A stretch of 63,332 nt of DNA, filler included, from Octopus bimaculoides (taxonomy: Eukaryota): NCBI RefSeq assembly GCF_001194135.2. It is 3 parts of 3 records of this genome, joined end to end, with 100 filler letters (N's around TTAATTAATTAA, not from the genome) between each part and the next. Parts side by side here need not be neighbours in the genome. Positions count along the whole stretch, not along the records: positions 18,493 to 42,275 come from NC_068987.1; 2 more parts are not named here. One strand, given 5' to 3'. A program made the translations under genes and the position numbers. This document shows, in pieces, positions 1 through 63,332 of this stretch (position 1 is the first letter of the stretch; each line of letters opens with the position of its first letter). The notes below the pieces were generated by a model. It had not been told where the DNA came from, made no database searches, and was given only the letters and a program-made list of their open reading frames with translations.

Positions 1-40
<40 letters not shown>

Positions 41-2844
41 TATACGAAGCTAAGTAAGAAAATAATTGGTCTATCATGGAATATACTGGAGATATTTCAA
101 GAGCATGGCAGTAATATAAATCAATTTATTTTATGAATATAGAGTTTTGATCTACAAATATACCTTTCATTTTATTAGATGTAAGTCCAACGCTTTATGG
201 TATCCCTTTTCGTATAAATTCAAATACCGTTTCTTTTATAGGCACTTGGTCAAATATTTGAAATGTATTCAATTAACCTCGAAGATTAAAGGATATGCAG
301 TGTGTGTTTTTTCCGTGATAAAAAAAAGATTAAGTTGATGATGCCTGAAACTGAAATAAGCTCTCGGAGAAATATTAATATATATATACAGACATTTTAC
401 CAGATAATATACTAAAATTAAATCTCATTGTGTTTGTAGTTTAAATACAGTACAGGCTGAATATATTCTACATCTGTCATGTCATGATGTTATCAAAAAA
501 AGCAGCAGTAACTTTCGAAAATATACCTGTTCTTGTCTGCGTTCGAATCTTGAGATTACCTTCGCATTTCAATAAGTGAAAGAAACAACGGAGTGCTCTG
601 CTTTCCAACTGACTCAGCTATAGTTGAGTCAAATGACCAAATTTAATTATATGTTACTCGACTATTTTCAATTAAATGCTAATTTCCCTGTACACTAAAT
701 AAAGATTAATTATAGCTGATTTTTATTCCATTGAATCTCCAGTAGTATAGTATTAACAGAATGTTCATACATGTCTCAGAACACAATAAAGCATCTGAAC
801 ACAAGTTCTCTCAGACCATAGTAAATATTGCGTCCTCGTAAATTAATAGAGATGAAATATATGAGTATAGAAGGATATTCTCAGGCATCGATGATACTAT
901 ATTATTGGATTTTATTTTGGCAGCTGTCATGTCCAGCGTCTGTCGGTCAATGTTCCCTATGCGTCAGTAGTTGTATGTGAGGTTGTTTGCAAGATTTCTT
1001 TGACTCAGACTAGCAGTTACTCATGTATTCAATTCTCAAGGGAAACTCTGCTGCCATGATATGGGTGGATACAGCTTAGCACCAGAAGCTTTGCTGCTAG
1101 ATCGCAATTAACTGGAGTAAACACAGCACAGCATCTCACCCGGCTGTCAATCATTTCCGCTAACTCATCCCGATTGGTATATTTCTATCGTAAAATTATA
1201 TGGAAACACTGAGTAGCAGCCTATCCAACACCCTTTCGACTCTGTAAATTCGCTGCCTTCAGCGATAAAATGCAAAATCGATTCCGACAGCATTCAAACA
1301 TCAAACTAGGAAGGACATTCTACTGTATTTGGTAAAAGAATGTAATCAAATAGATCAACTCTAGTATTTGATTGGCATCAAATTTCTCACCCTAAGAAGG
1401 ATAAAATTCGAACAAGGCTCGATTTTTTCCCAGACCGTAAAAGGATTTAACTCAATAAGGGCCAGAATTTTGCCCAACTTCATCGATTCTGTCTGCCCAA
1501 ACTACAAGTTTTTATATAGGGGATGATCTATCGGTGTGCATGCATACGTGTTTGTGCATGGGTCTATGTGTTTGTGTGTGTATTTATGTAAATACACTCA
1601 TCTTTGATTGATGAGCTAAAGGTCACATTTTCCTCGAACAAGTGTTTGCATTATGTCTTCACTATGCTAAGACATACTTTCATTAAGGAATGAGAAATAA
1701 TATAATTAAGCAGTGTTTCGCTAACATGTAAGTGATGAGTTCGAAGTTGTGTGCAGAAAAAATAGGTTTATAAATTTCCTATAAATCAAGTCCTTTGTAC
1801 CTCCTGGTAACCAGCAAGGCTTCCAACACCGCTCGTTTGACAAATTTACGCATCCCGATGAGTTCGATATGAATAAACCAAATAGGATAAATGCCATTGA
1901 AAAGAAGTAGCTGATCTCAATAAGATGTTGACAGGAACAGTGACGTTAGACAATATGTGAGAATATAAAACTAATTTTTGCTAAAAGAATGATAGATGAT
2001 AAGAACAGACTTCCTACATTTATCATAAATAATGGGTTTAATATTTAATAGAATAAGCAGATGTTTATCAACAGGTGAATTAATTCTAAGTGAACAGAAT
2101 ATTTTAACATAGTAACGGCTTGCTTATTGGATTGTACACTATATATTGAATGGTCTATGTGCGTGTATGTGTGTGTGTTCATATGGATATGTATAGGGAA
2201 CCCAGTGTGTATTTATTAATACACACACACATACATGATATTTACATATATACATATTCACATATTTAATAGTAATGTTTAATTGACTGATGATGTGAAT
2301 ATACTGAGACCCATATAACTAAATCATTCTTTCCTGTATGCCCGTCCTTGTTAAGGCTGATATATTCATTGTATTCCTGAGCTTGAATAAGTTTCATTAA
2401 TGAATGTCAGCTGCACTACATTAATTATAATCTGCTGAAGATTCCAGCTAAAACTTAAACAAGGTCCTCTAAAAGAAACATTATGGTAATACATTCTGTC
2501 CACATGGCTGCTATTTGACAAAAATTTGATAACTATTTTAATGAATTATATTTATTATCCCTCTAGTAAACACATACACATGTATATTTCTGCTCACGCA
2601 TATATATATAAATTTACTTTGAATGTAAGGCTAAATTTTCTCAAAACATTTTATCAGTCGGCAGCATATGAAAATAAGTTCTAAGGTGAAAATTATAAAT
2701 ACAATTTTAAATAAGGGCAAAACAAAAATCTTGTCAGCGTATTGGCAAAGAATTTATTTTCTTTAACCCTTATTTATAATTGTATATGTGTGTGTGTGTG
2801 CGTGTGTGTGTGTGTACATGCATACATATATGGATGATGGGTAT

Positions 2845-3253
2845 GTGTCTATTAAGCAAACCAACTGTGGTACATGTCCCAACCTTTTGGAAGGGTCAGG
2901 ATACTATTTTAAACAAGGGCGACAGTTTACAATTAAATCAAATTTCACTTGTACATCCGAAAATCTGATCTACTGTAATCAGTTGCTCGGGCTGCCAGAA
3001 AAACTATATCGGTAGCACGGGGAATTCTATCCGTCAACGTTGTACGGTGCATCGTCAACAGAGAGCCTCACCACAAAACCGCCAAATTTATCCCAGTAAA
3101 CATATCGACGTATGTACGAAACAAGTACAACCTAAATTCACTATTTCCCCAGTATATAAATTTGCTGACTGGACTTCTACACAAACCCGATTGAATAAAG
3201 AGACATATTTCATCCCAAAATACAAACCTGAGCTAAACACCAATTCATTTTAA
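2845..3253 (+). mobile_element. Penelope-like element, GIY-YIG endonuclease C-terminal fragment
   Basis: Removing one extra A (about 2977) joins ORFs 2788 and 3047 into KQTNCGTCPNLLEGSGYYFKQGRQFTIKSNFTCTSENLIYCISCSGCQKNYIGSTGNSIRQRCTVHRQQ...RLNKETYFIPKYKPELN*. This shows the CxxC, C..N.IY, CxxC, YIG.T, R...H and E..I...P.LN pattern of PLE GIY-YIG domains. Confidence 0.85.
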
Positions 3254-3507
3254 TTGTATTACTAATTGCCACTTAATTACTTGACTACTGGACGCACATT
3301 CATATTCAGACTTGAGTCATGAAAGGTCCGACATGATTCTTATGGAAAAAGTATTCATATCTTGCCAATTGCTTTATCGTTCATTTTCTATTGGACTGAT
3401 TTATTTTATTCTATTATGGAATTTCAACACATACAAAATGTTTATATATGTATGCCAAACACAATTTTTAGGTATAAATTACTATTCATACTTATATGTG
3501 TGTATAT

Positions 3508-3634
<127 letters not shown>

Positions 3635-4038
3635 CATATATATTTTACAAGAGAGAAAATGAGATGTTAGAGCATAAAATATATGCATGTACACTCATTC
3701 AAACATTACTGCTTAATCTTTAAAACCTAGTACGGTAATATAATTAGCTGTGTATAAAATGAAATGACTCCTGTAACTTTATGGTTGCCAAAAACACTGA
3801 AAAGATTCATGAAAAAATAAGAGTTGCTCCCCTTGACATATTGCTTCATCTCTGTTCACCTTTCTTTCAAAGATGGTGTCCTATTGACAGCAAAAAAGTT
3901 TCCTCTATATAAGTTGACAATCGTTTGATCGTGAAACCAGTACTTATTTAATTTGTAATGATGTAATGATGTAATATAATCCTAATATCACCATAAATTA
4001 TATTATACAAACTTTCTGTGAGTTTTACATTTCTTTTC

Positions 4039-4068
<30 letters not shown>

Positions 4069-4071
<3 letters not shown>

Positions 4072-4234
4072 CGACGAAACTCTTTCAGTTTCTGTCTACC
4101 AAATCCACTCATAAGGCTTTGGTCGGCCCGTGACTATAGTAGAAGACACTTGCCCAAGATGACCAGCAGTGGGACTGAACCCGGAACTATGTGCTTCAGA
4201 ATTAAGCTTCGTACCACGCAGCCACACCTGCACC

Positions 4235-4235
<1 letters not shown>
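4069..4235 (-). mobile_element. tRNA-derived SINE, family B (my label)
   Basis: Reverse complement aligns with 10420-10586: box-A-like GGCTGCGTGGT, box-B-like GGGTTCAGTCCC, end ...TGGTAGACAGAAACTGAAAGA..TCGTCGTATA running into (TA)n. Confidence 0.8.
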
Positions 4236-4271
<36 letters not shown>

Positions 4272-7078
4272 CGGCAGTGTATCATATATCGGAAAAAGCA
4301 CATATACAAATGCACTCAAAATCTCTCATATATTGTTTGTTTGTAACCTAATTGCATATTGCTATCCTTAAACACCTGTATGTTCTTTGACAGATATGTT
4401 TGTTACAATTATTGTAAACATCTTCTGTGACGTATATAACAACAATTAAAAATTCATAATGGTGGCACCGGTTCCAGAAGTAGAAAATCAACTTATTAGA
4501 TCCTTCAATGTCATCTTTAGCCAAGAAATGTCTTCTTGAGTATTTTGGCATTCGGGCTGATATCTTTTTTCATATAACTGAGTTCATTAGTTTGTCTAAT
4601 TCTAACATTGGAATATTTCTCACGTTATTTTATTAAAGCATTTTCCTTATTTGTTATATTTATCAATTCTTTCGATACTGAATTTCTTTCCTTGGTAAGA
4701 TCTACGTTCTTTGTCGTTATATTGTTTCCCTCTAGGCAACTTGATACTCGTTCCGCCTTTCATTGTCTCTTACAATAAGGCAAGCTATATTGTGTTTATT
4801 TCTTTATCACTTATGCACTAATGGTCAATTAGTTGTCCTGTTTCTATATTTAGATTACATCATTCATACCAGGTTTTTCTTAAGATGTCGCGCACTCTAA
4901 TTTATAAATTGGTATTTCATATGTATACTGAGTGTGTGTATTTCATATAACACACGCTGAAAACTTCTGAATATCATTCAAAAAGATAACATTCAGCTAA
5001 AGAGCAAAATGTTTTAAAGAAGAACCTTCCAAGTGAACGAGTTAAAACCGAATGGGAATACATACACAAAGTTACACAAATCAATCCTAACCTAAACTAA
5101 AAATGGGAACATTATCAGGTTCAACCACTCCTTCAAACTAGATAGCTACTAGGTGACTTAGTGCTGCCTAATACAATCACTAAAAATTTCATAGCCAGTC
5201 ATAAATGCCACTATACAAATGTTAGTTATCGCCGCATAAGGACCCATACACTCGCTATCCAAGTCATAAATAAACATATATGTAGAAATGACTCACAAAC
5301 AGAAAACAGTTGAATGGATAATGGTTCGAACTCAAGTAGTGGGTGCTACTTTGGTATGCGATCCACGAAGCCAACGTAATCTACAGGAGTCAAATTCTAC
5401 TTTAGTATGCGATCTACATGTTTTATATATTTATTATGTCTTAAATAAAACATTCTAACATTTTTATACATTTATTTTTAAAAATAAAAAAATGAAGCAG
5501 ATTTAAAACAAGTTTACTAATTTTATGGGCGAATCGAAAGAACATGAGCTGGAAAAGTAAAAAATAGAGAATTAAAATTTTTATACACTTTATACATTTA
5601 TTATTAACGCTTGTGGTTTCATAACCACTAACCAAACATTCTTTCGAAACCAATACAGGTGTTTTCCTTGTTCTTGATAAGTATAACTTTCATTGTAAAT
5701 CACAACATAAAGTGATCGTATACCAAAACAGTTTCATGACACGTAGTTTGCATACCAAAGTAGCACCTATTTAGTGCTAATTGCAAATTTCCTCAAAGGA
5801 CAAGTAATTTCCAAGTCAAGAATGTTACAAAAATCACAAACCGGCATTAGATTCGCCAAAGTAGCAAGCGTAATTTTCAAAGTTATATGTACAAACCTGT
5901 CGTAGATCCTTTGGTGCTTACGTTTGCATACAAATATATACTGACTGATAATAGACAGGGTCAACATTTACAGAAATAGTTCAGAAATATATCATCAGTG
6001 TACAGCAGTAAAATATAACATAATTACGTAACAAGTAGGTTTCCCAAGAGAAGCAATGAAGTGATGACACGATGCAGACAGCTGGATAAATTCCTATTTA
6101 AACCCTGTTCCGAAATGCAAACAGGGTTAAATACTGATAACTCAATATCAATGACTATAGCGGAGGACAAAAGTGAATTTGAAGAAATTAGTCTATCTGC
6201 ATGTCACGTGTGGACATTTTCCTGTTACACATGAATTTATCAGTTATATTATATGAATAGGCATCACACACATCTGCAGTATTTGATATGGAACTAATTC
6301 ATGGCACAAGCGGAGCTATGGCGAAATAAGACTGCGCGGCAATATGTCATCTAGACATTCGATTCGGATAACAATTCCGTTATGTTAACTTTAGCTCACT
6401 AACAAAACATATATGTCTATTAAAAAAGCTATTTAAGAGAGACAGAGAGACGGAAAAAACGATAATCTCCATTGTTTCCCAGCAAGCCCAGTATAATACT
6501 CAGGTGATTGACAACCAATAATATAAACTTTGCACTCTGCATATGTAAATATTTAATATTGTAAAAATAATTGATGGTTAACAGCGTAAGATCTAAACAG
6601 GTTAGACATTTCTGGTGCTGAAAGTATCGCAACTTCAGCCTCTTCTTTTATCTAAGGTCAAATGCTATCGCTACTCATTCTAAGACGTCTATGCATATGA
6701 ACTATATTTATATCATTGGGTACTATGTAATTATAGTTGGTAGGCTAGACGTAGATGTACACACGAATAAAATAGTTCAGGCTTTTAATCCTTTTTCAGC
6801 CACCTTTTTTTTTAAACTTTAACATTGATTCGTAGAAATAACACTGGATTTTGCGAACAAGAACACATACATAATATATATCTCTATGTCTATGTGTGAG
6901 TATATGCGTCTCTGTATCTGCGTGTCTACGAATGATAGAGGTCGGATGTTTCTTCGCATGTAATATTGCATGTTTACCATAACAGCCACAACACTTCGGG
7001 TTTAAATCGTGACTGTGAATGTGTAAAAATGGACGACAAACATATGTATGTGAGTGTGAGTGTGATTACATCTATATA

Positions 7079-7142
<64 letters not shown>

Positions 7143-7600
7143 CGTATATAGGTATACATATACACACGTATGCACACTCACACACACATACACACCTATA
7201 TCTATGTACACATACGTACATATATGTATGTGAGCGTGGGTGTTGAGTATGTCTATGTTTGCAAGAAGTGTACGCAATGTATGTGAGTGTATAGCTGTAA
7301 ATATGCGTGCTTGTCAGTATATGCTTCTATAATGGGATGAGGAAATTTGATATTAATCGATTAAGAATTGCTGAGATATCTTTTCAGTCAAGAAGAAAGA
7401 GTTAGTTTCATTCTACAGAATTTCCAAAACAACAATAGTGTGAAAATGGAGATAAGCTTGTTTATTGGAAATATGTTAATAAGAAAAGAGATGAAAGCAA
7501 ATGTAAAGGTCTGTTCATATTTATTCATAACTGACAAACACATGCTCATTGCTAACACATACGCCCAAAGACATGTACATACATAGATACAAATGTAGGC

Positions 7601-7638
<38 letters not shown>

Positions 7639-8679
7639 NNNNNNNNNNNNNNNNNNNNNNNNNNNNNNNNNNNNNNNNNNNNNNNNNNNNNNNNNNNNNN
7701 NNNNNNNNNNNNNNNNNNNNNNNNNNNNNNNNNNNNNNNNNNNNNNNNNNNNNNNNNNNNNNNNNNNNNNNNNNNNNNNNNNNNNNNNNNNNNNNNNNNN
7801 NNNNNNNNNNNNNNNNNNNNNNNNNNNNNNNNNNNNNNNNNNNNNNNNNNNNNNNNNNNNNNNNNNNNNNNNNNNNNNNNNNNNNNNNNNNNNNNNNNNN
7901 NNNNNNNNNNNNNNNNNNNNNNNNNNNNNNNNNNNNNNNNNNNNNNNNNNNNNNNNNNNNNNNNNNNNNNNNNNNNNNNNNNNNNNNNNNNNNNNNNNNN
8001 NNNNNNNNNNNNNNNNNNNNNNNNNNNNNNNNNNNNNNNNNNNNNNNNNNNNNNNNNNNNNNNNNNNNNNNNNNNNNNNNNNNNNNNNNNNNNNNNNNNN
8101 NNNNNNNNNNNNNNNNNNNNNNNNNNNNNNNNNNNNNNNNNNNNNNNNNNNNNNNNNNNNNNNNNNNNNNNNNNNNNNNNNNNNNNNNNNNNNNNNNNNN
8201 NNNNNNNNNNNNNNNNNNNNNNNNNNNNNNNNNNNNNNNNNNNNNNNNNNNNNNNNNNNNNNNNNNNNNNNNNNNNNNNNNNNNNNNNNNNNNNNNNNNN
8301 NNNNNNNNNNNNNNNNNNNNNNNNNNNNNNNNNNNNNNNNNNNNNNNNNNNNNNNNNNNNNNNNNNNNNNNNNNNNNNNNNNNNNNNNNNNNNNNNNNNN
8401 NNNNNNNNNNNNNNNNNNNNNNNNNNNNNNNNNNNNNNNNNNNNNNNNNNNNNNNNNNNNNNNNNNNNNNNNNNNNNNNNNNNNNNNNNNNNNNNNNNNN
8501 NNNNNNNNNNNNNNNNNNNNNNNNNNNNNNNNNNNNNNNNNNNNNNNNNNNNNNNNNNNNNNNNNNNNNNNNNNNNNNNNNNNNNNNNNNNNNNNNNNNN
8601 NNNNNNNNNNNNNNNNNNNNNNNNNNNNNNTGTGTGTGTGTGTGTGTGTGTGTGTTTGTGTGTCTGTGTGTGTGTGTGC

Positions 8680-8934
8680 ATATACATGTGTTGCATACCT
8701 AGACATGCTCATATATACCTAAATGATAAACTTCTGGAAAGTTTTACACATTTTTACAGTTCCAGTAATGGCTTAGATCTATAGTGAGAAGCCTAATTTG
8801 TCAAGACTTGAATTTCGGCAGTGTGTTACATATCCCAGTGCCCAAATAATTACAGGTATAAACCTGAACTTGTAATCTGGCTAGAGTAGCTGTAGATTCC
8901 TCAATAGTTCAGCATAGGTATTTTCTTCGATCTT
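8680..8934 (-). mobile_element. R4/Dong-like RLE non-LTR element, family 1, 3' fragment
   Basis: Aligns by eye with the 47.3-47.6 kb part of the long copy (e.g. CAGTGTGTTACATATCCCAGTG..TAATTACAGG.ATAAAC.TGAACTTGTAATCTGG). Confidence 0.8.
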
Positions 8935-9261
8935 ATATATGTATATGTGTATGTATGCGTATGTATGTGTATGTATGTATATGCATACCCGCATACACAC
9001 ACATACACATACATATATATACATGTATATGTATGTATGCATTGATGTATGTATGTACGTATGTATGCATTGATGTATGTACGTACGTATGTTTGTATAT
9101 ATGCATGTATTAATCTGTGTTTGGGATATATTTAAGACTTGTTATGCAGAATTGAACCTGCTTACTGTCAAAGTAACAAGGATCTTTCGTTTAAGTCAAG
9201 ACAAGAGTAGTTTGATTTTTGTGGTTATCATCGTTGGTCGATGTCTGCATATATGAGTGTG

Positions 9262-9332
<71 letters not shown>

Positions 9333-9449
9333 AATAAACTTGCATTCATATTGTATATATGTCATAAAACATGCTTGCTTTATTAATGATCAAGTTGTGC
9401 ATGCGTGTGCATTTCATATCTATATGTAATTTCATGTGTTCAGCCCAAA

Positions 9450-10120
9450 GAACCTCTCATAGTGAAATCCTGAAATGTTTTGCAAAATCAGTTTGCCCAT
9501 CTCTAATCGCTTGTACTTGGAGAATGCGAATCAATCTATTCTGTTCTGTTTATAGACTTTCATGCAAATCTGTTACGAAGTCACGTACACCTATGATAAT
9601 ATCTATAAATGGGAATCTATAGTCCAGATATAAGAGCGATATGTCTGCAATTAATCCACAATTGATATTCTCCTTTTCACAAATATTTAATGAGACATTG
9701 CCATTTGTCGCTCAACTGATCTTTGCAGCAATGCATGGCATTTGCTTCTAATTCTACCAAACAATATCTGTCCTGTTGTGATTAAACTAGGTTGCTGTTT
9801 TTACGACAATGTTGTGTGAGTATTACTTTTCAACGTGTAAATATATTCTTATGTTGGTGTGCATTTGGTATGGCCTTCAAGACGAATCCTTCCTGCGTAT
9901 ATAATAGAAGACGGTTTTAACAGTGATATTTCATGAGAAGGTAGTATCTATCGGGTATTTTTGGATAGTTGCTGATTACATGAGCGATATCTTCCGCAGT
10001 ATGGTACAATAAACATTTCCTATCACACCTTACGGGTTTAGGGTTATCTATATGTCTATCGTTGATCAGTTATTTAATAAAACACAGCCCTTTAAGTGAG
10101 ATGTGTTGTATTTTTCGCAG
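9450..10120 (-). mobile_element. Old, diverged R4/Dong-like RLE element fragment (CCHC + RLE)
   Basis: Minus-strand translation with stops and shifts gives CDRKCLLYHTAEDIAHVISNYPKIPDRYYL, FNHNRTDIVW and NICEKEN...LYLDYRFPFIDIIIG...RLIRILQVQAI, colinear with the 47 kb copy. Confidence 0.7.
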
Positions 10121-10419
10121 GTAGAGAACAGACCACCACTACTTTAAGGATTTTGGTATTCTCTTACTTATGAGTTACGTACCCACGCATAAACTTCAGT
10201 TCTTTCCCCGGTGACTATCAATTCAGAAGACTTACAATCATCGACAGGAGAGTCTCACTGCTGATATAGGTTTTAGCAGAGGCGTTTGCATGGTATACAC
10301 ACTCTGTATCTCATATAACCACATTACTACTTTGCTTTATTTCTTTATCTATATTCCAGATCCCTCTCTAAAATCACCGTCGATAATCTTATCTTGGTGA
10401 TACGCTTTTACATTATTAC

Positions 10420-10586
10420 AGGCGTAGGCGTGCTTGTGTTGTAGGAAGCTTGCTTTCTAATCACGTCCTTCCGTGTTCAGTCCTATTGCGTGATACCTTG
10501 GAAAAGTGTCTTTTACTATAACCTCGGTTAACCAAAGCTTTTTGAGTGCATTTGGTAGACGGAAACTGAAAGAAGCCCGTCCTATA
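10420..10586 (+). mobile_element. tRNA-derived SINE, family B
   Basis: GGCGTAGGCGTG...GTGTTCAGTCC...CCAAAGC..TTGAGTGCATTTGGTAGACGGAAACTGAAAGAAGCCCGTC; homologous to 4069-4235. Confidence 0.8.
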
Positions 10587-10800
10587 TGTGTGTGTTTTTG
10601 CGTGTGTTTGTGTGTCCGAGTTTGTATGATTGTGTATGCGTATAGAAGAATATAGTATTCAATGAAATTCCAGACTAGTTTGATTTTCACGTTTTGTTAT
10701 TTACAATATTTACAATCATACAATATTAAAAAAATATATATATTTATATTTATTCTGATAAATCTAGCACTTTCAAGCGTTACGCAATCATCAGGTTTAT

Positions 10801-10836
<36 letters not shown>

Positions 10837-11289
10837 ATAGTGCTGCAAGACTAGATCATAGGTAAATGTAATAAATTATCACCTGCACCCCACTCCAGTC
10901 TATCTATGATCTAGTGTAACAGACTCCTTCTCACCTGAGTCACTGACCTTAGATATCATATTACACACTTTCAAGAACTATATTCTTAACCTGAACAGCC
11001 ACCATAGTTGTTCATTATCCCATTTCATAGTTGGCCTCGACAGAATCTAGCCACATCCCTGCTGTATTCTTGAGACATTCTTTTAATTGTAAAATTACTT
11101 CTCATTTGATGATTACAGCCTTTTATAATGGAGTAATTTTCTCATTCTTCTATTAAAAAGTTTCATAAGAAAGAGTTGTAATGAGTGGACAATTATCCAA
11201 TTATGGCCGCTGGTTGATTGTAGGGAATAATCTTTCTATAGGCAAAAAGTTTATATACACATGGATTGGTTAGGTCATGGATGGTATTT

Positions 11290-11660
11290 CCAAATTAGAA
11301 GCGACGAATACCTGAAAGTTCATTTACATGTGTACACTTGATGGCAACAATATTTCGCAATTCATGGATATCGCAGCCTGTTGGATGGCGTGCAGTTTCT
11401 GATAGATTCAGAATTGTGCACTTAGAAACTCCAAGGAAATAAAGATAGGCTCTATCAAGTGTCCTCAATATGATGTTTGAGAAGTTTCTCCCATTGTCCT
11501 GGAATGTGCAGCTGAAACGTTGTAGGGATGTGAATAGTGTCTCAGTCCCCACGCCCTAAAGAATTGCCTATGTTGTATGAATCTTCTCTTAAATCACTGA
11601 TTATCATGCCATTGTAGTGTTTCGTTATACCAATGGATGGAGTCAGGTTGGCTCTGAGTG
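11290..11660 (-). mobile_element. Possible degenerate PLE GIY-YIG 3' fragment
   Basis: Frameshifted pieces SIGIT, FKRRFIQHRQ and QDNGRNFSNIILRTLDR resemble the GIY-YIG C-terminal half. Similarity is weak. Confidence 0.3.
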
Positions 11661-12476
11661 AGCAGTCAGTAGGATTTCAGTAGTTACGGGTTGGTGTGTA
11701 TAGAAGACTGCATGTGGTGTGTTACATTTTGTTGTAGCGCGCAAATTTAGAAGCGATATTATCTAAGCAGGAATAGCTATCCTTAAAGTAATGTAGAGTT
11801 CGATTCAAGCTGTTATTGGATACGCGTAACTCTAAAATGTGCTGAGCACTACTTTGTTTCGTCTGCTCACCCACTTGTATATCTATATATTATCTATCTA
11901 TCTGTCTGTCTATCTGTCCATCCATCCGTCCATCCGTCCATCCGTCCATCCGTCTGTCTGTCTACTTGCATGCCTGTGTATCTACATACACCCCCCACAC
12001 ACACACACACACGTACGTATAAATTACAACTCATGCTTTCAAAGAATCTCATTTGATTATAGGTCTTCTGCAATATAAGCATGGTTGCAAACTTGTAAAG
12101 TTCAGGGATAGATTTATCATTTGTTTATTTCTTTTATGTCTTTACCTAACGAAGAACTAAAATTCAGCATCCGGAAAAAGTTTCGTACATATGTGATGTG
12201 TATACATACATACATGCATACATTCATATATATACAAAGAGAGAGAGGGGAGATAAAGAGAGAGAGACATGAATAGATAAGAGAAGTGATGTGAGAGAGC
12301 TGATGTTTATTCCATGCTTTTACAGCTGTTTCATAACCTTGTTAGATATATAATAACTGTTACACGAATATTAATACACATATAAAATATACATATAAAA
12401 ACATATATAAATAGATATATACATAAATGAATAAATATATATATATATATATACCTTTAAATAAATAAATAGATAA

Positions 12477-12547
<71 letters not shown>

Positions 12548-12780
12548 CTTGTAAAAACATATATAAATAAAGATATATACACGTACATAGAAGGGTACTG
12601 GTATATGAGTCACGAGAATAATCTCAGAACGAAAACATGAACACTACTACGGTGAGTAATGTGATTATATTTATGCAATCAGATTCTGCCAAACTTTGAA
12701 TACTATCTATTGAATCGAGCCCTGGTACTTTATGGTACTTCAGAAGGATAAGTACAAAATCCACTCCGAAATATCTAAAA

Positions 12781-12960
12781 TACTAGAGGGTTCTCAAAAG
12801 TTCTTAGCTTTGGGTAAAGGAAAATACAGGAGGATAAGTTAATTTTGATTTTATTCAAAGTATTCCCCTCAAATTCACATACTTATTGCAGCGATCTTTC
12901 AGTTTTTCAAAGAGCACAGATGAATGGGCCTCCAACCAGGCTTTTCGCAACACCCTTAAA
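12781..12960 (-). mobile_element. Mariner-type DNA transposon remnant (transposase C-terminus plus one TIR)
   Basis: Minus strand reads WLEAHSSVLFEKLKDRCNKYVNLRGEYFE* (mariner RWxKCxxxxGxYxE-like end), followed by a TIR-like end TA-CTAGAGGGTTCTCAAAAGTT. No partner TIR was found. Confidence 0.55.
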
Positions 12961-13613
12961 GCCAGGGACTTTCCAGTGCCCGCTTGTACATGCAATTCTC
13001 ATTATAATGAAGTGTGTTGTACGAAATCATACCCGATTTTATATCGTAGTGCTAAACTGAATGGCGCTGAATAGACCTGTTTAATGACTCGGCGAAGGTG
13101 TAAATTAGAAGCAAAAACCAATCAGATTTGGACATATTTAGGTGATTTTAAAAGCTGGATCCAAGAAGATATTTCATACTGAAATATTCTCTATATCATT
13201 TTCCTCTTAATTTCTGTGCCGCTTCTTTCGCCCAATAAAATATAGAGGGAAAAGAAATTTACAAATAATTACATTGCATTATATCAATTTTATTGCCATT
13301 TGATTCTCAGCGAAGAAAGATAAAACAAAACAAAAAATTAATAAAGTTACAAAAATAAATGAAATGAAATTATTGGAAAACATAAAATAGCCATATATTC
13401 TGATTGACTGTAGTAAAGAATGACAGTAAGCCTTGACGCAAGTTGCCATATATTATGAAAGACAACAATAGTGAGAGATAGAGCTTTCCTTAATAAAGGA
13501 TAGTCTAAAATAATGTATGAGAATGCAAATGATTTTCGAAGAAATATTTTATTGAAAACAAACGAGCAGGAAACAGAGTTTGATACCGCCAAAACAAACA
13601 GAGCGTCATCGAA

Positions 13614-13651
<38 letters not shown>

Positions 13652-13754
13652 CAAAGAATATATATACATGTATACACACATATATGTACATACTTACATC
13701 TACATGTGTATATATATGCATATCAGGGTACGGGACGTTAGAACAATGAACTAC

Positions 13755-36995: not shown

Positions 36996-39900
36996 CACTA
37001 GTGCACTTCAATATGAATGCCATAAATGACTTAGCACAAAGCATTAGGCTTTTGAGTGACTTTTATAGTAATCTCAATTGATAGAAATATTGATGGATTC
37101 TTCCGTCGAAGAACGTTCAGTTTTATTTTGCATCGTTTTTTTTTTTGTTTTTTTCTTTTGTCAAAAAACCTCCACAAAGGATTTGTTTCTAGCGATCAAA
37201 TCCTCGGGGCGCACGTTAGCTCACTTTCTCTCTCCATCAAATCGACGATGTCTGGACAGGTTTACGATGTATCACTCGTCAGGTGTCGAAGCGATCGCAG
37301 TGCATCCTGAGAAGAAGTGTTTTTCACAACCGCCCCGTCGAGGAATTTATAGCACGTTATACATATAAGGGTCTAACTTTTCAATAGAAAAACATACATA
37401 TAGACATCCCCCTACTCCACCTCCATCCCATATATAATCTAGCGCACGCACTCGGATTCCCCTACTCGATTTTTAATACCTCCACCGAAAGAATACGAAT
37501 TTCAGAAGATGCTCAGATAAGAAATTTTGTCTTTTCAACCTCGTTCATCTGTTCCTCTATTTCTGCACATATCATAAACCCCTTATTAGTTCTTTTCATC
37601 ATTCAATCTATTGCATTACCATGAAAACAATCGTTAATCGTCACATACTCATTTATTCAAGTTTATCACATCGTCGCTTATTTGTCTAATTTTGTCACTG
37701 ATTCGCCGACCGAAAATTCTAAGATTTTTCAATTCTATTTCACTATTATCGGCATTTGCTGTTTCACTAAATTATGTTAACCAAAATCCCAAAAGAATAT
37801 GTTTCTCCCTCGTGTTTGGCCCCATCTCTCTCTGTGCCTCACTCTGTCTCTCTGTTTCGTTTACCACTTGCTTCGCCAATACTTTCCGCCTCCTCCACTA
37901 CCACCACCATCCTACATAACCTAGCACACGCACTCGGATGCCCTACTCGATTTTTTATAACTCCCCCGAAAGAATACAAATACAGAAGATTCTCTCGTCT
38001 AAATCTGCTATCTCGCGGTACACCTGCCCTTCCACCCCTCCACATGTACCGGATGTTCCTCTCCGTCATCCTTAGGTGATCTCTCATGAACACTTCGCCA
38101 TCCTCACCTTCTACTTGGGGTTTATCTCCCATGTAAGGTAGTGGTCATATAGTGCATAAAAATGAGGTGTAGTGTATGCAGCTTGAAGGCTATTGTTTGT
38201 TTTATGAATCCTGCCAAATGCGAGCTTTCTTTTCAGGTACATGATGCTGCTGTCCCCCATCCCAGAGCCTCACGGGCCCACACCTCCCACACCCAAAGAG
38301 TTGGCACACTCAATGTCGGCACACTGAAAGTTAGGTCTGGTGAGATTGTTGAGATGCTTGAACGGAGATGTGTCGATATCTGCTGCCTCCGAGAAGTAAG
38401 GTGGAGAGGAGGTTCGGCTAGGTTCCTCACAAACAAAGAACACAGGTACAAGATTTTCTGGGCAGGGAACACTGACGGGGTCGGGGGCGTGGGTATACTT
38501 CTTGCGGAGAAATGGGTGGATAAGGTAATCGAGGTAGTCAGAGTATGCAACAGAATACTTAAGATTAGATTAGTGCTTTATCATGGGTTAGCAACCATTA
38601 TCTCGGGCTATACCCCTCAGCCGGGGTTACCAGATGGGCAGAAAGACCGATTTTATGACACTCTCTTGCAGACTACCTCATTGACGAATGACAGGGACCT
38701 TCTGTTTGTGGCTGGTGACTTCAATGGACATGTTGGACTACATGCAAGGGGGCTTCCCTGGCGTACATGGAGGCTATGGTTTTGGTTCCGCAATGAGGAC
38801 GGAACCAGGCTGCTGGAGTTCTGTGATGGAAATGATCTTATGGTTTGCAATACTAACTTCAACAAACCTGCCAGTCACCTACCGTTCTGGTAGACACACC
38901 AGCCAAATTGACTACATCCTCGCCAGAAAAAGTGACAAATGACTGCTTATAAATGCCAAAACATTCCCAGGCGAAGAATGTACCCCAAAACATAGTTTAG
39001 TAGTTAGCGACTTCAAGATCAGGGCTAAATGGATGCCCAGAAGACGACCAGCATGGAAGAGTAGGGTCGGAAGCCTAAAGATCCTGCGAATGGACAGAGA
39101 TTTAGAAACGTATTACTCGAAGCCTTTGACGAAATAGAAGGGATATAGCATCACACAATGTAGAAGACAACTGGAGGTTTCTACGAAACAACCTGCTGAG
39201 AGCCACCGACCAGATCTGTGGATGGTGTAAAGACTCCTCTTGACCCAAGGTAACGTGGTGGTGGAACAATGTTGTTGACAGGGCTATCAGAGAAAAGAAA
39301 CAGGCTCGGAAGGACTGGAAGAACGGTGGCAGCAGGGAATTACATAAGACTGCCAAAATGGAAGCAAGGAGACAGGTTTACTTAGCCAGAGGGGAAGCGG
39401 ATAAGAAATAAATTGCCAATGTTCTGCGCCGTGAGGACCAAAGACTTGAGGTATTTCGTGTTGCAAAACAGTGTGTGAGAGAGAATCGTGATGTCGTGGG
39501 AGAGAAATGTATTCACATGGATGATGGTACGCTTGCACTAAACGAGGCTGCAAAGAAAGAGGTTTGGAGACGCCACTACGAAAGATTGCTCAATAAAGAG
39601 AATGAATGGGAGAACGAGAGTCTACCGAATGTCGACCCAATAGAGGGACCAGCTCTCCGAATTGACAGTATCTTGGTAGATAAAGCAATTAAGAGTATGA
39701 AGACAGGGAAAGCCCCCAGCCCATCAGGAATCACTGCAGAGATGCTCAAGATATCGGGCGGTGTCGGCTATAGCCTAGTCACCCGTATTGTTAACCAGGT
39801 AATACATGAAGGAGTCATACCCAATGGCTAGTGTAGAAGCACCATAGTCAACTGCTACAAAGGTAAACGTGACGCTTTAGATACAAATAATTACAGAGGT

Positions 39901-40636
39901 ATCGAGTTGTTGGATTAGGTAATGAAGATCACGGAGAAGGTCATAGTCCAACTAATTGGGGAGAGAGTCAGTTTAGATGAGATGCAGTTTGGGTCCGTGC
40001 CTGGGAAAAGCACCACTGATGCTATATTTCTGATAAGGCAGCTGCAGGAGAAATACCTAGCCAAAGATAAACCTTTGTATCTGGCTTTCGTTGTCATGGA
40101 GAAAGCCTTTGATAGGGTCCCCGTTCCCTTATCTGGTGGCCAATGAGGAAACTAGGGATAGATGAATGGTTAGTGAGAGTTGTGAAAGCCATGTTCAAGG
40201 ACGCTGTCAGTAAGGTGAGGGTTGGCAACGAGTACAGTGAAGAATTCCATGTAGAGGTAGGGGTCCACCAAGGTTCAGTACTCAGCCCCTTCCTATTTAT
40301 CATAGTCCTCCAGAGGAATTCAAGACAGGATGCCCCTGGGAGCTCTTCTATACTGATGACCATGTTCTAATTGCTGAGTCACTATCAGAACTAGAGGAGA
40401 AGTTTCAGGTGTGGAAGCAAAGATTAGAATCGAAGGGCCTTAGAGTCAACCTGGCTAAAATCAAAGTCCTAATAAGTAGAAAGGCAAACAAACCACAAAT
40501 CCCTTCAGGTAGATGACCCTGCTCGATCTGTAGAAAAGGCGTAGGTAGAAACTATATAAGATGTACCCAGTGTAAGCTATGGACACATAAGAGGTGCAGC
40601 AATATCAAAGGAAGGCTAACTGGGAAGATAGTTTTT

Positions 40637-40869
40637 TATTTCTTTATTGTCCACATGGAGCTAAACATAGAGGGGACAAACAAGGACAGACAAAGGGATT
40701 AAGTCGATTACATCGACTTCAGTGCGTAACTGGTACTTAATTTATCGACCTCGAAAGGATGAAAGGCAAAGTCGACCTCGGCGAATTTGAACTCGGAACG
40801 TAACGGCAGACGAAATACCGCTAAGCATTTCCCTCCGACGTGTTAACGTTTCTGCCAGCTCGCCGCCTT
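40637..40869 (-). mobile_element. SINE family A inserted into the RTE LINE, with 17-bp TSD
   Basis: Full-length reverse complement of family A. TSD CTGG(G/A)AAGATAGTTTTT at 40620-40636 and 40870-40886. Confidence 0.95.
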
Positions 40870-41799
40870 CTGGAAAGATAGTTTTTGTATGTGGCAGATG
40901 CTCAGGAACAATAAACACTGAAAATGTGCAGAGAACAACTTCTGCCACATTCCAGGGAGAAAAACTACAAGTAGNNNNNNNNNNNNNNNNNNNNNNNNNN
41001 NNNNNNNNNNNNNNNNNNNNNNNNNNNNNNNNNNNNNNNNNNNNNNNNNNNNNNNNNNNNNNNNNNNNNNNNNNNNNNNNNNNNNNNNNNNNNNNNNNNN
41101 NNNNNNNNNNNNNNNNNNNNNNNNNNNNNNNNNNNNNNNNNNNNNNNNNNNNNNNNNNNNNNNNNNNNNNNNNNNNNNNNNNNNNNNNNNNNNNNNNNNN
41201 NNNNNNNNNNNNNNNNNNNNNNNNNNNNNNNNNNNNNNNNNNNNNNNNNNNNNNNNNNNNNNNNNNNNNNNNNNNNNNNNNNNNNNNNNNNNNNNNNNNN
41301 NNNNNNNNNNNNNNNNNNNNNNNNNNNNNNNNNNNNNNNNNNNNNNNNNNNNNNNNNNNNNNNNNNNNNNNNNNNNNNNNNNNNNNNNNNNNNNNNNNNN
41401 NNNNNNNNNNNNNNNNNNNNNNNNNNNNNNNNNNNNNNNNNNNNGTGAGAATAGATGAGGATAGCTGTGTGGAAAAGTGTCACACCTTCGCGGTTGAGGG
41501 AACCCGTGGAAGAGGCAGGCCCAAGAAAACCTGGGATGAGGTGGTGAAGCACGACCTCCGAACATTAGGCCTCACCGAGGCAATGACTTGTGACCGAGAC
41601 CTTTGGAAATATGCTGTGCTTGAGAAGACCCGGCAAGCCAAGTGAGACCATAACCCGTGGCCTTTGCCAGTGGTGTAACCAGCCCATTTATGCGTACCTT
41701 TCCTTCATTGGACACTAAACTCTACTTGCGAAGACCTGTTGAGGCAAGTGAAATCGAAATTGAAATCAAATTTGATGACAGCACCGCATGATTGACATC

Positions 41800-42085
41800 C
41801 GTGCCAGTGGAGCGCTAAGAACACCACCCGATCGTAATCGTTGCCAGGGCTGCTGACTGGATCCCGTGCCGATGGCATGTAAATCGCACCATTCCAGCGT
41901 GATCGTTACAAGCGTTGCCTTACTGGTACTTGTGCCAGTGGCACGTGGAAAACAACATTTGAGCGAGGTCATGCCAGTGCCGCTGGACTGGCACCTGTGC
42001 AGGTGGTACGTAAAAATACCATTTGAACGTGGCCGTTGCCAGTGCCGCTTGACTGTCCCTCGTGCCGGTGCACGTAAAAGCACTC
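41800..42085 (+). repeat. About 65-bp diverged tandem subrepeat (4 full units plus a partial) in the RTE 3' region
   Basis: Units start at 41800, 41865, 41931, 41996 and 42061, each roughly YGTGCCRGTGGCACGTAAAA..CACCATT..AGCGTG..CGTTGCCAGTGC.GCT.GACTGG. Confidence 0.85.
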
Positions 42086-45000
42086 ACTACGCTCTCGGAG
42101 TGGTTGGCGTTAGGAAGGGCATCCAACTGTAGAAACTCTGCCAGATCAGATTGAAGCCTGGTGTAGCTATCTGGATCGACAGTCCTCAGTCAAACTCTCT
42201 AACCCTTGCCAGCATGGAAGCGGACGATAAACGATGATATACATATATATATATATATATATACATATATATATANNNNNNNNNNNNNNNNNNNNNNNNN
42301 NNNNNNNNNNNNNNNNNNNTTAATTAATTAANNNNNNNNNNNNNNNNNNNNNNNNNNNNNNNNNNNNNNNNNNNNTATATATATATATATATGTATATGT
42401 ATATATATAGATTTACATGGATCACTGACTCAATGCTGCAATTACACTAAGAATACTCAGTATCTAGCGAGAAATATTTCAGTAAATTGGACCGGCCATT
42501 TTGTATGTGAAATGATTTAGCCAGAACGAGATTGTTATGGTGGCAAGATGCTGATATAGACCTTCGGCCCCTCGGCTGGTGTTTTTTGATCCTTTTGATT
42601 TAGAACTCCATAGCTCTTATTGAATCAACAATGAATACTAAAAGAGGAAGTTTTATTTCCTGTTATTACACTCGGTTACGTTTTACATCGATGTACGTCA
42701 GATGAAAGTTGAAAAATGACAAGATATATGATTTTATAAATGAATATCAACATCTAATAAAAGTAATATTTGGTAAACTACAGTATTATAACAACATAAA
42801 AAATATCAATCTTCGACAGTGCACTTATTTGTGAGATTTTTGGATGGAAAGATACAAAGGTCAACAAACTTCTTTGATATTTCTATAATTTTCTTTTTGG
42901 CTTCATGAGATAAAATCACGTTGAGACGAGAAATGGGTGAATCACGAGATTAAACAAATGCAAAATTAAAAGACAGAAAAAACCCCCCAGAAGAAATCGA
43001 AGGAAACAAATTCAGAAAATAAGAAATAAATGAAAGGAAAACCTTTTTGTATCCTTAAACGATATTTTTCATTGGAAGACTTTTCGTTATATTTGCTTTG
43101 TGATATCATTATAGTATGTAATTTATCTATAGGAAAGACAGATTAATTTCTTTTGCTTTCAATGTATGATTAATCTGATATTCTTTCTTCGTTTTCTCCT
43201 TATTATTATTTCATTTTTATTCTTTTCCCATCTCTTTTTCTGTCTGTCTGTCTCTTATTTTCTACATTATCTCCTATTTTTAATTATCATCATGTTTATC
43301 TCACTTCATTATTACATTCCTAGTGTGATTATATATATATATATNNNNNNNNNNTATATATACATGCATACTTATACATACATACTTGTATGTATGTATG
43401 AATGTATGTATGATGAATGTATGTCTTTGATCGTGAGTGTTTAAAAATTACCTCTCTATCTGATCATAATATTTCTCATCAGTCTGCAGTATTATATTTA
43501 ATATAGTTATTGTTAGTATTATTCTTATGATATTGTTGGTATAGTCATAGTTGTTGCTATAGATAATATAGTTTCACTTGTTCGTTCCCTGTTGCATCCG
43601 TTGCTTTGCTAAAAAAAGCAAAAACAACAAATAGAAGATAATAATAATAATAATAATAATCCTGCGAACTTGCCATTTCTCATTTGTGATTCCATGACTA
43701 TGGTTTGGAACGTTCTAGCAAGTGGTTCATTAAACAAAATATTTGTATCATTCTGCCTCAGGATTTTCTAAGGTTTATGAACGCGTTTCTATTTTTACAC
43801 GTTGCCCTATCAAAAAAAAAAAAGGCATTACTTTCTCTAAAAATATCACTTTCTCTAATGAACCGATGCTGAAATACCAACTCTAATGTAAAAGAAAGAA
43901 AGAAAAAATAAATAAAAGCAATTAGATAAAAAAGACAAAAATCTTCAAAAACCAAACAAAAACCCCAACACAAAACAAAAATCATACATATCTTCTGGAA
44001 AGTTCTTAAACCAACAAACTTAGATATCTTTATAACTAGTTTTATACAGATAACTTTCTGATGTAGTTCATTACATATAAGGGAAATTGGGACGTGTCCA
44101 ACTCCCCACCCTTCTATCTCTTCCTCTTTCCATCCTNNNNNNNNNNNNNNNNNNNNNNNNNNNNNNNNNNNNNNNNNNNNNNNNNNNNNNNNNNNNNNNN
44201 NNNNNNNNNNNNNNNNNNNNNNNNNNNNNNNNNNNNNNNNNNNNNNNNNNNNNNNNNNNNNNNNNNNNNNNNNNNNNNNNNNNNNNNNNNNNNNNNNNNN
44301 NNNNNNNNNNNNNNNNNNNNNNNNNNNNNNNNNNNNNNNNNNNNNNNNNNNNNNNNNNNNNNNNNNNNNNNNNNNNNNNNNNNNNNNNNNNNNNNNNNNN
44401 NNNNNNNNNNNNNNNNNNNNNNNNNNNNNNNNNNNNNNNNNNNNNNNNNNNNNNNNNNNNNNNNNNNNNNNNNNNNNNNNNNNNNNNNNNNNNNNNNNNN
44501 NNNNNNNNNNNNNNNNNNNNNNNNNNNNNNNNNNNNNNNNNNNNNNNNNNNNNNNNNNNNNNNNNNNNNNNNNNNNNNNNNNNNNNNNNNNNNNNNNNNN
44601 NNNNNNNNNNNNNNNNNNNNNNNNNNNNNNNNNATTTATATATTGTTGCACACTGCAGTCTCCTGATACCACCAACACGGCTCCAACAGTCTGCTAGCAA
44701 AATCGCAGGCAACCCAGCAACCCAACTTGCCTAGAGAAGACGAAGTAGTCAAAGAAGTCAGAAGAGTTGACAATAACGAACAAAACCGTTGAGTATAAGC
44801 AATATAAAAGAACTTTAGTTAAGAGGCGAATAAAATTTTATGAATATATTTTGGTGAGTTCTTTCATCTACCACTAAAACATGCAAAATAGACTTCTTTT
44901 GATGAGCTCTTCTTTTATTCACCCGCCAAATGATTTATTTTCTATTTTCTTCGATTGGACTCTGTTGTAACTTCCGATTCACATTAGTTCGGTAGCCGTC

Positions 45001-45569
45001 TTCACACTCCACGTTCTTTACGTCATCAACTGATACTCTGAGTTACTTTACTAGTTCAAATCACCCACCTTAGAGCAAAGACTCTTTACATTGACTGAAT
45101 GAAATCAACCGTCGCATAAGCTGCTCACATCTACCGTTTCACATCGACCACCTGCATACACTGCTCACGTTGACAACTTCCACTCGACACCAACTACTGT
45201 CTCAGCTGTTACACACGAACCTACGTTGCTAGAAATAAGAGCTAAAAAGCTCTAATATTGTGGTTAAAGCACATAATTGTATACATGCGTTGTGATGGAA
45301 CGTAATCGCCCGAAAGCAACGGTCGAGACTTCTCTATACTAATCAGTGTGCTTCGGTTAATTCCGTAGGCTCATCAGTACGGATCACTCGACGCTGGACT
45401 CGCTTCTCTGTCAGTGTATGTATTCATCATGAAAATCTATGAATGAATTGGCGAATCGCTACCCTGTATAAATAGTCTAATATAGATAGCTGTGTGCAAT
45501 ATTTTACCAAAGGAAGACTATAATTGTCACTAAATATGACTAGGGTGTTAGAACAGCTACACTGCCAAT

Positions 45570-45629
<60 letters not shown>

Positions 45630-46299
45630 NNNNNNNNNNNNNNNNNNNNNNNNNNNNNNNNNNNNNNNNNNNNNNNNNNNNNNNNNNNNNNNNNNNNNNN
45701 NNNNNNNNNNNNNNNNNNNNNNNNNNNNNNNNNNNNNNNNNNNNNNNNNNNNNNNNNNNNNNNNNNNNNNNNNNNNNNNNNNNNNNNNNNNNNNNNNNNN
45801 NNNNNNNNNNNNNNNNNNNNNNNNNNNNNNNNNNNNNNNNNNNNNNNNNNNNNNNNNNNNNNNNNNNNNNNNNNNNNNNNNNNNNNNNNNNNNNNNNNNN
45901 NNNNNNNNNNNNNNNNNNNNNNNNNNNNNNNNNNNNNNNNNNNNNNNNNNNNNNNNNNNNNNNNNNNNNNNNNNNNNNNNNNNNNNNNNNNNNNNNNNNN
46001 NNNNNNNNNNNNNNNNNNNNNNNNNNNNNNNNNNNNNNNNNNNNNNNNNNNNNNNNNNNNNNNNNNNNNNNNNNNNNNNNNNNNNNNNNNNNNNNNNNNN
46101 NNNNNNNNNNNNNNNNNNNNNNNNNNNNNNNNNNNNNNNNNNNNNNNNNNNNNNNNNNNNNNNNATATATATATATATATATACATACGCACACACATCC
46201 AGTGGTAATGCAGAATTCTGCATCAGCGTATAGTAACGGAAATGTTGAGGCACAATCTTTGGCCGGACTCATTCCATGACTATACGTTCGTTACATTAA

Positions 46300-46900
46300 T
46301 GACTGATTCGGTGCCATCTTTCTTACTTTCGATACTCCCATCAACAACATTGACCCTGTCATATATTTTACATTCACCATCTTCACTAATTCAGATAACG
46401 TTTTGCAAATCTCCGTCTGTAATGATCATCACTGCTTTGCCTCTGTTTTTCTTTTTACTAACCAGCCGATTCCTTTTCCTAATTACATTTTACTTCTTTC
46501 CACCCCACTCTTACTAAATATGCAATTACGTAAAACTCTATAATTATGACCCCCAACTTTTGAAACCCACTCGCACCAAATGGTTCTCTTCTTCACCCAA
46601 TGTGGTTTCTCTCAACTAGTCTTTAAGGATACCCGCCGTCGAACCTGCGCAATTGACAGTGCCCTTTACATTATATCAGCCCTACCACCAACTGTGTTTC
46701 CTTTATCTTCTACAGTTCTTTCTCTTACCGTCTCTCCAACACTTATTTTTTTCCGGTCTCACCCCACTACTTCCCAGAAATTCTCTCAGTACACCTCCCT
46801 TTAGATGGACTACAATATTTGTGCTCATCTGGTTCATTAGCCTTTTCATGTTTTACTATACTCTCACTACACCCTCTATCTATTCTCGTTCTCGCAGCAT
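46300..46900 (+). mobile_element. Degenerate CR1/L2-like LINE endonuclease fragment
   Basis: FCKSPS (YRSPS-like) and FFTQCGFSQLVFKDTRRRTCAIDSAL (QLV..PTR...LD-like); C/T-rich strand. Confidence 0.45.
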
Positions 46901-47098
46901 GTTGGTTGAAATATCGTTGCATACACCCAAATGCGTGCGTCTATTCGCATAAGAATCTCATATGGGCAGTTTTTGAAATGTCTTGTAAATCTTCACTATG
47001 CAACTAATAGATTGGATTTAGAGAATCCGCGTCAGTTTTTTTTAATACCTATATGTATGTATGTGTATATGTATGTGTGTATGTATGTATGTATGTAT

Positions 47099-48320
47099 GT
47101 CATTGTTCAGTTTTATTTCAAGATTTCTTGAAATAAAGAAAGAGCCAATAGTGAAAGAACCGGTTTCTAACCTAGATCCAAGGCTCCTTTATTGAAATTT
47201 CATCATCAACAGCAGGGTATTTTTTGTTTTGTATGTATGTATGAATGTATATATGCGGATTTGTATGTTTTGTTTTATGTATGTATTCTCATATAGTTGC
47301 ATATCTAGAATTGCTCATGTATATTCAAATAACTTCTGGAAGGTTTTACAGATTTTTACAGTTCTAGTGATGGATTGGATCTATAGTCTTCGAATTAGCT
47401 TTCTGCTTTCCTGTTTTGAGACGACTAATTTCTCAAGAATGGCATTTAGACAGTGTGTTACATATCCCAGTGTCCCAGTAATTACAGGAATAAACGTGAA
47501 CTTGTAATCTGGATAGAGTAACTGCAGATTTCTCAATCTTTCAGCATGGGTGTTCTCTTTTTCACTGATCTTCAGTTTTATGTTAACATCTGCTGGACAG
47601 CTAATTTCCACAACTGTACACAGTTTCTTTTCTCTGTCCCAAGTCATTATATCAGGTCTGTTATGCTTACATTTTATTGAGGTCTTCACTGGGACATTCC
47701 ACCAGTGTTCCTTTTTATTATGAGCGGCTCTGGTTTCTAACATATTGTGGGTTCTTAGTTCTTTGTCCTCCGGATTATCCTTCTGATGGATTTCATTATA
47801 GTGTGTCCTAGCCACAACACAATGTCTCATCGGTAGATAATACTGTGATGACATTTTGGGCAACTGCTTATGACGTGGGTGATATCTTCAGTATTAACTC
47901 CACAAAGTCTGCATCGGTTGTCACATTCTACTGCTTTTCCTGCAACTCTGTCCCTTTTGTGTATCAGGTATTTGGCTGATATTTCCTGTATCTGGATTGC
48001 AAACGCATACCCTTCAAAGTGGGAGGTATTAATCCAGCAATTGGTCCATGATAGACTGCTTTGATGATCAATGTTACTATCATTATGGAGCTTTCTACTA
48101 ACATATCAATGCATAGTCTTCTGCTCATATAGGCTCATCCTTTCATCTGATGATACGTTCCAGTAGAATCGTGCGACTTCTTTGTGCATGTATTCTAGGT
48201 TATCAAATAAGGAATGATGCTCAATGAGTTACCTTCCAAGTCTCATGGTGTTATCAGCCTCATGTATACAAACTTGCTCATGGGATGCACCTTGACACTT
48301 GGTGGTTAAAAGATGTTACC
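47099..48320 (-). mobile_element. R4/Dong-like RLE non-LTR retrotransposon, family 1, longest copy (CCHC + RLE + 3' UTR)
   Basis: FEGYAFAIQIQEI...CDNRCRLCGVNTEDITHVISSC (C-x2-C-x8-H-x4-C)...KHNRPDIMTWDREKKLCTVVEISCP...EKEN (PD-(D/E)xK nuclease). The 3' end ...AACTGAACAATGAC runs into (ATAC)n. Confidence 0.9.
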
Positions 48321-48854
48321 GAAAGGATATGATACAACATTCAAAGACATTTTGGATCGATATTAAGCCTCTGCCGCTTTGTTTTCGGTTTAGGTAGATG
48401 CGGTCAAGGAATTCACTATCGTTAATGTAAAAAAAAAAGCCAGAAAGGGATAAGAAGAGGAAGTAAAGTTAAAGCAAATATAAGAATAAAATAAATAACT
48501 GGAAAATATATAATATAAAAGAATTTTAGTCAAACTAATTAAACTAATGTGTAAGTGGAGAGCAGGCAGCAAGAAATATAAAGGTTAGACTAAGAAATAT
48601 TATTAAGTTTCAAATAGGGTTAAAACGTCACATGACCTCACTTCCAAGCAGATGGAGCTTTAAGAATGTAAATCACTACATCTGACTGGAAAAATGTTTT
48701 GTGCATGCAGGATATAGCGTTTTTGGGAGGTTTGTTGAGGATAGGCGTGTTAGCGAGGAGTATCACTAATTTTATACACTCTTACACAGATGTAACTTGA
48801 CAGTGGTTTCCGATTTAAGTACTACTCGACCGCCCCCACCCACCCAAGGGGTTG

Positions 48855-49000
48855 GATTAGTCGATGCCAAGGAACCAGGTGCTTGACTGGTACTTTATTT
48901 CAGCGATCTCAAAAGGAAGACAGCGGCAGGATTTGAACCCAGAACTTAAAGAAGAGGAACAAATGCTGCAAAGCATTTTCCGAGTTTCAAATAATTCGAT
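48855..49000 (-). mobile_element. SINE family A, degenerate
   Basis: TTAGTCGATG...GACTGGTACTTTATTT...GGATTTGAACCCAGAAC. Confidence 0.65.
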
Positions 49001-49193
49001 CATTTCAGTGTCTTTAATTCATGATTTAAGCTCAAGGATTCCTCCTCCTCCTCTTCCTCNNNNNNNNNNNNNNNNNNNNNNNNNNNNNNNNNNNNNNNNN
49101 NNNNNNNNNNNNNNNNNNNNNNNNNNNNNNNNNNNNNNNNNNNNNNNNNNNNNNNNNNNNNNNNNNNNNNNNNNNNNNNNNNNNNTCCTCCTC

Positions 49194-49228
<35 letters not shown>

Positions 49229-49261
49229 GGTTTTCAAATCAAAAACAAGGATAGTAACTTT

Positions 49262-49437
49262 TGAGAAGTTGGTTAGTCGATACAATTGACCCAAGTACTT
49301 GACTGGTACTCTATTTTATCGACCCCGAAAGAATGAAAGGCAACGTTTACCTCGACGTGACTGGAACACAGAAAGTAAAGAGCCGGAATATATATTTCTA
49401 AAGATTTTCTCTAACGCTCTAACGATTCTACCACTTC
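49262..49437 (-). mobile_element. SINE family A, degenerate
   Basis: GACTGGTACTCTATTTTATCGACCCCGAAAGAATGAAAGGCAA...CTCTAACGATTCTACCA. Confidence 0.75.
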
Positions 49438-50457
49438 ATCATTTTGATGTAACTTGATAATGCTGTGACAGTTCTTCTAAATGGTCTTGGAAATACATGG
49501 CTGTGCTGGTAGTAACATACTTTACCGGATTAGAGGCCAAACCTATTATATACTTCTAATGACAGGTGCTTTAACAAGAAGTATTTGCAAGCTATATTTC
49601 TTTGTTAGGTAGTATCTGCATTGTGGCAAGAAGTATTTCTTAATTAGTTTGTGACAAGTGAAAGGTTAGAAGGTGGGTTGAACGGGCTGATATTTCTATT
49701 TCAGTTCCGAATTCTAATTCTATGGTAGGATTGCTTAGGTGGTTATTTTACACTTCCAGTCTCTCTGAAGCACTTATAATCCTATTCGCTTGCTATATTT
49801 CTATTCATATTTTATGCTTATAACGGTATGCAATTTGTAACCCAAACTAAAAGCTATGCGGTCTGAATGCTCTAATTGAAAAGCTACTAGGACCCAAGTT
49901 CACACAGGAGCTGGAGTTGTGGTAGCCACTGTTAGCTAGAAGAGAACTGGTAAATCCTAGCTCACCTTCGAGTCAGTAGGTATAATAAACCAAGGAAGGA
50001 GAAGATTTACAGTTCATTTAAAGTAGTTTAATGCTGAAGCGACGTATGTGAAGTAAGAATAATAGCGTCTTACAGCTGTTTCTCGGATGTCCCAAGTAAT
50101 AAATGAATGTGTTGATCAATATTTCTATAAACTGGATATTCTGTCATCAGGGACAAAATATAAGGCGTATAAGAGAATATATATAGAGAAAAATTTTATG
50201 AGATTTACACAAAAGTTGATATTGAGAAATGTGTAGCAAAGTATGAAATTCAAGGTTCGTTGTAGCTTATAGTTTATTATGTTCCGGTGGGTAAGGGTTT
50301 ATCCATATTCCCATAAAAGTACACTTTCTTACGTACATTCCTTGCTTATACGTCTTATAATTTGTTTCCGATGGCAGAATATCCAGTATATGGAAATGCG
50401 GATCAACTCGTGACCCATTGACTGGGATATCTCAGAAACAGCTGTCAGACACTATTG

Positions 50458-50504
<47 letters not shown>

Positions 50505-51146
50505 NNNNNNNNNNNNNNNNNNNNNNNNNNNNNNNNNNNNNNNNNNNNNNNNNNNNNNNNNNNNNNNNNNNNNNNNNNNNNNNNNNNNNNNNNNNNNNNN
50601 NNNNNNNNNNNNNNNNNNNNNNNNNNNNNNNNNNNNNNNNNNNNNNNNNNNNNNNNNNNNNNNNNNNNNNNNNNNNNNNNNNNNNNNNNNNNNNNNNNNN
50701 NNNNNNNNNNNNNNNNNNNNNNNNNNNNNNNNNNNNNNNNNNNNNNNNNNNNNNNNNNNNNNNNNNNNNNNNNNNNNNNNNNNNNNNNNNNNNNNNNNNN
50801 NNNNNNNNNNNNNNNNNNNNNNNNNNNNNNNNNNNNNNNNNNNNNNNNNNNNNNNNNNNNNNNNNNNNNNNNNNNNNNNNNNNNNNNNNNNNNNNNNNNN
50901 NNNNNNNNNNNNNNNNNNNNNNNNNNNNNNNNNNNNNNNNNNNNNNNNNNNNNNNNNNNNNNNNNNNNNNNNNNNNNNNNNNNNNNNNNNNNNNNNNNNN
51001 NNNNNNNNNNNNNNNNNNNNNNNNNNNNNNNNNNNNNNNNNNNNNNNNNNNNNNNNNNNNNNNNNNNNNNNNNNNNNNNNNNNNNNNNNNNNNNNNNNNN
51101 NNNNNNNNNNNNNNNNNNNNNNNNNNNNNNNNNNNNNNNNNNNNNN

Positions 51147-51197
<51 letters not shown>

Positions 51198-51981
51198 ATG
51201 TGTGTGTGTATGTGTGTGTATGTGTATATGTATGTATACCTGTATGTATGCATGCATGTATGTATGTATATATAGCTAAATCAGCATAAAACCTGCATAT
51301 TCGTTATATCCTTTTTCCATATAGAATCCATCCAGTTCCGCTTTTATATAATTTAGTTTATCATTTGCTGAGAAAATGGATTATGTATATATAATTTTAC
51401 ATACCCATTTATGCTAGAATAATAGATCAATGTCTAAGTGAAAAATCTTTACGTGGAAGTTCATTGACAACCTGTCTCACGGATATTGTTTTTTGTGTAT
51501 CCATTACACCTTAGATGATTATTATTATTAAATGTGTAATTAGAAGTATAATTTAATTCAAATTGCTTAATTATCTTCATGAAATATCTGGAAATTAGTA
51601 AAAAAAAAATTGACAATTAAACTATCAACAAATATTTGAATTTAAAGAATTCTTAGAAAAATTTATTCGCTTTTGAAAAATGTGCGACGAGTATCTTTTG
51701 ATGAATAACACTCACTTTTTATTATCATTGTTATTGTTATTTTTGTTATCCTTAGTATTGTTATTCCTATTCCTCTTAATGGCTCCGATTCTTTTAAAAG
51801 ATATAATTGTGAAGATTATATTTGTAAATTGTACGAAAATACAATAATGCTTGTGGGCGCGTCAAAAGCCCTTATTTAGTGCCAAGCCAAGCGGCGATAT
51901 TTTCGCAATATCACTGTGTAAATGACTGATTCAATCTATAGAAAACGCTAATAATAATAATAATAATAATAATAACAGCAG

Positions 51982-52012
<31 letters not shown>

Positions 52013-52962
52013 AATAATAATAATATAAAAAATCATTACCATTAATAACGTTAGTAGTATCAATATTAATAGTAGTAGTAGCAGGAAGAGAAGCAGTAGT
52101 AGTTATAGTATTCGTAGAATCTGTTCTTTGATTGTAATATAGTTTTTGTTTGTATCGTCTTGCAGTTGTTGCCGATATCCTAGAGAAGATTTGAGCAAAC
52201 CCTAATCAAATCATGTAGGAATTATTTCATCTTAAATGTGACTTTTTCTTGCTCAGCGAACAACAATAAAATAGCTTTCGTGTTTAGAGTATGAAAGGTA
52301 TTCTTTAAAATTTTTAGAAAACATTGAATATTTCATCTTCTAAATCTTGTTATCGCATCGTCGTCATCTTATATAATTTGGTTATCGTTTCATCACATCT
52401 TATATATTCCATTAGCATGTCTCTATGACATTACTATGAAATATTGCTGTTGTTCGCTATGAAATATTTAAAAACATTTTGTTGCCGTTTTTGTTGTGAT
52501 TCTTTGTTGTTTTGTTTTTGCATTTTTGCTTTATTCGCTTCATGATTTTAATTTTCTTTAATATTTCACAATTTTCATTTGTAATTTATTTTAAAATAAT
52601 TATTACATTACAAAAGAAGTCTCACCTTGAAGCAGCAATCAACAGTCACAGAAAAAATATGAGAGTACCTATATATGTATATATATGTATATGTATATAT
52701 ATACATGTATATATAAATATATGTTTATGTATGTATAAATATGTATATATATTTATATGCACACACACACACGTACTAACACACACACACACTAACACAC
52801 ACACATATATATGCATGCATATATACATTTATGTTTATATATATATATATGTTTATGTATATATACTTGCATGTATATATATGTACTTGTATGCATATAT
52901 CTAAACATATATTTAATTATATATTCATGCACACACACATACACATACACACATATATACGC

Positions 52963-53024
<62 letters not shown>

Positions 53025-53941
53025 TCTGCATGTATACATATACATGCGTATATATGTATATGTGTATATATTGAGACACTCTCACACACGTACACACACA
53101 GAGAAAATGTATCAAATGAACCCATGACATATCTCGTATTGGCCTTGGGGGAATTTTTTCTGATAAAAGATTCCCACACTTATAAGGCGAGGAGATAAAC
53201 GACATTGTGTGATCGAATAAAATCATGTGACGTTCTTTTTTCCACAACAGCCACGTAATGTGACACTATTTCTTAGATACGTCAACATGGCCGCCACCAA
53301 AACTGATCGCCATCACCAAATAGTATTAAAACATTGAACTGTAAATATGAAATTGTTGCAAAAGCGAGAAAACCGTTGAGTTGTTTTTAATAAATCTTCA
53401 TAACATGTTTTATTTTCGAGCCTTTTCTTCTTATTGTACTTTCTACTTCTTTTCTACATGTTTGCTTTACGTGTTCCGTTGTTGTTGTTGTTATTATTAT
53501 TATTGTTGTTATTATTATCATTATTATTCTTCTTCTTGATGGCGGAGGTGATAGTTGTGTGTCGCTGCTGTTAGTGATGTTGTCTCCTTTGCTTCTCTTT
53601 TGATTTCATAATTGAATAATTCGAATAAAATTTCATTACATCATAATGAATGTAACTTTTGATCGGATTAAAACCAACAGCCATCAGATATACAGCAAAA
53701 GTAGTGAGTAATTTGTTTGAATTTCTCACATAATACTATACATATTAGATCATCAGGTGATAAAATAGTGCTTTTTATTTCGCATCTGCTTTTTTTTCCA
53801 GCTAACTTTCTTCCGTTGTTTTCACATATATTTTTCTTTTTTGATTCTGAAGCAGATCTCAGTATGCAGGGCCGTCAGCTATTTACGAGATGTAACGAAA
53901 TATCTTGAGATTATTTGCAAAGAATAATAATCGACAAGGAA

Positions 53942-54003
<62 letters not shown>

Positions 54004-54034
54004 AACTACTACTACTACTACTTTTTTAAAACAT

Positions 54035-54175
54035 AGGCACAAGGTCACCTGTTATGGAGGAGTGTAATAACGATCAAATCGACGCCATTACATATTGAAT
54101 ATCTTATTTTAGCGACACTGTAAGAATGAAAACCAAGTTTACTTCGTCAGGATTTGAACTCGGAATTTAAAGGTA
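54035..54175 (-). mobile_element. SINE family A, degenerate; a further fragment lies at about 54441-54560
   Basis: GGCACAAGG...TTATTTTAGCGAC...GAATGAAA...GGATTTGAACTCGGAA. Confidence 0.6.
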
Positions 54176-54944
54176 CGCAGATAAGTCGTATACACCATAT
54201 AGTCTGGTTCTTTTCCTATTTGGCCTATACAGTAACTTACATCAGAATAAAAGTGAAATATAGTATAGGCACTACGTACGAATGTTGGAGGAGGCTTTAA
54301 TCAATCGTAACGATACAAATATATGATTAGTTATTAGAAACATTTATAGATATTATGCAAATCATTTGTGTGGTTGTTCAGCAAGATATTACGGAACTCT
54401 CATCCGTCGTTAACGACACAGAGTTCATAATAATATGACTAATACTTACCGAAACAACTGTGGAATGGCGAAAGTCGGAGAACCAGAATGGCGAAAGTGT
54501 CGGAATGACGAAAGGCAGAATAGAACTCAGAACGTAAAATGACGGAACAAATGCATTTACCCTCGTTTATCAAGGAGATTCGGTGGTGAATCAGTGCTAA
54601 ATGAAAGAAGACATGGGATAAATCAGGTTGTTTAGAAACCACGCGTTATCCTCCTAACACCCAAATAACACCTTCAAACAGATATTAAACACACATGATG
54701 ATATAGTTTCATGGTTGGAATATTTAGAGAAAAATTTAATTACACGTGATCAGTATATAATAAAAAAAGTTACTAGAAAATATCACCGACTCGTATTATC
54801 ACTGATCGACCGTGATAAGCGTAACATGGTTAACAACTGAACGTGCCGTGTTATCCGGGATGAGTGATAAACGAAGCTAGATGTTGTGCAAAATATTTTT
54901 TCCAATCCAGTTCTCTCTTCTCAATAATAATTATTCTTTTTGAT

Positions 54945-55052
54945 ATAAGCACAACTTAGAGGTTGGTGTCTGTCGATTACATCGACCCCAGTATTTAACT
55001 GGTACATTATTTTATCGATCCCAGAATAATGAAAGGCAAACGTGGCCTCGTT
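54945..55052 (-). mobile_element. SINE family A, 3' half
   Basis: GTCGATTACATCGACCCCAGTATTTAACTGGTAC.TTATTTTATCGATCCC...GAAAGGCAAA. Confidence 0.8.
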
Positions 55053-55081
55053 GTAGTAGTAGTTGTAATAGTAGTAGAAGT

Positions 55082-55163
55082 CTTGCTCAAGGACACAACA
55101 TGCCGCCAGGATTCGAACTCACACAATTTGCGATCGTGAGCCGAATATACTAGCCACTTAGCC
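55082..55163 (-). mobile_element. SINE head (family D-like), tRNA-like region only
   Basis: CTTGCTCAAGGACACAAC...GGATTCGAACTC...GATCGTGAGCCGAA...TAGCCACTTAGCC is the reverse complement of a box A/box B head. Confidence 0.7.
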
Positions 55164-55169
55164 TTCATT

Positions 55170-55482
55170 TATTGGTTAGAGTTTTCGGCTTACGATCCTA
55201 AGGTTGGGAGTTCGATTCCCGGCGGCGCGTTGTGTTTTTGAGGAACATACTTCATTTCACGTTGCTTCAGTTCACTCAGCTGGCAAAGGTGAAATGTGTC
55301 TATAATTGAAAGGGCCATTCTTGTCACACATTCTGCGCCGCACAGAATCTCACTCATAACTACGTTAGAGGTACGTGTGTCTGTGGAGTACTCAGCCACT
55401 TGCATGTTAATTTCATAAGCAGGATGTTCCGTTGATCGGATTAAATAAAACGCTCGTTGTCATAACCGACCGAGTTTCCAGC
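55170..55482 (+). mobile_element. tRNA-derived SINE, family D (diverged)
   Basis: Box B GAGTTCGATTCC; body CTTGTCACAC...CTACGTTA.AGGTAC.CGTGTCTGTGGAGT.CTCAGCCACTTGCA.GTTAATTTCA matches the reverse complement of 36619-36790. Confidence 0.85.
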
Positions 55483-55492
55483 CAGCAAGCCA

Positions 55493-55701
55493 GTGGTAGT
55501 AGCAGTAATAGTAGTAGTAGTAGTAGCAGTAGTAGTAGTAGCAGTAGTAGTAGCAGCAGTAGTAGTAGCAGCAGTAGTGGTAGTAGCAGCAGTAGTAGTA
55601 GCAGCAGTAGTAGTAGTAGTAGCAGTAGTAGTAGCAGTAGTAGCAGTAGTAGTAGTAGTAGCAGTAGTAGTAGCAGCAGCAGTAGTAGTAGTAGTAGTAG
55701 T

Positions 55702-55745
<44 letters not shown>

Positions 55746-55805
55746 TAGTAATAGTGGTGGTAGTGGTGTTAGTAGTAGTGCTGGTGATTGTAGGGTGGTG
55801 GTGAT
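55493..55805. repeat. (AGT/AGC)n compound trinucleotide repeat
   Basis: Read directly; source of the poly-Ser/Leu/Val ORFs. Confidence 0.95.
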
Positions 55806-55894
55806 AGTGATGTTTTCCAGCTCCATGTAAACCTTAATCAATTAAACATTTAATGAATAGTATTCCAATCGTGGCTATCACATCTCTGACCCAT

Positions 55895-56030
55895 GTCTAA
55901 CTTAAAGGTTCGGCGAAAAAGACTGATAGAATATATACTAGGCTTAAAAAGAAAACAGGTTGATTCATCGGGCTAAAATTTCTTCGAAGCAACGCCCCAG
56001 CATGACTGTAGCCTAATAAATGAAACAAAA
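55895..56030 (+). mobile_element. SINE-like repeat, family C (degenerate)
   Basis: GGTTCGGCGAAAAAGACTGATAGAAT.T.TACTAGGCTT...CCCCAGCATG.C.GTAG. Confidence 0.6.
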
Positions 56031-56059
56031 GATGCAATGGAAAATACATGCATTCATTC

Positions 56060-56795
56060 ATAGTAAAAACCTCAATAGATATAACAGACCTGACATAGTG
56101 ATTTGGGACAGAGAAGACAAATTGAATACATTAGTAGAAATCAACTACGCAGCGGATGTCACCATAAAACTAGAGATCAGCGACAGAGAAAATATCGACG
56201 CTGACCTATTAAGAAATATACTGTTATTCTACCTAGATTAAGAAATATACTGTTATTCTACCTAGATTAAGAAATATACTGTTATTCTACCTAGATTAAG
56301 AAATATACTGTTATTCTACCTAGATTAAGAAATATACTGTTATTCTACCGAGATTAAGAAATATACTGTTATTCTACCTAGATTAAGAAATATACTGTTA
56401 TTCTACCTAGATTGCAAGTTCAGGTTTATACCTGTAATTATTGAGGCAGTGAGATGTATAACACGCTACCTAAGTACGAATCTTGAGAAATTAGGCCTCT
56501 CAAAATCAGAAAGGACGAAGCTGATTCGAAGACTACAGATCCAATCCATCACTGGAACTGTAAAAGTTCCCAAAATTTACCAGAAATTTATCATTTAAGT
56601 ATATATGAGAATGTCTAGATGTGCAAGTATATGCATGAGAAGACATACATAAAACAAAACATGCAAATCTGAACATGTACAGACTCAAAATACTGCACAT
56701 ATACACACCTATATGCAAAAATACCCTGTTGTGTTGGATCTAGGTTAGAAACCGGTTCTTTCCGTATTGCCAAGAAATTTTGAAATGCAACTGTG
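56060..56795 (+). mobile_element. R4/Dong-like RLE element, family 1, 3' copy containing a 29-bp tandem array
   Basis: YNRPDIVIWDREDKLNTLVEINYAADVTIKLEISDREN...; 3' UTR ...GGATCTAGGTTAGAAACCGGTTCTTTC is the reverse complement of 47150-47185. Confidence 0.88.
56208..56410 (+). repeat. 7 x 29-bp tandem repeat ATTAAGAAATATACTGTTATTCTACCTAG
   Basis: Units start at 56208, 56237, 56266, 56295, 56324 (one T>G), 56353 and 56382. Confidence 0.97.
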
Positions 56796-57594
56796 TAGTA
56801 TGTATATATACATGTGTGTGTTTGTGTGTGTGTTATGTGTGTGTGTGCGTGCGTGCGTATTCGTATATGTGTGTACATATATTCATATATACGTATACAT
56901 ATATGTATTCAAAAGCTAAACACTAGTCATAATTTTGCTCAGGAATTCCCATAACATGTAACTATATTATTTTCGTAATATTAATCTTGATTAAATTTAA
57001 TTTACTCTGGAGAATTTCTGCAGTTTGTGATGTCTGATATTTGGATATCGCTTATGTTTACTATTGTGACTTAACATTGTGGACTATCTAGTTTTAATCT
57101 GACAATAAACCGTCCAATGAGACTACAAATGGAATGATTTTTATTTCATAATTATTTATGCACACTCTTTAAATCATTGTCCAACTCTATATATGTCCGA
57201 ATTTTATGGGTTCCAATTTTATGTATCAATTTTTTTTTGCCATGTGTGTATCATATTAAACGTATACAAACCGTTAGAAGGCAAGTCGCTGTGGAGTTGT
57301 TTGAGATAGATTAACTTCCTAGACTTTAAAACACGATATACATCGGGACGAGACCAATGTTTAGGTTACAGTGTCTCACGAGGACAACAGATTCGTTTCA
57401 CCTTTTTGTCAATCAATGTCTTGCACCCAATTGTCACTTAAATGAAATTTGTGTTTCGCTATATCGAAAACAATTTCCTTTACATGCGTTAGTTTTGTTT
57501 CTTGAAGTCTTCCTTTCATTCTACTGTAATGATAGAGTTCATTCTCTCTCAGTTGCCATGTTCTCCCCTGTTGTCTCAAAAATTTAGAGCGTTA

Positions 57595-57770
57595 CAAGAA
57601 TTTTGGCACAAAGGCCGAACGCTCGATGGAAGGGGTAGATGGCCCAGTATTCAACTGGTACATAATTCCTCGATTCCTGTAGGATGAAAGACAAAGTCGA
57701 CCTCGGGGTAAATACGGATGAAATGTCGCTAGGCATTTTGCCAGAGTGTTAACGATTCTGTCAGCTCGCA
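57595..57770 (-). mobile_element. SINE family A, diverged
   Basis: CCCAGTATTCAACTGGTAC...GGATGAAAGACAAAGTCGACCTCGG...GTGTTAACGATTCTGTCAGCTCGC. Confidence 0.8.
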
Positions 57771-57811
57771 ATAAAAATAATGATGATAATATTAACAACA
57801 ACAACAACAAT

Positions 57812-57864
<53 letters not shown>

Positions 57865-57894
57865 AAACAACAACAACAACAACAACAACAACAA

Positions 57895-58028
57895 TCCTTT
57901 TCTACTGGAGGCACATGGCCTCAAAAAGTCGATTACATCGGCCCCAGTGTTTCACTGGTACTTAGTTTCACTGGTACTTAGTTTCACTGGTACTTAGTTT
58001 CACTGGTACTTAGTTTTACTGGTACTTT
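57895..58028 (-). mobile_element. SINE family A 3' fragment ending in a 5 x 16-bp array (GTTTCACTGGTACTTA, 57949-58028)
   Basis: AAGTCGATTACATCGGCCCCAGT, then five 16-bp units abutting the Dong-like element. Confidence 0.8.
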
Positions 58029-58670
58029 TTGCAAAACCTGGACCTGCCACAGGATAAAAACCGGTGGGAACACAAACCACCTCCAGTGCTTGAAAATGAT
58101 CACATCTCCCTCCTCTGGAACTTCACCATTGAAACTGACAGAAAGATAGATGCGAATAGGCCAGACATCATACTGAAAGACTTCAGACACAAAACCTGCC
58201 TCCTCATCGATATGACTGTCCCAATCCCACATAAATGTATCTGTCAAGACCTACGAAAAGCTGAGCAAATATAAAGATCTTGAAATAGAAATGAGCAAAA
58301 TGTGGAATCTGAAGACTAAAACAATACCTATTGTCAAAGGTGCCCTGGGAATGACAGCGAAACGGGCTGATTACTACCTAGCTCAGATACCAGGAATCCC
58401 CAAAATGGCTGAAGTTCAAAAGATAGTGCTCATGGGAACTGCCCATATCCTACGTAAAATACTGTCTATGTGATCTCAAATTCTAAAACAAACACATAAT
58501 TTTCTTATGGTTTCTTAAACATTCTCTAGAACAACACTATGTACAAATCGAAATATATGGTACCCTAGGCATAACACCTACATGAACTTCTAACTTGTTG
58601 TCTCTTGAGGTCTCTGGGTGAGACTTGGATCCAACTTGTACAAGTACACATCAAAAGCCAAATATATAAC
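58029..58670 (+). mobile_element. R4/Dong-like RLE element, family 2, 5'-truncated 3' end with (AAC)n/(AAT)n tail (58670-58791)
   Basis: WEHKPPPVLENDHISLLWNFTIETDRKIDANRPDIILKD..CLLIDMTVP...KYKDLEIEMSKMW..IPIV.GALG...VQKIVLMGTAHILRKILSM*. Confidence 0.9.
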
Positions 58671-58703
58671 AACATCATCAACAACAACAACAACAACAAC
58701 AGC

Positions 58704-58748
<45 letters not shown>

Positions 58749-58758
58749 AATAATAATG

Positions 58759-58791
<33 letters not shown>

Positions 58792-59290
58792 GAGATTCCG
58801 TTCCTGGAACCGGAAACGGAGGCTCTAATCTGTGCTGCCTAAGAGCAAGCAATAAGAACAAACTACGTAAAATACAGAATAGACAACACAACAAAAAGCG
58901 ATAGGTGCTGAATCTGTGGACAAAACGGTGAAACTGTATGGCATATTACCAACCAATGTACGCCACTAACCCAGAAGGATTATAAGAGACGCCACGACAA
59001 TATAGCCAGGCTTGTCTATTGGCTACTTTGCAACAAGTATGGACTTGAGAGAGCAAAAAATCGGTACGACCACAAACCTGAAAGAATCGTCGAAAATAGA
59101 AATGCAAAGATCCTATGGGATTTCATGATTCAGTGCGACCATGAAAGAGAGAAAGAAAACAAACAATGCTGGATCATAGACATAGCATGCCCAGATGACA
59201 ACAAGGTATGCGATAAGGAAGAAAGAAAAGTCGAGAAATATGACAGGTTAGCTTGGGAAGTTAAGCAGTTGTGGTCGATGAAAAAGTAGC
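58792..59290 (+). mobile_element. R4/Dong-like RLE element, family 3 fragment (CCHC + partial RLE)
   Basis: EPETEALICAA*EQAIRTNY...DRC*ICGQNGETVWHITNQC...YKRRHDNIA...ILWDFMIQCDH[RPD segment missing]KQCWIIDIACP...KVEKY...WEVKQLWSMKKV. Confidence 0.85.
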
Positions 59291-60918
59291 CGATGGAACC
59301 CTGCTTACTGAGAAGAGCGACATCATACAGTGCTGGAGGGAACACTTCAGTCAGCTGCTAAACAGACCTTCCCAGATTGACCAGTAGGCCATCCAAGACA
59401 TGTCACAGCGCCTAGTCCTGGTGTTACTTGATGACCCTCTAACACTGGCAAAAATCCAGAAGGCCATCAAGCAACTACATGTGGCTGAAGCACCTGGTCA
59501 TGACGGAATACCCCCAGAGATCTTCAAAGACGGAGGTGAAGCTGTTGTCATCAAGTTGACTGAGCTGATACACAAGTTCTGGGACGAAGGGTCAGTGCCG
59601 CAGGACTTCAAGGATGCCAACATCGTGCATCTGTACAAGAACAAGGGAAGCAGAGCTTCATGTGACAACCACAGAGGCATTTCATTGCTGAGCATCGCAG
59701 GAAAGATCATGGCCCGTGTTTTTCTGAACCGTATCACACACCGCTTGCTGGGCGACGTGGTCTCAGAGAGCCAGTGTGGATTTAGAAACACCAGGGGGAT
59801 AATAGACACGGTCTTTGCAGTATGGCAGTACATCTTCTTCGTGGACCTGACAAAGGCTTTTGACACTGTCAGCCGAGAGGGCCTGTGGGATATCTTGTCC
59901 AAGCTAGGCTGCCCACCAAAGCTCGTCAGGATCATCCAGTCATTTCATGATGGCATGATGGCTCGCATCGTGGAAAACGGAGATGTCTCTGATCCATTCC
60001 CGGTCTCCAAGGGCATGAAGCAAGGCTGCGTGATGGCTCCCACACTCTCCAGCCTCATGTTTGCCACCATGCACTTCCGCGCCCTGTCAGAGTCTGATGC
60101 TGGTGTCACTATTCGCTACAGATGTGACGGCCGATTCTTTGACCTCAGACGTCTGAAAGTAAAAACCAAAGTCCTGGACGCCCTAGTGAGAGACTTCTTG
60201 TTTGCAGACGATTGTGCGCTTGCAGCATTGAATGAACCAGACCTGCAAGAACTTGTCACTTGTCCCGCAGAGGCAGCAAAAGCCTTCGGACTGACCATTA
60301 GCCTTCGGACTGACCATTAGCCTTCGAAAAACTGAAGTGATGCTTCAGCCTGGACCTGGCCTGACACCTGGGCCTCAGATTGAGATTGAGGGCAGAACTC
60401 TGAACAACGTGGAGAGCTTTACATACATGGGAAGCTGCCTGTCATCAAACTGCAGAATGGACAAAGATGTCTCCATGAGGTTTGTAAAAGCAGGAGCTTC
60501 GTTTAGCAGACTTGTGGACACGTGTGTGGACCGAACGAGGCATCAGACTTTCCACCAAGCTGGCAGTCTATGGGGCAGTCGTCATCATCTCTCTGCTGTA
60601 CGGCTGTGGGATGTGGACGCTGTATAGGAGGCAAATGCGAGTACTTGACCAGTTCCACCTCCGCTGCTTGCGACAAATCATGGGAATTTCATGGGAGGAC
60701 AGAGTCTCCAACACTGAGGTGCTTCACAGAGCCGAAATGCCCAGAATCGAAGCCGTCATCATGATGTCCCAGCTCCGATGGGTCGGACATGTAGTCCGAA
60801 TGGACGACGCGCGTCTACCAAAGTTGATCTTCTTCTCTGAGCTGGCGCCTGGAGCGAGAAACCCTGAAAGGCTACTGAAGCGAGACAAGGACAGCCTGGA
60901 AACTTCCCTTGAGGCCTG
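59291..60918 (+). mobile_element. RTE-clade LINE, 5'-truncated, RT domain (pseudogene); 3' end lost in the gap
   Basis: APGHDGIPPE, NHRGISLL, ESQCGFR, FVDLTKAFDTV, KQGCVMAP, LFADD, ESFTYMG, LRWVGHVVRM. A short deletion follows VFAVWQ, and a 19-bp tandem duplication GCCTTCGGACTGACCATTA (60282-60319) causes a frameshift. Confidence 0.95.
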
Positions 60919-61274
60919 NNNNNNNNNNNNNNNNNNNNNNNNNNNNNNNNNNNNNNNNNNNNNNNNNNNNNNNNNNNNNNNNNNNNNNNNNNNNNNNNNN
61001 NNNNNNNNNNNNNNNNNNNNNNNNNNNNNNNNNNNNNNNNNNNNNNNNNNNNNNNNNNNNNNNNNNNNNNNNNNNNNNNNNNNNNNNNNNNNNNNNNNNN
61101 NNNNNNNNNNNNNNNNNNNNNNNNNNNNNNNNNNNNNNNNNNNNNNNNNNNNNNNNNNNNNNNNNNNNNNNNNNNNNNNNNNNNNNNNNNNNNNNNNNNN
61201 NNNNNNNNNNNNNNNNNNNNNNNNNNNNNNNNTGTATGTATGTATGTATGTATGTATGTATGTATGTATGTATG

Positions 61275-61309
<35 letters not shown>

Positions 61310-61374
61310 ATATATATATATATATATATCACTATATATATATATAATATGAATGTATATGTAAGTTTGCGTAC

Positions 61375-61530
61375 CTCATCCACCGCTTGACAATTGAAGT
61401 TGGTTTCTTTACATCCTTCTAACTTAGTAGTTGTACAAACAAAGACGGATAGAATAAGTACCGGGCTTTAAAAGATGCCTAATTACTGGAGCATGGCCGC
61501 AATCCAGTGACTGGAACAAGTAAAGGTACA
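61375..61530 (+). mobile_element. SINE-like repeat, family C (degenerate)
   Basis: CACCGCTTGACAA...GATAGAATAAGTAC...GGAGCATGGCCGCA.TCCAGTGACTG. Confidence 0.55.
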
Positions 61531-61784
61531 GGAAGCAAATCAATAGCCTCAACGAATCGTCTTCGGTTTGATAGGGTTTTTACTGCGAACCATTGGTGTA
61601 TGATGATTGCTTTTGGTCAGGGAGCTCTGAGTAATGAGTATTGAGTTCTTTCCAACTTGCTCTTAGGATTATTTCGCATGTACAATGCATGCAAATAATC
61701 TGTGACTATATATGCATGCATATATACATGCGTCTATAGTCTGAGATTGTTTTCAAGCAAGTCTACAGATGCATACATACATAC

Positions 61785-61830
<46 letters not shown>

Positions 61831-62156
61831 TCATAAAAAGAAATATGTATATGTGTGTGCACAGAAACGCTCACACGCGCACACATGCACACATGCACAG
61901 ACTTGCAGTTAGGCTTGCACAAACATCAACGGAAATTAGTTGAACGCAAGTAAAAAGCTAAACAGCATTAATGAAAGCGTTGTGACATGGTTAATATGGT
62001 ATGGCCTGCTAGTATATGAAACGCCTGCCTCATTAGAGAACTTACCTATTATCATAGCTGAAAGCGTAAACATTGGCAAAAGAAATGTAACAAAAATAAA
62101 AGAAACAAAACAAAATCTGAACAATCGACAAAACAAAACATGATATTTCATCTCTC

Positions 62157-62194
<38 letters not shown>

Positions 62195-62362
62195 AGTGTG
62201 CGTATACATATATACACACACACACACACACTCATACACACACATATTATATATATAGGTACATATGTACATGCACATATATTTATGTATGTATATGGAT
62301 GTATATATATGTGTGTGTGTGTATGTGTGTGTGCATATATATACATACATACGTATTTATGC

Positions 62363-62396
<34 letters not shown>

Positions 62397-62398
<2 letters not shown>

Positions 62399-63332
62399 CT
62401 TCGTCTATTCAACTCTTTCTCTTTCCCTCCTGGCCCTTCTAAGCTTCTCTTCACTCTAGACATTCAGAGCCTCTATACGGTGATCCCCCACGACGAGGGG
62501 CTGCGTGCCCTAAAGTATTTCCTCGACCAACGCCCCAACCCACAACCCGACACCTCCACACTCATTCGTCTGACCGAACTTGTCCTATCTCTTAACTGCT
62601 TCTCGTTCGCGGGGGATATCTACCAGCATTTCTCGGGAGTGGCCATGGGGACGAGAATGGGCCCCAACTACGCGAACCTGTTCGTTGGTTATGTTGAGGC
62701 CCAAATATTCTCCAGTTTCACTGGTCCTACTCCCGAACTATACGGTCGTTATATCGACGACTGTATCGGTGCCACCTCACTCTCCCGCGAACATCTTGAC
62801 TCGTTCCTCTCTTTCGTTCAATCCTTCCATCCTGCCCTCCACTTCTCCTGTACTATGTCTGACACCTCTGTCCCCTTTCTCGACACTTCGGTCAGCATCC
62901 TTCACTCCGCCCTTAGCACCTCCATCCACTACAAACACACAGACTCACACTCCTATCTCAACTTCTCCTCCTCCCACCCTAAACACACAAAACTTTCCAT
63001 CCCCTATTCCCAATTCCTCCGTCTACGCAGACTTTGTAGTGACAGCCATGACTTTGAGACTCAGTCTCAACTCATGGCTCGCCATGGATATCCACCTACC
63101 ACCATCCACACCGCTCTTGCCAGAGCACGTTCTGTGGACCGTGCATCTTCTCTCTCCCCCCGAACCCGCTCTGCCGTTTCCCGCCTCCCTTTTCCCCTCA
63201 CCTACCATCCCACCACCCAACTCCTCCAACGCTCCATTCTCCGAGCTTTCCGGCGCCTCCAGTCCGACCCCTCCACCTCCCACATCTTCCCTAATCGACC
63301 CCTTCCCTCCTTCAAACGAGCCCATAACCTAC
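62397..63332 (+). mobile_element. Penelope-like element (Neptune-type) reverse transcriptase; stop-free frame 62399-63331 running off the window
   Basis: LFTLDIQSLYTVIPH, LNCFSF, GVAMGTRMGPNYANLF, RYIDD (YIDD at 62750-62761), PFLD, YKHTDSHSYL..SSSHP..SIPYSQFLRLRRLCS, LTYHP. 311 codons without a stop; starts right after (TA)n. Confidence 0.93.

What the first reader, a model, noticed from the sequence alone, without database searches (positions are those of the whole stretch)
40502..40974. PHD finger inserted inside the reverse-transcriptase domain of an RTE LINE
Seen: after removing the SINE and one TSD copy, the frame reads R*PCSICRKGVGRNYIRCTQCKLWTHKRCSNIKGRLTGKIVFVCGRCSGTINTENVQRTTSATFQGEKLQV. 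This is C-x2-C-x10-C-x2-C-x4-H-x2-C-x14-C-x2-C with an aromatic residue two before the last CxxC. It lies between GLRVNLAKIKVL (RT block 6) and the expected YLG block 7, which is lost in the gap. The other RTE in this window (60.3 kb) has only about 25 aa there. Established: C4HC3 spacing defines PHD fingers, often histone-tail readers, and retroelement PHDs are best known from ORF1 of CR1/L2-type LINEs. Inference: this RTE lineage may carry a chromatin-reading module within ORF2 that could steer integration. I cannot tell whether this is already described. The ORF track misses it because the SINE splits it.
Basis: partly seen in the sequence, partly recalled or inferred. Interest (0 to 1): 0.75.

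Follow-up and report, generated by a model that had tools for sequence, protein, structure and literature searches.

The report
PHD zinc finger inside a LINE reverse transcriptase
A dead octopus jumping gene of the RTE type carries a small zinc-binding "PHD finger" in the middle of its reverse transcriptase. This finger is a conserved, strongly selected feature of a whole branch of such elements and looks most like a known histone-tail reader, but what it does is untested.

Summary
Removing a 233-bp antisense SINE (40637-40869, 17-nt target-site duplication) restores C-x2-C-x10-C-x2-C-x4-H-x2-C-x14-C-x2-C. This scores above Pfam's PHD threshold.

It is not a private insertion. A profile of RT block 6, the finger and block 7 finds 1,205 cluster representatives at E<=1e-10. 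About 75 intact ORFs of 1,000-1,100 aa carry the finger at the same place.

- YADD to YLG is 124-135 aa in these ORFs and 64-72 aa in sister RTEs without the finger.
- The finger-bearing elements form one clade (30/30 bootstraps).
- dN/dS of the finger is 0.02-0.09, as low as the RT core.
- AlphaFold2 and Foldseek give a PHD fold. The full-length model matches human L1 ORF2p.

The nearest solved relative is the Pygopus PHD finger, an H3K4me reader. Its pocket lid, lining Val, T3-channel Ile and pocket-divider Trp are kept. The acidic lip is missing, and the finger is strongly basic (mean +5.6; Pygopus -6).

Chromatin reading is plausible but unproven, and nucleic-acid binding next to the primer grip is a serious rival.

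Eight full-text searches found no description of a finger in this position. Databases do auto-annotate the domain.

The parts
38162..38893 (+). Apurinic-type endonuclease (EN) domain of the decayed RTE-like LINE. This is the longest open stretch. Homology to intact relatives starts at about 38234.
   Evidence: Pfam Exo_endo_phos E=5.8e-5. tblastn of P0217 residues 25-244 gives 44% identity.
39142..40516 (+). Linker and reverse-transcriptase fingers/palm, spread over three frames with stops. Includes FVVMEKAFDRVP (40087-40122), VGVHQGSVLSPFLF (40257-40298) and YTDD (40349-40360).
   Evidence: Pfam RVT_1 E=9.7e-13. tblastn to P0217/P0216 gives 44-60% identity in pieces in different frames. Frame translations.
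40436..40471 (+). RT block 6 (motif D), GLRVNLAKIKVL. This is the last RT motif before the finger.
   Evidence: It aligns with KGLRVN..KTK of all relatives.
40514..40516 (+). In-frame TGA, two codons before the first Cys. Relatives have an aromatic residue here (W in the octopus copies).
   Evidence: The aromatic at this position is Y, F or W in 87% of 221 fingers.
40517..40636 (+). PHD finger, first part: ligands C1-C5 and His. CSIC 40520-40531, CTQC 40562-40573, HKRC 40586-40597.
40620..40636 (.). Left copy of the target-site duplication of the SINE insertion.
   Evidence: the repeat finder family D1.
40637..40869 (-). SINE-like repeat (233 bp) inserted into the finger, antisense to the LINE. 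Its A/T-rich tail lies at the left end.
   Evidence: Flanked by the duplication. Five further copies in the piece at 77-89% identity. No tRNA call and no Rfam family.
40870..40886 (.). Right copy of the target-site duplication (16 of 17 identical).
40887..40974 (+). PHD finger, second part (last ligand pair CGRC 40890-40901), plus the variable linker that leads to block 7.
   Evidence: Relatives continue with VDSFRYLGD.
40975..41444 (.). Assembly gap (470 N). It hides block 7 (YLG), the thumb and most of the C-terminal domain, about 130 aa by comparison with P0217.
41445..41645 (+). C-terminal tail of the ORF with the RTE-typical GRGRPKKTW motif (41508-41534) and the stop codon.
   Evidence: Aligns to P0217 993-1042. 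GRP is invariant or nearly so among 89 relatives.
41646..42275 (+). 3' untranslated region with 2.5 copies of a 65-nt tandem repeat (41922-42079), ending in an (AT)n run (42237-42275) at the edge of the piece.
   Evidence: Tandem Repeats Finder. Self-hits.

Best explanation
WHAT IT IS (about 0.95 sure). The window holds a dead copy of an octopus RTE-type LINE. It has one ORF: apurinic-type endonuclease, reverse transcriptase, C-terminal domain. The RT carries a C4HC3 PHD zinc finger of about 45 residues, plus about 20 residues of linkers, inserted in the palm between motif 6 (D) and motif 7 (E, the primer grip). This place corresponds to roughly residues 745-765 of human L1 ORF2p. The finger defines a large monophyletic branch of RTE elements and is under purifying selection as strong as the RT core, so active elements need it.

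HOW IT MOST LIKELY WORKS (inferred, about 0.4). The finger is of the Pygopus type and keeps that finger's methyl-lysine/H3-tail pocket: aromatic lid, lining Val, T3-channel Ile and pocket-divider Trp. I propose that it docks the primer-grip side of the RT onto a nucleosome at the nicked target by holding a histone H3 tail (or another methyl-lysine ligand), while its unusually basic remaining surface lies against DNA or RNA. This would stabilise target-primed reverse transcription on chromatin and could bias where copies land.

Shown: presence, position, fold class, clade-wide conservation, selection, and similarity to Pygopus.

Inferred: zinc binding, histone binding, and any effect on integration.
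For: - Pfam PHD above threshold for the window peptide, 28 bits against 24. P0217 scores 27.1 bits. In finger-bearing ORFs the RVT_1 match stops at profile position 193 of 205 just before the finger; in the finger-less P0298 it runs to 204 of 205.
- A profile search of 1.84 billion representatives found 3,808 hits at E<=1e-3 and 1,205 at E<=1e-10.
- About 75 intact ORFs have the finger between YADD and YLG. That distance is 124-135 aa with the finger and 64-72 aa in 14 finger-less RTEs, where the segment is a clean gap.
- Finger-bearing elements are monophyletic on RT and thumb columns with the finger left out, 30 of 30 bootstraps.
- All eight ligands and the Trp are invariant in 51 diverse fingers.
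- dN/dS of the finger is 0.018-0.092, of the RT core 0.067-0.079, and of the whole ORF 0.093-0.122, in four unsaturated pairs.
- The finger-only AlphaFold2 model (core pLDDT 82-88) matches PHD fingers in nearly all of the top 50 Foldseek hits, for example TAF3 at rmsd 2.0 A over 48 columns.
- The full-length model has pLDDT 89.8 and pTM 0.84, with the finger at 91-95. Its best match is L1 ORF2p 8uw3, E=2.4e-37.
- The best solved sequence relatives are Pygopus PHD fingers, E=2.6e-8. Precomputed Pfam hits call the finger PF27108 PHD_Pygo.
- Pygopus residue roles come from PMC2927781 (W353 pocket divider, I344 T3 channel, W377 signature, D339 lip) and PMC3851687 (Y748 K4-pocket lid, V757 lining).
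- Their equivalents in 221 RTE fingers: aromatic 87%, Val 97%, Ile or Val 94%, Trp 96%, Phe or Tyr 97%.
Against: - The acidic K4-pocket lip and the EVND 'Pygo loop' are replaced by a two-residue-shorter G-V-G-x-N loop with about 0.1 acidic residues on average.
- The finger core is basic in 99.5% of cases: mean +5.6, window copy +11, Pygopus -6. That is electrostatically unfavourable for the basic H3 tail and typical of nucleic-acid binders.
- No model coordinates were available, so I could not check whether the putative pocket face is solvent-exposed or packed against the RT.
- No binding data exist.
- The conserved Trp and aromatic residues could equally stack on bases or be structural.
Confidence: 0.4

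Rival explanations
1. Nucleic-acid clamp. The finger is a basic zinc module beside the primer grip that binds the target-DNA primer strand, the upstream duplex or the RNA template. It would do the job that cysteine-rich C-terminal domains do in other LINE ORF2 proteins and that RTE elements lack. It does not read histones.
For: Net charge of the finger core is positive in 99.5% of 221 cases, mean +5.6 and up to +12. H-K-R/K-K-C and R/K-rich positions are conserved, and the acidic lip of histone-reading fingers is absent. The insertion point lies directly before motif 7, the primer grip. Pfam finds no other zinc-finger domain in four full-length ORFs from these elements and their finger-less relative.
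Against: The residues conserved most strongly besides the ligands are exactly those that line the Pygopus H3 pocket. The nearest sequence and fold relatives are all histone-tail readers. DNA or RNA binding by single PHD fingers is uncommon (my knowledge).
Confidence: 0.33
2. Structural or host-factor docking module. The finger braces the junction between the palm and the C-terminal half of the RT, or recruits a host protein or another ORF copy. Pygopus uses its rear surface for BCL9 in this way. It has no direct contact with chromatin or nucleic acid.
For: PHD fingers can bind non-histone partners; Pygopus binds HD1 of BCL9 on its rear face (PMC2927781). The finger reaches pLDDT 91-95 in the full-length model against 71 when modelled alone. 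That is compatible with packing against the enzyme, though the full-length alignment is also deeper.
Against: Sister RTEs work without the insert, so the RT does not need a brace there. An invariant Trp at the position that is solvent-exposed in Pygopus suggests a ligand rather than a core role.
Confidence: 0.2
3. Artefact or private event. The C4HC3 pattern is chance, or an exon or foreign fragment captured only by this copy or created by joining across the SINE.
For: The window copy is heavily decayed, and the reading needs removal of an insert and tolerance of a stop codon.
Against: The same finger lies at the same place in uninterrupted form in hundreds of relatives, including about 75 intact ORFs. 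The junction is defined by a 17-nt target-site duplication. Selection is strong.
Confidence: 0.01

Closest known systems
Pygopus PHD finger (PYGO1/2, Drosophila Pygo; Pfam PF27108 PHD_Pygo)
   Same: It is the best sequence match among solved structures (E=2.6e-8). Shared signature: Y-P-C-G-x-C ... V ... I-L-C ... C-x-K-W-x-H-x-x-C-(S/T)-G. The equivalents of the K4-pocket lid Tyr, the lining Val, the T3-channel Ile, the pocket-divider Trp and the signature aromatic are all conserved. Precomputed Pfam hits label many of these fingers PHD_Pygo.
   Different: It lacks the EVND 'Pygo loop' and its acidic lip, and the loop is two residues shorter. It is basic instead of acidic (+5.6 against -6). 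It is embedded in a reverse transcriptase, not in a Wnt co-activator. Whether it has a BCL9-type partner is unknown. It resembles Pygopus but is not a member of that family.
PHD fingers in ORF1 (and occasionally at the start of ORF2) of CR1/L2-type LINEs
   Same: A PHD finger carried by a non-LTR retrotransposon, thought to target chromatin and never tested functionally. [quoted passage not shown] Kapitonov & Jurka 2003 is cited.
   Different: Those fingers sit in the separate ORF1 protein, or N-terminal to the enzyme, in the Jockey/CR1/L2 superfamily, and their presence and position vary. Here the finger interrupts the RT palm of single-ORF RTE elements at one fixed site and is clade-defining. 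I did not test whether the two kinds of finger are related in sequence.
Finger-less RTE elements (for example the Necator americanus copies P0298/P0299 and plant RTE-like LINEs; BovB from memory)
   Same: Same single-ORF plan: endonuclease, RT, and a C-terminal RLRW.GH / GRPR..W tail. They are 33-40% identical over the whole protein to the finger-bearing P0183.
   Different: The distance from YADD to YLG is 64-72 aa instead of 124-135 aa, and the finger columns are a clean gap. They form the outgroup to the finger-bearing clade.
Human LINE-1 ORF2p (PDB 8uw3, 8sxt, 9hdo)
   Same: It is the best fold match of the full-length model (E=2.4e-37) and the best sequence match (E=5.5e-77). Both are target-primed reverse transcriptases with an N-terminal apurinic-type endonuclease.
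   Different: L1 has only about 20 residues between motif D and the primer grip, and it carries its cysteine-rich motif at the C-terminus instead (my knowledge).
Chromodomains in integrases of chromovirus LTR retrotransposons
   Same: A working precedent, from my knowledge and not tested here, for a retroelement enzyme fused to a histone-mark reader that directs integration.
   Different: Different reader fold, different enzyme (integrase), a C-terminal fusion rather than an internal insertion, and a different class of element.

Membership tests
PHD zinc finger (Pfam PF00628) | C4HC3 ligand pattern with canonical spacing | tested here: met
   C-x2-C-x10-C-x2-C-x4-H-x2-C-x14-C-x2-C in the window. 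All eight ligands are invariant in 51 diverse relatives. Spacing 10/4/13-15 in 221 fingers.
PHD zinc finger (Pfam PF00628) | Score above the curated Pfam gathering threshold | tested here: met
   Window peptide 28.0 bits against 24. P0217 27.1, P0223 26.8 and P0199 24.8 also pass, but P0183 at 20.0 falls below.
PHD zinc finger (Pfam PF00628) | Aromatic signature residue two before the last CxxC | tested here: met
   Phe in the window. Phe or Tyr in 97% of 221 fingers. It corresponds to Pygo2 W377 (PMC2927781).
PHD zinc finger (Pfam PF00628) | Cross-braced fold with a short two-stranded sheet | tested here: met
   Prediction only. The AlphaFold2 core has pLDDT 82-88 with strands at 26-28 and 35-37. 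Nearly all of the top 50 Foldseek hits in the PDB are PHD fingers, with rmsd 2.0-2.8 A.
PHD zinc finger (Pfam PF00628) | Binds two zinc ions | not testable with these tools
   Needs metal analysis of recombinant protein.
Pygopus-type PHD (PF27108 PHD_Pygo) | EVND 'Pygo loop' with an acidic K4-pocket lip | tested here: not met
   Replaced by G-V-G-x-N. Only the Val is kept (97%). The lip position is S, V, R or A. The definition of the motif comes from PMC2927781 and PMC3851687.
Pygopus-type PHD (PF27108 PHD_Pygo) | Profile match to the family | tested here: inconclusive
   Precomputed PF27108 hits exist for many fingers. In the three elements where marks are shown they are 'weak' or 'faint'; other hits are listed without marks. 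The model is not in the local Pfam copy, so scores could not be compared with its threshold. The PDB profile search puts Pygopus first.
H3K4me-reading PHD fingers | Pocket-divider Trp plus at least one more aromatic residue forming the K4me pocket | tested here: met
   Trp in 96%. Aromatic lid (Y, F or W) in 87% of 221 fingers. Positions assigned from the HMMER alignment to Pygo1/2.
H3K4me-reading PHD fingers | Binding of H3 tail peptides that depends on K4 methylation | not testable with these tools
   Needs peptide arrays, ITC or NMR.
[quoted passage not shown] | Single ORF with an N-terminal apurinic-type endonuclease and an RT, no ORF1, element about 3.2-4 kb | tested here: met
   Pfam Exo_endo_phos and RVT_1. 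Intact relatives sit on 3.2-3.9 kb contigs with one full-length ORF starting 142-464 nt from the end; two contigs also carry short or truncated extra gene calls.
[quoted passage not shown] | RT groups with reference RTE elements (RTE-1, BovB) in a phylogeny of all LINE clades | not tested
   No reference LINE set was available. Support is indirect: the nearest finger-less relatives are nematode and plant LINEs of the same plan, and the literature places octopus elements of this kind in RTE (PMC9115989, PMC10294476).

The most novel reading that the evidence does not exclude
A whole branch of RTE LINEs has built a Pygopus-type methyl-lysine/H3-tail reader into the palm of its reverse transcriptase, right beside the primer grip. 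Target-primed reverse transcription would then be physically coupled to a histone mark on the nucleosome being invaded. This would be a LINE counterpart of chromodomain-guided integration in chromoviruses, and the first histone reader inside an RT catalytic domain.
Probability: 0.3. Interest if true: 0.8.

Novelty: new variant of a known kind. Interest (0 to 1): 0.58.

Why it matters
LINE target choice is usually put down to the endonuclease and to replication or DNA structure. PHD fingers in LINEs are known only from the separate ORF1 protein of CR1/L2 elements, and they have never been tested functionally.

This finding offers a fixed, strongly selected reader-type finger inside the polymerase of a single-protein LINE. 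Many intact copies are available, and natural finger-less sister elements can serve as controls. That makes it possible to test directly whether a LINE can sense chromatin state.

It also marks a site in a LINE RT that tolerates a whole inserted domain, which is of interest for engineering retrotransposon-based insertion tools. RTE elements make up a large part of cephalopod genomes and have been reported as expressed in octopus brain (PMC9115989).

Tried and rejected
- Rfam scan of the insert region gave only a sub-threshold osmY match (17 bits against 46.9). ARAGORN found no tRNA. The SINE could therefore not be typed; its repeat status rests on the other copies.
- C1 and RING-type readings of the zinc motif were rejected. 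The Pfam C1_1, C1_2 and zf-RING_16 hits are all below their thresholds. The ligand order is C4HC3, not C3HC4. Apart from one FYVE domain and one multi-protein complex, the top 50 fold matches are PHD fingers.
The 82%-identical O. bimaculoides segment of P0002 was used instead.
- Model coordinates are not exposed. Contacts of the finger with the RT, its distance to the active site and the geometry of the pocket could not be measured.
- Taxonomic range could not be mapped.
  - Almost all relatives are unnamed ENA, JGI or Logan contigs.
  - Named finger-bearing sources are only Octopus bimaculoides and an Acanthocheilonema viteae record.
  - Several intact copies come from Tara Oceans marine metagenomes.
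- Literature: eight full-text searches found no paper describing a PHD finger inside an RTE reverse transcriptase.
  - Kapitonov & Jurka 2003 is not held.
  - The octopus RTE-2_OV paper reports a 'C2H2 zinc finger, relatively rare in RTE'. I could not obtain its sequence to see whether that is this finger under another name.
- dN/dS for the two more distant pairs was saturated at synonymous sites and was not used.
Full report
**1. The observation**

Window 40436-40471 encodes GLRVNLAKIKVL, which is RT block 6. The same frame continues through a TGA stop (40514-40516) into PCSICRKGVGRNYIRCTQCKLWTHKRCSNIKGRLTGKIVF (40517-40636). It is then interrupted by 233 bp (40637-40869) and resumes with VCGRCSGTINTENVQRTTSATFQGEKLQV (40887-40973), ending at the N gap at 40975.

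The interruption is bounded by a 17-nt direct repeat, 16 of 17 identical. Five more copies or fragments of the interrupting sequence lie in the same piece at 77-89% identity. It is therefore an interspersed repeat with a target-site duplication, antisense to the LINE. It could not be typed further: ARAGORN found no tRNA and Rfam gave only a sub-threshold match.

It passes Pfam's PHD threshold (E=2.2e-6, 28 bits against 24).

**2. The host element**

The surrounding sequence is a decayed LINE. It has apurinic-type endonuclease homology from about 38234, RT homology spread over three frames with several stops, a 470-N gap, and then a C-terminal tail with GRGRPKKTW and the stop at 41645.

Catalytic motifs are damaged: FVVMEKAFD in place of FVDLEKAFD, and YTDD in place of YADD. 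A 3' UTR follows, with a 65-nt tandem repeat and a terminal (AT)n run. Only one such element lies in the piece.

The closest proteins are Octopus bimaculoides gene-model fragments at 80-82% identity. UniRef automatically names some of them 'Zinc finger PHD-type domain-containing protein'.

**3. Is the finger private to this copy? No.**

- The 63 first-round homologues include copies only 42-57% identical that keep every ligand. After the finger they continue with ...VVDSFRYLGD, which is block 7.
- A profile of block 6, finger and block 7 was searched against 1.84 billion cluster representatives. It returned 3,808 hits at E<=1e-3, 1,205 at E<=1e-10 and 30 at E<=1e-30. Several hits are full-length ORFs with the match at about residue 750-870 of about 1,040.
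- A second search with six full-length proteins returned about 75 intact ORFs of 907-1,126 aa with the finger, and also related ORFs without it.
- Measured mechanically, YADD to YLG is 124-135 aa with the finger and 64-72 aa without. In the alignment, the finger-less sequences show a clean gap of about 65 columns.
- Pfam's RVT_1 match breaks off at profile position 193 of 205 in finger-bearing ORFs. It runs to 204 of 205 in the finger-less Necator copy.
- Intact relatives lie on contigs of 3.2-3.9 kb that carry just this ORF. These are whole elements assembled from metagenomes, several from Tara Oceans.

**4. Clade and selection**

A neighbour-joining tree was built on 619 RT and thumb columns, with the finger columns left out. 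All 75 finger-bearing ORFs fall in one clade against 14 finger-less RTEs in 30 of 30 bootstraps. This fits a single acquisition.

Column conservation in the finger core (0.73) equals that of the RT motifs (0.72-0.83) and contrasts with the linker after it (0.25).

For six intact elements I fetched the DNA and computed Nei-Gojobori dN/dS. Results for the four pairs that are not saturated:

| Region | dN/dS |
|---|---|
| PHD finger | 0.018, 0.059, 0.050, 0.092 |
| RT core | 0.067-0.079 |
| Whole ORF | 0.093-0.122 |
| Short flanking linkers | higher and noisy |

All three fail.

**5. Fold**

The finger alone was modelled from the O. bimaculoides segment of P0002 with 51 aligned sequences. The core has pLDDT 82-88 and the expected short strands. 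Nearly all of the top 50 Foldseek PDB matches are PHD fingers, including ARID5, TAF3 (rmsd 2.0 A over 48 columns), BAZ2A/B, BHC80, MLL and Pygo2.

The full-length model of P0217 is the closest intact relative of the window copy (44-60% identity). It has mean pLDDT 89.8 and pTM 0.84, and the finger (residues 795-838) scores 91-95. The finger lies between the motif-6 strand (776-780) and the beta-strands that carry YLG (852-874). The best structural match is human L1 ORF2p (8uw3, E=2.4e-37).

The HMMER alignment to L1 ORF2p places the insertion point between KINVQKSQAF and the IKYLG primer grip, at about residues 745-765. Which face of the finger is exposed therefore remains unknown.

**6. What kind of PHD finger**

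A profile of the finger searched against all PDB sequences puts Pygopus PHD fingers first (4up0, 2vpe, 2dx8; E=2.6e-8 to 5e-8). The shared signature is striking: YPCGxC ... V ... ILC ... CxKWxHxxC(S/T)G. Independently, precomputed Pfam hits label many of these fingers PF27108, and the locus tables name that family PHD_Pygo.

The table sets published Pygopus residue roles against the equivalent positions in 221 RTE fingers. Roles come from PMC2927781 and PMC3851687.

| Pygopus residue | Role | RTE fingers |
|---|---|---|
| Tyr of YPC (dPygo Y748) | K4-pocket lid | aromatic in 87% |
| Val of EVND (V757) | lines the K4 pocket | Val in 97% |
| I344 | lines the T3 channel | Ile or Val in 94% |
| W353 | divides the A1 and K4me pockets | Trp in 96% |
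| W377 | PHD signature residue | Phe or Tyr in 97% |
| Asp of EVND (D339/D759) | K4-pocket lip | absent |

In place of the EVND loop the RTE fingers have G-V-G-x-N, two residues shorter and almost free of acidic residues. The finger core is also basic in 99.5% of cases: mean +5.6, range 0 to +12, and +11 in the window copy. The two human Pygopus cores are -6.

**7. Mechanism**

What is established is that active elements of this clade need the finger. What it binds is inference.

I favour a chromatin-docking role (about 0.4). In this model the retained Pygopus-type pocket holds an H3 tail or another methyl-lysine ligand at the target nucleosome. The basic remainder of the finger faces nucleic acid. 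Because the finger is attached directly before the primer grip, this would steady the RT on the nicked target.

The main rival (about 0.33) is a pure nucleic-acid clamp. It would stand in for the cysteine-rich C-terminal domains of other LINEs, which these elements lack. Pfam finds no other zinc-finger domain in the full-length ORFs scanned.

A structural or host-factor role (about 0.2) cannot be excluded. Chance or artefact is excluded.

**8. Comparison with what is known**

PHD fingers in LINEs are described for ORF1 of CR1/L2-type elements, and occasionally for the start of ORF2. Their presence and position vary, and no functional study exists (PMC4120745; Kapitonov & Jurka 2003, cited).

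Accounts of RTE elements that I could read describe only an endonuclease and an RT. The octopus RTE-2_OV paper adds a 'C2H2 zinc finger, relatively rare in RTE elements' (PMC9115989). I could not check whether that is this finger under another name.

Eight full-text searches found no description of a PHD finger inside an RTE reverse transcriptase. The library lacks Repbase Reports and most subscription journals. Databases already auto-annotate the domain.

I therefore rate this a new variant of a known kind: a LINE with a PHD finger, but in a new place, a new clade and a distinct Pygopus-like subtype. There is a real chance that specialists have seen it without publishing.

**9. Verdict**

- Observation: confirmed.
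- Structural interpretation: supported.
- Functional interpretation: plausible but open.
- Interest: 0.58. The feature is real, widespread and strongly selected, and it lends itself to a clean experiment. Its presence is already visible in automatic annotation, and its function is unknown.

Noticed in passing
window 41508-41534: The C-terminal GRGRPKKTW motif resembles an AT-hook: Pfam AT_hook scores 16.7 bits, just under the 17.4 threshold. Its G-R-P core is invariant or nearly so in 89 RTE relatives with and without the finger. It may be a DNA minor-groove contact common to the whole RTE group.
   Followed up: partly
window 41922-42079 and 42237-42275: The 3' UTR of the LINE holds 2.5 copies of a 65-nt tandem repeat (78% matches). 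The element ends in an (AT)n run at the edge of the piece.
   Followed up: no
window 30956-31181, 28116-28278, 36269-36408, 25195-25333, 25459-25575: Five more copies or fragments (77-89% identity) of the 233-bp SINE-like repeat that split the finger. All are on the opposite strand to the copy inside the finger. The family was not identified.
   Followed up: partly
window 32393-32671 (+): A second fragment of a LINE C-terminal tail (...RLRWTGHLIRM...GRRLRQKPRLRFKDCV...). It is weakly similar to residues 903-990 of P0216, at 28% identity.
   Followed up: no
protein P0035: A 92-aa fragment of this eukaryotic RT-and-finger region is named in UniRef as a hypothetical protein of 'Salmonella sp. s55962'. 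This is almost certainly a mislabelled or contaminant record.
   Followed up: no
protein P0199: A finger-bearing RTE ORF (RVT_1 plus PHD) is deposited under the filarial nematode Acanthocheilonema viteae (VBB35221.1), on a 2-kb contig. Whether it belongs to the worm or to a contaminant was not examined. The Necator americanus RTEs found here lack the finger.
   Followed up: no
loci L001, L007, L008: Whole, intact finger-bearing RTE elements assemble as 3.3-3.9 kb contigs in Tara Oceans marine metagenomes (PRJEB4352). This suggests high-copy, recently active families in marine plankton animals.
   Followed up: no
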